From: Planctomycetota bacterium
GTDB lineage: Bacteria > Planctomycetota > UBA1135 > UBA2386
Length of the DNA stretch: 64,000 nt
NCBI GenBank assembly: GCA_965228735.1
Contig: OZ245838.1
Span: 5,248,001 to 5,312,000, forward strand
Direction of reading: 5' to 3'
Made by a program: the position numbers and the translations under genes. This document shows positions 1 to 64,000 of the stretch, in pieces. The notes below the pieces were generated by a model. That model made no database searches and was not told the DNA's origin. It saw only the letters and a program-made list of their open reading frames with translations. Positions within the stretch are counted from its first letter, which is position 1. Each line of letters starts with the position of its first letter.

Positions 1-583
1 CCATGCCCCGGTCGATGAGCCGATGGCTGTGCTCCGGCGTCAGCGTGAGGCCGAGCGGCTCGGCGTCGACGTAGGCGTAGAACGCGCCGCCGAAGGCGAT
101 CGTGCAGGCGACGTCACCGAGGCCGTCGACCGCGACCCGGAGGTCGCGAAACACGAACGACGGCACGTTGCGGAACGACACGTCGACGACCTTGCCGTTC
201 TCGATGTTCGCGGCGGCGAGCACGCGCCCGGCCGGTGTATCGATGCGGATCGCGTCGGGGCTGGCCTCGAACAGCCCGTGTTCGAGGCCGACCTTGACGA
301 TGGCGATGATGCCGTGGCCGCACATCGTGCTGTAACCCTCGTTGTGCAGGAACAGCACGCCGACGTCACCGTCGCTCGTGGCGGGCGGGGTCAGGATCGC
401 GCCGTACATGTCGGCGTGCCCGCGCGGCTCGAGCATCAGCATGCGGCGCAGGTGATCCAGGTGCTCGCGGGCGTAGGCGCGGCGCTGCAGGATCGTGTCG
501 CCGGGAATCTCCGGGTAGCCGGAGGTGATGACGCGGAGCGGCTCACCGGCGGTGTGCGCCTCGATGGTCGTGATCTTCTGCAT
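1..583 (-). CDS. Proline racemase family protein, probably trans-3-hydroxy-L-proline dehydratase; 3' part runs off the left edge
   Basis: Absent from the ORF track. Manual translation from ATG at 583 gives MQKITTIEAHTAGEPLRVIT...MLEPRGHADMYGA...FLHNEGYSTMCGHG...IAFGGAFYAYV, which are proline racemase family motifs. Confidence 0.9.
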   Translation of the reverse strand, partial: MQKITTIEAHTAGEPLRVITSGYPEIPGDTILQRRAYAREHLDHLRRMLMLEPRGHADMYGAILTPPATSDGDVGVLFLHNEGYSTMCGHGIIAIVKVGLEHGLFEASPDAIRIDTPAGRVLAAANIENGKVVDVSFRNVPSFVFRDLRVAVDGLGDVACTIAFGGAFYAYVDAEPLGLTLTPEHSHRLIDRGM

Positions 584-584
584 G

Positions 585-1592
585 TCAGAGCTCGAGCGTC
601 TGGCCGATATCGAGTCGCTCGGCGCGATCGATCGCGGCGGGTGCGGCGAACAGGTCCTGGACGGCGTGCCCGACCGACTTGAACACCGTGATCTGTTCGG
701 GGCCGGAGCGGCCGCGGGCCGGGTCGTGCAGCAGATCACCGAGTTCGAGCCAGTCGGTGCTGCTGGTCACACCTGCCGCCTCGGCAGCGACGAGCTCGCC
801 CGCTTCGTGAATGGCCGATTCGCGCAGGTCGACGACGATGCGGTCGGCGCGTTCGATCGTCGTCGCATCGAGTTCACGCATCGTGAGGCGAAAACTGCCG
901 ACGCCGTTGACGTGCGCGCCGGCGCGCAGGGCGGCGCCGTCGAAGACGGGCTCCGTCGCGCTCGTCGCCGCGCTGACCACGTCGGCATCCTCGATCGCGT
1001 CCGCAGCGCTCACGGCCACGCGCAGCGCCGTCGTGACCTGCGGCTGCATGCGGGTGACGAACTCCTCGACCCGATCGCTGTTGCGCGCAAACACCCGGAC
1101 CTCGTCGAGTGCGCGCACCGCCGCCATCGCGAGCAGCTGGGTCTCGGCCTGACCGCCGGCTCCGATCACGGCGCCGATCTTCGCGTCGGGGCGCGCGAGC
1201 AGCTCCGTCGCGAGCCCGGCGACGGCGCCCGTGCGGATCGCCGTCAGCGCGCCGCCGTCGCAGATCCCGCGCACCTGCCCCGTCTCGGGATCGAGCACGG
1301 TGACGACACCGGTTGTCGTGAGAAGGCCGCGCGCCGCGTTGCCGGGGAACACGTTCACGACCTTGGCGATCCGACCGACCGCGCCGCTCGCGCCCATCAG
1401 CAGGGTCGTGCGATCCCCCGCCGTGAGATGCACGCGCGGCGGCGCCACGATCTCGCCGGCATGCAGCGCGAGGAACGCGCGCCGACACGCCGCGATGGCG
1501 TCCGCCATCGGCAGGGCCCGGCGGACATCGGCGGCAGAAAGAACGCGCGTGATCACACCGGCAGCGTAGATGTTCGGCGACCGCTCCGACAT
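585..1592 (-). CDS. Ornithine cyclodeaminase/mu-crystallin family protein (possible delta1-pyrroline-2-carboxylate reductase)
   Basis: Motifs LTAIRTGA, GAGGQA, GAHVNGVGS and ITVFKSVGHAVQD. Start is ATG 1592 or GTG 1556. Abuts the proline racemase family gene. Confidence 0.9.
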   Translation of the reverse strand: MSERSPNIYAAGVITRVLSAADVRRALPMADAIAACRRAFLALHAGEIVAPPRVHLTAGDRTTLLMGASGAVGRIAKVVNVFPGNAARGLLTTTGVVTVLDPETGQVRGICDGGALTAIRTGAVAGLATELLARPDAKIGAVIGAGGQAETQLLAMAAVRALDEVRVFARNSDRVEEFVTRMQPQVTTALRVAVSAADAIEDADVVSAATSATEPVFDGAALRAGAHVNGVGSFRLTMRELDATTIERADRIVVDLRESAIHEAGELVAAEAAGVTSSTDWLELGDLLHDPARGRSGPEQITVFKSVGHAVQDLFAAPAAIDRAERLDIGQTLEL

Positions 1593-1639
1593 TGCGGAAA
1601 CCCAGGGCCGGCCGGGCTGGCTACCATGCCCGCGTGCCC

Positions 1640-2323
1640 GTGCGCGCCGAATCCGACCATGCGTTCTACTGGCGCTGTGGCCTGGGAATGATCGTGTTCC
1701 TCGTTCTCGGCTTCGGCGCGAGAGTGCTCGTTGAACGGGAAGAACGGTCACCGGCGCTCGCGGTGCTCGTGCCGCACATCGTGAGCATCGGGGCGTGGTA
1801 TCTGCTGTTCGCCGTGCAGACCCGATTGATCGCGGCCGGGCGTCGGACGCTGCACCGGCGGTTGGGCTCCGCGAGCGTGCCGCTGGTGCTTGCGTTGCTC
1901 GTCACCGGCGTCGCCGTCACGCGCGCCAACTTCCTCATCAAGGGCGACGCGCCGCTCGTGTTCTTCAACGTGCTCAACCTCGCGCAGTTCACGATCCTCT
2001 ACGCGTGGGCGCTGCTGCGGGTGCGGCAGCCGGCCCTGCACAAGCGGCTCATGCTGTACGGCAGCATCGCGATGATGCCGCCCGCGCTCGTCCGGCTGAT
2101 CCAGGCGATCGGGCTGCCCGAAGTCGCGACGGTGGGGCTCATCATCGGCTGGTGCGTCCCGGGCGTGTTGCACGACCGCGCGACGCTCGGCCGCGTGCAT
2201 CGCGGCACGTGGATCGGCATCGGGACGATCGCGTTCGGCCTGGCGATCGGCGGGCCCGTCGGGTTCAGCGACGGTTGGCGCGACGTCGTGGTGAGTTGGT
2301 TCGGCGAGCCGGCGGTGCGCTGA
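1640..2323 (+). CDS. Integral membrane protein of unknown function (about 6 TM segments)
   Basis: Alternating hydrophobic segments with HRRLG and HKRLM motifs. Start uncertain (GTG 1640 chosen). Confidence 0.7.
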   Translation: MRAESDHAFYWRCGLGMIVFLVLGFGARVLVEREERSPALAVLVPHIVSIGAWYLLFAVQTRLIAAGRRTLHRRLGSASVPLVLALLVTGVAVTRANFLIKGDAPLVFFNVLNLAQFTILYAWALLRVRQPALHKRLMLYGSIAMMPPALVRLIQAIGLPEVATVGLIIGWCVPGVLHDRATLGRVHRGTWIGIGTIAFGLAIGGPVGFSDGWRDVVVSWFGEPAVR

Positions 2324-2329
2324 CTCCGC

Positions 2330-4165
2330 CTACTGGACGCGCGGCAGTCGCAGCGTCCAGTCGCCGAGCAGCGACCAGAAGTAGCTGCGCTTGCGACCGA
2401 TGTCGCCGCCGGCCTGGCCCCAGCTCGCCGCGCTGGCCTCGGTCGCGAAGTACGCGCGCCAACCGTCGCCCACGGTGCCGCCCTGGCGCAGCGCTTCGAC
2501 GAACCCGCGCGGCTCGTCGTAGAACACCTTGGCCCGGCCGATGAGCGCGACGCACGGCGTGAAGAAGAGGATCGACTCGGCGTGTTGGCGCGCGCCGTAG
2601 CGCGGGTCTTCGAACGGCAGCGCGTGACCCGGCGGGGAGAGCGCCTCGCAGCCGGTGTGGACCATGAGGAACGGCGTCGTCGCCGGCGCGCCGTTGGCCC
2701 AGAGCGTGCGGTAGAAGAAGAACCCCGCGTGGCCGGTTCGACATGCGGAGTGCAGCGACGGCACGAGCGATCGGCCGTGCCGGGTGAAGCTCCACGGCGC
2801 GCCGCCGATCGCGTCGTGCAACGCCGCGATGTCGGTCTTGGCGAACACCGCGTGGTGGCCGTTGCTGTGCGCTCGCAACGTGCGCAACGTCGCGGGCCGC
2901 CCGAACCACTGCGCTACCGCGCGCAGATCGACGCCCTGCTTCACGTCGTAGCCAGCCGTGTCGAACTCCGCCCACGACTCGTGCGCCTGGCGGACGCTGG
3001 CCATTCCCGAGGGCAGACCCCACGCAATCGATGCGGGCCGGTGCGACTCGCTCGGCACGCCGTCCGTGCGGAACGCGTGGTTACGGTCGAAGTACTCGCA
3101 CAGCAACCGCAGCTCGAGGTCTCTGTCCGGCACCCAGACGTGATCCCAGCGCGGTGGCTCGGTGCCGTTTCCGAACTCGACCGCGCGCGGTTTGCCCGCG
3201 GCGTCGAGATACTCCGCGGCCGGGCTCCAGGCGACACCGCGCGCGTCGATGCGCGATACGGCGATCTCCGGCTGCGCGATCGCGTTGACCCGTTCTCGGT
3301 CGGTTGCCGTGCACTCGTGATCGCGGTCGGCGTCATCGATGCGGATCGTGAACTCGCCCTCGTCGACCTCCAGCGCACCGTCGTCGACATGGAACACGTC
3401 GCGGTAGCCCATCGTTCGCGATCGCATCGCGCTGCAGAGGCCGCCGTTCGTGATGTCCTCCGGGTCGGCGAACCACGCTTCGACGCGCTGCAGCTCGCTC
3501 GCCGGGCCGAGGTAGCGCGATTCCCAGTCCCCGTCGAGATCGGCGAGCACCAGGTCGAACTTGTGAGCGACGAGCTCGGGCACGCGCCGCAGCCAGCGCG
3601 CGCCGGCCGGCAGCTTCGTCTTCTTGCCCGCACGATCGGGCAGTTCGACGCGGTTGCTCTTGCGCCAGTTGCAGGTGCGGACGAGCGTCGCATCGGGGAA
3701 GTGGCCGACGAGCACGACACCGGCGAGGTCGACCCGGTCGGCAACGGCCTGCAGCAGGCGCCGGATGCCGAGCACGGTGCGGCCGTCCTCGTGGGGTGCG
3801 CCCGTGCGGACCTTTGCCGTGACGACGTGCGCGCGGTAGCCGTCGCGCGCGAGGTCGGCGGCGTAGCGTGTGAGTCGGTCGTGCAGGGCGCCGATGCGGG
3901 CCCGGCGCGACTCGCGGGTGGCGTCGACGAGCCGGGGTTCGACCAGCACGAGGACACTGGGGGCGGAGTCCGGTCCGGCGGCGGTGACCGGCCGGAGGGC
4001 TTCGAGTTCGGCGCGGCCGTCGCGGTCGACGTCGATCGGGGCGAGTGCCGAGAGATCGAGTTCGGTCTGGGCGACCGCCGCCCCGCCGAGGGCGAGCGCG
4101 CATGCCACCGCGGCGAGCCGGCGGGCCGTGGGCGGTGCGGACTCCCGGGTGCCGTGAGGTCGCAT
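2330..4165 (-). CDS. Secreted protein with gingipain/peptidase C25-like (clan CD) motifs
   Basis: Signal-like N-terminus (LAAVACALALGGAAVAQ), then VVLVGH, LADLDGDW, PEIAVSRI, LRAHS (His), VHTGC (Cys) and C-terminal LLGDWTLRL. Confidence 0.6.
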   Translation of the reverse strand: MRPHGTRESAPPTARRLAAVACALALGGAAVAQTELDLSALAPIDVDRDGRAELEALRPVTAAGPDSAPSVLVLVEPRLVDATRESRRARIGALHDRLTRYAADLARDGYRAHVVTAKVRTGAPHEDGRTVLGIRRLLQAVADRVDLAGVVLVGHFPDATLVRTCNWRKSNRVELPDRAGKKTKLPAGARWLRRVPELVAHKFDLVLADLDGDWESRYLGPASELQRVEAWFADPEDITNGGLCSAMRSRTMGYRDVFHVDDGALEVDEGEFTIRIDDADRDHECTATDRERVNAIAQPEIAVSRIDARGVAWSPAAEYLDAAGKPRAVEFGNGTEPPRWDHVWVPDRDLELRLLCEYFDRNHAFRTDGVPSESHRPASIAWGLPSGMASVRQAHESWAEFDTAGYDVKQGVDLRAVAQWFGRPATLRTLRAHSNGHHAVFAKTDIAALHDAIGGAPWSFTRHGRSLVPSLHSACRTGHAGFFFYRTLWANGAPATTPFLMVHTGCEALSPPGHALPFEDPRYGARQHAESILFFTPCVALIGRAKVFYDEPRGFVEALRQGGTVGDGWRAYFATEASAASWGQAGGDIGRKRSYFWSLLGDWTLRLPRVQ

Positions 4166-4363
4166 GGGCTCACCGACTACGGGGGCTGGGCCGCGGGCGC
4201 AAGCCGCGGGCCCTGGTCCCCGGCTGCGCGCTGGTCCGATGTGGCTCTGGCCCGACGTCGCCCAACTTCGAGGTCCGGCCTGGGACAGCGGATGCTGCCG
4301 TGACACCGGAGGTTGCGGGCCGGGCGCGGCGAAAGAGGGGTTGCAATGGCTCAAGCAAGCTGC

Positions 4364-4389
4364 AACACTTGACGAAGTGTGCAAGTGAT
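4364..4389 (+). promoter_or_regulatory. SmtB/ArsR-type 12-2-12 imperfect inverted repeat (operator)
   Basis: AACACTTGACGA-AG-TGTGCAAGTGAT, with 8 of 12 positions complementary and a perfect CACTTG/CAAGTG core. Overlaps the ATG of the ArsR gene. Confidence 0.65.
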
Positions 4390-4741
4390 GGAGCATGATT
4401 GCAGCCACGACCATGACGGTCAGCCGGAACCGATCGCGCCCGCGTCGGACCTCGTCGCTCGCGCGGCGGCGTTCTTTCGGGCGCTCGGGGACCCGGCGCG
4501 CCTCGCGGTCGTGGCCGAGCTCTGTGGGCGCGAGCTGTGCGTCTCCGAGCTCGCGGCGCTCAGCGGCGACTCGATGTCCGCGGTCTCACAGCGCCTGCGG
4601 GTGCTGCGCGCGGACGGGCTCGTCGTGCGGCGCCGCGCCGGCAAGCACGTGCACTACTCCCTCGTGGACGACCATGTGGCGGCGCTCGTTCGCAACGCGA
4701 TCGAGCACGCCGACGAGCCACGTGACCCGCGACCGGACTGA
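4388..4741 (+). CDS. ArsR/SmtB family metalloregulatory repressor (SmtB/ZiaR/CzrA-like)
   Basis: FRALGDPARL, ELCVSEL (alpha3 metal motif), SAVSQRLRVLR, alpha5-like DDHV...EHADE site, and His/Cys-rich N-terminus. Confidence 0.92.
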   Translation: MEHDCSHDHDGQPEPIAPASDLVARAAAFFRALGDPARLAVVAELCGRELCVSELAALSGDSMSAVSQRLRVLRADGLVVRRRAGKHVHYSLVDDHVAALVRNAIEHADEPRDPRPD

Positions 4742-4762
4742 ACCTCGAACCGAAGACTGAAC

Positions 4763-5110
4763 ATGAACTGCAACGACAAGCACAACGATCACTCGCATCA
4801 GCACGGCGCCAAGTGTGGGCACCAGGCCGTGCGTCACGACGATCACGTCGACTACCTGCACGACGGTCACCTGCATCACCCGCACGGTGATCACATCGAC
4901 GAGCACCGAATCGACGTGAGCGCGGCCAACCCGGCGGACTGCACGCCGTCGCACTCGTGCGGCGGCCACGACGATGGCCACGAGCACGGCCCGGGCTGCG
5001 GCCACGAAGCGGTGCCGCACGGCGACCACGTCGACTACCTCGTCGACGGTCACCTGCACCACCCGCACGACGGCCACTGCGACGATCACGGCAAGCTCGC
5101 GCTCGCCTGA
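4763..5110 (+). CDS. His-rich putative metal-binding protein with two internal repeats
   Basis: 115 aa with two copies of HxHGxxCGHxAVxHxDHVDYLxDGHLHHPHxxHxDxH. Starts 21 bp after the ArsR gene. Confidence 0.85.
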   Translation: MNCNDKHNDHSHQHGAKCGHQAVRHDDHVDYLHDGHLHHPHGDHIDEHRIDVSAANPADCTPSHSCGGHDDGHEHGPGCGHEAVPHGDHVDYLVDGHLHHPHDGHCDDHGKLALA

Positions 5111-5139
5111 CCGGCGGCCTTCGGTCGCGCGGCTCTCGG

Positions 5140-6018
5140 TTATTGGGCCGCGGGGTCGCCGAGTTCGCGCCGCACGGCCGCACGCGCGATGCGGCCGATC
5201 CACGCGATGACCGCGAGCGTCGCCGCGATCGCGAGAACGGTGGACCAGAGGTTGCCGCCGGCGTCCCAATCGAGTTCGGACAGTTGCGCGCCGACGAGGG
5301 CGACGCCGATCGAACGCGGTGCGATCCCGATCGCGGTGGCGCACGAGAACGGTCCGAGTCGGACCCCGAGTGATGCCATCAGCACGTTGGTCGCGGCGAA
5401 CGGCATGAGCGGCGAGAGCCGCAGCAGCGCGATCAGCCAGACCGTGCGCCAGAAACTGCGGCCGAGCAGCGCTGTGTGGATCCGTTGACTGACGGGTGAC
5501 GCCGCGATCGCGTCGAGCACGCGCGAGCCGATCAGCCGGGCCCAGACCGCGTGGCCGATCGCAGCCGCGCAGATGACGATGGAGAACGCGATGCCCGTGC
5601 CGAGCCACGTGCCGAACACATAGCCGGCGAGCAGGGCCGTGGCGTGGGTCGGCATGAGGCAGGCCGCGGCCAGCACGACGCCGAGCGCCCAGAACGCGAT
5701 CGCCGAAGCGGCGCCGCCGGCTTCGAACCACGGCAACCACGAACCCGACGTCATGATCAGGATCACGACGCCGACCAGCGGCCCGACGCATGCGAGCACG
5801 AGCATCGGCGTCAACGGCCCGAGTCGTATGATCGTGCGCCAGGCGCGTGGGATACGGTGATGAGCTCGGGAAAGGGCGGGTTCGCCCTGTTCTACGTTCG
5901 CCATCGTCGGCTCGTTCGCGCTGCCGCCGTCCTGCTGCGGCTGCCGCGGCTGCTGCTGCTCGTCGCCGCCTGGTTCGCTGACCAGCAGTTCGCCTGACCC
6001 GTCGGTGCCGTCGGTCAC
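5140..6018 (-). CDS. DedA/VTT (TVP38/TMEM64, SNARE-associated) family membrane protein
   Basis: LLAGYVFG and LLRLSPLMPFAATN motifs. GTG at 6018 overlaps the upstream stop (GTGA); ATG 5904 is an alternative start. Confidence 0.85.
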   Translation of the reverse strand: MTDGTDGSGELLVSEPGGDEQQQPRQPQQDGGSANEPTMANVEQGEPALSRAHHRIPRAWRTIIRLGPLTPMLVLACVGPLVGVVILIMTSGSWLPWFEAGGAASAIAFWALGVVLAAACLMPTHATALLAGYVFGTWLGTGIAFSIVICAAAIGHAVWARLIGSRVLDAIAASPVSQRIHTALLGRSFWRTVWLIALLRLSPLMPFAATNVLMASLGVRLGPFSCATAIGIAPRSIGVALVGAQLSELDWDAGGNLWSTVLAIAATLAVIAWIGRIARAAVRRELGDPAAQ

Positions 6019-7280
6019 GCTGCCGTGCCCGGTTCGCGGCGCATCGGCGGCCATTGCCAGTACGCGAGGGCGCGCCAGAGCCACTCGAGCGGGCCGAAGC
6101 GGAATCGCTGCAGCCACAGCGGCGAGTACCACAACTGGAAGCCGAAGATCGCGAGGACGATCACCGCCTGCCACACACGACTGACGTGGCCGAAGAGGCC
6201 GAGGCCGTGGCCGTTGTAGATCGTCGTGCAGATCACGCTGTGCATGATGTAGTTCGTGAACGCCATCTGGCCGACGGCGGCGAAGCGTTCGCGCAGCGCG
6301 GGCAGGCTCCCGCGGCGACAGATCAGCATCACGAGGCCGATCCAGCCGAATGCGACGAACAGGCTGCCGACGTAGTTGAAGTTGGCGCCGACGCCCATCG
6401 AGCGCAGCATCTCCCAGTCGTGCATCTCGTGGTCGTAGATGCCCCAGGCGCACAGCGGCAGGCCGATCAGGAAGCCGCCGACGATCATCGTCAGGTAGAA
6501 CCGGTCGCTGCGTTCGGCCGCGAAGACTCCCATGCGGAACAGCGCCATGCCGAGCAGCATGTTCGCGAGGATGCGCCAGCCGAACAGGACGAGGAAGCCG
6601 AGCATCCCCGTCCATTCCTCCGCGCGGTGCGCGACCTGGCCGAGCCAGCCGCCGCGCATCGTCGCGTGCGTGGCCTCGATGTAGTCGCTGCTCGGGGCCC
6701 ACATCGTCTGCAGTTCGGCCAGATCCTCGGCCGGCATCTGGTCGAGGAACGAGAACGCGAGCGGCGGCAGTGAGAAGGCCAGGAAGGCCAGCAGGAACAG
6801 CAGCCAGAGCCAGACCCGCCGCAGCAGGTACGCGACCATCCCGACGATGCCGTAGAAGAACAGGATGTCGCCGATCCACAGCAGCGTCGCGTGCGCGAAG
6901 CCGAACAGCGCGAGCCAGAGCATGCGCCGGTAGTGCAGGCCGGCGGAGCGGCCCGTTCGTTCTTTCGCCCGTGTCGTCATCAGCACGATGCCGGCGCCGA
7001 ACAGCATCGAGAAGATCGTCATGAACTTGGTGTCCGCGACGACGCGGTTGAAGCACCACAGGCCGTACTCGACGGCCGAGATGTCGCCGAGCGCGAACGG
7101 GTGCATGTAGACGGCGAACACGTCGGCGAATGCCTGCATGTTCATCGTCAGCACACCGAACAGGGCGAACCCGCGGAGCACGTCGATGGACCGGATGCGG
7201 CCGGCCTGCACGACCGGAGCAGGGGCTGCAGCAGCGGTTTCGGTGGTTGGGACCTCGGTAGTGGGCGTTGCGTCGGTCAC
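6015..7280 (-). CDS. DUF418 (YeiB-like) membrane protein
   Basis: RIRSIDVLRGFALFG, KFMTIFSMLFGAG, GQMAFTNY and FRFGPLEWLWR. Confidence 0.9.
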   Translation of the reverse strand: MTDATPTTEVPTTETAAAAPAPVVQAGRIRSIDVLRGFALFGVLTMNMQAFADVFAVYMHPFALGDISAVEYGLWCFNRVVADTKFMTIFSMLFGAGIVLMTTRAKERTGRSAGLHYRRMLWLALFGFAHATLLWIGDILFFYGIVGMVAYLLRRVWLWLLFLLAFLAFSLPPLAFSFLDQMPAEDLAELQTMWAPSSDYIEATHATMRGGWLGQVAHRAEEWTGMLGFLVLFGWRILANMLLGMALFRMGVFAAERSDRFYLTMIVGGFLIGLPLCAWGIYDHEMHDWEMLRSMGVGANFNYVGSLFVAFGWIGLVMLICRRGSLPALRERFAAVGQMAFTNYIMHSVICTTIYNGHGLGLFGHVSRVWQAVIVLAIFGFQLWYSPLWLQRFRFGPLEWLWRALAYWQWPPMRREPGTAA

Positions 7281-7293
7281 GGTGGACCGGACG

Positions 7294-7479
7294 CTACCGC
7301 TGCCGTGACCGCGCGTCCAACAGCCCGCCGGCGATGTAGGCGCCGGTCGCGGCGACGACCGCCGACACGTACGGTGCCGTCGCGAGCACGGGGATTTCGG
7401 CGTCGACCAGCAGGTGCGAGAGGGCGACGTAGACGACAACGCCGACCGCGAGCGCTGCGGACGGGTTGCGTGCGGCCAT
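7294..7479 (-). CDS. Small 2-TM protein, possibly the C-terminal remnant of a sodium:solute symporter
   Basis: 61-aa hydrophobic ORF (SAALAVGVVVYVAL...APYVSAVVAATGAY) filling the gap between two genes. Confidence 0.35.
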   Translation of the reverse strand: MAARNPSAALAVGVVVYVALSHLLVDAEIPVLATAPYVSAVVAATGAYIAGGLLDARSRQR

Positions 7480-7539
7480 CGTGCGGCATTGCGGCCTCAG
7501 CTCGTTGCATCGATCCGACCTCGCCGTCTACTCGTCCGG

Positions 7540-8157
7540 ATGCGTGCCGTGCTGCTCATCTCGTCACTGCTCCTGCTCACGGCTTGCGCCGTTTTCGATG
7601 CGGGCTTCGAGCCGCTCTTCGCCCCGGGCTCGATGGCCGGCTGGCACAGCTCCCCGGGCGGCACGTGGGAATGGCGCGGTGACGTGCTCGTCGGCACGAG
7701 TCCGAAGAGCGAGCCGCGGCACGGCATCCTGATCAGCGATGCGCGCTACGGCGACTTCGAACTGCGCGTCGAGTTCCGCGTGTTGGCCGGCAACAGCGGG
7801 CTCTACTTCCGCGTCGACGAGGTCGGCGGGCGCGTGGCCGTGCGGGGGTTCCAGGCCGAGGTCGATACGACGATGGCGACGGGTGGCCTCTACGAGACCG
7901 GCGGCCGGGCGTGGGTGGTCAAACCGGATCCTGATCGCATGCGCATGGTCTACACGCCGGGCGAGTGGACGCGGATGCGGATCCGCGCGGTCGGGCGCGA
8001 CGTCGAGGTCTTCGTGAACGACGAGTCGACCGCGATCCTGCGTGACGACCCGGGGCGGCTCGAGGGTCACATCGGACTGCAGCTGCACGGCGGGCAGGAC
8101 ATGCACGTCGAGTTCCGCAACCTCGAACTGCAGACGATCGCCCCGCGGTCGGAGTAG
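7540..8157 (+). CDS. DUF1080 (3-keto-disaccharide hydrolase-like) lipoprotein
   Basis: Lipobox LTAC, YGDFELRVEF, NSGLYFR, TGGLY, GHIGLQLH and VEFRNL. Confidence 0.9.
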   Translation: MRAVLLISSLLLLTACAVFDAGFEPLFAPGSMAGWHSSPGGTWEWRGDVLVGTSPKSEPRHGILISDARYGDFELRVEFRVLAGNSGLYFRVDEVGGRVAVRGFQAEVDTTMATGGLYETGGRAWVVKPDPDRMRMVYTPGEWTRMRIRAVGRDVEVFVNDESTAILRDDPGRLEGHIGLQLHGGQDMHVEFRNLELQTIAPRSE

Positions 8158-8161
8158 CATC

Positions 8162-9268
8162 GTGGGTTGGCGCAAGAAGCTGGCTGCGACCGCGGGCGGA
8201 CTCGTCGTCGCATTGACTGCCGTCGAGGTCGGGCTCTGGATCGCCGATGTCCCGCGCTTCCATCGGGCGCATTCGGCGCCGGAGCAGTTCCGCTTCGTGC
8301 GGGAGCCCGACAGCGGGCGGTACTTCTGGGTCAACACGCCCGGGACCCGGATCGAGTTCGAGTACGACTCGGATCCGCGTGGCTACTTCGAACCCGGCAA
8401 CATCGTGCGCCACACGGTCAACGCCGAGGGGTTCCGCGGTGACGCGTTTCGGGCCCCGGCGCCGCGCACCCTGCGGCTCGCCTACTTCGGCGACTCCTTC
8501 ACGTTCGGCGAGGGGGTTCACGACGGCGATACGTTCGCCGAAGTCACAGCGCGTCTCCTCGACGAGCACTACGAACGGAGCGGCGTCCGGGTCGAGAGCT
8601 ACAACTTCGGCGTCAGCGGCTACAACACGCGCGACTGCCAGTTCCTGCTCGAGATCGTTGCTGCGCAGGCGAAGCCCCACGCCGTGGTCCTCTGCTACGT
8701 GCTCAACGATGCCGAGCCCGCGCTGTTTCGTATCGATCCGGCGCGACAGACCCCGGTGCGACGGTCGCGGGAACTCGAGGTCGCGGAAGGAAGCGACGAC
8801 CCGCGACCGCCCGACGATTCGATCTACTCGTTGCGGCTCGCTCGGCTGATGTGGCAAGTTGCCGCGAGCCGGGAACGCAGTCGGCGCACGATCGCGCACT
8901 ACCGCTACCTGTACGGCCCGACCGCTGCCGGCTGGCAGGCCACGCAGGACGCCTTGTCGAAGATGGGAGCGTTCCTCGGCGAGCGCGGGATCCGGTTCTA
9001 CGTGATGATCTTCCCGATCCTGTTCGAGCTGGATGGCGGCTATCCGTTCGAGGAACTGCACGAACTGGTCGCTGACCACGCCACGGCAAGTCGTGCCGGC
9101 GTGCTGGACTTGCTGCCGGCGTTCGCGCGCCACTCCGGGCCGGAGCTGTGGGTGCATCCCACGGATCAGCACCCGAACGAGCTGGCGCATGCGATCGCCG
9201 CGGAGCAGCTCGCTCGATTCCTGATCGCCGATGATGGCTTCGCTGAGGTCGTAGCCGCGCTGCGCTGA
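8162..9268 (+). CDS. SGNH/GDSL hydrolase family protein, N-terminally membrane-anchored
   Basis: YFGDSFTFG (block I), NFGVSGY (II), YVLND (III) and DQHPN (V). Confidence 0.88.
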   Translation: MGWRKKLAATAGGLVVALTAVEVGLWIADVPRFHRAHSAPEQFRFVREPDSGRYFWVNTPGTRIEFEYDSDPRGYFEPGNIVRHTVNAEGFRGDAFRAPAPRTLRLAYFGDSFTFGEGVHDGDTFAEVTARLLDEHYERSGVRVESYNFGVSGYNTRDCQFLLEIVAAQAKPHAVVLCYVLNDAEPALFRIDPARQTPVRRSRELEVAEGSDDPRPPDDSIYSLRLARLMWQVAASRERSRRTIAHYRYLYGPTAAGWQATQDALSKMGAFLGERGIRFYVMIFPILFELDGGYPFEELHELVADHATASRAGVLDLLPAFARHSGPELWVHPTDQHPNELAHAIAAEQLARFLIADDGFAEVVAALR

Positions 9269-9347
9269 TGTTGTCGAGGGGCTCTTCTGTGCGAGGCTCG
9301 GTGCTGGCCCGGGTCCTTCACGGGTGGGGCCAGCCCGGCGCGCAGGC

Positions 9348-11003
9348 TCACTGCCGCACGTACTGGCCCTTCGATCGATGCGGTCGCAACGGCCAGTCGT
9401 CGCTGCGGAACGGGTACGCCGGCAGTTCCTTGCCGTTCATCAACGAGCCGAGCGGCAGGTTCGACCACGCGTAGCGCACCGCGACCGGCTTCGGTACTTC
9501 GTCGCAGAACACCTCGACCATCGTCTTGTCGACGATGCGCGCGTCGGCGACGTGGAACTCGCGGTCTTCGCCGGCGAGGTAGAAGCCGAGGGCCCGGTCC
9601 TTGTCGAGTCGGAGCCCCTTGGCAGTCGGCTCCTCGAAGCGGACCCGCATGCGCCCGTTGTCCGTGACATCGATGCCGCCGTAGACCGGTCCGCGCCAGC
9701 GCAGCGGCTTCTTGTCGTGGCCCTGTTTGCCGTAGACCTCGGCGAGCGCCCAGCGCGCGGACCGTTCGCCGACGGGGCGTTTGTGGCCGGGGTGGATGTT
9801 GCCGTCGGAGTTGAGGTCGAACGTGACGATCAGGCCGGTGTTCGGCTTGCGGCGCCACGTGTCGAACTGGACCTCACGCACCACGTTGGTGTGGTGGTTC
9901 ATGTCGTAGGTCATCGTGCGACGGTTGCTCCAGCCGCCGATCTGGATCAGGCCCATCGGCAGGTCGTCGTCCGCGAAGAGCTCGCGCCAGGCGTCGACCA
10001 CCGCGGGGAACGTATCGGGGAACGGCCGATACATGTCGTCGAACGCGTTGTTCTCGCCCTGGTAGTAGAGCGCACCGCGCACGACGAGGCCGGCGAGCGG
10101 CGCGAGCATGCCGTCGTAGCCGCCGCCCGGGTGACGCTTGTGGCTCGGGTTCTCGAACGCCCGGCGGTTCGGGCGCCGCGGCTCCTTCTTGCCCGCGGCG
10201 TTGGCAGCTTCTTTCGCCTTCGTCCACTCCGCCATCGCCGCGTCGTAGCGTCGATCGGCGCCTTCCTGGCCGCCGCCCTCCATCCACTCGGCCATCGCCT
10301 TCTCGAAGCTCTCGAACATCGGCGCCACGCTCGGCATCTGCCGCAGCGTCGGCTTCGGCACCCAGAACTGTGCCGACGTGCCGCCCCACGCCACGTCGAT
10401 GATGCCGACCGGCACCTGGAGATGCCGCCGCAGTCGCTGCGCGAAGTAGTAGCCGACGCCAGTGCAGTCGACGACCGAGTCCGGGTCGATCGCGCGCCAG
10501 CTCTTGCCCTTGCCGCCGTGCTCGGGGCGCACGTAGTCGCGCCGCGGCGCACCGCGCGCTTCGTTCGGCAACCGCACGAAGCGGAGCAGCGGGTCGTTCG
10601 CGCACGCGATCTCGAGATCGGCGTCGCGCGTGCCGCGCACCGTCCACCGCATGTTGCTCTGGCCGCCGCAGATCCAGACCTCGCCGACGAGGACGTCGTC
10701 GAGGGTGAAGGTTCGTTCGCCGAGCGCCAGCGTGAGCGCGCGCCCCTCCGCGTTTGCCGGCATCGGGTCGAGCGTGACGGACCAACGGCCGTCGTCGTCG
10801 ACCTCGGCGCGGTGCTCCTGCTCGGCGAAGCGGACGATCGCCGGCTGGCCGCCGAGGCCGAAGCCCCACACCCGCACCGGACGCTGCTGCTGCAGCACCA
10901 TGTGACTGTCGAACACGCGGGCAAAGCCGGGTTCTTGTGCGACGGCCGGGGTCGCAGCGAGGGCGAGCGGCCAGGCGAGCATGGCGAAGGCGAGGTGACG
11001 CAT
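9348..11003 (-). CDS. Sialate O-acetylesterase family protein
   Basis: Signal peptide, FDSHMVLQQ, VGEVWICGGQSNM, AWGGT, YYQGENN, IHPGHK and VRYAW. Confidence 0.92.
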   Translation of the reverse strand: MRHLAFAMLAWPLALAATPAVAQEPGFARVFDSHMVLQQQRPVRVWGFGLGGQPAIVRFAEQEHRAEVDDDGRWSVTLDPMPANAEGRALTLALGERTFTLDDVLVGEVWICGGQSNMRWTVRGTRDADLEIACANDPLLRFVRLPNEARGAPRRDYVRPEHGGKGKSWRAIDPDSVVDCTGVGYYFAQRLRRHLQVPVGIIDVAWGGTSAQFWVPKPTLRQMPSVAPMFESFEKAMAEWMEGGGQEGADRRYDAAMAEWTKAKEAANAAGKKEPRRPNRRAFENPSHKRHPGGGYDGMLAPLAGLVVRGALYYQGENNAFDDMYRPFPDTFPAVVDAWRELFADDDLPMGLIQIGGWSNRRTMTYDMNHHTNVVREVQFDTWRRKPNTGLIVTFDLNSDGNIHPGHKRPVGERSARWALAEVYGKQGHDKKPLRWRGPVYGGIDVTDNGRMRVRFEEPTAKGLRLDKDRALGFYLAGEDREFHVADARIVDKTMVEVFCDEVPKPVAVRYAWSNLPLGSLMNGKELPAYPFRSDDWPLRPHRSKGQYVRQ

Positions 11004-11107
11004 GGCCGCGCAGCTTACGGACGGCAGGGCCGAATCGGGCACCTCGGTAGAGCGCCCGCATCGAGGGGCCGATTCGACCGTGGCTTTCGTGTCCGCCAGT
11101 TCGCCGG

Positions 11108-11431
11108 TTCTGCGCCTCACGGGGGGGGGCTGCCAACGTCGACCCGCTGCCGAGCATCACGCGCGACGAACTCGCCGAGTGGCAGGCCGCGGACCGCGAC
11201 TTCGTCCTGCTCGACGTGCGCGCCCGGCACGAACGGATCGCGGGTTCACTCGACGACGACGTGCTCCAGATCCCGATCGACGAGCTCGAGGACGAGGTCG
11301 ACGACCTCGATCCCGACCGGTGCTACGTCGTGCAGTGCGTCTCGGGGCTCTACTCCCGACAGGCCGTCCGCGAGCTGACCGACGCCGGGGTCCACGAGGT
11401 CTACAACCTCGCCGGCGGCGTCGGGCGGTGA
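11108..11431 (+). pseudogene. Rhodanese-like domain without a proper start codon (possible MoeZ/MoeB C-terminal remnant)
   Basis: Frame reads FC...LPSITRDELAEW...FVLLDVR...IPIDEL...VVQCVSGLYS...VYNLAGG. There is no ATG/GTG/TTG between the upstream TAG (11048) and the start of the domain. G9 tract at 11121-11129. Confidence 0.6.
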
Positions 11432-11816
11432 GGACACGATCGCCAGCTGCCAACGCGCGGGCCTTTCCCGTATCGTGCCCTGCATGAGTGGATACCAGCC
11501 GCAGGCCCGCGACACGACGTTCGCCGTGGACGAACTGGTCTTCGACGGGTTCCGCCGAATGAGCCCAGCGGAGCGCCTCGAACTCGCGGCGGCCGCGAGC
11601 CGCTCGGTCGAGCGGCTCGCGATCGCTGGATTGCGCCGGCGATTCCCTGAGGCTTCGGATGACGAGCTGCGACGTCGAGCCGGGGCCCTGCGACTCGGGC
11701 CAGATCTCACGCGTCGAGCGTTCGGCGAGGCCGCGGAGGCCTGGCTCGAGTGAGCGCGACGGGTTTGCGGGTGCGGGTTGACGAGTTCTACAGCCTCGCC
11801 CGCGGCGTCGGGCGGT
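11388..11816 (+). repeat. 42-bp imperfect direct repeat (11388-11429 and 11775-11816) flanking one small gene
   Basis: gggtccacgaggtctacaacctcgccggcggcgtcgggcggt versus gggttgacgagttctacagcctcgcccgcggcgtcgggcggt: 37 of 42 identical. Confidence 0.8.
11484..11753 (+). CDS. Small helical protein resembling the partner/antitoxin-like genes found upstream of nucleotidyltransferases
   Basis: DT...RRMSPAERLELA...AGLRRRFPEASDDELRRR...LG pattern; 89 aa. Confidence 0.65.
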   Translation: MSGYQPQARDTTFAVDELVFDGFRRMSPAERLELAAAASRSVERLAIAGLRRRFPEASDDELRRRAGALRLGPDLTRRAFGEAAEAWLE

Positions 11817-11860
11817 AGTCCGGACTGGAATGCTTGCGCCTTCGCGCGACGATCCGGCGC

Positions 11861-12277
11861 ATGGACCTGCCGGATCGTTTGCTGCGGCACCCAACGGCGG
11901 CGGCGATCGACAGCCTCGCCCGTCGCTTCAAACTGCCGAGCACTCCCACGATGCAGGACTGGGAGTACCAGGTCGCGGACTCTGAGCGGATCGATGAGTT
12001 CTGGGCGGCCTACACCAGCGGCGAGCTGTCGGATGACGAACTGTTCGTCCTCATGGAGACGTTGATCGAGAGCTTCAACCTGCTCCCGGATGATCCCGAA
12101 CGCGATGCCCGATGGCCGAATGTCCTGGCGGCGTTGGATCGCGGTATCCATCGCCACTTCTGCACGGTTTGGTACTGGTCCTGTGTCGGCGAGGATGACT
12201 CTGGCAACTGGTTTCGGACCACGCGGAGCATCCGCGAGGTCCTGGCTCGACATCGTGATGGTTTCGTGGACGCCTGA
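11861..12277 (+). CDS. Conserved hypothetical protein (possible orphan immunity-type protein)
   Basis: 138 aa, Trp- and acid-rich, MQDWEYQVAD...LSDDELFVLME...WYWSC; looks slightly less GC-rich than its neighbours. Confidence 0.6.
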   Translation: MDLPDRLLRHPTAAAIDSLARRFKLPSTPTMQDWEYQVADSERIDEFWAAYTSGELSDDELFVLMETLIESFNLLPDDPERDARWPNVLAALDRGIHRHFCTVWYWSCVGEDDSGNWFRTTRSIREVLARHRDGFVDA

Positions 12278-12539
12278 GATGGCTCGGCCGGCTGCCGGGC
12301 GCTGAGGTTGCCGCCTGCTGCCGGAGTCAGCGAGAACGGCGTTCGTCTAGCGTGAGGACGGCGATCCGGAGAAGCATCGGGAGACCTTCGACGGGAGAGC
12401 CGTGGAGCTGGCCACGTTTCCGGCGTTCGTGACCGAGAGTTCGCTGGCGAGTGGGCCCGGCCTGGACTACGACAGCCGGCCGCTTCCGATCTGCGGGCCG
12501 GCCCTCGCCGCCCGGCCGGGGGCCGAGCAGGATCCCACG

Positions 12540-12719
12540 ATGAAGGACCGTTTCGAACGCCATCGCCAGCCCTGGACGCCCGCCGAGATTCAGAAGCTCC
12601 ATCAGCTCGTCGAGAAGGGCATGAGTCTGAAGGCGATCAGCAAGTCGATGACGCGCAGTGAGGAGTCGATCAAGGCGAGAGCGAAGATCGACAAGTTGAA
12701 GATCGCGAAGAAGCGCTGA
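12540..12719 (+). CDS. Small basic HTH/Myb-like protein
   Basis: 59 aa, Lys-rich, PWTPAEIQKLHQLVEKGMSLKAISKSMTRSEESIKARA; codon usage typical of the window. Confidence 0.7.
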   Translation: MKDRFERHRQPWTPAEIQKLHQLVEKGMSLKAISKSMTRSEESIKARAKIDKLKIAKKR

Positions 12720-12742
12720 CCTCGGCGACTGCCGACGCCGCT

Positions 12743-15700
12743 GTGGCTCACATCCGGCTCGAGAACGTCCGCACGCACAACCTCGACGATGTCACGGTCG
12801 AGGTGCCGCACGGTGCGCTGACGGTCGTCACCGGGGTGTCGGGCAGCGGCAAGTCGTCGCTCGCGTTCGACACGCTGCACGCCGTCGCTGAGCGGCGCTA
12901 CTTCGAGACGCTGTCGAGCCACGGGCGGCGCTTCCTGCAGCGGGTGCCCGAACCGGAGGTCGGCCGGGTCGATCGGGTCTCGCCGTCCATCGCGCTGTCG
13001 CAACGGGTCGGGTCCTCCGATCCGCGGTCGACCGTCGGCACGCTGTCCGGCGTGCACGATCTGCTGCGGGTCGTCTACGCCGAGGCGACGGGGCGCGAAC
13101 CCCGCGACTTCTCGTTCGTGACCGCGGGGGCGTGCCCCGGGTGCAACGGCTCCGGCAGTCGCGACGAGGTCGCGCGTGAGCTGCTGATCGCCGATCCGGC
13201 GAAGACGCTGCGCGCCGGGGCGCTCGTGCCGACGACGAAGTCGGGCTACATCGTCTACAGCCAGGTCACGATCGACGTGCTCGATGACGTGTGCCGCGCG
13301 CACGGCTTCGACGTCGACACGCCGTGGCAGGAGTTGACGCGCGAGCAGCAGGACGTCGTGTTCTTCGGTTCGGATCGCCGCGAGGTGCCGTTCGGCAAGC
13401 ACACGCTCGAGTCGCGGATGCGGTGGGAGGGCATCAAGGCCAAGCCGCGCGAACTCGGCCACTACAAGGGCCTGATCCCGACGATCGCGGAGACCCTGAA
13501 GCGCAACCGCAACGAGAATGCGCTGCGCTTCGCGCGGTCGGTGCCGTGCCCTGCGTGCGGCGGTTGTCGGCTCGACGAACGGGCGCGAACGGCGACGGTC
13601 GACGGGCTTGCGCTCCAGGAGTTGCTGACGGGCGAACTCCGCGACATCGCGGATTGGGCCGAGCGCCGCGGCGGCGCGTTGGTCCGTCGCGTCGATGCGA
13701 TGCTGCGCCTCGGTCTCGGTTACCTGCCGCTCGCACGCGCGACCCCGTCGCTGTCGGGCGGCGAGTTCCAGCGCGTTCGGCTCGCGGCGATCGCGACGAC
13801 CGGGATGACGGGTGTGCTGTTCGTGTTCGACGAACCGTCGGTCGGGCTGCATGCGACGGAGGAACGCGCGGTGCTCGAGCTGCTCGCCGCGCTTCGCGAC
13901 GAAGGCAACACGGTCGTCGTCGTCGAACACAGCGAGCTCGCGGTCGCGGCCGCCGATCACGTGATCCAGGTCGGGCCCGGCGCTGGCGTGCACGGTGGGC
14001 GGATCGTCGCTGCCGGGCCGCCCGCCGAGGTCGCGCCGGTCGTGGCGCGCGCGCCGATGCGACGGCGACTCGCGGTCGAGCCGGACGCGAACACGCTCGT
14101 CGTCGAGGGGGCGTGCGCCCGCAACCTGCGTGACATCGACGTGTCGATCCCGCACGGCCGACTGACGGTGATCGCGGGCGTCGCGGGCGCGGGCAAGTCG
14201 ACGTTCCTCCACGACGTGCTCGCCGATCTCGTGCGGCGGCGCCTCGCCGGCGCGCCCGTCGGCGAGGCGCCGCCGGCGCGCGCCATTCGCGGCTTCGAGC
14301 ACCTGCGGCAGGTGATCGAGGTGGATCAATCGCCGATCGGCCGGTCGCCGCGCAGCAACCCGGCGACCTATACCGGGCTGTTCGACGTGATCCGCCGGCT
14401 GTTCGCGGCCGAGGCGGCGGCGAAGGAGCGCGGTTTCGACGCGTCGACGTTCTCGTTCAACTCCAAGGCCGGCGGCCGCTGTCCCGAGTGCGAGGGGGCC
14501 GGCTTCGAGGTCGTCGGCATGCACGGCCTGCCCGACGTCGAGCTCGCGTGCGCTGTCTGCGCGGGGCGGCGGTTTCGCGACGACGTGCTCGAGGTGCGTT
14601 GCGGCTCGTTGCCGTCGGCGCCGACGATTCTTGAGGTGCTCGACGCGACGATCGACACCGCGCTCGGCTGGGTGCGCGAAGCGATCGGCAGTGGCGGCGA
14701 CCCGAAGTTGAAGAAGGCGTTGTCGGTCCTCGAGGCGCTCGAACGCGTCGGGCTCGGGTACCTGACCCTGGGACAACGCGCGACTTCGTTGTCCGGTGGC
14801 GAAGCGCAGCGCGTGCGGCTCGCCGGCGAGATCGCGAAGACCGCGCGGAGTCAGCGCGCGTTGTTCGTGCTCGACGAGCCGACGGTCGGGCTGCATCGCG
14901 ACGACGTGGCGCGGCTCGTCGTGGCCCTCGACACGCTGGTGCAGGCGGGCCACACGGTGGTCGTCGTCGAGCACGACCTCGACGTGCTCGACGCTGCGGA
15001 TCACGTGATCGAGCTCGGGCCCGAGGCCGGGAGCCGCGGCGGGAGGCTGTGCGCGGTCGGCACGGCGGACGACATCGTTCGCGCGGATACGCCGACAGGT
15101 CGGGCCCTTCGAGAACGGGGCGCCGGGCTCGATCGGTCGTCGAGGGTCGGTGACGGGAGCGCCGGTGCGGCGCGCGCGACGACGCTCACGGGGGTCGCCA
15201 CCAACAACCTCGCGGGCTTCGACGTCACCTTTCCTGCGCGAGCGTGGACGGTCGTCACCGGCGTGTCGGGCAGCGGCAAGAGCTCGCTCGTCTACGACAC
15301 GCTGCACGGCGCGTCGCGCGCACGGTTTGCGGAGCACCTGTCACGGCATGCACGGCAGCAGCTCGGCAGCTCGTTGTCGCCGTGGCTCGCTACCGCGGTG
15401 CAAGGCCTGCGGCCGACGATCGCGCTCGAGCAGCGCGCGGGCCCGGCGGTTGCGGACCGGCGCGCGACCGTCGCGACCTCGGCCGGTCTGCACCCGCTCC
15501 TGCGCACGTTGTGGTCCCGCGTCGTCGCCGGGGACGACGGCCGCGCGGTGCCGGCAGCGACGTTCTCGTTCTTTCGCCGCGAAGGCGCGTGCGCGGGCTG
15601 CAGCGGTGCGGGCACGACGTTGCGGTGCGTGCCGGATCGCCTCATCGCCGATCCGACGAAGCCGCTGTTTCGCGGCGCGCTCGACCGTTCGCACAAGTCG

Positions 15701-17653
15701 ATCCGCTACTACGCGGACGAGAACGGGCGTTACCACGCGATCGTGCGGTCGATCGGCGCGCGGCACGGCGTCGACTTCGATCGGCCGTGGAACGAGGTCC
15801 CGGCAGCCGGGCGCATGCTCGCGATGCGCGGCTGCGGCGACGCGGAGCTCGATGTCGTCTGGGACCACGCAGTTGCGGGCGAGGACGGCGGCGATCAGCC
15901 ACATCGCTGGACCCAGACGTTCGACGGTCTCGCTGGCGAGATCGATCGTGAGTACGCGCGCAAGGTCGCGGATGGTCGGGGGCACACGCTCGAGTCGTTG
16001 CTCGGCCCCGAGCCTTGTCCGGTGTGCAACGGCGACCGGCTCGCGGAGCCCGGCCGGTCGATCGCGATCGGTGGCGTGACGTTGCCCACGCTGTGCCGGT
16101 CGACGATCGCGGAGGTCGCGGACCGGCTCGACGCCCTCGTGCCCGCCGATCATCCGCGGCGCGCGCTCGCCGACGTCGTGCTGCCGGAGCTGCGGCGCGG
16201 TCTCGAGCGGCTCGCGGGGCTCGGGCTCGGGCACCTCGCGCTCGATCGCGCGACGGACTCGCTGTCGGTCGGCGAACGGCAGCGACTGCGCCTTGCGCGC
16301 CAGCTGGCGGCGCCGCTCCACGGCGTCACCTACGTGCTCGACGAACCGTCGACCGGACTGCATCCGAAGGACACGGCGATCCTGATCGAAGCGCTGCGCG
16401 ACCTCGTGCGTTCGGGCAACCATGTGGTGACCGTCGAACACGATCCGGACGTCGTCGCGGCGGCCGATCACGTCATCGAGATCGGGCCGGATGCGGGCGC
16501 TGGTGGCGGTCAGCTCGTCGCGGCGGGCTCGCCTGAGCAGCTGCGCCGCGAGCCCGACGCGTCGCGAACGGGCCGGGTCCTGGCTTCGCGAACGCGACTC
16601 GTTCCGAAGGGCGCGGAGACCGCGGTGCGGAGCGCGAACGGGCGATTGACGGTGCGCGGTGCCGATCTGCGCTACCTCGACGGCCTCGATGTCACGATTC
16701 CGCTCGGTGCCGTTACGGCGGTCGCGGGGGTCTCGGGCAGCGGCAAGTCGACGTTCGTTCTCGAGGTCCTCGCGGCGTCGCTGCGCGCCGGCCGCCCGAT
16801 CGGGTGTAGCGCGATCGAGGGTGCGGATCCGATCGACCGCGTCGTGGTCGATACGGGCGCCCGCTCCGCGCGATCGCGGCGCCAGTGCCCGGCGGCGCTG
16901 CTCGGCGTTCTCGAGCCGATCCGCCAGGTGTTCGCGGCGACCGCCGCGGCGCGGACGAAGCGTTGGCGCGCGACCTGGTTCGGTTGGGACGGCAAGACGA
17001 CGGGGGCGTGCAAGGAATGCGGCGGTCTCGGGCGCGTCGCCACCGGCTTCGGTGGGCTCGACCTGCTCGGGGGTGCCACGCTCGTGCCGTGCGAGGCGTG
17101 CGGTGGCCGGCGGTTCGAGGCCGAGACGCTCGCGGTCCGCGCGTTCGGCGGTCTGTCGATCGCCGACGTGCTGGCGATGTCGATCGACGGGTTCCGCGCG
17201 CACCTCGCCGCCACGACCGAGCCGTCCGCGGCGATCACCGCGCCGCTCGAGACCGCGGCGCGGGTCGGGCTCGGCTATCTGCGTCTCGGCCAGGGCGCCG
17301 ACACCTTGTCGGGCGGCGAGGCGCAACGGCTCGAACTCGCGACCCACCTCGATGGCGACAGCTCTTCGACGACGCTCTACGTGCTGGACGAACCGACCCG
17401 CGGTCTGCACCCGGACGACGTGGAGCAGCTGCTGGACGTGATCGACGGCCTCGCCGATCGTGGCCATACGGTCGTCGTGATCGAGCACGACCTCGCCGTC
17501 ATCGCGGCCGCCGATCACGTGATCGAGCTCGGGCCGGGTGCCGGGCCCGACGGTGGGCGTGTGCAGTTCGTGGGTCCGCCGGCCGAGCTCGCCGCGGCGG
17601 GAACGGTCACAGGGGTCGAGCTCCGTCGCGGCGTGGGCGCCGAGAATCCCTGA
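12743..17653 (+). CDS. uvrA: Double-length UvrA-family ABC ATPase (two fused UvrA units)
   Basis: 1636 aa. Four Walker A motifs (GVSGSGKS three times, GVAGAGKS once), signatures LSGGE three times and LSVGE once, four DEP[ST]xGLH motifs, multiple CxxC Zn fingers, and RSPRSNPATY. Confidence 0.93.
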   Translation: MAHIRLENVRTHNLDDVTVEVPHGALTVVTGVSGSGKSSLAFDTLHAVAERRYFETLSSHGRRFLQRVPEPEVGRVDRVSPSIALSQRVGSSDPRSTVGTLSGVHDLLRVVYAEATGREPRDFSFVTAGACPGCNGSGSRDEVARELLIADPAKTLRAGALVPTTKSGYIVYSQVTIDVLDDVCRAHGFDVDTPWQELTREQQDVVFFGSDRREVPFGKHTLESRMRWEGIKAKPRELGHYKGLIPTIAETLKRNRNENALRFARSVPCPACGGCRLDERARTATVDGLALQELLTGELRDIADWAERRGGALVRRVDAMLRLGLGYLPLARATPSLSGGEFQRVRLAAIATTGMTGVLFVFDEPSVGLHATEERAVLELLAALRDEGNTVVVVEHSELAVAAADHVIQVGPGAGVHGGRIVAAGPPAEVAPVVARAPMRRRLAVEPDANTLVVEGACARNLRDIDVSIPHGRLTVIAGVAGAGKSTFLHDVLADLVRRRLAGAPVGEAPPARAIRGFEHLRQVIEVDQSPIGRSPRSNPATYTGLFDVIRRLFAAEAAAKERGFDASTFSFNSKAGGRCPECEGAGFEVVGMHGLPDVELACAVCAGRRFRDDVLEVRCGSLPSAPTILEVLDATIDTALGWVREAIGSGGDPKLKKALSVLEALERVGLGYLTLGQRATSLSGGEAQRVRLAGEIAKTARSQRALFVLDEPTVGLHRDDVARLVVALDTLVQAGHTVVVVEHDLDVLDAADHVIELGPEAGSRGGRLCAVGTADDIVRADTPTGRALRERGAGLDRSSRVGDGSAGAARATTLTGVATNNLAGFDVTFPARAWTVVTGVSGSGKSSLVYDTLHGASRARFAEHLSRHARQQLGSSLSPWLATAVQGLRPTIALEQRAGPAVADRRATVATSAGLHPLLRTLWSRVVAGDDGRAVPAATFSFFRREGACAGCSGAGTTLRCVPDRLIADPTKPLFRGALDRSHKSIRYYADENGRYHAIVRSIGARHGVDFDRPWNEVPAAGRMLAMRGCGDAELDVVWDHAVAGEDGGDQPHRWTQTFDGLAGEIDREYARKVADGRGHTLESLLGPEPCPVCNGDRLAEPGRSIAIGGVTLPTLCRSTIAEVADRLDALVPADHPRRALADVVLPELRRGLERLAGLGLGHLALDRATDSLSVGERQRLRLARQLAAPLHGVTYVLDEPSTGLHPKDTAILIEALRDLVRSGNHVVTVEHDPDVVAAADHVIEIGPDAGAGGGQLVAAGSPEQLRREPDASRTGRVLASRTRLVPKGAETAVRSANGRLTVRGADLRYLDGLDVTIPLGAVTAVAGVSGSGKSTFVLEVLAASLRAGRPIGCSAIEGADPIDRVVVDTGARSARSRRQCPAALLGVLEPIRQVFAATAAARTKRWRATWFGWDGKTTGACKECGGLGRVATGFGGLDLLGGATLVPCEACGGRRFEAETLAVRAFGGLSIADVLAMSIDGFRAHLAATTEPSAAITAPLETAARVGLGYLRLGQGADTLSGGEAQRLELATHLDGDSSSTTLYVLDEPTRGLHPDDVEQLLDVIDGLADRGHTVVVIEHDLAVIAAADHVIELGPGAGPDGGRVQFVGPPAELAAAGTVTGVELRRGVGAENP

Positions 17654-17658
17654 ACGGT

Positions 17659-17685
17659 TGTCACACGGCTCGCGTCACCCTCGTC
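17659..17685 (+). promoter_or_regulatory. ECF41-type promoter (-35 TGTCACA, 16-nt spacer, -10 CGTC)
   Basis: TGTCACA-cggctcgcgtcaccct-CGTC matches the ECF41 consensus, 60 bp upstream of the AhpD-like/ECF41 operon. Confidence 0.85.
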
Positions 17686-17745
17686 GTTCCTGTGCTGGCC
17701 CACGAGCCAGCGACCCGAGTGAGTCAGCGACCCCCGGAGACGACA

Positions 17746-18273
17746 ATGCCCGATACCACGAGCGAACGGACCGCGATCCAGGCCTTCGGCCGCCAGTACG
17801 ACTACGATGTGAGCTACCTCGAGCGGATGCTCGACGGCTCGCCCGGCGCCTACGACGCCTTCGTCGCGGGCCAGCCGATGTGCCTGTTCCGCAGCGAACT
17901 GCCGCTCGATGCGCACTTCATCGCCCGCATCGCGGCGATGCAGGGGGAGGACTGCGGCGCGTGTGCGCAGCTCAACGTGGCGATGGCGATCGAGGCCGGT
18001 GTCGATCGCGAGCTGTTGCGCACGCTGCTCGAACGGCCGGCGGAGCTGCCGGGTCCCCTGCAGGACGTCTACCGCCACACCCGCGCCGTCGCCGGCAACG
18101 TGGCGGTCGACCCCGAGCGGGCGGAGCGGATCCGCGCGGAGTTCGGGGATGCCGCGTTCACGGAGCTCGCGGTCGTGATCGCCGGCTCGCGGATCTACCC
18201 GACGGCGAAGCGGGCGCTGCTCATGGACGGCGCGTGCGTCGTCTCCAGCGCTATCCTCGACGGCGATCGATGA
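17746..18273 (+). CDS. AhpD/carboxymuconolactone decarboxylase-like protein
   Basis: GGAGA RBS, YDYDVSY and EDCGAC (CxxC) motif; stop overlaps the ATG of the sigma factor. Confidence 0.8.
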   Translation: MPDTTSERTAIQAFGRQYDYDVSYLERMLDGSPGAYDAFVAGQPMCLFRSELPLDAHFIARIAAMQGEDCGACAQLNVAMAIEAGVDRELLRTLLERPAELPGPLQDVYRHTRAVAGNVAVDPERAERIRAEFGDAAFTELAVVIAGSRIYPTAKRALLMDGACVVSSAILDGDR

Positions 18274-19136
18274 ACCTCGTCGAGGATTTCGAACGCGAGC
18301 GCCGGTATCTGTCCCGGCTCGCCTACCGGTTGCTCGGTTCGGTCGCCGACGCCGAGGACGCCGTGCAGGAGACGTTCTTGCGCTGGCGCCGGTCGGACGA
18401 AGTGGTGACGGAGCCGCGCGCGTGGCTCACGCGCACGTGCACGCGCCTCTGCATCGACCGCATTCGCGCGAGTGAGCGGCGTCGTGAAGAATACGTCGGC
18501 GAGTGGTTGCCCGAACCGCTCGTCGAAGACGCCGGGCCCGAGCTCGACGAGACGTTGTCGATGGCGCTGTTGCGGACGGTCGAACGGCTGCCCGCGACGG
18601 AGCGGGCCAGCTTTCTGCTGCACGACGTGTTCGGCTACGAGTTCACGGAAGTGGGCGAGATCCTCGGACTGCAGCCCGCCAACTGTCGGCAGCTCGCGGT
18701 CCGCGCTCGCCAGCACCTGCGCGACGGCCCGCGGCGTTCGGCGCCGGGATCTGCGAGCGGGGGCTCGAACGAGGCGACGGTGCGGCGGCTCGGCGAAGCG
18801 TTCTTCGCGGCCATCGGCGACGGCGACCTCGAACGCCTGCAGGGCGTACTCGCCGCCGACGTCGTGCTCTACTCGGACGGCGGCGGCAAGGTCGCGGCAG
18901 CGCGCGTGCCGGTCGTCGGTGCCCCCAAGGTCGCGGCGTTCTTCGTGTCGGTATTCGCGCGCGAGCCCGAGTCGGAACTCGACGCGATCTGGTTCAACGG
19001 CGCGCCGGGCGTCGTCGTGCGTCAGGCTGGCCGCCCGGTCTCGGCGTTCCAGTTCGAGGTCGCGGCCGGCCGGATCGTGGGGATCTACGTGCAGCGGAAC
19101 CCGGACAAGCTCGGGACGCTCGGCGCGATCCGATAG
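18270..19136 (+). CDS. ECF41 (SigJ-like) RNA polymerase sigma factor with SnoaL-like C-terminal extension
   Basis: AYRLLGSVADAEDAVQE, YVGEWLPEP, DGGGK and RNPDKL motifs. Confidence 0.93.
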   Translation: MNLVEDFERERRYLSRLAYRLLGSVADAEDAVQETFLRWRRSDEVVTEPRAWLTRTCTRLCIDRIRASERRREEYVGEWLPEPLVEDAGPELDETLSMALLRTVERLPATERASFLLHDVFGYEFTEVGEILGLQPANCRQLAVRARQHLRDGPRRSAPGSASGGSNEATVRRLGEAFFAAIGDGDLERLQGVLAADVVLYSDGGGKVAAARVPVVGAPKVAAFFVSVFAREPESELDAIWFNGAPGVVVRQAGRPVSAFQFEVAAGRIVGIYVQRNPDKLGTLGAIR

Positions 19137-19155
19137 GTGACCGCCCGCCGGGCGC

Positions 19156-20094
19156 TCAGTGCGGGACGATCGTGACCCTGCAATCGGGCAGTGCCGCGAC
19201 GAGTCGTTCGCGAAGCGCCGCAAGAGCTTCCGCCGTGGTGAACTGGGCTGCGATGAGGCGCAGCGTCTCGAGCTGGGTCAGGGACTCGAGCCCGACCGGT
19301 TCTGGATCGACCGGCAGCCTCACGGTGAGCGAGCGGAGCGCCGGCAGGTCGGCCAGCGCCCCGTAGCTCTCCGGGGTGGAGAACTCGCCGGTCAGGTCGA
19401 GCTCTCGCAAGCGGCGCAACGACCGCAGTCGATCGGGCTCCCCGGGCCGCGGCGAACCGGCCACGTAGAAGTGGTGCGGGCCGTCCGGCGACACGATCGT
19501 GAGCGTTCGCAGGGCCGGTGCGTTGCCGAAGACGCTCAGGTCGATCGGCGCGCGTGATCTGACGGTCAGCCGTTCGAGTTTCGGCAGCGTCGCGAACGCC
19601 CGCAAGTTCTGCGGTGCGTTCGTCGTCACCGTCAAGCTCCGCAGGTTCTGCAGCCCGACGTCGGGGTGGATGTCGATCACGCGCGGGACGCGCATGAACG
19701 TCATCCCCGCTGTCGAGCCGATCTCCGAAGATTCGCCGAGCGGCTCGGAGAGATCGAGCGAGAGGATCTCGAGGTTGGGCAGCAGGGACAGCCAACGCAG
19801 ACCGTGGTGGTCCGGCTGGTAGCCGCGGACCGACTTCTCGTGCTCGCGAAACAACGGAACGTCGAGCTCGCGGATCGTGGCGAGGCGCTCGCGATCCAGC
19901 GCGATGAACTGCTCGAGCGTGTAATCCTCCGGCAGCGGCGGCAGGCCCACTTTCTCGCGCAGTGCCGCATTCAGGAACTCCGGCATCGCGAACGCGACAG
20001 GCGTGTCGGGATGCGGGTAGGCCTCGCCGCAAGCCGAGGGCAGGGCCAGCGCCGGCGCCAGAACTGCGGTGATCGCGACCGGTCTGCGGTTCAT
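19156..20094 (-). CDS. Leucine-rich-repeat putative lipoprotein
   Basis: Signal peptide with PSAC lipobox-like motif, repeated LxxLxxLxL units and an LPDCRV C-terminal cap. Confidence 0.7.
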   Translation of the reverse strand: MNRRPVAITAVLAPALALPSACGEAYPHPDTPVAFAMPEFLNAALREKVGLPPLPEDYTLEQFIALDRERLATIRELDVPLFREHEKSVRGYQPDHHGLRWLSLLPNLEILSLDLSEPLGESSEIGSTAGMTFMRVPRVIDIHPDVGLQNLRSLTVTTNAPQNLRAFATLPKLERLTVRSRAPIDLSVFGNAPALRTLTIVSPDGPHHFYVAGSPRPGEPDRLRSLRRLRELDLTGEFSTPESYGALADLPALRSLTVRLPVDPEPVGLESLTQLETLRLIAAQFTTAEALAALRERLVAALPDCRVTIVPH

Positions 20095-20257
20095 CGTTGC
20101 AGAATAGGTACGCGACCTGCGGAACGGCTCGGGGATTACCCGCACCCAGCACCGAAAAAGGCGCAACTCGCAGGGGGCCCGCGCCGCGATGGCGCACCGG
20201 AGGCGGTACAGTGGCGCGCGCTTCCTTCTCCTATTCGCTGCCACGCGAGGAGTGACC

Positions 20258-21571
20258 TTGAGTCAAGACGCCCGTCACGTCTCGTCAGCCGATGCGGCTG
20301 ACCTGTTCAGCCGTCGCCGCTTCCTGAAAGGCTCGGCGGCTCTCGGTGCCGCCGCCGCGTTGCCGCTCGATCCGCGGATGCTCGGCCCGCTGACGCCGCG
20401 GACCGAGCCGCGGGCGACGGCCGTCATCCAGGTGTTCCTCCAGGGCGGCATGAGCCACCTCGACACCCTCGACCCCAAGAGCGAGGCGCCAGTCGACGTG
20501 CGCGGGCCGTTCCGGTCGATCGCGACGAACGTCGACGGCCTGCGGTTCACCGAGGTGTGTCGCAACCTCGCGCGCGTGGCCGACAAGCTCACGGTCATCC
20601 GGTCGATGACCCACACGGAAGCCGCCCACGAACGTGGCATCCACAACATGCTGACGGGCTACCGCCCGAGCCCGGCGATCACGTATCCGAGCTTCGGCGC
20701 GGTCGTCAGCCACGAGCTCGGGGTTCGCAATCACCTGCCGCCCTACGTCTGCATTCCGCGGGCCGGGCGCGTCGACTACGGCACGGGATACCTGAGCTCG
20801 GCGTTCGGCCCGTTCAGCGTCGGCGACGAGCCGTCGCGCAAGGGGTTCGAGGTCAAGGACCTCGGTCCGAGCCAGAAGCTCGATGGCGATCGCGCCGAAC
20901 GACGGCGGCAGCTGCTCGAGGGGCTCGACGCGGGCTTCGAGGCGCGGGCCGACTCCGTGCGCGCGACGCAGGAGTTCTATCGCCAGGCGTGGCAGCTCAT
21001 CGATTCGGACAAGGCGCAGGAGGCGTTCCGCGTCGACCAGGAACCCGAGAAGGTGCGCAAGGCCTACGGCGCGACGCGCATGGGGCAGCGTCTGTTGCTC
21101 GCACGCCGCCTCGTCGAAGCGGGCGTGCGGTTCGTCGCGGTGCCGTCCGGCGGTTGGGACAACCACGAGAACATCTCGTCGGCACTGCGGCGGCGCATGC
21201 CCGAGGTCGACCTCGGGCTCGCGGCGCTGATCCGCGATCTCGACGACCGCGGGATGCTCGACAACACGATGGTTCTGCTGTCGACCGAGTTCGGCCGCAC
21301 ACCGCGCGTCAACCAGACGCGCGGTCGCGATCATTGGCCGCGGGTGTTCTCCGTGCTCGGAGCGGGCGGCGGGCTGCGGCGCGGGCACGTGCACGGCGCG
21401 ACCGACTCGAGCGGCAGTGACCCCGAGGTCGCGCCGGTCAGCCCCGCGGATCTCGCTGCGACGATGTTCTCGCAGCTCGGCATCGATCCGGAGAAGCGGC
21501 TCATGAGTCCCGGTGGTCGCCCGATCGACATCGTCCGCGAAGGTCGCGTCCTGCAGGAGCTGCTCACGTGA
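20258..21571 (+). CDS. DUF1501 family protein, Tat-exported
   Basis: SRRRFLK twin-arginine motif, FLQGGMSHLDTLDPK, LARRLVEAGVRFV, WDNH and EFGRTP...GRDHWP; GAGGAG RBS before TTG. Confidence 0.93.
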   Translation: MSQDARHVSSADAADLFSRRRFLKGSAALGAAAALPLDPRMLGPLTPRTEPRATAVIQVFLQGGMSHLDTLDPKSEAPVDVRGPFRSIATNVDGLRFTEVCRNLARVADKLTVIRSMTHTEAAHERGIHNMLTGYRPSPAITYPSFGAVVSHELGVRNHLPPYVCIPRAGRVDYGTGYLSSAFGPFSVGDEPSRKGFEVKDLGPSQKLDGDRAERRRQLLEGLDAGFEARADSVRATQEFYRQAWQLIDSDKAQEAFRVDQEPEKVRKAYGATRMGQRLLLARRLVEAGVRFVAVPSGGWDNHENISSALRRRMPEVDLGLAALIRDLDDRGMLDNTMVLLSTEFGRTPRVNQTRGRDHWPRVFSVLGAGGGLRRGHVHGATDSSGSDPEVAPVSPADLAATMFSQLGIDPEKRLMSPGGRPIDIVREGRVLQELLT

Positions 21572-23862
21572 CGGCACGGGCAGCCTTCGCACTGGCGGCG
21601 GTACTCGCGAGTACGGCCGCGTCGGCGCAGCAGTTCACCGTGATGATGCCTGCCGGTGGCACGCGCGGCGAGACCGTGCGCGTCACCTGCTACGGCCGAT
21701 ACCTGAAGGACACCGTCTCCGTCGTCTGGCTGCGTGACGGCATCGAGGTCACGAACATCGCGGCCGAACGCGACGACCGGGTGCGGCTCGAGCTCGCGAT
21801 CCCCGAGGACTGCGGGCTCGGCGAGTATCCGTTCCAGCTGCACACGAAGCGCGGTCTGACGCGCGCGCAGGGTTTCTACGTCGGTGCCATGCCGTCGGTC
21901 GCCGAGGGCAAGGACCATGGCTCGCGCGATCGGGCTCAGCGGATCGGGCTCGACTGCACCGTCGATGGCCGCGTGCTGCCGGACGACGAGGATTGGTACG
22001 CGTTCGACGTCGAGCAGGGGCAGGCCGTTCGCGTCGAGGTCGAAGCCGTGCGGCTCGCAGTCGTCGATCTCGACCTGCAGCTCGAGGTCTTCGACCCGGA
22101 TGGTGAGCGGGTCGTGCGGAGCGACGACAGCACGTTCGCCCGTGCCGACCCGGTGGCACGGTTCGTGGCCGCGCGCACCGGCACCTATACGATGGCGCTG
22201 CGCGACGTCGCGTGGCGCGGTTCGAGTCGTGGCGTCTATCGTCTGCACGTCGGCACGTTCCCGCGGCCGATCGGCGCGCTGCCCGCCGGCGGTGCGCCCG
22301 GTTCGACCGTCGAGTGCACGCTCGTCGGCGACATCGAGCCGCAGGCAGCGGTGCTCGAGATGCCGAAAGCCTTCGGCATCCAACAGGTGTTCCCCGTGGT
22401 CGACGGCGTGCCCTCGCCGACGCCGATCCGCGTGATCGTCGATCGCTACCCGAGCTTCGTCGAAGGCGAGGTGCCGGATGGAGCGAAGAAGGCGCCGTGT
22501 GCGTTCCACGGTGTGGTGACCGAGCCCGGCGAAGAGGATCGCTACGCGTTCACGGCGAAGAAGGGCGGGCGCTACGACATCGGCGTGTTGGCGCGCAACC
22601 TGCGGTCGACTCTCGATCCGGTCGTGCGGGTGCGTGACGCGCAGAACAAGGTGCTCGGCACCGACGACGACAGCCTCGGGCTGGATGGCCGCGTGCGCTT
22701 CACGGCGCCGAGTGACGGCACGTTCTACGCGTGCGTCTCGGACCACCTCGAGCGCGGCTCGCCGACCAACTTCTATCGCCTGCTCGTGCGGCCGGTCCGC
22801 GGCGGAACCGGACTCAATACGCGCGAGGCGATCCCGGGTCGCCGCATCGAGGACTTCGGCGTGAGCGTTCCCGTGGGGCGTCGCAATGCGACCGTGATCG
22901 CGACGAGCGGGTTGTCGGCGAAGAACGGCGACACGCTGTCGTTCACCGATCTGCCGCCGGGTGTTCGGTCATTGCCGACGGCGGTGCCGGCCGGCGGCAC
23001 GATCGTGCCCGTCGTGTTCGAGGTCGCTGCGGATGCCGAGCTGGCGGCGAGCCTGGCGTCGCCGTTGTCGACGAGCGCGCAGCGCGCCGAGCCGAGACGA
23101 TTGCCGTTCCGCCACAGCTACGCGCCGCTGCGGGTGCAGAACAACCAGCCGTACGGCCTGCGTCAGGTGCGTTCGCTGCCGGTGGCGATCACGCAGGCGA
23201 CGCCATACGATATCGCTGCCGACCCGCCTGCCGTGCCGCTCGTGCAGAGCGGTTCGATGAAGTGGCCCGTGCGCCTGACGCGCGACGAGGGCTTCGATGG
23301 CACGGTGACCGTGCGGGCGTTGTGGTTGCCGCCCGGCGTATCCGGCAACACGATCAGCCTCACGAAGGGCAAGACTGCCGGTGCTTTGAGTCTCAACGCC
23401 AACTCGCGGGCGTCGGTCGGCACGTGGCCGATCGTGCTCATCGCGAGCGCGCGTTCCGGCTCGGTGACGCAGACGATCAGCACGCAGGTGATGCACCTCG
23501 ACGTCCACGCGCCGTGGGTCACCGCGAAGCTGCCGCGCGCGACGATCGAGCAGGGTCAGAAGGGCGTCTTCCCGATCGAGCTGCAGCGGCAGCGCGAGTT
23601 CGAGGGCAAGGTGACCGCCGAGTTGGCGCGCGTTCCGCGGGGCGTCAAGACGGCGGTGCCGGCAATCGCCGACGAGACGACCACGGTGGAGGTCGCGTTG
23701 GATGCCGCGGCGGACGCCCGCGTCGGTCGGCATCGCACGATGTATCTGCGGCTCAAGATCGAGACCGACGGCGGCGTGATCCAACACACGGTCGGCGGTG
23801 GTGAGCTGCGCGTCGATCGGCCGTTGCCGGAGAAGATGCGGAAGAAGGGGGAAGCGCGATGA
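21568..23862 (+). CDS. PPC-domain (pre-peptidase C-terminal-like) secreted protein of the planctomycete DUF1501 cluster
   Basis: PAGGTRG, DEDWYAF, YRLHVG and EEDRYAFTAKKG repeats; GTGA overlap with the DUF1501 gene. Confidence 0.82.
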   Translation: MTARAAFALAAVLASTAASAQQFTVMMPAGGTRGETVRVTCYGRYLKDTVSVVWLRDGIEVTNIAAERDDRVRLELAIPEDCGLGEYPFQLHTKRGLTRAQGFYVGAMPSVAEGKDHGSRDRAQRIGLDCTVDGRVLPDDEDWYAFDVEQGQAVRVEVEAVRLAVVDLDLQLEVFDPDGERVVRSDDSTFARADPVARFVAARTGTYTMALRDVAWRGSSRGVYRLHVGTFPRPIGALPAGGAPGSTVECTLVGDIEPQAAVLEMPKAFGIQQVFPVVDGVPSPTPIRVIVDRYPSFVEGEVPDGAKKAPCAFHGVVTEPGEEDRYAFTAKKGGRYDIGVLARNLRSTLDPVVRVRDAQNKVLGTDDDSLGLDGRVRFTAPSDGTFYACVSDHLERGSPTNFYRLLVRPVRGGTGLNTREAIPGRRIEDFGVSVPVGRRNATVIATSGLSAKNGDTLSFTDLPPGVRSLPTAVPAGGTIVPVVFEVAADAELAASLASPLSTSAQRAEPRRLPFRHSYAPLRVQNNQPYGLRQVRSLPVAITQATPYDIAADPPAVPLVQSGSMKWPVRLTRDEGFDGTVTVRALWLPPGVSGNTISLTKGKTAGALSLNANSRASVGTWPIVLIASARSGSVTQTISTQVMHLDVHAPWVTAKLPRATIEQGQKGVFPIELQRQREFEGKVTAELARVPRGVKTAVPAIADETTTVEVALDAAADARVGRHRTMYLRLKIETDGGVIQHTVGGGELRVDRPLPEKMRKKGEAR

Positions 23863-26276
23863 ACGAAGGTTGCACTCACGGGCTGCTCGGCGTGATTTCC
23901 GCTCTGGTGCTCGCGGCGGCGGTCACCGCGCAGGATCGCCTCGCGGTCTACCCGGCGCAGGTCACGCTGGACGATGGCGACGACAGTCACCGCCTCGTGG
24001 CCGTGGTCACGACGGCGGCCGGTGTGACGCGCGACGCGACGGCCGACATCGACGTGCGGTTCGAGCCGGGTGCCGTCGCCGCGTTCGTGGACGGCCGGCT
24101 CGTGGCGCGCGGGAACGGCGAGGCCCAGGCGACGGTGTCCTGCGGCGAACTGTCGGCCACCGTACAGGTGACCGTTCAGAACGTGTCGCTGCACCCGCTC
24201 GTCAGCTTCCGCAACGACGTGATCCCGACCCTCACGCGCTACGGCTGCAACGCGGGTTCGTGTCACGGCGCGGCCGCGGGCAAGAACGGGTTCGGACTGA
24301 CGCTCTTCGGCTACGATCCCGGCAAGGATCACCGCGCTCTGACGCGCGACTTCCGCGGTCGTCGTCTCGACTGCGCCGACCCCGACCGGAGTCTGCTGCT
24401 CACCAAGCCGACGGGCGAGGTGCGTCACAAGGGGCGCAAGCGGTTCACGGCGGACAGCGATCCGTACGAGATCCTGCGCGAGTGGATCGCCGGTGGCGCG
24501 CCGGACGACGGCAATGGGGTGCCGTCACTCGTGCGACTGCAGGTCGAGCCGCGGGAGCTCGTGCTCGCGGGGCCCGATCAGCGCAGCGGCCTCGTCGTCA
24601 CCGCGGAGTATTCCGACGGCTCACTGCGGGATGTCACGGACCTCGCGTTGCTGTCGTCGTCGAGCGCGTCGAATGCGCGGATCGACGGCATGGCCGTCGT
24701 GTCGGGCGATCGCGGCGAGGCGTTCGTCATGGCGCGGTTCGGGTATCTCACCGAAGTCGCGCAGGTGATCGTCCTGCCGGACGCCGAGCCGTGGACCGCG
24801 CCGGCGATGGTCGCGCACAACGAGATCGACGAGCTCGTCCAGCAGAAGCTCACGAAGCTGCGTCTCGCGCCGGCCGAGCCGTGCGATGACGCCACGTACC
24901 TGCGCCGGGTGCACATCGACATCGTGGGTCGGCTGCCGACCGTCGAAGAGGTGCGCGCGTTCCTTCTGGACGAGGCCGAGGGCAAGCGCGCCCGCGTCGT
25001 CGACGAGCTGCTCGCGACCCCGGAGTTCACCGACATCTGGGCGATGACGTGGGCCGAGGTGCTGCGGATCGAGTCGCAGCAGCTCGAGGCCAAGGGCGTT
25101 CACCTCTTCACCCGGTGGCTGAGCGAATCGCTCGCTGCGGGCGTGCCCATGGACGAGCTCGTGCGCGCGATGCTCACGGCCGAGGGGGCCGCGTTCTCCG
25201 TTCCGGAGGCCAACTACTTCGTGACGGCGACGGACCCGAAGGTGCTCGCGGAGAACGCGGCGCAGACGTTCCTCGGGATCCGGCTGCAGTGTGCGCAGTG
25301 TCACAACCATCCGTTCGAGCGTTGGCGGATGGACGACTACTACGGCTTCGCCGCGTTCTTCGGCCAGATCGGGCGGAAGCGTGGGGACGATCCTCGCGAC
25401 ACGATCGTCTACGACCGACAGCGCGGCTCCGTGACGAACGAGCGCACCCGCCGCGCCGCCGAGCCGCGTTTCCTGGGCGGTGACGTGCCCGAGATCGAGG
25501 CTGGCGAGGACCGGCGGGCCGTGCTCGCGGAATGGCTGACGTCGCGCGAGAACCCGTGGTTCGCGCGCAACATCGCCAATCGCGTGTGGGCGCGCTTCTT
25601 CGGCCGCGGGCTCGTCGAGCCGGTCGACGATGTGCGCGTCAGCAACCCCGCGTCGCATCCGACGCTGCACCGGCGGCTCGGGGAGAAGCTCGCGGCCGCC
25701 GACTTCGATATCCGCGCGCTGATCCGTGAGATCTGCGCGTCCGCGACGTATCAATCCGCGCAGCATGACGGGGGCGCCGCGGCCGCGACGTTCGCCGGCA
25801 TGACGCCGCGGCGCCTCTCGGCCGAGCAGTTGCTCGACGCGATCGATGCGGTCACCGAGGTGAAGACCAAGTTTCGCGGAGCGCCGCTCGGCTTCCGTGC
25901 CGCGCAGCTCGTCGACGCGGACCCGCAGAACCGGCTGCTCGACCTCTTCGGGCGTCCGCGCCGCGAGTCCGTCTGCACGTGCGAGCGTCGTTCGGAGCCG
26001 ACGCTGAACCAGGTGCTGCATCTCATCAACGGTTCGACGATCGAAGGCAAGGTGCGCAGCGACAAGAGTCGCATCGTGCGCCTCATCGAGCACGGCACCG
26101 AGCCGGGGCTCCTGCTCGAGGAGTTGTGTCTTGCCGTCTACGGGCGGCTGCCGAACGCGGCCGAACGCGAACGCATCCTGCCAGCCGTCGCCGCGGCCGG
26201 CGACGACGCCCGGACCGTCTGGGAGGACGTGCTCTGGGCGATGTTGAACAGCAAAGAGTTCCTCTTCCAGCACTGA
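23859..26276 (+). CDS. DUF1549/DUF1553 domain protein with Ig-like (Big_2) domains
   Basis: SFRNDVIP...GCNAGSCHG, YLRRVHIDIVGRLPT, CAQCHNHP, NRVWARFFGRGLVEPVDD and NSKEFLFQH. Confidence 0.92.
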   Translation: MNEGCTHGLLGVISALVLAAAVTAQDRLAVYPAQVTLDDGDDSHRLVAVVTTAAGVTRDATADIDVRFEPGAVAAFVDGRLVARGNGEAQATVSCGELSATVQVTVQNVSLHPLVSFRNDVIPTLTRYGCNAGSCHGAAAGKNGFGLTLFGYDPGKDHRALTRDFRGRRLDCADPDRSLLLTKPTGEVRHKGRKRFTADSDPYEILREWIAGGAPDDGNGVPSLVRLQVEPRELVLAGPDQRSGLVVTAEYSDGSLRDVTDLALLSSSSASNARIDGMAVVSGDRGEAFVMARFGYLTEVAQVIVLPDAEPWTAPAMVAHNEIDELVQQKLTKLRLAPAEPCDDATYLRRVHIDIVGRLPTVEEVRAFLLDEAEGKRARVVDELLATPEFTDIWAMTWAEVLRIESQQLEAKGVHLFTRWLSESLAAGVPMDELVRAMLTAEGAAFSVPEANYFVTATDPKVLAENAAQTFLGIRLQCAQCHNHPFERWRMDDYYGFAAFFGQIGRKRGDDPRDTIVYDRQRGSVTNERTRRAAEPRFLGGDVPEIEAGEDRRAVLAEWLTSRENPWFARNIANRVWARFFGRGLVEPVDDVRVSNPASHPTLHRRLGEKLAAADFDIRALIREICASATYQSAQHDGGAAAATFAGMTPRRLSAEQLLDAIDAVTEVKTKFRGAPLGFRAAQLVDADPQNRLLDLFGRPRRESVCTCERRSEPTLNQVLHLINGSTIEGKVRSDKSRIVRLIEHGTEPGLLLEELCLAVYGRLPNAAERERILPAVAAAGDDARTVWEDVLWAMLNSKEFLFQH

Positions 26277-26277
26277 C

Positions 26278-28470
26278 ATGAACCGCACTCATTCGATGGG
26301 CCGTCTCGGCCTGAGCGTCCTCGTGGTCGCGGCGATCGCGTTGCTCGGCGATCGTGCTCGGGCGCAATCGTCGCCGCAGGTCCTGGACGAGTTGCTCGCG
26401 CTGTTGCACGGCACGCCAGCCGACGCGTGGCAGGAGCGTGCGGATGCGATGCAGGATCGCATCGCGGCGGCGAAGAAGTCGGCCGCGACGTTGCGCAAGC
26501 AGGCCGCAGACAAAGCCAAGGCGGCCGCCGGTGAATCACAGGCGGCCGAGCGTTTGGGGCAGGAGATCAAGAAGCTCGAACAGCTGCGGAGCGCGCTGGC
26601 GAAACTCGAGTTCCGTGATCCGGCCGGCAGCGCCAAGAAGGTCACGACGGGACGCGGGCAGCTCGAGGTCGCGCTCGGAACCCTGCGGGACCTGCCGAGC
26701 TCGGCGTGGCAGGAGCGCATCGAGGCTGTTTCTAAGCGCATCGCCGCCCACGAGAGCGCGGCCAAGGAGCTCGAGGCGGCCGGCAAGGGACTGATCGCCA
26801 AGGCCGATGGGATGGCGAAGGAGGCCGATGCCCTGGCTGCGGAGATCGGCAAGCTCGAGCAGCTGCGCAAGCTCGTCGCGACGATCTCGCCCGAGCTGGT
26901 GGCGGTGACGAAGCCCGCGGAGAAGCCCGCGGAGAAGCCCGCGGAGAAGCCCGCGGAAGAGCCGGCGAAGAAGCCAGCGAAGAAGCCAGCGAAGAAGCCC
27001 GCCGCGAAGCCGGCGGAGAAGCCCGCGATCAAGGCGGACGCGAAGGCCAAGAAGGCGATGCAGGACGACGGCAAGGACGGCGCCATGCCGGCGCCGGCCA
27101 CGACGTCGCAGTCGGCCGCCAGCGATGGCCCTGACGACTTCGTCACCTACGACGATCACATGGTGCCGATCTTCGAGGCGCACTGCTACGACTGCCACGA
27201 CAGCGGTGACCCGTCGGGCGGACTCGACCTCACGAGCTTCGCGACGACGCTGCAGGGCGGTGGCTCGGGTCGCACTTTGCGCCCTGGTAGTCCGGACGAG
27301 AGCCGGCTCTTTCTGCTCGTCGCGCATCGTGAGACGCCGGTGATGCCGCGGGGCGAGCCCAAGCTCGCCAGAGAGAAGATCGAGCGGATTCGGGCCTGGA
27401 TCGAGCAGGGCGCGCCCAAGGACAAGGTGCAGGCCGCGAGCAAGAAGAAGGAGCGCGCGATCGCGGCGAAGCGCGCGGCCGCCGAAGCCGCTGCCCGCAA
27501 GGCCGCCGCCGTGCCGGTGCAGGCCATCATGCCGGGCGAACTGCCGAAGGTGCGCAAGGCGTATCCCGCGCGCCCGGGCGCGCTGCGGGCCGTCACTGCT
27601 GCGCCGGGCGCGCCGTTGCTCGCGGTGTCCGGCCTCGGTCAGGTTCTCCTGCTGCACCAGGAGCAGCTGCGCGAACTGGGAGTCCTCGAGTTCCCGTTCG
27701 GTCAGATCGCGACGCTCGAGTTCTCGCTCGACGGGACCGCCTTGCTGGCAACGGGCGGCGTCCCGGCCGACGGTGGCGGCGCGGTGCTCTTCGACGTCGC
27801 GACCGGCCGCGAGCTCGGGCGCTTCGCCAAACAGCGCGGTGCCGCGATGGCCGGCGCCGTCGCGCCGCGCGCCGACCTCGTCGCGATCGGCGGGCCGCGG
27901 AAGCGAATCGAGGTGTTCTCGGTCGACGACGGTGAGGAGATCTGGCGACAGGACCACGAGGACTGGGTCACGGCCGCGGCGTTCTCGCCCGACGGCAAGC
28001 TGCTCGCGACCGCCGACCGTCAGGGGTTCGTGCAGGTGCGCGAGGCCCGGACGGGTCGCGAGGTGCACTCGATGAAGGCCGGCGACGGGCTGCTCGCGGA
28101 TCTCGCGTTCTCGCCCGACAACGCGATGCTCGCGACCGTCACGGCCGATCGCGCGCTGTGCCTCTATCGCATGAGCGACGGTCGGCGGCTGCAACAGAAG
28201 CGCGACCATCGCGACGCCGTGCTGTGCCTCGCGTGGCGCGGCAAGTCGCGGCTGCTCACCAGCGGCGCGGATGGGCGCGTGTTCCATTGGCGGACCAACG
28301 GTCGGCGCGAGAAGGAACTGCCGCGCATCGACGAGTGGGTCTACGACCTCGCGCTGTCCGCCGACGGCAAGGCCGCGTTCACGGCGGACTGGCAGGGCCG
28401 GCTCACTGCGATCGATATCGAGTCGCGCAAGATCGTGCAGCAGATCAGCCCGCTGCTCGTCAGCCAGTAG
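26278..28470 (+). CDS. Planctomycete cytochrome c domain plus WD40 repeat protein, with N-terminal coiled-coil duplication and KPAE/KPAK linker
   Basis: PIFEAHCYDCH (CxxCH), GGLDL, MP and WIEQGA, followed by WD40 repeats (WVTAAAFSPDGKLLATAD). Confidence 0.88.
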   Translation: MNRTHSMGRLGLSVLVVAAIALLGDRARAQSSPQVLDELLALLHGTPADAWQERADAMQDRIAAAKKSAATLRKQAADKAKAAAGESQAAERLGQEIKKLEQLRSALAKLEFRDPAGSAKKVTTGRGQLEVALGTLRDLPSSAWQERIEAVSKRIAAHESAAKELEAAGKGLIAKADGMAKEADALAAEIGKLEQLRKLVATISPELVAVTKPAEKPAEKPAEKPAEEPAKKPAKKPAKKPAAKPAEKPAIKADAKAKKAMQDDGKDGAMPAPATTSQSAASDGPDDFVTYDDHMVPIFEAHCYDCHDSGDPSGGLDLTSFATTLQGGGSGRTLRPGSPDESRLFLLVAHRETPVMPRGEPKLAREKIERIRAWIEQGAPKDKVQAASKKKERAIAAKRAAAEAAARKAAAVPVQAIMPGELPKVRKAYPARPGALRAVTAAPGAPLLAVSGLGQVLLLHQEQLRELGVLEFPFGQIATLEFSLDGTALLATGGVPADGGGAVLFDVATGRELGRFAKQRGAAMAGAVAPRADLVAIGGPRKRIEVFSVDDGEEIWRQDHEDWVTAAAFSPDGKLLATADRQGFVQVREARTGREVHSMKAGDGLLADLAFSPDNAMLATVTADRALCLYRMSDGRRLQQKRDHRDAVLCLAWRGKSRLLTSGADGRVFHWRTNGRREKELPRIDEWVYDLALSADGKAAFTADWQGRLTAIDIESRKIVQQISPLLVSQ
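26911..27030 (+). repeat. Coding 12-bp tandem repeat, about 10 units (AAGCCCGCGGAG and variants), encoding KPAE/KPAK
   Basis: Three exact copies followed by degenerate copies, all in frame. Confidence 0.9.
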
Positions 28471-28481
28471 CGCCGGTGTCC

Positions 28482-30113
28482 TCAGCGATGCACGCCCGGC
28501 GCTTCGTTGCCGGTCTTGCCGACCCAGTCGACGTAGCTGCCGGGATACACCTGCGGCGGCGCGCCGTCCGCGCACGGGCTCACGTCGAGCACGCGGTTGG
28601 CGAGGCCACGCAAGAACGTGCGATCGTGCGACACGAACAGCATCGTGCCCGAGAAGTCGCTCAGGGTGCGGACCAGCATCTCTTTGGTCTCGAGGTCGAG
28701 ATGGTTGGTCGGCTCGTCGAGCACGAGGAAGTTGGGCGGATCGAACAGCATCAGCGCGAGCACGAGTCGCGACCGTTCGCCGCCGCTGAGGTTCTCGACC
28801 CGCTTGTCGTGGTCGTCACCGGAGAAGCCGAACGCGCCGAGCAGCGCGCGCTTCACGCCGATGGATTCGAGCGGGAACTCCTGGTCGACCTGCTCGAACA
28901 GCGTCAGTGACGGATCCAGCAGGTCGAGCGACTGCTGGGCGAAGTAGCCGAGCTTGACACTGCCGAGCTTGACCGTGCCGGCATCGGGTTCGAGATGGCC
29001 CGCGACGAGCTTGAGCAGCGTCGTCTTGCCCGAGCCGTTCTGGCCCATGACGCACCACCGTTCGCCACGCTGCACCTCGAAGTCGAAACCGTCGTAGACC
29101 GTCTTGTCGCCGTAGCCCTTGTGGATCCCGTGCAGCTTGACGATGTCGTCGCCGGAGCGCGGCGGCGTCTTGAACTGGAACGCCACGACCTCGCGGCGCT
29201 TCGGCGGCGCGAGCTTCTCGATCTTGTCGATCTTCTTCTGCTTGCTCTGCGCCTGCGCGGCCTTCGCGACGTGTGCGCCGAAGCGATCGATGAAGCGCTG
29301 CATCTTCGCGAGCGTCGCCTGTTGGCGCTCGAACGCGGCCTCCTTCTGCGCGGCGCGGATCTGCTGCTCCCGCATCATGAAGTCATAGTCGCCCGAGTAC
29401 GACACGAACTGGCCGTCGTCGACGTCGATGATCCGGTCGACGACGCGGTTCATGAAGTCGCGGTCGTGGCAGGTCATCAGGACGGCGGCCTTCGCCTGCT
29501 TCAAGAACTGCTCGAGCCAGAGGATCGACTCGATGTCGAGATGGTTGGTCGGCTCGTCGAGCAGCAGGACGTCGAACTTGCCGAGCAGCACCGTCGCCAT
29601 GCCGACGCGCATCTTCCAGCCGCCGGAGAGCGCGCCGACGTCACCGTCGATCTGCGCGTCGGTGAAGCCGAGACCGTGCAGCACCTCCTTCGCGCGGGCC
29701 TCGAGCTCGTAGCCGCCGAGGTCCTGATATCGCGCCTCGACCTCGCCGTAGCGCGCGAGGATGCGGTCGAGCTCGTCGGCCTTCTCGGGGTTGCCCATGT
29801 CGGCCTGCAGCTGCTCGAGCTCATGATGCAGTTCGCCGACCGCGCCGCTGCCCGCGATCGCCTCATCGAGCACGGAGCGCCCGCTCATGTCCCCGATGTC
29901 CTGCCGGAAGTAGCCAACGGTCGCGCGCTTCGGCAGCGCGACCTCGCCCTCGTCCGGCGGGTCCTCGCCGACGATCATGCGAAAGACGGTCGACTTGCCC
30001 GCGCCGTTCGGTCCGGTGAGTCCGACCTTCTCACCGGGGTTGAGCTGCAGCGCCGCGTCGACGAACAGCAACTGGTGGCCGTGGCGCTTGGAGATGCCGC
30101 TCAGGGTGATCAT
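28482..30113 (-). CDS. ABC-F family ribosome-associated ATPase
   Basis: Two ABC domains (GPNGAGKS, LSGGWKMR, LLLDEPTNHLD; GQNGSGKT, LSGGERSR) and no TM segments. Confidence 0.95.
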   Translation of the reverse strand: MITLSGISKRHGHQLLFVDAALQLNPGEKVGLTGPNGAGKSTVFRMIVGEDPPDEGEVALPKRATVGYFRQDIGDMSGRSVLDEAIAGSGAVGELHHELEQLQADMGNPEKADELDRILARYGEVEARYQDLGGYELEARAKEVLHGLGFTDAQIDGDVGALSGGWKMRVGMATVLLGKFDVLLLDEPTNHLDIESILWLEQFLKQAKAAVLMTCHDRDFMNRVVDRIIDVDDGQFVSYSGDYDFMMREQQIRAAQKEAAFERQQATLAKMQRFIDRFGAHVAKAAQAQSKQKKIDKIEKLAPPKRREVVAFQFKTPPRSGDDIVKLHGIHKGYGDKTVYDGFDFEVQRGERWCVMGQNGSGKTTLLKLVAGHLEPDAGTVKLGSVKLGYFAQQSLDLLDPSLTLFEQVDQEFPLESIGVKRALLGAFGFSGDDHDKRVENLSGGERSRLVLALMLFDPPNFLVLDEPTNHLDLETKEMLVRTLSDFSGTMLFVSHDRTFLRGLANRVLDVSPCADGAPPQVYPGSYVDWVGKTGNEAPGVHR

Positions 30114-30167
30114 CGGGGCGAGGACCATACCCGCGGCGGGGTCCGCCGAAAGCCTGGCGGTCCGGCA

Positions 30168-31358
30168 CTACCGACGAAGTCGACCGCGGGCGTTCTCGAG
30201 ATGTTCGCGGAAGGCCGGCAGCCGCGCGTCGCCGGCTTCGTCGGCGAGCTCGCAGGCCCGCGTGAATGCCGCGACGGCAGCTGCGACCTCATCGGCGGCC
30301 ATGAGTGCTTCGCCCAGGCTGTCGTGGCAGTTGGCGGAACGCGGATACGTCGCGGCGTTCCGCCGACACGCTGCGACAGCGGCCACTGTTTCGCCCTTCT
30401 GCAGCATCGCGTACGCCGCGCGATTGAGCATGCGCTCCGGGATCGGCACGTCGTAGCCGAAGCGTTCGGTCAGCTCGCGGAAGTGCCGCTCCAAGCGGGG
30501 CCAGTCACCGGCGTGGGCGATCGGCCACGCGCGCCACCCGGAGAACAGCCAGGTGAGACCGCGGTGCAGTCCGAGCTGATGGGAGTCGAAGTGGTCGCAG
30601 TCCCTGCACCGGCGGAACTCGCTTCGGATTCCGGTGGCGGTGGCTTTCGCGAGCGTGGTGACGAACCCGTCGATCGCGGCCAAGGTCTGCGGGCGCTCCC
30701 GCTGATCGCCGACGTTCAGGAAGAGGTTGACCGGCAACGATGTGCCGTCCTTCGCGATGCGCTCGAGGCGCTTCTGCATCGCGTTGTCCTGCCAGTAGAG
30801 CGATGGGCTGAGCGCGAGGTAGCTCTGGAACGACTCCGGCGCACTCAGCATCGCATGGACGCTCGTCAGGCCGCCGAGGGAATGCCCGATCAGGACTCGA
30901 TGGGGCGCACATCGGTACCGCGCCTCGATCAGCGGCGAGACCTCGGTGCGCAGGTGCTGAAGGTGAAGGTCGGCGCCCGCGGCCCGGTCCGGAGTCGGTT
31001 CCGTCGGCGGCACGTACTCTGCGGAGCGGTTCTGTGGCGCGACTCCGACGACGATCACCTCTGGCATCCGGTCGGCCCAATGCAGGTGGCGCACGGTACC
31101 GAAGGCCGCGTCGAAGTGGACGTCGCCGTCCAGCAGATAGAGGACCGGGTAGCTCACCGCCGAGACGCCGTACGAGGCCGGCAACCCGACTCGGACGCGG
31201 CGTGTGGTGCCGTAGAGCGAGGACCGGAACTCGAGCTGCGTTCCCAGCTCGATGACGGACTCGCGAACGACTGTCGGAGCGCCCTGCTGCGCGCGGCCCG
31301 CTGGGAGAGGGGCGGTGACGGCCAGGACGAGCAACCATCGGCTCAGGGGCTGGTTCAT
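30168..31358 (-). CDS. Secreted alpha/beta-hydrolase (IroE/Fes-like esterase) with C-terminal TPR
   Basis: YPVLYLLDG, GHSLGG nucleophile motif, SPSLYW and a TPR-like end (YPRSANCHDSLGEAL). Start is 31358 or 31367. Confidence 0.88.
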   Translation of the reverse strand: MNQPLSRWLLVLAVTAPLPAGRAQQGAPTVVRESVIELGTQLEFRSSLYGTTRRVRVGLPASYGVSAVSYPVLYLLDGDVHFDAAFGTVRHLHWADRMPEVIVVGVAPQNRSAEYVPPTEPTPDRAAGADLHLQHLRTEVSPLIEARYRCAPHRVLIGHSLGGLTSVHAMLSAPESFQSYLALSPSLYWQDNAMQKRLERIAKDGTSLPVNLFLNVGDQRERPQTLAAIDGFVTTLAKATATGIRSEFRRCRDCDHFDSHQLGLHRGLTWLFSGWRAWPIAHAGDWPRLERHFRELTERFGYDVPIPERMLNRAAYAMLQKGETVAAVAACRRNAATYPRSANCHDSLGEALMAADEVAAAVAAFTRACELADEAGDARLPAFREHLENARGRLRR

Positions 31359-31371
31359 GGCGCGCATGATA

Positions 31372-31407
31372 TGCTACAAAAGTAGCAGGATGCTAAAATC
31401 TGAGCAT
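31372..31407. promoter_or_regulatory. Two palindromic BlaI/MecI/CopY-type operator sites in a divergent promoter
   Basis: TGCTAC-AAAA-GTAGCA (31372-31387, one mismatch from TACAnnTGTA) and ATGCT-N8-AGCAT (31390-31407), in an AT-rich patch. Confidence 0.7.
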
Positions 31408-31469
31408 GGCGATGTTCCCGAGCTGCTCTGTCGAGGTCTTCGACCGGTAACATCAGGGCCCTCCTTGCC

Positions 31470-31853
31470 ATGCCAGACGCCAGTAACCTGAGCCGCCGAG
31501 AGCGTCAGATCATGGACGCGATCTTCGAACTCGGTCGCGCGACCGTCGCGGAGGTCCGTGAACACATGCCAGAGCCGCCGAGTTACTCGGCCGTCCGCGC
31601 GATGGTCGTTCGTCTCGAGCAGAAGGGGCACCTCAAGCACGCCGAGCAGGGTCCGCGCTATGTCTACTCGCCGGTCGTTCGCCTCGCGCGTGCCCGGGAG
31701 TCGGCGACCCGCCGGCTCTTGTCGACGTTCTTCGAGGGCTCGACGGTCAAGGCGGTCAGCGCGATGCTCGACATGTCGGGCGACAAGCTGGATCCGAAGG
31801 AGTTCGACGAGCTCGCCCGCTTGATCGAAGAGGCGCGCCGCGCAGGTCGATGA
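31470..31853 (+). CDS. BlaI/MecI/CopY family transcriptional repressor
   Basis: LSRRERQIMD...PSYSAVR...LEQKG...RYVY...TFFEGS. Confidence 0.93.
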   Translation: MPDASNLSRRERQIMDAIFELGRATVAEVREHMPEPPSYSAVRAMVVRLEQKGHLKHAEQGPRYVYSPVVRLARARESATRRLLSTFFEGSTVKAVSAMLDMSGDKLDPKEFDELARLIEEARRAGR

Positions 31854-33211
31854 TCGAGTTCCTGCTCACGGCCACCGGGTTGCTCGGACTCGGCTTCGTC
31901 GCCGCCTGGCTCTGCCGAGACCGTTCGGCGGCCACGCGGCACGCGATCTGGGGCGGTGTCTTCCTGGGGATCATCGCGTTGCCGCTGGCGACGCTCGTGA
32001 CCTCCGGTTGGCAGGTGCGGGTGCCCGCCTTGGCCGCGATGACCGGCAGCGCCGCGCGCCGGATGGAGTCGATCGGCGTCGAGCACGACGTGTCGGGTCC
32101 GGCATTACCGGCTCACGACCCGTGGCGAGGCTGGCGCCGGGCGGGTGGCGTCGTGTGGTTGGGTGGTGCAGCGGTGGGACTGCTCGTAGCCGTGCGGCGC
32201 CTGATGCGCGTGGCGAGTCTCGTGCGGCGGTCGCAGCGATTACCCGGCAGCGGGGCTTCGACCGTGGGGCGGTTCGTTCGGCGGCGCATTGTGCTCCGCC
32301 GCGTTCGGGACATCGATACGCCGATGACGTGCGGATGGTGGCGGCCGATCGTGTTGGTGCCCGGCGACTTTCGCGGGTGGTGCCCGGGTAGTCGCCGGAG
32401 CGCTCTGGCGCACGAGTTCGCGCACGTCGAGCGCCACGATTGGATCGTGCAGCTGGGCGTGCGATTCGTCTGCATCGCACTCTGGTTCCATCCGCTCGTG
32501 TGGCGCGCTGCTCGCCGGATGGAGGCGGAGGCAGAGAAGGCGTGTGACGATATCGTTCTGGCGCGTGGGATCCGGGCGTCGGACTACGCGCAGCATCTGC
32601 TCGAGCTGGCGGAGCGTCAGCGCGGTCGGCGGTTCGCGCCGGTGTTGGCGATGGTAGGCAACGGACTCTCGATGCGGGTCCGCGCGATCCTGAACCCGGC
32701 ACAACGACGGCGGAACGCCGTGACGCCGTCGTGGCTGGCGATCGCGGGTGGCGTCGTCGCAGCGTATCTGGGTTCGTTCGAGTTCGCGCCTTCGCCGGCG
32801 GGCGAACTGCGGCGGGCGCCCGCCAGTCTCGAGGGCTTCGCGGCGCAGTGGCAGTGGGCGATCGTGCAGCAGCCGGCGCGCGAGTTCTTGGTCGGGTACG
32901 CCGAGCCGAGTCCGCGGCGAACGCTGGACCTCGGAGGTTGGCGCCTGCCGGGCTGCCGGCGTGGCGTCCGGCTGCTCAGCGAACGGGTCCATGGCGCCGG
33001 CGCCGGTTCGGAGCTGTGGGCGAACCACGGCGAACGCGAGCCCGGCGGGGCGTGGTCGGAGTTGCCCGTCGGCGCGGAGTACGAACGAGCCGTGCTCCAT
33101 CTGGTCCGGGTAACGGACTCGGAACCCCGCGTGGTGGCCGTCAAACGGTTGACCCTGTGGTTGCCGTTCGAGCACGAGCTGCCGCTCTTGTGGCTCGAAT
33201 CGGGATCGTGA
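31850..33211 (+). CDS. M56 family (BlaR1-like) membrane metallopeptidase
   Basis: SAATRHAIW, TPMTCGWWRP, HEFAH (HExxH), WFHPLVW and EKACDD; ATGA overlap with the repressor gene. Confidence 0.92.
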   Translation: MIEFLLTATGLLGLGFVAAWLCRDRSAATRHAIWGGVFLGIIALPLATLVTSGWQVRVPALAAMTGSAARRMESIGVEHDVSGPALPAHDPWRGWRRAGGVVWLGGAAVGLLVAVRRLMRVASLVRRSQRLPGSGASTVGRFVRRRIVLRRVRDIDTPMTCGWWRPIVLVPGDFRGWCPGSRRSALAHEFAHVERHDWIVQLGVRFVCIALWFHPLVWRAARRMEAEAEKACDDIVLARGIRASDYAQHLLELAERQRGRRFAPVLAMVGNGLSMRVRAILNPAQRRRNAVTPSWLAIAGGVVAAYLGSFEFAPSPAGELRRAPASLEGFAAQWQWAIVQQPAREFLVGYAEPSPRRTLDLGGWRLPGCRRGVRLLSERVHGAGAGSELWANHGEREPGGAWSELPVGAEYERAVLHLVRVTDSEPRVVAVKRLTLWLPFEHELPLLWLESGS

Positions 33212-33311
33212 CCGTCTCGTTCGGCCGTTGGCGGGGCGGATCGGTCGGCCAGCAACGGTAGCTGTTCGAGCGGGTTGGAACTGGTCGGCGGCGCGTTCTG
33301 ATATCTCGGCC

Positions 33312-33762
33312 GTGTCGACCCGCACTTTCGGAATCACGCTGAGACCTTTGCTCCTCGCCCTGATCGGCGCCGTCGTGCCCGCCCAACAGGCGCACGTCCG
33401 GATCAATCAGGTCGGCTACCGGGTCGACGATCCGAAGGTTGCGATCGCGTTCGCGAACCAGCCACTGACAGGCGAGTTCGCGGTCCGAGACGTGACGACG
33501 GGAGGCGTCGTGCATACGGGCCCGATCGCGGCGGTCGCCGTTCCCGAGTGGGGCCCTGCGTTCTCGCACTACCATCGCCTCGACTTCTCGCCCGTCCGAC
33601 GCGCGGGCCGATTCGTCGTCGAGTTCGGCGACCCGCGCGTGCAGTCGCGCGAGTTCACCATCGGACCCTATCCGGGGCTGCACGAGGACCTGCTGTTCTT
33701 CATGCGGCAGCAGCGCTGCGGCTACAACCCGTTCCTCGACGTCGCGTGTCACCGGTTCGACG
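33312..33762 (+). pseudogene. Truncated glycoside hydrolase family 9 (signal peptide and Ig-like N-domain only)
   Basis: VRINQVGY...PKVA...LDFS...FMRQQRCGYNPFLD..CH..D, after which similarity stops abruptly; the catalytic domain is absent. Confidence 0.8.
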
Positions 33763-33816
33763 TGGCTTCGCGCGGAGGGCTACGAGCTCGTCACGGTCGA
33801 CGAGTTGTTGCGGTAG
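33763..33816 (+). pseudogene. C-terminal remnant of a NodB-type polysaccharide deacetylase
   Basis: A shifted frame reads WLRAEGYELVTVDELLR*, resembling the usual LxxxGYxFVTVxELL terminus. Confidence 0.55.
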
Positions 33817-33831
33817 CCCCCGACCTGCGGC

Positions 33832-34032
33832 TCAGCGGTCGCGGTCGTTGATGGCTTCGATCGTCGCGGCCCGTTCGCGAGCCTTCTCGTTCTGCTTCGC
33901 GACGTCGTGGAGCAGCCGTTCACGGGCCTGCATCGGCGCCACGACCGGGAGCGCCGCGTCGGGTGTGTCGGACTCGCTGCCGCCGCAACCGGCGAGCAGG
34001 CAGGACACGAGAACGATGGCGGCACGCTTCAT
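33832..34032 (-). CDS. Small lipoprotein
   Basis: MKRAAIVLVSCLLAGC signal peptide with LAGC lipobox; 66 aa. Confidence 0.7.
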   Translation of the reverse strand: MKRAAIVLVSCLLAGCGGSESDTPDAALPVVAPMQARERLLHDVAKQNEKARERAATIEAINDRDR

Positions 34033-34083
34033 GGCCGTTCCATCGGCTTTGGCGGTGCCGTTCTGGTGCCGAGATCGGTGCGC

Positions 34084-36177
34084 TCACTGCTGCGGCAGGA
34101 AGCGCACCGCGTCGACGATCACGAAACCGTCGGTGCCATGGTTGCTCACGACGACCTTGGTGGGGCCGCTGAGCATCAGCGTGGCGAACGTGTGGAAGCC
34201 GTCGTCGTCGAACGGGCCGGCGCGCTGGTCGATCGGATAGCGATGCACGAGTCGGCCGACCTCGAGCCGCACCGGGACGTTCGTCGCGCGGTTCTCGTGC
34301 GTGGTGTAGGCCAGCTGCACCGCGTATCGGCCCGGCGGCAGGTCGGCGCTGAACGTCGCGGTGCACGAGCCGTCGCGCGCGTCGAGGTCGTGGAAGTAGC
34401 CGAGGTGGACGCCGGCGGCGACGGTCGACTTGCGCCAGTTGCCCGTGAGCTCGGCCGCGAGATCGTCGATGACGGTGCCGGCGAGGCCCTGCAGCGCCGT
34501 GTATCGATCGTCGCGAAAGCGCAGCACCTGCCCGTCCGCGACGAGGCGCTCGGCCAGCGCGTCGTAGTCCAGCTCCTGCACGGCGAGGCCGCGATCGAGG
34601 CAGAGCGCCGCGGCCGTCGCGGCGGATTGGCCGAGGATCATGAATACGGGCTCCATGCGGATCGAGCCGTACGCGATGTGCGAGGACGACAGACAAACGG
34701 GCACGAGCAGGTTCTCGCACTCCGCGCGCTTCGGGATGATCGCGCCGTAGTCGACCGGATACGGGCCACCCGGGTTGATCTGGATGTCGCCCTCGTTCTT
34801 CGCGTGGCCGTTGCTGTCCACGTAGCGCTGCACATGGTGGCTGTCCATGTTGTACGAGCCCATGCCGATCGGCCGCGGCGTCGGCAGTTGCCGGCGCAGG
34901 TGTCGTTCGGTCTGCACCCAGTCGCTGACCATCCGGCGGGCCTCCCGGACGTAGAGCTGATGGGGCCAGTGGCCGTTGCCCTTGAACTCGTCGCGCGCGA
35001 GGCCCCACCGCTGCATGCGTTCGCGGATGTCCGTCGGCACGCGCGGGTCGTTCGCCAGGAACCACAGCAAGCCCTGCTGATAGGTCGTGTGCTCCGCGAT
35101 GATCGCGCGGCGCTCCGCGTAGCTGCCGTCGGGGTAGCCGTAGTTCATCCCGATGTTGTCGAACGAGAAGCCGCCGTGGTTGTTGGTGTCCGTCTTGCGA
35201 TTGGGGATCGGGTCGAACTTGTTGAACACGCCTTTCCAGCCGGCCAGGAGCGACCGCAGAGCGAGTTCGTACTGCGTGCTGTCGTAGCCGTCCGGTTTGG
35301 GGAACGGCACGCGGTTGTCGGGGTGATCCGTCATGCACGTGCGAAAGCAGTAGGCCTGCACCCGGTGGTCGCCGGCGAACTCCTCTCCGGGTGAGTCGCC
35401 GTGGATGCGTGGTAGCAGGCCCGAATCGGGATCGCCCGGCACGACGTACGGATCGACGGGGCGGTGGAACTGGTGCGAACGTGCCCGCCGCGTCTGCACG
35501 CCGTTGAGGGTCTCGCCGTACCTGCTGTTGGGCTCGCGTCCGACGGTGTAGCTCACGCCGGCGGCGGCCATCAGGTCGCCTTCGTAGGTGGCGTCGATGA
35601 ACATCCGGCCTTCGAACGTGCGCCCTGACAACATCGTGATGCGCTCGATGCGGCCGTTCTCCTTCGTGACGCCGTGCTCCCGGTCGAGCCACTCGTCGCG
35701 GTGCACCGTGATCTCGTGTTCGGCGACGAAGCGCTCGAAGATCGCCTCCGCGACGTGCGGCTCGAAGATCCACATCGTGCGGTCGGCGCCATCGACCGCT
35801 GGCGTTCCTTGCCCTCGGTTGCCGTACTCGGCGCGCTTCTGCCATCGCCACGCGGAGTCGTCATCGTAGTGCTCGAACACGCGGTGGTAGAACGAGCGCG
35901 CGAGGCCGCCGATGACCGCTTTGTTGCCCGAGTCGGTCCAGCCGAGGCCGCCGGCCGAGAGCCCGCCGAGGTGGCGGTCCGGACCGACGATCACGACGGA
36001 TCGACCCATTGCCCGCGCCTGCACGGCTGCGATCACGCCGGCCGACGTGCAGCCGTAGATCACGATGTCGCGCTCGCGCTCGGGTTCCTGCGCGGGATCC
36101 TGCCCTGGGGCGGGCGGTGCGAGTGACGCGAGCAGCAGCGCGGCCGTGAGCCCGATTCGCGTGACGAGGCGAGGCAT
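34084..36177 (-). CDS. Secreted FAD-dependent oxidoreductase with C-terminal golvesin/xanthan-lyase-like domain
   Basis: DIVIYGCTSAGVIAA, FIDATYEGDL, LYVREARR, SSSHIAYGSIRMEP and C-terminal VIVDAVRF. Confidence 0.9.
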   Translation of the reverse strand: MPRLVTRIGLTAALLLASLAPPAPGQDPAQEPERERDIVIYGCTSAGVIAAVQARAMGRSVVIVGPDRHLGGLSAGGLGWTDSGNKAVIGGLARSFYHRVFEHYDDDSAWRWQKRAEYGNRGQGTPAVDGADRTMWIFEPHVAEAIFERFVAEHEITVHRDEWLDREHGVTKENGRIERITMLSGRTFEGRMFIDATYEGDLMAAAGVSYTVGREPNSRYGETLNGVQTRRARSHQFHRPVDPYVVPGDPDSGLLPRIHGDSPGEEFAGDHRVQAYCFRTCMTDHPDNRVPFPKPDGYDSTQYELALRSLLAGWKGVFNKFDPIPNRKTDTNNHGGFSFDNIGMNYGYPDGSYAERRAIIAEHTTYQQGLLWFLANDPRVPTDIRERMQRWGLARDEFKGNGHWPHQLYVREARRMVSDWVQTERHLRRQLPTPRPIGMGSYNMDSHHVQRYVDSNGHAKNEGDIQINPGGPYPVDYGAIIPKRAECENLLVPVCLSSSHIAYGSIRMEPVFMILGQSAATAAALCLDRGLAVQELDYDALAERLVADGQVLRFRDDRYTALQGLAGTVIDDLAAELTGNWRKSTVAAGVHLGYFHDLDARDGSCTATFSADLPPGRYAVQLAYTTHENRATNVPVRLEVGRLVHRYPIDQRAGPFDDDGFHTFATLMLSGPTKVVVSNHGTDGFVIVDAVRFLPQQ

Positions 36178-36250
36178 GGACGTGAAGGCTAACACTGCCG
36201 CGTGCGCCAATGCCGGGCGGCTGCGGCGTTCTCGCGGTACGGTCTCCTCA

Positions 36251-37504
36251 ATGAACGCCACCCGCCTCGGCCTCGCCCTCGGTCTCGTTGCCGCCGTCGC
36301 CGTGACCGCAGCCGCCGCCGCCCAGCGCCCCGGCACGTGGCGCTGCCGGTACGTGCTCGCCGAGGACGGCAAGAGCTGGCGCGAGAACGTCGTCGTCGTG
36401 ACGATGCTCGACCGGATCATCGCCGTTCGTCCGGCCAAGGCGGGAGAACGTGTCGACCGCGACTTCGGCGATCGCTGGCTGATCCCCGGCCTGATCGACC
36501 TGCACACGCACTTGTTGCTGCGGCCCTACGACGAACGCAGCTGGAACGACCAGGTGCTCGAGGATTCGGACGGGCTGCGGACGCTGCGCGGTGCGGACTT
36601 CGCCAAACGAACGCTCTTGCGCGGTTGGATCGCGATCCGCGACCTCGGCACGGAAGGCGCGGGCTATGCCGATGTCGATCTCGTTCGCGGGATGGCGGAG
36701 CTGCGATTCCGTGGTCCCCGCATCTACCCGGCGACCCGGGCGATCGTGCAGTGCGGCCGCTACGGCCCGAGCCCGAACGATCCCGCGGTCAAGAAGGGCG
36801 CGCAATGCGTCGCCGGCGAGGCCGAGATCGTTGCGGCCGTGCGCGAGCAGGTCGCCGGCGGCGCGCAGTGGATCAAGGTCTACGCCGACTATCGCTACGG
36901 TCCGGACAACGGCGTGGCGCCGACGTTTTCGCTGGCGGAGCTGCAGGTCCTGTGCGCCGAGGCGAAGCGGCTCGGTCGCAAGGTCGCCGCCCATGCGCAG
37001 ACGGACGAGGGCATGCGACGCGCGACGCTGGCGGGCGTGGCCACGATCGAGCACGGTGCCGGGGGTAGCGCGGAGACGTTCGCGCTGATGAAGGAGAAGG
37101 GCGTCGTGCTGTGTCCCTGCCTCGCGGCGACCGAAGCGATCGTCCAGTACCGCGGCCACGAGGGACCGATCGTCGAACGCCTCAATCTCGGCCGCCTCGG
37201 TTTCCAGCGCGCGCTGGCCGCCGGTGTCACGATCGCGTGTGGCAGCGATGCCGGCGTGTTCGACCACGGCGACAACGCGCGCGAGCTCGAGCTCATGGTC
37301 GCGGCTGGCATGACGCCGGAGCAGGCGCTGCGCTCGGCGACGATCACCGCCGCGCAGGTGCTCGGCGCCGACGATCTCGGCGTCGTCCGGCCGGGCGCCC
37401 ATGGGTTCGTCGTGCTCGATGCCGATCCGCTGGCCGACATCGCCGCCGTACGCCGGGTGCGCGCCGTCGTCCGTGAGGGCGATGAGATCGAGCGCGGGTG
37501 GTAG
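36251..37504 (+). CDS. Secreted metal-dependent amidohydrolase (Xaa-Pro dipeptidase-like subgroup)
   Basis: PGLIDLHTH, RDLGTEGA, WIKVYAD, VAAHA, TIEHG and GSDAG. Confidence 0.92.
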   Translation: MNATRLGLALGLVAAVAVTAAAAAQRPGTWRCRYVLAEDGKSWRENVVVVTMLDRIIAVRPAKAGERVDRDFGDRWLIPGLIDLHTHLLLRPYDERSWNDQVLEDSDGLRTLRGADFAKRTLLRGWIAIRDLGTEGAGYADVDLVRGMAELRFRGPRIYPATRAIVQCGRYGPSPNDPAVKKGAQCVAGEAEIVAAVREQVAGGAQWIKVYADYRYGPDNGVAPTFSLAELQVLCAEAKRLGRKVAAHAQTDEGMRRATLAGVATIEHGAGGSAETFALMKEKGVVLCPCLAATEAIVQYRGHEGPIVERLNLGRLGFQRALAAGVTIACGSDAGVFDHGDNARELELMVAAGMTPEQALRSATITAAQVLGADDLGVVRPGAHGFVVLDADPLADIAAVRRVRAVVREGDEIERGW

Positions 37505-37531
37505 GGCGGCGCAGCGATCGGCGTCGATCGA

Positions 37532-38059
37532 TCAGGTGCTCGGGAACGCGGCGCCACCGCGCGGCGGGTACTCGTTCTCGATGACCCAGTCGACCATGCC
37601 GAGCAGCGCCTTGGCCGGCGGCCGCGAGAACGGCATCGTCTGCACGATCGACGAGTAGAGCGTTCCGTCGGGCCGGACGAAGAACAGACCGGGCTCGTTG
37701 AACATCGGCGGCTCCTTGTCGTTCAGCGCAGCGGAGACGAAGAGCCCCCAGCGCTCGGCGTCCGCGAGCTCGAGTTCGAAGCCGACGGTGAGCCGGTCCA
37801 GGCCCCATTCCTCCACGGTGCGCTTCGCCAGTTCTTCCGAGTTCATGCTGACCGCGAACAACTCGATCCCGCGCTGCGTGAAATCGTCGACCATGCTGTT
37901 CAGCTCCACGAGCTGCTTCTTGCACAGTGGTCAATGGTGGCCGCGATACGCCACGATCAGCGTGAACGACCGGGGCCTCCGATCGGACAGGGTCCAGCGG
38001 CCTCCGCTGGTGGTCTTGGCGGACAGTTCGGGCGCCTTGGCGCCGGGTAGGGGTTTCAT
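37532..38059 (-). CDS. AhpC/TSA peroxiredoxin-like protein with in-frame UGA (probable selenocysteine, UxxC)
   Basis: MKPLPGAKAPELSAKT...LIVAYRGHH[TGA 37933-37931]PLCKKQL...FNEPGLFFVRPDGTLY...MPFSRP. The frame is continuous across the TGA, giving 175 aa with readthrough. Confidence 0.85.
37901..37915 (-). promoter_or_regulatory. Candidate bacterial SECIS hairpin
   Basis: mRNA CAGCUC-GUG-GAGCUG: 6-bp stem, with a loop that starts GU 21 nt after the UGA. Confidence 0.65.
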
Positions 38060-38272
38060 CGTTCGTTGCTCCATTGGGCCATATTCGGGGAAAGCACTCC
38101 CGCAGATGCGCGCGTGGGCGGAAGAGCACCCGATCTGATGTGGCCGCTGGGCCCTCCGGGCAGATCCTGTGCTTCGCGCATGTCCTGCTCGCCTGGCGAT
38201 CCGTCGGCAGATCAGTGCCGTTACCGCGATCGAGTTGCTAACGTGCTGCCGACGATGCAGGGTTCCGTTCCG

Positions 38273-39295
38273 ATGCCGCGACCACCGCGTGTGGGCCCAC
38301 GTCAGCGCGCGCGGCGGTGGTTCGACCGCATGATCAGCGGCGCTGGACTCAGCCGCATCGCGGCCGGCGTGCGGCCGCACGGAGGAGCGATCGTGCTGAT
38401 GTACCACAGCGTCTCGCCGCCCGATTCGCCGTGGATCGATCCTCGCTTTGCGGTCGCGCCGGCGGTCTTCGAGGCGCAGATCGACTACCTCGTGCGGTAT
38501 TGCAACGTCGTGAGCCTGGACGAACTCGTGATGCGCAACGCGGCGGGACAGTCGTTCGACGAGCGCACCGTCGCGATCACGTTCGACGACGGCTACCGCG
38601 ACAACCTCGATGTCGCGGCCCCGATCCTCGCGGCCAGGAACGTGCCGGCGACGTTCTATCTCGCGACCGGCTACGTCGACCGGGGTGAGCCGCAATGGGT
38701 GGATCGGCTGTATGCAATCTTCGGCACGCGATCGCGGCATGGACTCGACCTGACCGCGTTCGGGCTGACGCGTTGGGATCTCGCACGGCAGGGCGATGCC
38801 GACGACGCGCACTCACGGATCGCGCAGCGATTGCTCGTGGCGAGTTTCGAAGACCGCCAGCAGCTGCTCGAGGAACTCGCGAAGCAGCTCGAGCCAGAGG
38901 AGCCGGCGCCGCGGACCACCATGACGTGGGACGAGGTCGGCGAGCTCGCGCGGGATGAAGGGTTCACGATCGGATGCCACACTCGCAGTCATATCGACCT
39001 GACGAGCGTGTCCGGCGACGAGGCGCGCGCCGAGTGCGAGCGCAGCAAGGCAGACGTAGAACGTCACCTCGGAATCGAACCAGCGCACTTCTCGTATCCT
39101 TACGGCCGGTTCACCGCCGAGCTCGCCGAGACGGTGCGAGCGCTCGGTTTCACGACCGCTGCAACGACGACGGAGCAGACCCGGTTTCGCGACCCGATGA
39201 CCATCCCGCGCATCGACGCGACGGGTCACCTCTGGTCACTGCGGCACATCGCCGTTGGCGGCTACCACGCGCTTCGTCGCCGGCAAGCGCTCTGA
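38273..39295 (+). CDS. Polysaccharide deacetylase (NodB/CE4) family protein
   Basis: VLMYHSV, AITFDDGYRDN, HTRSH and FSYPYG. Start uncertain (38255, 38273 or 38330). Confidence 0.92.
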   Translation: MPRPPRVGPRQRARRWFDRMISGAGLSRIAAGVRPHGGAIVLMYHSVSPPDSPWIDPRFAVAPAVFEAQIDYLVRYCNVVSLDELVMRNAAGQSFDERTVAITFDDGYRDNLDVAAPILAARNVPATFYLATGYVDRGEPQWVDRLYAIFGTRSRHGLDLTAFGLTRWDLARQGDADDAHSRIAQRLLVASFEDRQQLLEELAKQLEPEEPAPRTTMTWDEVGELARDEGFTIGCHTRSHIDLTSVSGDEARAECERSKADVERHLGIEPAHFSYPYGRFTAELAETVRALGFTTAATTTEQTRFRDPMTIPRIDATGHLWSLRHIAVGGYHALRRRQAL

Positions 39296-39425
39296 CGCCG
39301 GCGGACCCCAGGGCAGCGCCGTCCCGAGTTCGGTCAGCTCGGGGTCGCCGCTCAGAACCGAAGCGGCGCTCCGCATGAGCGCGGCGAGGTCCTGAGCTCG
39401 CTTGCTCGCTTCGCGAGCAGCGTGC

Positions 39426-40567
39426 TCAGAGCGCGAAGAACTCCACCATCTGCGCGACGCTCCGATAGCCGACTGCGCGGCGGATCTCCTTGCCGTCCGG
39501 GCCGAGCAGGATCAGCGTCGGGTAGGCCTTCACGCCTACTTCTCGACGAGGTCGCGGTGCTCGTCACCGTCGACCTTCGCGGCGATGACGCGCGCCTTCG
39601 TCGCTGCATCGACGACGTCGGCCGCGGTGTAGACGACCTGGTCCATCGCCTTGCACGGTCCGCACCACGTGGTCTCGAAGTCGAGGAACACCGGCTTCTT
39701 CTCACGCTTCCCCTGCGCCAGGATCGCGGCGTAGTCCGGGCCGTGCCGGAACGCGAGCGGGTGCTTGCTGCGCTTCGCCATCCGGTCCGCGCGCGTGCGG
39801 TCGTTCTTGGCCACCTCTTCGGCGCGGGTCATGCCCGGGTCGTGCGGCGCGATCGTGATCCGTTTGCCGTCGGGTGTGAACGACGTGATGCGGAACGCGC
39901 GCTCACCGCACCAGGCGTGGTTGGACACGGCGCGTCCGCGCGCAGTGAGGAGCTCCTGCCGCGTCGCGCCGATCTGCCAGCTGTCGTCGGTCGTGTAGAC
40001 GCCGTCCATCACACCTTCCGTCAGGAGCACGTGCACCGTCTCGCCATCGTGCTCGAACTCGCCCTCGTGCCAGCCGCGGCGCGACCAGCGCAGCGTCGGC
40101 TTCTGTTCCTTCGCCGCCGGGTCGAACACGAACCACAGCGCCATCGGGTACGGCTGATGCTCGTCGCCGGCGCCCGTCGGCACCTGCACGATGGCCGTGA
40201 AGCTCGACCAGAACTTCTTGCGGCGCTCGCGGGGCGTGGTCGTGAACAGCTCGCCTTTGCCGAACTCGCCGTCGCGATCACAGTCGATCTGCAATCGGTC
40301 GACGTGTTCGGAGTTCGGGCTGTAGGACAACGCGACGCGGACCGGCGGGGTGCCCGCCGGGCCGAGGTGGAACTCACCGATGAGACCGGCCGGCGCGGGG
40401 CGCACCGGTACCTTGGCGCCCTTCGGACTCCAGCGCAGGCTGCCGTCCGGGCTCGGCGCGGTCGGCGTGAGCGTGACCTCGACGTTGGATTCGACCTCGG
40501 GCTCGGGAGTCCGTGCGGGCGCGGGCTCCTGGCAGAGGGCGCCGACGAGCAGGCTGGAGAGCAGCAT
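39426..40567 (-). pseudogene. Secreted thioredoxin-domain protein (WCGPC) with a 1-bp frameshift near the C-terminus (mutation or sequencing error)
   Basis: KPVFLDFETTWCGPCKAM...LVEK, then AAG TA GGC GTG. Restoring one base gives YGVKAYPTLILLGPDGKEIRRAVGY...FFAL* ending at 39426. Confidence 0.85.
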
Positions 40568-40689
40568 TCGCGCACTGTAGACCCTCGGAGTCGCGGTGCG
40601 TCCACGGATCGGTGATCTACTCGCGCGGACGACTTCCGGCCCGTATCAGTGCCCCACTCGCGCTGTCCACTGTCAGGAGGGTTGATCCC

Positions 40690-42696
40690 ATGAGCATCTC
40701 GAGGGCCGTTGGCCCGGGTCGGTCGACCGCTGTCGTCGCGGCGGTCTACGTCGCGTTCGCCGCGGCCCTCGTCGGAACGTGTCCTGCGCAGACCGACTGG
40801 GCGAAGTTCCGTGGTGCTCGCGGTGATGGCGTCGCGCCGCCGCAGGGCGTGGCCAAGGCTTGGGGTGACGGCGGCCCGCCCGAGCTCTGGCGGCGGGAGT
40901 TCGGCCCCGGCTTCTCGACCGTCGCGGCCGTCGGCGACCGGCTCTACACGATGGGAGCGCCGGGCGAGGTCGAAGAGGCGTTCTGCCTCGATGCGCGCAC
41001 GGGCGAGACCGTCTGGCGCGTGCCGCTCGGGCCGCGATTCGCGGACAAGTTCGGCGACGGGCCGCGCGCGACGCCGACGGTCGACGAGGATCTCGTCTTC
41101 GCCGTGTCCTCGACGATGCGGCTCGCGGCGATCGGCGTCGAGGACGGCGAGGTGCGCTGGCAGAAGGACCTGCTCACCGAGTTCTCCATGCGGCAACCGC
41201 GCTATGGGTTCTCGGCGTCGGTGCTCGTCGTCGGCGACCGCGCGATCCTCGAGGTCGGCGCGGGCGAGGGCAAGGCGGTGATGGCGTTCGCGCGCACGAC
41301 CGGTGACGTGGTCTGGACCGCGCTCGATCGCGGCCCGAGCAAGGGCACGCCGCTGCTCGCGGAGATCGGGGGAGTGCCACAGCTGATCTTCAACCGGCCG
41401 CGGCAGATCGCCGCGTTGTCGCTCGACGGTGACGTGCTCTGGACGCACGAGGCCGCGCCCGACGTCATCGCGATGGCGCACTTCGTGCCGCCCGACGTCG
41501 TGCTCACGTCATCGGCGTACATGGGCAAGGGCACGGTTGCGCTCCGGATCACGCGCGACGGCGACACCTTCACGGCCGAGCGGGCCTGGCTGAATCGGCG
41601 CTTCCGCAACCACTTCAACAACTCCGTGCTCGTCAACGGGCACCTGTTCGGGTTCGACAACTCGACGTTGCGCTGCATCAGCGCGACGACGGGCGAACTC
41701 GCATGGTCGAAGCGCGGGTTCGGCAAGGGCTCGCTCATCGCGTGCGAGGACGTGCTCTACGTGCTCGGTGATCAGGGCGTTCTCGCGCTCGTCGCGGCCG
41801 ATCCGGCGGACTACCGCGAGCTCGGTCGCGTGCAGGCGATGCAGGACGACGAAGGGCGATGCTGGACGTCGCCGACGCTCGCGTCAGGCCGGCTGTTCGT
41901 CCGCAATCTGAAGGAGATCGTGGCCTACGACGTGCGGGCCGCGGCATCGGCGGTCGCCGTCGCCGAGGCAGGTCCAGCGGCGACGCGCGAACGGCCGGCG
42001 GAGTCGACTCGACCCGACCTCGAACTCGCGGACGTGTTGCAGCGCTACACCGCCGCGCGCGGCGGTCTCGAACGCTGGCGCGAGGTCACGACGCTCGCGA
42101 TGCGTGGGACGTTCACCGCGTTCAGCGAGAGCGGCCCGTTCACCTTGCTTCGACGGCGCGATCACCTCTACCGCTTCGAGTACACGATGGGCGGCAAGAT
42201 GGACGCGCGCGCCCGCGATCAGGAAGGGCTCTGGTGGCGCTATCACCGCTTCCGCATCACCGAGGGCGCCCGCGTCGAGCTCGAGCCGTATCACCGCCAG
42301 ATGAAGCGCGAATCGATGTTCGAGCCCGCGCTGCTCGACGCCGAGGCGAAGGGGATCACCGTCGTGCGGCTCGGGCCGGGGCGCGTCGACGCGCAGCCGA
42401 CGATCGACCTCGAGCTCACGTTCCCCGACGGCTCCAAGGAACAGTGGCGATTGCACGCCGAGACGTTCCTCGAGGTCGCGGTCGACTCGATCATCGTCGA
42501 CATGAACCAGGCGCGCGAGCCGATGGAGAAGCGGGTCTTCTATTCCGACTTCCGCACGGTCGACGGCCTGGTGCTGCCGTTCCGCCGCGCGCTGGAGTTC
42601 GGCGCCCGGCTCGAGGAGATCGAGGTGAGCGAGGTCACCGTCGGCCCCGAACTGGACGCGGCCGCGTTCGCGCTGCCCGCCGGCGGCGGCAAGTAA
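40690..42696 (+). CDS. PQQ-like beta-propeller protein fused to a LolA-like C-terminal domain
   Basis: AGGAGG RBS; DWAKFRG, ELWRR, GPRATPTV, CWTSPTLASGRLFVRN; C-terminal ARGGLERW...YSDFRTVDGLVLPF. Confidence 0.85.
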   Translation: MSISRAVGPGRSTAVVAAVYVAFAAALVGTCPAQTDWAKFRGARGDGVAPPQGVAKAWGDGGPPELWRREFGPGFSTVAAVGDRLYTMGAPGEVEEAFCLDARTGETVWRVPLGPRFADKFGDGPRATPTVDEDLVFAVSSTMRLAAIGVEDGEVRWQKDLLTEFSMRQPRYGFSASVLVVGDRAILEVGAGEGKAVMAFARTTGDVVWTALDRGPSKGTPLLAEIGGVPQLIFNRPRQIAALSLDGDVLWTHEAAPDVIAMAHFVPPDVVLTSSAYMGKGTVALRITRDGDTFTAERAWLNRRFRNHFNNSVLVNGHLFGFDNSTLRCISATTGELAWSKRGFGKGSLIACEDVLYVLGDQGVLALVAADPADYRELGRVQAMQDDEGRCWTSPTLASGRLFVRNLKEIVAYDVRAAASAVAVAEAGPAATRERPAESTRPDLELADVLQRYTAARGGLERWREVTTLAMRGTFTAFSESGPFTLLRRRDHLYRFEYTMGGKMDARARDQEGLWWRYHRFRITEGARVELEPYHRQMKRESMFEPALLDAEAKGITVVRLGPGRVDAQPTIDLELTFPDGSKEQWRLHAETFLEVAVDSIIVDMNQAREPMEKRVFYSDFRTVDGLVLPFRRALEFGARLEEIEVSEVTVGPELDAAAFALPAGGGK

Positions 42697-42753
42697 CGCG
42701 TTCCACGTTTCGGCCTCTTGCGCTCGGCGCTCTGCGGCATTGCAATCGCTGCC

Positions 42754-43320
42754 ATGGTCGACGTCGACAAGGCGCTGCAGACGCAGCTCTCCAACATCGA
42801 AGAACGCACGGGCAAGAAGCTGGCGCAGCTGTTCAAGCTGCTGCAGAAGGCCGGGCTCGACAAGCACGGTGCGATGGTCGCGCACCTGAAGAACGAGCTC
42901 GGGATGGGGCACGGCGACGCCAACACCGTCGTGCACATGTATCGCAAGCAGGATGATGAGTCCTCTTCGGCGTCGCCTGGCGCCGATCCGCTCGACGCGA
43001 TCTACACCGGCAAGAAGGCCGAGCTGCGCCCGCTGCACGACGCGGTGATGAAGAAGGTCGACAAGTTCGGGGACTTCGAGATCGCGCCGAAGAAGGCGTA
43101 CGTGAGCCTGCGCCGCAAGAAGCAGTTCGCGATGGTCGGGCCCGGCACGAAGGGTCGACTCGAGATCGGCGTCAACCTCAAGGACGGGGACGGCGACGAC
43201 CGCTTCGTCGCGCAGAAGCCGGGCGGCATGTGCCAGTTCAAGGTGTGGATCACCGAGGCCAAGGAGGTCGACAAGGACCTCGTGGCGTTCCTGAAGCGCG
43301 CGTTCGTCGCGGCTGGGTAA
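42754..43320 (+). CDS. DUF4287/DUF5655 domain protein
   Basis: NIEERTGK, LKNELGMGHGDAN and APKKAYVSLRRKKQFA. Confidence 0.85.
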   Translation: MVDVDKALQTQLSNIEERTGKKLAQLFKLLQKAGLDKHGAMVAHLKNELGMGHGDANTVVHMYRKQDDESSSASPGADPLDAIYTGKKAELRPLHDAVMKKVDKFGDFEIAPKKAYVSLRRKKQFAMVGPGTKGRLEIGVNLKDGDGDDRFVAQKPGGMCQFKVWITEAKEVDKDLVAFLKRAFVAAG

Positions 43321-43363
43321 CGGGCAAGAGCGCCGCCGAGCGGGCGGTTAGGATTGCGCGCCC

Positions 43364-46054
43364 ATGATCAGCCGTTCGGTCGTTCCGCTGCTCCTCGCCC
43401 TGGCAACGTGGCCGGTGGCCGGTGCGCTGGCGCAGGATGCCGCGTCGTCGTTCGACGAGCTGAAGCGCCGTGGTGCCGAGGCGTCCCGCTACCTCGCGCG
43501 CGAGCGCTCGGGCAACGCTGACGCGGCGACGCCGCAGGCGGACCTCGCGACGTTCCGGCAGCGAATCGCGCCGATCCTCGCGCAGAACTGCTACCGGTGT
43601 CACGGCGAGAAGAAGCAGAAAGCCGATCTGCGGATCGACACACTCGACCCGGACCTGTTCGACGGCGACGACGTCGACTGGTGGCTCGAGGTGCAGGCCG
43701 TGCTCACGAACGGCGAGATGCCGCCCGAGGACGAGCCGGCGATGGCGGGCTCCGATCGCGCTTCGGTGATCGACTGGCTGGCCGCGGAGAGTCAGGCCGC
43801 GTCGATGGCGCGGCGCGGCGCGGCGGAGCACTCGTCGTTCCGGCGCATGGCGCGGTACGAATACGGCCACGCGCTGCAGGATCTGCTCGGGCTGCCGTTC
43901 GACTTCGCGGAGGACCTGCCGCCGGACCCGGTGTCCGAGGACGGCTTCGAGAACAGCTCCGAGATGCTGCACCTGTCGGGACTGCAGCTGCGCGCCTACC
44001 TCGAGTCCGCGCGCAAGGCGCTGCGCCTCGCGACCGTGCGCGGCGAGCGGCCGACGACGCTGCACTGGGGCGTGTCGATGGCCGCGGCCGCAGAGGTCGC
44101 CTGGCAGCGGCAGGAGCAGCAGCTCGAGAACGTCCGGAAGAAGCACGGCAAGAACCCGGAGAAGCTCGCGGCCGAACTCGACAAGCAGCGGGCCGCGCAG
44201 CGGAGGCGGCCCGGCGGCGCGTTCTACCACGACCGCAGCAGCGGCCGCATGGCGCCGCAGCGATGGGGCTACAACAAGGCGCGGTTCGCATGGGCGCCCG
44301 CGCAAGAGACCCCCCGCATCCCGCCGAGCGATCTCGCGACCGAGGTCGGGACCATCGCGGTGGTGCCGCCGCGTCACAACCTCTACGTCGAGCTCGGCGA
44401 TCGGCTGCCGGAGCGCGGCGAACTGCGCGTCCGGGTGCGGGCGTGGCGCGCCGATGCCGAGGGCGCCAACCCGCCGAGTCTGCGGCTGCTGTTCGGCTGG
44501 AAGGCGAGCAACGACTCACAGGCCAACGTGATCCTGCCCGGGGAGGATCAGGTCGTGCACGCGACGGTCGGCGCCCCGCGGTTCTACGAGTGGCGGGTCC
44601 CGATGAGTCAGATCTACCCGCGCAACCTCGTGCGCGGGATCAATCAGCTCGGTGACCTGCCGAGTCCGTCGGAGTATCTGCGCATCGTCAACGCGTCGCA
44701 GTCCGGCGGTGACGTCCATCTCGACTACGTCTGGGTGAGTTCGCCCGTCTACGAGACGTGGCCGCCGGCGTCGCACGAGCGGATCTTCTTCCCGAGCGAG
44801 AACGAGCGGGACGAGGCGGTCTACGCGCGGGAGGTGATCCAGCGGTTCTTGCGGCGCGCGTGGCGGCGCGAGCCGACCGCCGCGGAGGTCGATCGCAAGA
44901 TGCGGTTGTTCGAACGCGTGCGGCCGCGGTGCGCGACCCTCGAGGACGCGGTCCTCGAGGCATTGGCGGCTGCGCTAGCGTCGCCGAACTTCCTCTACCT
45001 CGTCGAGCTCGACGCGGCGAGTGACGACGGCGGTGCATCGCGGCTGTCCGGTGCGGAGCTGGCGACGCGGCTCGCCATGTTCCTCTGGAGCGGCCTGCCC
45101 GACGACGAGCTGCGCGAGCTGGCTGCCAGCGGGCGCCTGCACGAGCCCGCCGTGCTCGCGGCACAGGTCGATCGCATGCTCGGCGATCCGCGGATCGAGC
45201 GCTTCAGCGCGCACTTCGTGCGGCAGTGGCTCAACCTCGAGCTGCTCGACTTCCTGCACGTCGACAAGAAGCAGTACCCGCACTTCGACGACGAGCTGAA
45301 GCGCGCGATGCGGCGCGAGCCGGTCGCGTTCTTCGCGGCCGTCCTGCGCGAGAACCTCGCCGTCCTCGAGTTCCTGCACGCCGATTTCACGTTCCTCAAC
45401 GAGCGGCTCGCGCGGCACTACGGCGTCGACGGTGTCGTCGGCAATCAGATGCGGCGCGTCGAGCTCGACGAGTCGCATCGCCGCGGCGGCCTCCTGACGC
45501 AGGCCGGGTTGCTCGCGATGAACTCGGACGGCAAGGACTCGCACCCGCTCAAGCGTGGCATCTGGATGCTCGAACGCATTCTCGACGATCCGCCGCCGCC
45601 GCCGCCGCCGGCCGTCCCCGAGATCGACCTCGCGGATCCGCGGATCGCGAAGATGACGCTGAAGGAGCGCATCGAGGATCACCGCAATCACGCGGCATGC
45701 CGGTCGTGCCATGCCAAGATCGATCCGTGGGGCATCGCGTTCGAGAACTTCGACGCCGTCGGTGCGTGGCGGACCGAGGTGCAGGGCAAGCCCGTCGACG
45801 CCGTGAGCGCGTTGTTCAACGGGCAGCAGCTCCACGGCATGGCGGGTTTGAAGCGCTTCCTGCTGAGCAACCGCCAGGACCAGTTCGTGCGGGCCCTCAC
45901 GCACAAGCTCGCGACCTACGCCCTCGGTCGACCGCTCGGATTCGGCGATCGGGCGGCGATCGACGAGATCGCGCGGCGGACGCGCGAGGCAGGCGACGGG
46001 CTGGCTGGTATGGTGAAGCACGTCGCGACCAGCGACCTGTTCCGTTCGAAGTGA
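43364..46054 (+). CDS. DUF1592/DUF1588/DUF1585/DUF1587/DUF1595 cytochrome c domain protein
   Basis: CYRCHG and CRSCH heme motifs, EMPP, LATRLAMFLW..PD, RRGGLLTQA and FENFDAVG. Confidence 0.92.
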   Translation: MISRSVVPLLLALATWPVAGALAQDAASSFDELKRRGAEASRYLARERSGNADAATPQADLATFRQRIAPILAQNCYRCHGEKKQKADLRIDTLDPDLFDGDDVDWWLEVQAVLTNGEMPPEDEPAMAGSDRASVIDWLAAESQAASMARRGAAEHSSFRRMARYEYGHALQDLLGLPFDFAEDLPPDPVSEDGFENSSEMLHLSGLQLRAYLESARKALRLATVRGERPTTLHWGVSMAAAAEVAWQRQEQQLENVRKKHGKNPEKLAAELDKQRAAQRRRPGGAFYHDRSSGRMAPQRWGYNKARFAWAPAQETPRIPPSDLATEVGTIAVVPPRHNLYVELGDRLPERGELRVRVRAWRADAEGANPPSLRLLFGWKASNDSQANVILPGEDQVVHATVGAPRFYEWRVPMSQIYPRNLVRGINQLGDLPSPSEYLRIVNASQSGGDVHLDYVWVSSPVYETWPPASHERIFFPSENERDEAVYAREVIQRFLRRAWRREPTAAEVDRKMRLFERVRPRCATLEDAVLEALAAALASPNFLYLVELDAASDDGGASRLSGAELATRLAMFLWSGLPDDELRELAASGRLHEPAVLAAQVDRMLGDPRIERFSAHFVRQWLNLELLDFLHVDKKQYPHFDDELKRAMRREPVAFFAAVLRENLAVLEFLHADFTFLNERLARHYGVDGVVGNQMRRVELDESHRRGGLLTQAGLLAMNSDGKDSHPLKRGIWMLERILDDPPPPPPPAVPEIDLADPRIAKMTLKERIEDHRNHAACRSCHAKIDPWGIAFENFDAVGAWRTEVQGKPVDAVSALFNGQQLHGMAGLKRFLLSNRQDQFVRALTHKLATYALGRPLGFGDRAAIDEIARRTREAGDGLAGMVKHVATSDLFRSK

Positions 46055-46061
46055 GGCTCCC

Positions 46062-47456
46062 ATGACCTTCCGCTCCGCATCCCTCGACCGCCGGCGCTTC
46101 CTGCGCGGCTCGACGGCCGCTCTCGCGCTGCCGTGGTTCGAGACCGCGATGCGGCGTTCTTCCGGGGGACGCCGCGACAAGCCGAAGCGCCTCGTCTGCC
46201 TCTACCAGCCGGACGGCGTCCCGATGCCGCTGCCGCAGGATCCCGCGTTCGAGGACTGGTCGTGGTTCCCGCACGGCGGCGGGCGCGACTTCCGCTTCAC
46301 GAAGTGCCTCGAACCGCTCGCGCCCTTGCGCGAACGCCTGACGGTGCTGTCGGGCATGTCGCATCCCGCAGTTCGGGCCTACCACGGGCACAGCAACGCC
46401 GATCAGTTCCTCACGGGCGCCGACACGGGCGCGCGCGGCGTCTACCAGAACTCGGTGTCGCTCGATCAGGTGTTCGCCGAACAGGTGGGCGAGCAGACCC
46501 GCTTCGCGTCGCTCGTGATGTCGACCGACGGCGGCACGGGCACGCCGCGCGGCGCGCACACGTTGTCGTTCGATCGCAGTGGGCGGGCGATCCCGGCCGC
46601 GCACCGGCCGAAGAAGATCTTCGACTCGCTGTTCGTGACGGCCGACGAGGACGCCGCGCGTCGCCTCGCGCTCAACGAGAGCGCGCTCGACGACCTGCTC
46701 GACGATGCTCGCGCGCTGCGGGGCAAACTGAGCAAGCACGATCAGCAGGCGCTCGCCGACTATCTCGACTCCGTGCGCGACACCGAGCGCAAGGTCGAGA
46801 AGGCCAAGGCCTGGGTCGACGTGCCGCTGCCGAAGGTCGACGGCTCGCGCTTCGACCTCGACGTCACGCCCGAGAATGCGCGCAACTACCTGCGCACGAT
46901 GTTCGAGCTCATTCACCTGGCGCTCCACACCGATTCGACGCGCGTCGTGACCTATCAGATCGGCCGCGAGAACAGCGTCGGCATCAGCGACCGCCTCGGT
47001 CGCGCCGTCGGCTTTCCGCTCGCGCACCAGCTGTCGCACGAGACCAAGAAGCCGGGCGGCTGGAAGAACTTCGGCCTCTACTGCCGCTTCCTCGCCGAGG
47101 AGCTGCGCCACTTCGTGCAGCTGCTGCAGAACACGCCCGAGCCCGGCGGCGACGGCAGCATGCTCGACAACACGCTCGTGCTGTTCGGTTCGGCGTCGAG
47201 CGCGTTCCACCTGTCGCGCAACTACCCGCTGATCCTGCTCGGCGCGGAGAACATGGGGTTCCGCCACGGCCAGTACCTCAACTACGTCGTCGGCGACGCC
47301 TACGGCGGCGCCTGGACGGGCGGCCGGGAACCCTGGCAGCGCGAATTCGAGCACGACGACCGGCCGGCGGGGGAGCTGTTCGTCACGATGCTCCGGCGGC
47401 TCGGCGTCGACATCGATTCGTTCGCCGGATGCGTGGCCGGCCTCGACGACATCTGA
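46062..47456 (+). CDS. DUF1552 domain protein, Tat-exported
   Basis: DRRRFLRG, SVSLDQ, YLDSVRDTE, HQLSH and SMLDNTLVLFGS; usual partner of DUF1592. Confidence 0.92.
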   Translation: MTFRSASLDRRRFLRGSTAALALPWFETAMRRSSGGRRDKPKRLVCLYQPDGVPMPLPQDPAFEDWSWFPHGGGRDFRFTKCLEPLAPLRERLTVLSGMSHPAVRAYHGHSNADQFLTGADTGARGVYQNSVSLDQVFAEQVGEQTRFASLVMSTDGGTGTPRGAHTLSFDRSGRAIPAAHRPKKIFDSLFVTADEDAARRLALNESALDDLLDDARALRGKLSKHDQQALADYLDSVRDTERKVEKAKAWVDVPLPKVDGSRFDLDVTPENARNYLRTMFELIHLALHTDSTRVVTYQIGRENSVGISDRLGRAVGFPLAHQLSHETKKPGGWKNFGLYCRFLAEELRHFVQLLQNTPEPGGDGSMLDNTLVLFGSASSAFHLSRNYPLILLGAENMGFRHGQYLNYVVGDAYGGAWTGGREPWQREFEHDDRPAGELFVTMLRRLGVDIDSFAGCVAGLDDI

Positions 47457-47465
47457 CGCCTGCAG

Positions 47466-47560
47466 GGCCAGCCCCGTACGGTACCCGGTTCGATCGGCCA
47501 GCCCCGTACGGTACCCGGTTCGATCTGCAAGCTGGGCCCCGCACGGTACCCGGTTCGATC
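47466..47560. repeat. Intergenic tandem repeat, three copies of a 25-30 bp unit (REP-like)
   Basis: ggccagccccgtacggtacccggttcgatc at 47466-47495 and 47496-47525; core gccccgcacggtacccggttcgatc at 47536-47560. Confidence 0.9.
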
Positions 47561-47592
47561 TGCAGGTGATCGCATGACCCAATCCGAAGAGC

Positions 47593-47925
47593 ACCGATCC
47601 CATCGTCGTGTCCGGCTGGCTGACCGACGAGGAGATGCGCATCCGCAGCTCGATCGGCTTCTTCCTGTTCTTCCCGCGGGGCGGCAACGAGACCCTGCTC
47701 GAGCAGGCCGGCTTCGAGGTCATGGCCGTCGAGGACCGCACCGACAGCATGGCCGTCATGGCGCGGCGCTGGTTCGACGCGCGCGAACACCGCGCGAACG
47801 AGCTGCGCGAGATCGAGGGCGACGCGACCTTCGCGGGTCAGCAGACGTTCTTCGACACGACGGCGCGTCTCGCCGCAGAACGACGGCTCTCGCGGTTGTC
47901 GTTCCTGGCGCAGCTCGCGCGCTGA
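47593..47925 (+). pseudogene. C-terminal half of a class I SAM-dependent methyltransferase (SAM-binding N-terminus missing)
   Basis: TDPIVVSG...LLEQAGFEVMAVEDRT...LSRLSFLA. No GxGxG motif and no room for it upstream. Confidence 0.6.
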
Positions 47926-47944
47926 CCGCGGGAGGTCGCCGGGG

Positions 47945-48426
47945 CTATCCGACGGCCGCGCCCGCGACCTGCCCGTGCGCCGAGCAGCACCGCAGGTTCG
48001 CCGTGTGGGCGACGACGAGCGCGATGCCGCCGATCAGGGTGACAATCGTGGCCGGCGGGATGTGCAGGGACTCGGTGCCCGTGGCCTCGTCGACGACGAA
48101 CGACGGGCAGCACTCGCACGCAAAGTCCTCGGCGTGGGCCGGGACCGTCAGGTACGGGAGCACGGCACCCGCGAGCACGAAGAGGATGCCGAAGGTCCCG
48201 AGCGTGACGACCCACTTGCGACCGTGGGTGCGGAGCCGTTGCGCAGCGCGAACGCGGCCACGGGCAGGACGAACGCGGCGATCGAGAGGTGCGAAACGGG
48301 GTGGGCCCAGAGGCCGCCGAGGGTCGGCAGCGCGATGAAGATCAGGGGCGCGATCGCGCAGTGGATCGCGCAGGCGACGGACGCGAAGACGCCCGCTCGA
48401 TCCAGGGATGCATGGGAAACCGCCAC
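47945..48426 (-). pseudogene. MerC-domain membrane protein with a 1-bp frameshift near 48234 (mutation or sequencing error)
   Basis: LDRAGVFASVACAIHC in one frame; RTHGRKW...ACECCP...VAHTANLRCC continues in another, with the junction at AAC GGC TC CGC ACC. Confidence 0.8.
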
Positions 48427-48551
48427 GACAGGAGCGTAGTGCCGGTGGGCCCGGAGCGGTTCCCGGAATTCGACGGCGCGCCTCCCGCGCTGCCATGGGG
48501 TGTTCGTTCGCGAGAGCCCGGGGGGCTCTGTCGGGATAGGCTTGTGCCCGG

Positions 48552-49115
48552 ATGTCCGTTCCGCCCGCCGATCCGCCAGCCGGCCCACCCGCCGACCCGC
48601 TGCCGCTGCTCTACCGCGAACTGCGCGCGTTGGCCGCGCAGTATCTGCAGCGCTCCCCGGCCGGGGCCACGCTGCAGCCGACGGCGATCGTCAACGAGGC
48701 CTGGCTGCGGCTCCGGCACAACAACGGGCTCGACTGGAAGAGCCAGAGCCACTTCTTCGCGATCTCGGCGAACGCGATGCGGAACGTGCTCCTCGACCAC
48801 GCGCGGCGCAAACACGCGGACAAGCGCGGCGGCGGCGCCGCACGGGTCACGCTGTCGGCTGCGGAAAGTCCGAGCGAGTCTGGCCTGGCCGAGTCTGGGC
48901 TGGCCGAGCTCGATCTACTCGCGCTGTCCGAAGCGATGGACCGGCTCGCGGCGCTCGATGCGCGCCAGGCGCGGGTCGTCGAACTGCGGTTCTTCGCGGG
49001 CCTCGGCGTGCGCGAGATCGCCGAGCAGATCGGGGTGAGCGAGCGCACGGTGAAGAACGACTGGCGCATGGCCAAGGCGTGGCTGCGGGTCGAGCTCGCC
49101 GACGACGCCGACTGA
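48552..49115 (+). CDS. ECF sigma factor, planctomycete/kinase-associated type (ECF43-like)
   Basis: LYRELRALA, TLQPTAIVNEAWLRL, DHARRKHADKRGG, VVELRFFAGL and DWRMAKAWL. Confidence 0.93.
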   Translation: MSVPPADPPAGPPADPLPLLYRELRALAAQYLQRSPAGATLQPTAIVNEAWLRLRHNNGLDWKSQSHFFAISANAMRNVLLDHARRKHADKRGGGAARVTLSAAESPSESGLAESGLAELDLLALSEAMDRLAALDARQARVVELRFFAGLGVREIAEQIGVSERTVKNDWRMAKAWLRVELADDAD

Positions 49116-49121
49116 AGCGGG

Positions 49122-52100
49122 CTACTTCGCGAACCAGTCGCGCAGCCGAAGCGCCAGCGGCACCGTGTCCCACACGCGCACGGTCGAGTCACCCGACGCC
49201 GACACGAGTTGCGTGCCGTCCGGCGAGAACTCGACATCGTGCACGTAGCTCTCGTGGCCGGAGAGCTCGGCGACCTGGCGGCCGACCTCGAGGTCCCACA
49301 GATCGATCGTGCCGCCGTCGAGGCCGATCGCGAGGCGCGTGGCATCGGGTGAGATCGCGATCGAGTAGGCGCCGCTCGGGCCGTCCGCAAAACGCTGGAG
49401 CGCGCGAGCGCCGGCCAGGTCGGTCGGAACGTGCCAGACCTGGATCTCACCCGTGTCCAGACTCATCGCCAGCAGTCGTCGCGCGGGATGCCAGCCGGTT
49501 GCCCGCAGCGATGCCGGGAGCGGCAGCACGTGAAGCATCTCGTCGCCGGTGATGATGCATGCGCCGTCGCCGTGCTGCGCCACTCGTTGGCCGCTGCCGA
49601 TCATGACCTCGCTGAGGCTCGCGTGCCCCTTCGTCGTGACCATGGTCGCGCCGGCGTGCGCCTTCTCGTCCCAGATGCTGGCGCCGTCGTGCTGCTTCGA
49701 GGCGCCGGTCTCGGGCTGCCAGCGCCACGTGATGCTGCGAAGCGGGTGCAGCACGAGCACCGTGCCGTCCTCGGAGCACGACAGACCCGCGGGCCAGTTG
49801 CCGTGCCGCATCGTGTGCAGCAACCGGCCGCTCGCCGCGTCCCAGACGCGCACCGTGTGATCCCAGGCCGCGGTCGCGATCCTCCGACCGTCCGGGCTGA
49901 ACGTCGCGTGGTAGACGAACGTCTCGTGGCTCGTCGCGCCGCCGAGGATCCGGCCGCGACCGACCGACAGCGGCAGCGGTCGCACGCCGCGCGGCCCGGC
50001 ACCGAACCAGATGCCGAGGCGCGAGTCGAACGCCAATGACGTCTGGCCGCCGCCCGGATGCACCGCGATGACATTGTGGCGATCCCGATCGAACAGGCGG
50101 GTCGTGCCGATGTCGACTTCGGCCGACGAACTCGCGAGGCGCCGGGCCCTGCGATCGGTGGCGACCGCGATGATCGGGTCGCGGCCGCCGGCGAAATAGT
50201 CGAGCCGGTCGAACGACTCCGGGTCGCGGATCTCGAGCACGGCGATCGTGCTGTTCAGGAGCACGGGCTCACTGCTGGTCCACACCGGTTGGCACCACGG
50301 TCCGATGCCGTTGAGTCGGCGTTCTCGCAGCAGTGATCCCGTCTCGGCGTCGTAGACCGCGAAGTGCGCCGCACTCTGCGTCACGACCTGGGTGCCGTCC
50401 GGCGACCAGCCGGCGAACTTGTCGTTGCCGAGGGTGGTCCGCGGCCGATCTTCGCCGAGTCCGAAGAGCTCGATCGGCGCCTTGCCGCCCCAGCAGAGGA
50501 CTGCGTTGCCATCGGCGCGAAGCGTCGCGCGGCGGTCGGGGTGGCCCGTTGTCGGCAGATCGGCGACCGTTCTGCCGTCGCGCGTGAGCACCCGGAACAG
50601 CTGCCCGGTTGCCGAGTGCACGAGCACCGTTCCGGCGTCGTTCGAGACCTGGGGACGGCTCGGATCGGGCAGGCCCGTCGCTACGGCGGCCAATACGGCA
50701 TTGGTCGCCGCATCGCGTGCGATCACGCGATCTCCGTCGACGAGTGTCACGATCGCGCGCTCGGAATCCCCGTCGGCGACCGCTCGCACGGTCGCATCTC
50801 CGCTCCAGACCGTGCTGCGATCGAGCCACGCCTCCAGCAGTCGGTGCTCGAACCCGCGCAGTTCCTCGGGGGCCGCGTCCGCATACTGCCGCGCCCGATG
50901 CGGGTCGAGCGCGATCGTGCTGCTGCTCGCCGTGATCATCGCGCGGTAGGTGTCGTGCCGGCCGGCGACGCGCAGCTGTTCGGCGCGCGCGGCGTATACC
51001 AGCGTCGCGACCAGGCCGGCGATCAGCGACACCAGGATCGCGATTCCGGCGGTTACGGCCACGCGGTGACGGCGTGCGAACTTGCGGAGCTGGTACCACG
51101 TCGTCGGCGACCGTGCCTGGATCGGTTCGTCGTCGAGGTAACGCTGCAGATCCGCCGCGAGCTCGCCCGCGCTGCCGTAGCGCCGGCCCGGCTCCTTCGC
51201 GAGGCACTTGCCGACGATGATCTCGAGGTCGCCGGCGCAGTGCGGCGCGATCGCCGAGAGCGGCGGCGGGTCGTCCTGCTGCACCATGCGCAGCGCCTCG
51301 ACGAACGACTCGTTGTCGGGCGCGAGCGGCAGCGCGCCGCCGAGCACCTCGTAGAGCACGACGCCGAGCGAGTAGACGTCGCTGCGAATGTCGATCGCGG
51401 CGCTGCCGCCGATCTGCTCGGGCGACATGTAGGCGAGCGTGCCGACGATCTGCCCGGTCATCGTCATCTGCTCGCGACTCACGTCGTCGGCGACGCGCGC
51501 GATGCCGAAGTCGAGGACCTTGGGCTGCCCGCCGGTGACGAGCACGTTCGCCGGTTTGAGGTCGCGATGGATCACGCCGTGGCGGTGCGCGTGCTCGACG
51601 GCGTCGCAGATCTCGAGCACCATCCGAAGCCGCGCGCGGAGGTCGAGTGATCGCACGGCCGCCAGCAGCGGGACGCCGTCGACGAACTCCATCGCGAGGA
51701 ACGGGATCGACTCGCCGAGCGCCGTCGCCGTGCCGAACTCGATCACCTGCGCGATGCCGCGATGCTGCAATCGGCCGAGCACGTCGGCTTCGTGCTCGAA
51801 GCGCCGGCGGTTGCGTTCGGACGCGACGCCGACGCGTAGCACCTTGACCGCGACCTGGCGCCGCGGGCTCTCCTGCTCGGCGCGGTAGACGCGACCCATG
51901 CCGCCCTCGCCGATCAGCGACAGGATCCGGAACGAGCCGATGCACTCGGGAATCGTCTCGGGCTCGAGGCCGTCGTCGCCCGGCAGGTCCTGGGCGAGCA
52001 GGCGGTCGACGGCGCGCCGCAGCTCACCGTCGTCGCCGCACTCCGTCGCCAGGTAGGCTTCGCGCTCCTGGCCTTGCAGATCGCAGGCGCCGAGGAAGAT

Positions 52101-52127
52101 CGCGCTGAGTCGGGCGTGGTCGGGCAC
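49122..52127 (-). CDS. Hanks-type Ser/Thr protein kinase with TM segment and WD40 repeats
   Basis: IGEGGMGRVY, VAVKVL, HRDLKPAN, DFG and GTLAYMSPEQ, then a TM helix and WD40 repeats. Start is GTG 52127 (ORF track uses 52163). Confidence 0.95.
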   Translation of the reverse strand: MPDHARLSAIFLGACDLQGQEREAYLATECGDDGELRRAVDRLLAQDLPGDDGLEPETIPECIGSFRILSLIGEGGMGRVYRAEQESPRRQVAVKVLRVGVASERNRRRFEHEADVLGRLQHRGIAQVIEFGTATALGESIPFLAMEFVDGVPLLAAVRSLDLRARLRMVLEICDAVEHAHRHGVIHRDLKPANVLVTGGQPKVLDFGIARVADDVSREQMTMTGQIVGTLAYMSPEQIGGSAAIDIRSDVYSLGVVLYEVLGGALPLAPDNESFVEALRMVQQDDPPPLSAIAPHCAGDLEIIVGKCLAKEPGRRYGSAGELAADLQRYLDDEPIQARSPTTWYQLRKFARRHRVAVTAGIAILVSLIAGLVATLVYAARAEQLRVAGRHDTYRAMITASSSTIALDPHRARQYADAAPEELRGFEHRLLEAWLDRSTVWSGDATVRAVADGDSERAIVTLVDGDRVIARDAATNAVLAAVATGLPDPSRPQVSNDAGTVLVHSATGQLFRVLTRDGRTVADLPTTGHPDRRATLRADGNAVLCWGGKAPIELFGLGEDRPRTTLGNDKFAGWSPDGTQVVTQSAAHFAVYDAETGSLLRERRLNGIGPWCQPVWTSSEPVLLNSTIAVLEIRDPESFDRLDYFAGGRDPIIAVATDRRARRLASSSAEVDIGTTRLFDRDRHNVIAVHPGGGQTSLAFDSRLGIWFGAGPRGVRPLPLSVGRGRILGGATSHETFVYHATFSPDGRRIATAAWDHTVRVWDAASGRLLHTMRHGNWPAGLSCSEDGTVLVLHPLRSITWRWQPETGASKQHDGASIWDEKAHAGATMVTTKGHASLSEVMIGSGQRVAQHGDGACIITGDEMLHVLPLPASLRATGWHPARRLLAMSLDTGEIQVWHVPTDLAGARALQRFADGPSGAYSIAISPDATRLAIGLDGGTIDLWDLEVGRQVAELSGHESYVHDVEFSPDGTQLVSASGDSTVRVWDTVPLALRLRDWFAK

Positions 52128-52235
52128 GCCAGTCAGAGTGCGCCGTAAGTCGAGTTCTGACAAGTTCCCCGGAGCAGCGCGCCGAAATCGGCGGACGCCG
52201 TTGCCCCGTTCGTCGCCGGAACGCGAGGAGGAGGC

Positions 52236-55200
52236 ATGAGCCCGCGACTCTCGTCCCTGTTCCTCCTGACCGCAGCACTCTCAGCCCAGCAGCCGTGCGA
52301 GCTCGTCCATGACGCCAACCAGACCGGCTTCGAGCGCTCGGGCTCACCGCGCGCAGACAACGCGGACGCCGATGCCAACGAGTTCGTGCGCTGCGGCAAC
52401 CACTGGTACTTCGTCGCCCAGACGTTCGACGCGGGCTACGAGGTCTGGCGGACCGACGGCACGACCGCCGGCACCCACCTGGTGCGCGATGTCATCCCGG
52501 GTCGGGACAGCAGCTTCCCGCTGTCGCTGATCTGCTTCCAGGGCGCGGTCTACTTCAAGGTCGGAGGAGGCGCGGCCTACAACGGTGTCTGGCGCAGTGA
52601 TGGCACCGCCGCAGGGACGACGCGGATCTTCGCGGGTGTCGCCAGCGAGCTCGGCGTATGGGGTTCGAGCCTCGTGTTCACGGCCTTCGTCTCGAGCACC
52701 GGTCAGAGCTCGCTCTACCTGAGTGACGGCACGGCCGCGGGCACGACGGCGGTGACGTCGGGAGTCCATGCCGGTGCGGACTACGTGCCGCTGCCTGCGA
52801 GCAACGTGCTCATGTTCGTCGCGCAGAACGGCACGCAGGGCGACGAACTCTGGCGCACCGACGGCACCGCGGCCGGCACGTTTCAGGTGAAGGACATCCG
52901 GCCTGGAGCGTTTGGCAGTGACATCCATCAACTCACGCCGGTCGGCAACCGGCTCGTGTTCTCGGCGCGGGTCAGCACGACCAACGGCACCGATCTGTGG
53001 GTCACCGACGGCACGACGGCCGGCACGACGCTTCTCAAGGACGTCGCCCCGGCATCGCCGTTCGGCGCGATCTACGACCTGCGCGACAGCCACGGGCACG
53101 TCACGATGCTCGGGGGCGATCTGCTGTTCAGCGCCCGGGGCCACCTCAGCACGAACTTCTGGCGCACGGACGGCACGCCCGCCGGCACCGTGCAGTTGCC
53201 GATCCCGGTGGGGTTGCTCCTCACCGAGTTCGTGATGAGTGGTTCCGTGCTCTACTACACCGGGCAGACGGTTGCGGCCGGCGAGGAGCTGTGGCGGTGG
53301 GACGGGACGAATGCGAGTCTCGTGCGCGATCTCCACGCTGGCGCGGCGGACAGTTCGCCCGCAGATCTGACGCTCATGCCGAACGGCGAGCTGCTGTTCA
53401 CGGCCGAAGTCGCGAGCACCGGGCGCGAGCTCTACCGCACCGACGGCACCTTCGCCGGGACCTACCGCGTGCGCGACATCCAGGCCGGTCCCGAGAGCGG
53501 TAGCCCGCGCGTCCTCACGGCGCTCGGGAGCGGGTCGCTCGCGATCTTCTCCGCCAAGGATCCCGAACGCGGCCACGGCGGCGAAGAACTCTGGATCACG
53601 GACGGCACGGGAGCGGGGACCGACCTGCTCGCGGATATCAACCCGGGCTGGGAGACGGAAGACGCCTACGGGGCGCCGCGCTGGAGCAGCGCGTCGGGCA
53701 AGCTCTACTTCCTGGCGACGACAGCCAACGAAGGTCGCGAGGTCTGGGTGACCGACGGCACGGCGGCAGGCACGCGACTGATCGGGGACATCAAACCCGG
53801 CACGGCGTCGAGTCAGGCCAGTCAGTTCGGCGACGTCTTCGACGGCACGTCGGTCCAGACCCTGTTTCTCGCCGACGACGGCACCCACGGCAAGGAACCG
53901 TGGATCACCGACGGCACGCCGGCCGGAACGCGTCTGCTGCGCGACATCAACCCGACCGGCAACAGCAACGCGTCGAGGTTCGTGATGTTCGGTGGTCGGA
54001 CGTGGTTCACGGCGACGACGGCCTCCCACGGCCAGGAACTCTGGGTCACGGACGGCACGATGGCCGGCACGCAGCAGTTCCTGGACGTGCGGCCGGGCAG
54101 TGCCGGCTCGGCGCCGCTGCCCGCGTGCGTTCTCGGCGGCAAGCTGTTCTTCGTCGCCGACGACGGCGTGCACGGTCGCGAGCTCTGGTGCACGGACGGC
54201 ACGGTCGCCGGCACGATGATGCTGCGTGACATTGGCGGCGCGTCCGCCGCAGCGCCGGGCGGGGTGACGCCACTCGGTGGCATCGTGCTGTTCTACGCGG
54301 AAGGCCCCGAGGGCGGTGAGCTGTGGCGTTCGGATGGCACGCCGGGCGGGACCGTCCTCGTTACCGACCTCGTGCCCGGCAGCGGCAGCAGCTGGCCGAA
54401 CTACTTCACGGAGCTCGACGGCGAGGTGATCTTCTCGGCCAGCGGCGCCGCCTACGGCATCTGGAAGACCGACGGCACCGCGGCCGGAACGGTGCCGCTG
54501 CTGTCGGGTTTGAACGGCAACAAACTCACCGCGGGTGGTGGCCTCGTCTTCTTCACCGCCAGCCAGACCGGGCCGACGACGGGCCACGAACTCTGGGCCA
54601 CCGACGGCACGGCTGCCGGCACGGGTCTCGTTGCCGACATCCAGCCGGGGTCCGTCGGGTCCGATCCGGACTTCCTCACGCCGGGGGGTGGTGGCGTCTA
54701 CTTCCGCGCCGACGACGGCGTGCACGGCAAGGAGGTGTGGTTCAGCGACGGGACGGCGGCTGGCACGACCCTCGTCCATGACCTCGACCCGGACGATCAC
54801 ATCTATCACGCGTTCCCGATCCTGGCGCACGACGGCGGGATCTACTTCCCGGGCTACGAGCCGCTGCACGGCTCCGAACTGCGCGTCATTCGCGATGTCG
54901 CGACCGTTTCCGAGCTCGGCCCCGGCTGCGGTGTGGCGCCGCCGACGTTGCGCTCGACGACGCCGCAGCTCGGCGTGGGCGCGGTGTTGTCCGGCACGTC
55001 GCCGACCGCCAACGTCTCGGCGCTCGTCGTTGGTATCGGTCGAGGACAGCCGTTCACGCTCGCACCGATCCTGCCGGCCGACTGCGTGGCATGGATCGGA
55101 CTCACGCAACCGAGCGCGACCGTCCTGGTGTTCGGTTCGCAGTGGTCCTACCAGCTCGCGATCCCGGCCTCGACGACGTTTGCCGGCGTCCGCTTCGTCG

Positions 55201-55268
55201 CCCAGGTCGTGCATGCCTCGACTCCGCTCGCGCTGAGCCGCGCGTTGCAGTTGCGGGTGGGCAACTAA
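52236..55268 (+). CDS. Secreted ELWxxDGT-repeat protein
   Basis: GAGGAGG RBS, signal peptide, about 17 ELWxxDGT-type repeats and a distinct C-terminal domain of about 120 aa. Confidence 0.92.
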   Translation: MSPRLSSLFLLTAALSAQQPCELVHDANQTGFERSGSPRADNADADANEFVRCGNHWYFVAQTFDAGYEVWRTDGTTAGTHLVRDVIPGRDSSFPLSLICFQGAVYFKVGGGAAYNGVWRSDGTAAGTTRIFAGVASELGVWGSSLVFTAFVSSTGQSSLYLSDGTAAGTTAVTSGVHAGADYVPLPASNVLMFVAQNGTQGDELWRTDGTAAGTFQVKDIRPGAFGSDIHQLTPVGNRLVFSARVSTTNGTDLWVTDGTTAGTTLLKDVAPASPFGAIYDLRDSHGHVTMLGGDLLFSARGHLSTNFWRTDGTPAGTVQLPIPVGLLLTEFVMSGSVLYYTGQTVAAGEELWRWDGTNASLVRDLHAGAADSSPADLTLMPNGELLFTAEVASTGRELYRTDGTFAGTYRVRDIQAGPESGSPRVLTALGSGSLAIFSAKDPERGHGGEELWITDGTGAGTDLLADINPGWETEDAYGAPRWSSASGKLYFLATTANEGREVWVTDGTAAGTRLIGDIKPGTASSQASQFGDVFDGTSVQTLFLADDGTHGKEPWITDGTPAGTRLLRDINPTGNSNASRFVMFGGRTWFTATTASHGQELWVTDGTMAGTQQFLDVRPGSAGSAPLPACVLGGKLFFVADDGVHGRELWCTDGTVAGTMMLRDIGGASAAAPGGVTPLGGIVLFYAEGPEGGELWRSDGTPGGTVLVTDLVPGSGSSWPNYFTELDGEVIFSASGAAYGIWKTDGTAAGTVPLLSGLNGNKLTAGGGLVFFTASQTGPTTGHELWATDGTAAGTGLVADIQPGSVGSDPDFLTPGGGGVYFRADDGVHGKEVWFSDGTAAGTTLVHDLDPDDHIYHAFPILAHDGGIYFPGYEPLHGSELRVIRDVATVSELGPGCGVAPPTLRSTTPQLGVGAVLSGTSPTANVSALVVGIGRGQPFTLAPILPADCVAWIGLTQPSATVLVFGSQWSYQLAIPASTTFAGVRFVAQVVHASTPLALSRALQLRVGN

Positions 55269-55331
55269 CCTGTAACGGGCGAGCGGCGGTTCGGCGCCAG
55301 GTGGGCGGGCCGAGTATCGTCGTGGCGCCCG

Positions 55332-58268
55332 ATGAACCGGATCTTCCTCGTTGTCGTTGTCGTCGCGGCCGTCGTGGCCGCGGTGCTCTGGTCGCGCGCG
55401 GACGACGGTCTGCGCCCCGAGCCGGTCGAGCCCGGTACCGCTTCGGCCGTGATCGATGGCGAGGCGGCGTCCGTCACGACGGCCGCCGTCGATGTCGAGT
55501 CGCCAGTCGAGGAGAACGACGCTGACACCGAGTCGTTCTTGCGCGCCGCGGCGGGCGAGACCGAAGTCGAAGCGGAGGGGCGTCCGCTCGTCGTGCAGGT
55601 CTGGCTACAGCAGAAGGGCGTGCCCGCGTCCGGCGCCGAGGTGTTCGTCGTCGAAGGCTCGGACGAGACCAAGGAGCGCAGCGAGAACCCGTTCGCCGGG
55701 CACATCAGCGCGCTCGCCGAGACCGAGGGCCAGCGGTTCGAGGCCGATGAGCAGGGCCGCGTCGAGCTGCCGCCCGTGCGCGAGTGGGCGATCCTCGCGG
55801 CGCGCACGCCGGGCACGTTCGGCAGCGAGGTCATCGGCCGCAAGCACCCCGCGGTCGTCACGATCACGCTGCAGGCCGACGAGACCGTTACGGTGCGGGT
55901 TGTCGACGCCGAGGGCGCGGGCGTCCCGGACGTCCCGGTCGGCATCGTGCAGCATGCGCCGCGACGCGCCGGGCGGGAGCGGGCGATGCGGAACCTCGCC
56001 AATCTCGAGCGTGGCATGAAGGACCTTTGGGAGTGGATGCAGCAGAACCCGCAGCAGGCCGAGCGCGGCCGGCAGAAGCTCCAGGCAATGAAGGCGGAGT
56101 ACGGGCGGGTCCAGGCCCGACTCGACGGCAAGGGCAAGAAGGTGGACGGCGGCGAGAAGTGGCGCGCCGCCATCGCAGCACGCAAGGCGCGCGTGCAGGC
56201 GAGTCAGGAACTGCTGGAAACGCGACCCGAGCTGCGCGCGCGCCGGCGCACCGACGACCGCGGGTTCGCGGTCATCCGGCACTTCCAGATCTATCGCAAC
56301 GACGGTGACGAGTTCTGGCCCGAGGCGCAACGCGATTGCTTCGAAGCCGTGTTGCTCATGCCGCTAGCGCGGCCCGAGTCGCGACCGTTCGCGGGGCGTC
56401 CCGTGCCCGAGGAGGTCCTCGAGTTGCGGATGCCGGCGACCGGCAGCCTCGCGCTGCGCACGGTCGACCGCGACGGGCGGCCGTTCTCGCATCCGGTGCA
56501 CGCCGAGTTGCGCATCGACGCGGAGAACGCGGTGCGCTGGTCGCAGCTCGGTGCGCGGAAGGAGCAGAACGAAGCGGCGATCGTCTTCCCGTTCGTCGGG
56601 CTCGATCTGCTGTTCCGCGCGAGCTGTCGCCTCGACGACGACGACTTCCGCTGGCAGACGCCGCAGTTTGCCGGGCCGAAGGTCGCGGGCGAGCGCGTCG
56701 AGGTCGACCTCGTCGTCGCGCCCGACGCGGGCATGCTGTTCGGTCGGCTCCTCGACGCGGCCGGCGAGCCGCTGCGCGACGAAGAGGTCACCTTCCTGAT
56801 CAACAGCGTCGCCGGGCGCATCGAGGGCGAAGAGGTGCGGCTCGACGACGACGGTCGGTTCCACCTGCCGTACGAGGTGCAGGGGCCGCACCGGCCGCCT
56901 TTCCGCCTGCAGATCCGGCGGCCGGGCGTCGTGCCGGTCGCTGGGCGTGCGTTGCCCCTGGCCCAGCTGCCGACCGCGCACGTCACCGACCTGGGCGACG
57001 TGCAGATCGGCAACTTCGCGGTCGTGGCGCACGGCACGGTCGTCGACGACGCGGGCGCGCCGATCCCGGGGGCGCACGTGCAGCTCGAACGTGAACGGGT
57101 GGTCGATAGCGAGAGCGGTCGGACTGATTTCCGAGCGGAGGAGTTCTGCAGCGTGCGCACCGGCGCCGACGGCCGCTTCGAGCTGTTCGGCGACCTCGAG
57201 CGCGGACGCTACCACCTGCGGATCGATGCCGAGGACCACTTCCATGTCGAGACGCCGGACCTGCGACGTGACGGCGGCCCGACGCTCGTCGAGATGGAGC
57301 GCAAGGCGCGCGTGCTCGGCACCGTGCTCGCGCCCGAGTGGATGCGACGCGAACGCGTGCACGTCGACCTCGTGCCGAAGAACGTGCCGAATGCGCGACC
57401 CGGCGAGGCCAAGCCCCGCAACGACCGGCTGCACGACCACAAGGGCCGGACCTACGCCTACTTCGATTGGGTGCGGCCCGGCACCTACGACCTCGCGTTC
57501 CGGCTGCAGGGCTACCCCGATCCGTTCTTGCGGATCGACCACCTCGTGCTCTTGCCGGGGCAGCACGGGCTGCACCCGCGGCTCTGCGATCTCGATCTCG
57601 GGGCCTACATCTTCCGCTTCGAGATCCACCCCGTGGACGAGAACGGCCAGCCGGTCGAGGTCGATCGGCCGCAGCTGACGCGCGTGACCCGCAGCGACGG
57701 CCGGCAGCAGTGGATCGGCCTCGTGATGAAGGGCCGCGTCGGCGAAGTGTTCAGCACGACGCAGCAACTCGAAGTCCTGCCGATGGCGACCGGCTACGTC
57801 GCCGACCGGCAGGTCCTGGCACCGGGACGTTCCGAAGTCGTCTACCGCCGCGTGCCGCCGGTCGAACTCACGTTCGCCGGGCTCGCGGCACTGAGCGCCG
57901 ACGTCGAGGTTCAGGTACTGCTCGAACGCCTCGAGCTCGACGGGCGCCCGCAGGAGCTCGAGTCCTTCGATGGCATGAGCAAGCGCATCGCGAACTGGTA
58001 TGCCCGCGCCCGCTTCACCTCAGCCACGCTCGGCGTCGACGACCAGGCCAGCATTGCGGTGACCGCCGGCGGCCCGCACCGCGTCCTCCTGCGCTTCGGC
58101 GTGGGGCAGAAGATCCGCCCGCCGACGGTCGAGCTCGACGCGGTCGAGGTCGAGGTCACGCCGGGCGGCAGCTCACCGCGGATCGCGGTCCCGTTCGACC
58201 TGCCGGTCGTGCAGCAGGCGATCGCCGATGCGCGTCAACGGCTGGCGCAGCGGCAGAACGGGCGTTGA
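55332..58268 (+). CDS. Large membrane-anchored protein with carboxypeptidase-regulatory-like beta-sandwich repeats
   Basis: N-terminal TM, then repeats such as GTVVDDAGAPIPGAHV, TGADGRFEL and GRLLDAAGEPL. Confidence 0.8.
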   Translation: MNRIFLVVVVVAAVVAAVLWSRADDGLRPEPVEPGTASAVIDGEAASVTTAAVDVESPVEENDADTESFLRAAAGETEVEAEGRPLVVQVWLQQKGVPASGAEVFVVEGSDETKERSENPFAGHISALAETEGQRFEADEQGRVELPPVREWAILAARTPGTFGSEVIGRKHPAVVTITLQADETVTVRVVDAEGAGVPDVPVGIVQHAPRRAGRERAMRNLANLERGMKDLWEWMQQNPQQAERGRQKLQAMKAEYGRVQARLDGKGKKVDGGEKWRAAIAARKARVQASQELLETRPELRARRRTDDRGFAVIRHFQIYRNDGDEFWPEAQRDCFEAVLLMPLARPESRPFAGRPVPEEVLELRMPATGSLALRTVDRDGRPFSHPVHAELRIDAENAVRWSQLGARKEQNEAAIVFPFVGLDLLFRASCRLDDDDFRWQTPQFAGPKVAGERVEVDLVVAPDAGMLFGRLLDAAGEPLRDEEVTFLINSVAGRIEGEEVRLDDDGRFHLPYEVQGPHRPPFRLQIRRPGVVPVAGRALPLAQLPTAHVTDLGDVQIGNFAVVAHGTVVDDAGAPIPGAHVQLERERVVDSESGRTDFRAEEFCSVRTGADGRFELFGDLERGRYHLRIDAEDHFHVETPDLRRDGGPTLVEMERKARVLGTVLAPEWMRRERVHVDLVPKNVPNARPGEAKPRNDRLHDHKGRTYAYFDWVRPGTYDLAFRLQGYPDPFLRIDHLVLLPGQHGLHPRLCDLDLGAYIFRFEIHPVDENGQPVEVDRPQLTRVTRSDGRQQWIGLVMKGRVGEVFSTTQQLEVLPMATGYVADRQVLAPGRSEVVYRRVPPVELTFAGLAALSADVEVQVLLERLELDGRPQELESFDGMSKRIANWYARARFTSATLGVDDQASIAVTAGGPHRVLLRFGVGQKIRPPTVELDAVEVEVTPGGSSPRIAVPFDLPVVQQAIADARQRLAQRQNGR

Positions 58269-58275
58269 GGTCGAG

Positions 58276-59718
58276 CTATTCCGGCAGCGTCGCGTACTTG
58301 ATCCCGGCCATCCGCTGCGCGACGCGCACGACCTGCATGCTGTAGCCGAACTCGTTGTCGTACCAGACATACAGCACGGCGCGATCGCCGTTCACGATCG
58401 TCGCGGCCGAGTCGACGATGCCGGCGTAGCGCGAACCGACGAGGTCGGTCGAGGAGATCTCGGTCGACGTCGTGTAGTCGATCTGCTGCGACAGCGGCGA
58501 GTAGAGGGCGGCCTTGCGCAGGTAGGCGTTGATCTCCTCGACGGTCGTCGCCTTCTCGAGCGAGAGGTTGAGGATCGCGAGCGACACGTTGGGGGTCGGC
58601 ACGCGGATCGCGTTGCCGGTGAGCTTGCCGCCGAGCTCGGGGATCGCCTTCGCAACGGCCTTGGCCGCACCCGTCTCGGTGATCACCATGTTGAGCGCGG
58701 CCGCGCGGCCGCGGCGGGTCTTCTTGTGGTAGTTGTCGATCAGGTTCTGGTCGTTGGTGTACGAGTGCACCGTCTCCACGTGGCCGCCCTGGATGCCGAA
58801 CCCGTCGAGCACCGCGCGCAGCACGGGCGTGATCGCGTTGGTCGTGCAGCTCGCGGCCGACAGGATCGCATCGTCCCCGATCGCGTCGTCGTTGACGCCG
58901 TAGACGATGTTCTTGATGTCGCCCTTGCCGGGCGCGGTGAGCAGCGCCTTCTTGGTGCCCTTCGTCTGCAGGTGCAGGCCGAGTCCGGCTTCGTCGCGCC
59001 AGATGCCGGTGTTGTCGATGACGATCGCGTCGTTGATCCCGTGCGCGGTGTAGTCGACCTGGTCGGGCGAGTCGGAGTAGATGATCTTGATGAAGTGACC
59101 GTTGGCGATGAGCGCGTTGTTCTCGTCGTCGATGAGGATCGAACCCGAGAAGCGCCCGTGCACGGAGTCGCGCCGCAGCAGGTTGGCGCGCTTGCGCAGG
59201 TCGTCCTCGGCGCCGCGGCGCACGACGATCGCGCGCAGGCGCAAAGTCTCACCGCTGCCGGTGCGTTCGATGAGCAGGCGCGCGAGCAGGCGGCCGATGC
59301 GGCCGAAGCCGTAGAGCACGATGTCCTGGGGCTTCTCGAGCACGCGCTCGGGCAGTTTCTCGTGACCCTTGAGCCGGTCGCGCACGAACGCCGCGGCGTC
59401 GGGCGAGCGCCCGGCCCGGATCCACTCGACCGCGAGCCGACCGAGGTCGACCCGGCATGGCCGCAGCTCCATCTTCGCCATCTCTTCGAGCAGCGGGAAC
59501 GTGTCCCGGATCGACAGCTCACTCTCCTCGATCTTCCGCACCCAGCGATGCTCGCGCAGGATGTCGATCGGCGACTTCTCGATCAGGGGGCGCCCGTACA
59601 TGATCGGCACGACGGTGCGGTCGCGGAACAACGTCCCGATGATGGGCAGCGCCGCCTCGGCGAGCAGGACGCGCTCGTTCCAGTCCTTGAGATGACGATC
59701 GGAGAGTTCTTGGCTCAT
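58276..59718 (-). CDS. gap: Glyceraldehyde-3-phosphate dehydrogenase, long form with N-terminal extension
   Basis: YGFGRIGR, SAASCTTN (catalytic Cys), HSYTNDQ and WYDNEFGYS; 480 aa. Confidence 0.96.
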   Translation of the reverse strand: MSQELSDRHLKDWNERVLLAEAALPIIGTLFRDRTVVPIMYGRPLIEKSPIDILREHRWVRKIEESELSIRDTFPLLEEMAKMELRPCRVDLGRLAVEWIRAGRSPDAAAFVRDRLKGHEKLPERVLEKPQDIVLYGFGRIGRLLARLLIERTGSGETLRLRAIVVRRGAEDDLRKRANLLRRDSVHGRFSGSILIDDENNALIANGHFIKIIYSDSPDQVDYTAHGINDAIVIDNTGIWRDEAGLGLHLQTKGTKKALLTAPGKGDIKNIVYGVNDDAIGDDAILSAASCTTNAITPVLRAVLDGFGIQGGHVETVHSYTNDQNLIDNYHKKTRRGRAAALNMVITETGAAKAVAKAIPELGGKLTGNAIRVPTPNVSLAILNLSLEKATTVEEINAYLRKAALYSPLSQQIDYTTSTEISSTDLVGSRYAGIVDSAATIVNGDRAVLYVWYDNEFGYSMQVVRVAQRMAGIKYATLPE

Positions 59719-59837
59719 GTTGGCTCGGGCGCGGCCCGGGGGATGGCAGCGCGGATTTCGGGGGGAACGAGCTTAGCCACCCGGCTCCGGATGCCAAAGC
59801 CGAACGGGGCTGCCGGGCCGCAGAAACAGCGGCGCGG

Positions 59838-60263
59838 TCAGCGCGCCTCGTCCAGCAGCAGCACGCGACCGGTGGCGCCGACGGCCGTTGTGCCCACCTC
59901 GTCGACGATGCGGCCGCGCAGGTCCACGACGTCGCCGCCGAGTCGGGCGTTGTGCCGGCTGCGGATCACGAGCCACTCGAGGCGGATGGTCGCGGTCGCG
60001 GGGATCGCCTTCTTGAAGCGGAACGCGAAGTCGAGCCCGAGCATCGGGCCGGTGGCCGCGAAATGCCGGGCCGACAGCGCCATGAGCAGGCCACTCGTGT
60101 GCGGGCCGCTGGCGATCGGTTCGCCGAAGCGGGATCGCGCTGCGGCAGCGGGGTCGTGGTGGATCGGATTGGTGTCCCCGAGCGTCGACGCCACCGCGGC
60201 GACGCTCTCGGGTGTGAGCCGCACCTCCTCGGAGAATCGCTCATGGGGACGGGCGCGCCGCAT
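59838..60263 (-). CDS. MaoC-like (hotdog fold) dehydratase
   Basis: GDTNPIHHD...RFGEPIASG motif. Confidence 0.88.
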   Translation of the reverse strand: MRRARPHERFSEEVRLTPESVAAVASTLGDTNPIHHDPAAAARSRFGEPIASGPHTSGLLMALSARHFAATGPMLGLDFAFRFKKAIPATATIRLEWLVIRSRHNARLGGDVVDLRGRIVDEVGTTAVGATGRVLLLDEAR

Positions 60264-60324
60264 CGGCGGATCGTAACGGAGCAGAAAAACCTGTCACGAA
60301 CGGGCGCGCCAGTGCACTCGCTGG

Positions 60325-63300
60325 ATGATGGCAGACGTGCACGACTCCGGCGGCGCCAACCGTGACGTTCCAGGCGGCCCTGCGGGCGCCGGGGACCGGG
60401 GTGCGCCCTGGGACCGGTCCGCGGCGTTCGCCGAGCGGCTCGCGCGGTCGCTCGTGCGGGACGCGGCGCTCGCGCAGGACGTCGCGCAAGACGCGATGGT
60501 CGCTGCCGTGCAGCAGACTTCGTCGCGCGACGCTGGCTCGGCCGGTCGGGGCGATCCGCCCGGGCGAGGCTGGCTCGCGACCGTCATCCGGCGGCTCGCG
60601 GGTCGGGCGCTGCGCGAGCGGCGCGACCGACCCGTGCGCGAGGCGCGCGCCGGTCGTTCCGAGGCCTCGGACCACGAGCAGCGCACGGCCGAACGGCTCG
60701 CGCTGCAGCGGCAACTCGTCGCCGCGGTCGAAGGCCTCGCCGAGCCGTACCGCACCGTCGTCACGCTCCGCCATCTCGACGGGCTGAGTCCGCGCGCGAT
60801 CGCGCGCAGGCTCGGCAAGAACGCCGACACCGTGCGGCAGCAGCTGCACCGCGGCCTCGCGATGCTCCGGACCCGGCTCGACAGCAGCTTCGGCGACCGG
60901 CAGCAGTGGCTCGCGGCGATCGCCGCGAGCGGACTCGGTGGCGTCGGTCTCGTGCCGGCGGCCGTGATGGCGGTAGCGATGAAGAAGACGATGGCAGTGG
61001 CGGCGGCGCTCGTCGTGGGCGCGGTGGCGTGGTGGGCGATCTCGGACGGCGGTGAACCCGTCACCGTTCCAGCCGGTGGCGGTGACGGCAGCGATCCGGT
61101 CACAACGCAGGCGGCGAGTCAAGCGACCAAACGGAGCGCGCCGGCGGTGGATCGAACGGCTGCGACGGCCGAACGCACCGAGCTCGCGCTCCATGTGACC
61201 GTCGTCGATCACGAGGACCGGCCGCGGGCCGGCGTCGAGGTGCACTGCTGGGAAGTCGGTGAACGGGCGACGTTGCCGGTGCTCCTGACGGATCGGAACG
61301 GCCGCGTCGAGTTCCCGGCGCGTGACGGCGCCGGTCACGTGCTGGTCGTTGCGGAGGGCCGGCCACCGCAGCTCGAAGACCTGCCGCAGCTGCGCGGCGA
61401 GCATCGCATCGTGCAACTGCTCGGGCGGCGCGTTGCGGGCACGATGCTCGTCGACGGCGAAGTCGCGGCGCCCGGGGTTCGCATCGGCCTCAACACGACG
61501 GGCAGTCGTCCAGCTGGCGAACTGCCGTCGTCGATCGACAAGGTCTTCAAGAACTACTTCGGGCAGTGCTTCGCGACGACGAGGCACGGCGGTCACTTCG
61601 CGTTCGTGGGGCTCGCCGAGGATTGGCGTGGCAGCATCGTGATGCCGTCGACGCATTGGCTGCTGCCGCCGCCGGGCGAGGTCACGACGGACGGCAATCA
61701 GAAGTGGTTGAAGATCGACCGTCCGCATCCCGACCTCGTGGTGCGCACGACGCAACTGCCGACGATCGCGGGCCGGGTCGTCTGGGACGACGATGGCTCG
61801 CCCGTTCGGAACGCGTTGCTGCACGGCTACGCCAAGTTCGAGGGTGGTACGACCGCGCCGATGATCGGATTCGAGGCGGACAGCGAGGGTCGGTTCGCGC
61901 TCGGGTTCCCGCCGAGCAGTTCGGCGCTCTACACGCAGTGGTGCGACCCGCAGCGTCGGCCCGCGTTCGAGTCTGCGTGGGTCGCCGCGGACAGTATTCC
62001 TGGCGCGGTAGGTTCGGCGCGAGTCGATCTCGTGGCTGCGGACCTGCCCGCGACCGACGTCGAGATTCGGGTCGCGCGGGCGCAGCAGGAGTGGTTCGTC
62101 GTGCGCGATTCGGCCGGCGCGCTGATCGCTGGCGCGCGCGTCAGTGTCGCGTCGAGTGCGCCGAGCAACGCCGCCGGCCTGGGTTGGTTTCGCGGCCCGC
62201 TCGCCAAGGCCTACGTCGGTGCGCCCGGGCATGCCGTCGTGCCGGCCGAGCCGAGTGGGGGTGACGGCACTTCGAGTCAGCCCTTCGAGTTCGAGCTCCA
62301 AAAGACGAACGGTCTCGTCATCCGGGTGCACGACGGTGCGGGCAATCGGCCGAAAGTCGAAGGCGTGACGATCGAGAGCAACGGTGACCTGTTCTTCGGG
62401 GACCACTTGCAGACCTCGCTTCACCGGATGTTCGGCGGCAGCCACGCGAACTGCAGCAAGGGTGGCCAGTCCCTGCCCGACGGCGGCGTGGACTGGAACG
62501 AGTGGCGCTGTTTCCTGAGTCTCGACGACGCCGGCCACGCCGAACTGCATTCGCTCGTTCCTGGCCGCGAGTGCGAACTGATCGTCAAGGACCGGCTGCA
62601 GCAAGAACTCATGCGGGTGTCGTTCACGACGCCGGATGCTGGTGCGCGCGCGGAGGTCGAGGCGATCGTGCGGCAGCAGCCGCGGCGGATCCATGGCCGC
62701 GTGTTCGACCCCGACGGCGTCCCGCTCGCGGGCGCGCGGGTAGCGTTGCACGTCGAGCGCAACTCGACGGGGGCCACGACCGGGCCCGATGGCGACTTCG
62801 TGTTCGACGACGTTTACTCCGATGTGCCGCTGCGGCTCGTCGTTCGCGCGCAGGGACTCGTCGCCGTCGAGCGCGACGGGCTGCTGCCCGCGGACGATGT
62901 GCGGCCGCACGACTTCCGCCTGGAGCGTGGACGTACCGTCGACGTCCGCGTCGTCGATGCTGCCGACCGGCCGGTGCCGGTGCGGGTGCAGTTCGTCGAA
63001 CGCGTCAGCCGGAACAACAGCGCCCAACGACTCGGGCCCGGCCACTTCCGCTGGACGAATCTGCCAGCCGTCGCGACGTTCGCTGTCGAGCTCGGCAAGG
63101 AACGCTTCGAGGTCCGCCACGACACGACGCAGCCCGAGGTCGTGTTGCGCGTCCCCACGCCGGCGCGCGTGCTCGTCGAGCGGCCGGTAGGTGTCGCGGA
63201 CCCCGAGGACGGGTACCTCGCGGTCGAGCTGCGCCGGCTCGACGGTGACGAGGCCGACGCTCTCCGAATGTCGCTCTCGGACGACGACGATGATGACGAC

Positions 63301-63462
63301 GACGCCGAACTCGTGGTGCCCGGCCGCTACCGCGTCGAGGTCGTCGCCCGCGATCGCGATCGCACGCAGAGCCCCAATGTGTGGCACCGGCGCGCGCTCG
63401 GAATCGAAACGACGGTCGCGCTGTCGGCCGGCGAACTCACGCGGGTCACGTTCGACCGTTGA
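60325..63462 (+). CDS. ECF sigma factor fused to a TM helix and a large carboxypeptidase-regulatory-like extracytoplasmic region
   Basis: Sigma2 (LARSLVRDAALAQDVAQD...WLATVIR) and sigma4 (LAEPYRTVVTLRHLDGLS...TVRQQLHRGL), TM (AVAAALVVGAVAWW), then GRVFDPDGVPLAGARV-type repeats. Confidence 0.88.
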   Translation: MMADVHDSGGANRDVPGGPAGAGDRGAPWDRSAAFAERLARSLVRDAALAQDVAQDAMVAAVQQTSSRDAGSAGRGDPPGRGWLATVIRRLAGRALRERRDRPVREARAGRSEASDHEQRTAERLALQRQLVAAVEGLAEPYRTVVTLRHLDGLSPRAIARRLGKNADTVRQQLHRGLAMLRTRLDSSFGDRQQWLAAIAASGLGGVGLVPAAVMAVAMKKTMAVAAALVVGAVAWWAISDGGEPVTVPAGGGDGSDPVTTQAASQATKRSAPAVDRTAATAERTELALHVTVVDHEDRPRAGVEVHCWEVGERATLPVLLTDRNGRVEFPARDGAGHVLVVAEGRPPQLEDLPQLRGEHRIVQLLGRRVAGTMLVDGEVAAPGVRIGLNTTGSRPAGELPSSIDKVFKNYFGQCFATTRHGGHFAFVGLAEDWRGSIVMPSTHWLLPPPGEVTTDGNQKWLKIDRPHPDLVVRTTQLPTIAGRVVWDDDGSPVRNALLHGYAKFEGGTTAPMIGFEADSEGRFALGFPPSSSALYTQWCDPQRRPAFESAWVAADSIPGAVGSARVDLVAADLPATDVEIRVARAQQEWFVVRDSAGALIAGARVSVASSAPSNAAGLGWFRGPLAKAYVGAPGHAVVPAEPSGGDGTSSQPFEFELQKTNGLVIRVHDGAGNRPKVEGVTIESNGDLFFGDHLQTSLHRMFGGSHANCSKGGQSLPDGGVDWNEWRCFLSLDDAGHAELHSLVPGRECELIVKDRLQQELMRVSFTTPDAGARAEVEAIVRQQPRRIHGRVFDPDGVPLAGARVALHVERNSTGATTGPDGDFVFDDVYSDVPLRLVVRAQGLVAVERDGLLPADDVRPHDFRLERGRTVDVRVVDAADRPVPVRVQFVERVSRNNSAQRLGPGHFRWTNLPAVATFAVELGKERFEVRHDTTQPEVVLRVPTPARVLVERPVGVADPEDGYLAVELRRLDGDEADALRMSLSDDDDDDDDAELVVPGRYRVEVVARDRDRTQSPNVWHRRALGIETTVALSAGELTRVTFDR

Positions 63463-63478
63463 GTCGACCTGGCGCCGG

Positions 63479-64000
63479 CTACTCGGGCGACATCGCGACC
63501 GGGAGCTTCGCGGTCTTGCCCGCGGTCACGACGATGGCGCGTTCGAATGTCCGATACCCCTCGCTCTCAATGCGTAGCTCCCAGGTGCCGGGCAGCATCG
63601 GCGCCTCGGTCGTCCACGTCTGGCCGAGTTTGGCTGCGACCGCGCTCATGATGTTCTCGCCGTCGCGCCGAAAGACGCCGATGCGTTCGAACTCCGCGTT
63701 GGCCTGCCAGCTCGGTCGCGCCTGCACGGTCGCGCCCTGACCGTCCCGCAGCGCTGGAGTCGGACCGAAGTCGAGCGCGATGCGACCTCCCTGCACCGCG
63801 TGCGCCGTCACCTTCGACGTCTGGCCCGCGAGCAGATCCACTTCGACCATGGTCGTGCTGCGGCACAGGTCCGTGGTCCACAACATCCAGCTGCCGGGCA
63901 CGACTTCGACGCGGTAGCGCCCGGGCTGCAGGTCGCGGAAGGCGCCGTCCCGCAGCTCGCGCGGCGCGTGCAGTCGTTGGTTGCTGCTGGGGTCGGTGGC
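63479..64000 (-). CDS. C-terminus of a carboxypeptidase-regulatory-like domain protein; 5' part outside the window
   Basis: FRDLQPGRYRVEV...PGTWELRIESEGY...VTAGKTA; the frame stays open to the right edge. Confidence 0.7.
   Translation of the reverse strand, partial: ATDPSSNQRLHAPRELRDGAFRDLQPGRYRVEVVPGSWMLWTTDLCRSTTMVEVDLLAGQTSKVTAHAVQGGRIALDFGPTPALRDGQGATVQARPSWQANAEFERIGVFRRDGENIMSAVAAKLGQTWTTEAPMLPGTWELRIESEGYRTFERAIVVTAGKTAKLPVAMSPE

Follow-up and report, generated by a model that had tools for sequence, protein, structure and literature searches.

Prx-like thiol:disulfide oxidoreductases, which combine the PF00578 domain with a UxxC or UxxU motif, are a catalogued selenoprotein family (PMC13188914 Table 1; PMC9312934). 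In their treatment of this family both reviews define it by domain and motif, and the table of the former lists the accession cd02970. The GOS survey counts 225 sequences in a family called 'Prx-like 1' (PMC2398784). Canonical peroxiredoxins, including the Sec-Prx with a PxxxTxxU motif (PMC13188914), share their fold and Pfam family with the gene described here. Among planctomycetes, the Porphyra-associated P1 and P2 are described as having the full Sec machinery, as does the present genome, and their candidate peroxiredoxin and thioredoxin-like selenoproteins are likewise split by annotation (PMC4807772).

The gene studied here is found on the minus strand of the window (the whole analysed stretch of 64,000 nucleotides) at positions 37532..38059 and encodes a Prx-like protein of 175 amino acids with the AhpC/TSA fold (Pfam: PF00578). 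Its translation runs from the ATG at 38059 to the true stop codon TGA at 37534-37532, with a probable ribosome-binding site GGAG (38069..38072) 9 nt before the ATG. An in-frame ATG at 38074, five codons upstream, is a possible alternative start, and the closest homologs start with MK or MR, which agrees with the ATG at 38059. Between start and stop there is one internal TGA (37931..37933), in YRGHH*PLCKKQ (asterisk: TGA), so that the translation places it at codon 43, the first position of the UxxC motif U43-P-L-C46. Cys46 (TGC, 37922..37924) is the sole cysteine of the protein and the predicted resolving partner of Sec43. The ORFs 37931..38812 and 37532..37909, which the earlier note had described as sharing a frame interrupted by one TGA, are both on the minus strand and in this frame; a plus-strand reading of 37532..38059 gave no sensible protein. 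We estimate at about 95% the probability that the internal UGA of this intact Prx-fold gene is read as selenocysteine, in a protein that we predict to be a UxxC thiol-disulfide reductase. The proposal of a 175-residue Sec-containing redoxin is thereby upheld by a 175-codon PF00578 gene, a TGA at a Cys column, the Sec machinery of the genome and a conserved hairpin.

In the 88 homologous loci, column 43 is TGC in 58, TGT in 20, TGA in two (the window and L050) and a Ser codon in three, while one locus is misaligned and four do not cover the column. Three further homologs (L214, L215 and L216) have TGA in the same column. Identity to the protein encoded in the window is 54-63% for these three and L050, and selB is present in the three GTDB host genomes of L214, L215 and L216. 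The pairing of Cys and UGA expected at this column is therefore found, with Cys in 78 of the 88 loci and TGA in five genes, that of the window included, although the five TGA genes are mutually related and do not count as independent cases. A search of species genomes with this one protein as query added no TGA form and returned only two loci, both with Cys. The same column is TGA also in other Prx-like genes of relatives, namely L038 (FRGHW*MSC), L042 (YRGFW*RTC), L046 (FRGVW*LSC) and L047 (FRGRW*PYC).

If the TGA were a nonsense mutation or an assembly error, the gene would be a pseudogene. The patchy occurrence of the gene in the class fits such an origin, with matches in 5 of 339 genomes (the hosts of L214, L215 and L216 and genome G013 among them), and so does the copy in G013 (L022, G013:C1:4531993-4535331), which is decayed, has lost its 5' third and has a TGA in a column of Trp. 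What is left of it abuts the end of an HxlR gene and looks as if it came from an internal deletion of an HxlR-oxidoreductase-redoxin cassette; a TGA in such a Trp column, in a copy without its 5' part, is not counted here as evidence for Sec. Against a pseudogene in the window, TGA and hairpin recur in the four homologs and are retained in other assemblies. Contigs assembled from six of eight sequencing runs (X4, X5, X9, X11, X15 and X17) have both unchanged, where X4 and X5 are possibly the source DNA and the contigs of the remaining runs, X12 and X18, do not include the TGA position. Contigs from X4, X5, X9 and X11 are at least 99% alike, and those of X15 and X17 are more distant. Within the gene, 10 of 18 changes in X15 and 15 of 23 in X17 are silent, against 25% expected, although these two strains are related, share many of the changes and are not independent counts. 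The changes flanking the TGA on either side are mostly silent or conservative. Relatives lacking UGA here and a decaying downstream sequence had been named in the earlier note as signs against selenocysteine; instead, four homologs carry the UGA and the changes between strains are mostly silent. We regard the pseudogene explanation as largely refuted and very improbable, and keep to selenocysteine.

The predicted SECIS core, AAGCAGCUC-GUG-GAGCUG, covers codons 48-53 (KQLVEL) at 37901..37918 on the minus strand. Within it, the apical hairpin CAGCUC-GUG-GAGCUG (37915-37901, minus strand) was found at the position claimed for it, with its loop beginning 21 nt past the UGA, and forms the apical part of the whole stem-loop predicted from the UGA onwards (37888..37933, minus strand, -16.8 kcal/mol), whose lower stem is unconserved among the homologs. 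The folding energy of a 49-nt piece is not significant (z = -1.67), as 12 of 200 shuffled sequences fold as well, and it was rejected as proof of a SECIS element. Conservation is more informative. Over the hairpin, 18 nt are invariant in all five TGA genes; elsewhere in the gene no stretch of identity exceeds 6 nt. The hairpin codons are identical in six of six cases, compared to 12 of the 45 other codons for conserved residues, but the Fisher p of 0.001 for this difference overstates it because the five genes are kin. As the core is invariant, there is no compensatory change or covariation in it. The hairpin is conserved in the TGA forms only, and the description of it as SECIS-like is in our view justified.

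Published rules for bSECIS elements ask for a loop of 3-9 nt, a stem of 4-16 bp, a distance of 16-37 nt from the UGA, a G in the first two loop positions and an MFE of at most -7.5 (PMC13188914). With the loop GUG, 6 bp, 21 nt and -14.8 kcal/mol the hairpin agrees with them. As sole proof our loose version of these rules was rejected, since 23 of 78 Cys-coding homologs pass it too. A stricter pentaloop rule, derived from 39 motif-chosen seeds in the genome (loop N-G-[G/U]-N-N, at least five pairs), passes the target, 21 of the 39 seeds and 2 of the 78 Cys homologs, and on controls 97 of 5302 Cys codons, 30 of 2001 TGA ends and 22 of 1006 TAG/TAA ends (1.5-2.2%); its support for the target is partly circular because the target is among the seeds. 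By analogy with known bacterial systems, SelB with Sec-tRNA would deliver Sec at the UGA after binding the C-GUG-G hairpin, which lies 21 nt past it.

Residue 51, whose GTG codon forms the loop, is Val in all five TGA forms, whereas it is Gln in 14 and Glu in one of the 15 Cys-form members of the clade. One such Cys form is ANM30650.1 of Acidobacteria bacterium Mor1 (P0003), named 'alkyl hydroperoxide reductase', which has the same length, 64% identity and a YRGxHCPxC motif, but differs in having Cys at 43 and Gln at 51 in place of the loop-forming Val codon. Within the YRGHH clade a Cys form was likely the ancestor of the Sec form, and a Gln-to-Val change at residue 51, which would have created the GUG loop, likely accompanied the switch. 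The gene would then be a clear example of how a switch from Cys to Sec goes along with a single amino acid change that builds the SECIS element.

The genome has 7.19 Mb in one contig and is 93% complete with 2.3% contamination. In a profile search of it, selA (454 bits), selB (337 bits) and selD (367 bits) scored above the curated cut-offs, and tRNA-Sec scored 76.6 bits, above the Rfam gathering score (Rfam: RF01852), in agreement with ARAGORN. The selD gene itself holds a TGA, in GSG*AAK. The organism had been predicted to use selenocysteine, and the search for the sel genes bears this out with selA, selB, selC and selD all present. A planctomycete-like host had also been suggested: of two 16S probe sites, which we take to be planctomycete ones, one matches perfectly and the other with 1 mismatch, which fits the suggestion and is not proof of it. 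SelA is above its cut-off in all 41 genomes sampled from the order, 40 of which are the relatives G001-G040, and many PF00578 matches with one TGA are found across the relatives; Sec use thus looks lineage-wide. In the genome itself, 10 of 23 PF00578 matches have exactly one TGA and none has TAA or TAG.

A changed genetic code or leaky read-through could in principle place Trp, Gly or Cys at the UGA, and for this nothing speaks beyond the in-frame TGA itself. Of 2133 long training ORFs, 1452 end in TGA, as does the gene in question; TGA is the main stop codon of the genome, and therefore the code is not changed. A UCA anticodon is found in a single tRNA, called as tRNA-SeC, and the homologs have Cys in the column, not Trp. 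A reading as another residue is hardly credible on these data, and insertion of selenocysteine is the reading we follow below.

Public protein records break the gene, as the earlier note had expected of standard gene callers. One version (P0002) is a 120-aa downstream piece. The other (P0125, an NCBI record) has 163 aa and lacks exactly codons 36-47. The missing 36 nt (window positions 37919-37954) run from GT to AG and include the TGA and both active-site residues; a spurious intron was here probably called in bacterial DNA. The CxxC region is missing in 18 of 119 homologs, all of them inside the query's clade of 34 rows (97 SH-aLRT in a quick tree). DNA was examined only for the gene of one of these N-truncated proteins (P0062, L050), so we do not count the other 17 as Sec forms. 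For the gene alone, the consequence is a correction of the annotation, as the public records are without the active site.

The best Pfam match of the protein is PF00578 with 60.6 bits (cut-off 26). Among NCBIfam models none reached its cut-off and all Prx models scored far below theirs. The best match there, over the N-terminal half, was the SelL-related redox protein model NF040769 with 35.4 bits against a cut-off of 120 (E-value 7.6e-9); the homolog L214 has 49.6 bits, and both lie outside this family, of which a true member is present elsewhere in the genome (L160, 128.7 bits). The AlphaFold model, with Cys placed at position 43, has a pLDDT of 92.6 and a Prx fold at a TM score of 0.77, and all Foldseek matches listed for it are Prx-family structures (1-Cys Prx, AhpC2, Bcp) with TM scores of about 0.7-0.78. 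By sequence and in its domain and motif, the gene is predicted to be of the long-catalogued Prx-like UxxC selenoprotein kind. PF00578, UxxC and a coding-region SECIS just past the UGA are common to both, the described family being itself a predicted one, with WP_010940744.1 as its representative, and the placement follows domain and motif. Some homologs are named 'peroxiredoxin-like family protein'. The CDD model cd02970 is, we assume, PRX_like2.

The same selenoprotein might be mainly a peroxidase, in which the Sec43 selenolate would reduce hydroperoxides directly and Cys46 would resolve. The Foldseek and Pfam matches favour this, as do homologs called 'peroxiredoxin' or 'alkyl hydroperoxide reductase' in their source records. 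On the other side, identity to the Prx structures is 13-20% and the only PDB sequence matches are to the disulfide reductase ResA. Aligned with a true Prx of a relative (L029), U43 falls on the Thr of PxxxTxxC, Arg39 on the Pro and Pro123 on the catalytic Arg. Unlike canonical Prx, the protein thus has RGHHUPLC instead of PxxxT/SxxC(U) and a Pro in place of the catalytic Arg. Pro123 presumably sits where thioredoxins have their cis-Pro. In 101 full-length homologs, which were selected for having the motif, R39, G40, C43, P44, C46, E122, P123 and R146 are invariant. The earlier description of the gene as peroxiredoxin-like stands for the fold and fails for the Prx catalytic motif. We consider a mainly peroxidatic role, the chief alternative, doubtful.

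Since the Prx motif is missing, the protein is likely a UxxC thiol-disulfide reductase, and a cytoplasmic one by its sequence; no signal peptide was seen by eye in the 175-aa protein. In the chemistry we propose for it, the Sec43 selenolate would attack an oxidised substrate, Cys46 would resolve the Sec43 intermediate as a selenenyl-sulfide, and a cellular reductant would recycle the selenenyl-sulfide.

In three of the four other Sec copies (L050, L215 and L216) a Flavodoxin_2 oxidoreductase gene precedes the redoxin gene, and an HxlR regulator is encoded divergently. Apart from these and the HxlR end at the G013 remnant, HxlR/Flavodoxin_2 genes were absent at the 92 loci searched, 62 of which span at least 3 kb, and the window gene stands alone without this cassette. 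Cassettes of the HxlR/Flavodoxin_2 type answer quinone or electrophile stress. Given an HxlR-family regulator and a flavodoxin-fold oxidoreductase ahead of these three copies, the protein likely helps to protect the cell from quinone, electrophile or thiol-oxidising stress. The neighbours in the window, an amidohydrolase (convergent) and a polysaccharide deacetylase (divergent), were considered and gave no functional link, and the scan for promoters and terminators found 0 sites. A separate Thioredoxin_7 protein with WCGPC is encoded at 39536-40567 (minus strand) of the window; its frame ends shortly past the motif and it is possibly truncated or frameshifted.

Genome-wide, stops that have the strict hairpin and are flanked by coding sequence on either side numbered 28 for TGA, 0 for TAG and 0 for TAA. 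A looser rule gave 76, 38 and 6, so only the strict rule is clean. We hand-picked 60 candidates from the genome scans and dropped 15 of them as gene boundaries or unsupported (L140, L166, L183-L195). For 30 candidates, or 31 with the target, a Pfam or NCBIfam stretch spans the TGA. Eleven further candidates are in families with TGA in relatives, and for four (L151, L157, L165, L182) a motif or hairpin is the sole support. From these sequence data the genome likely has about 46 selenoprotein genes, 42 of them with outside support, in a survey that misses C-terminal and weakly scoring Sec sites. For P1, six putative antioxidant selenoproteins were described (PMC4807772). The candidates (L136-L182) include SelD, three Prx/BCP, five TlpA-like, two AhpD-like and two deiodinase-like proteins, MsrA, SelW-like, SelL-related, ArsC-like, Grx and rhodanese proteins, three HMA proteins and a VPGUxxT protein with two Sec. 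None of 5 molybdopterin-oxidoreductase matches holds a stop, and this query thus revealed no Sec formate dehydrogenase.

High selenoprotein counts in the literature are 46 (PMC12013277) as well as 57 and 63 (PMC13188914), and 78% of selenoprotein-rich species are given as anaerobes (PMC5029168). At least 46 genes would equal the highest count among the deep-Sep test genomes. Two strong COX1-family (haem-copper oxidase) matches were found in the genome, from which oxygen respiration is predicted. We think it fairly probable that the gene marks an overlooked Sec-rich lineage, probably oxygen-respiring, with at least 46 selenoprotein genes, order-wide Sec use and uncatalogued MetE-like, FG-GAP and GHPLGxT-U families. 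If true, this would run counter to the view of selenoprotein-rich bacteria as mostly anaerobes, and a large, mostly unannotated selenium-using lineage would be at hand in which to test whether oxygen limits selenoproteome size.

The MetE-like gene (L147, G000:C1:1762143, plus strand, Pfam: PF01717), named for its domain of cobalamin-independent methionine synthase, has its TGA in RRTFM*ATL. In 18 aligned loci, with the relatives L196-L213, the column is TGA in seven, Cys in nine and gapped in two, and the seven TGA forms have the near-invariant hairpin CCCGC-CGUGA(U/C)-GCGGG. In the class, the top 18 of 93 matches have one TGA, the column being unchecked for 11 of these. We consider it likely, from the alignments, that this is an uncatalogued selenoprotein family, and it is the most testable new lead because matched Sec and Cys forms exist.

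Three FG-GAP 'UC' genes with NW*CIGMSPQF are located at G000:C1:3065085 (plus strand, L154), 406817 (minus strand, L141) and 5872224 (minus strand, L176). For the one member tested, all 20 loci compared (L217-L236) have TGA in the same column, followed after 19 nt by an AGUU(C/G) hairpin, and none of the 20 is a Cys form. The TGA-to-TGA alignment of the other two genes is with paralogs only. Four paralogs with GHPLG(C/Q)T*(N/G)NG, here called GHPLGxTU, are found at G000:C1:4855623 (minus strand, L168), 3484699 (plus strand, L156), 6929513 (plus strand, L179) and 7087946 (minus strand, L180) and have no Pfam or NCBIfam match. All 28 matches in relatives have one TGA; in the 20 that were checked it always occupies the same column, and 17 of these have the hairpin.

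In the 2026 review PMC13188914, the 119-family table does not include GHPLGxTU, and neither that table nor the text consulted includes the MetE-like or FG-GAP families. Searched for these families and for planctomycete selenoproteomes, the mostly open-access literature, including PMC8318568, gave no description of such families in the parts consulted; Haft and Tolstoy 2025 or Deng et al. 2026 could list them.

Several further candidates have TGA in relatives, the column being unchecked in each case. L174 (G000:C1:5497385, plus strand, DIDGFA*SA) has one TGA in 24 of 26 matches, L170 (G000:C1:5150736, plus strand, FDWL*MCL) has TGA in 17 of 17, and L173 (G000:C1:5458926, plus strand, FG-GAP/ASPIC, ADC*SLFW) in 10 of 13. 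The small protein L136 (G000:C1:2372 and 2123, minus strand) has two TGA in two of five genomes and no match in three. An in-frame TAG is found at G000:C1:1942556 (minus strand) in YMSPEQV*GRR, a coding stretch that we take by its motif to be kinase-like. Dozens of paralogs have mostly Arg or Ala at this position, and the TAG is probably a nonsense change.
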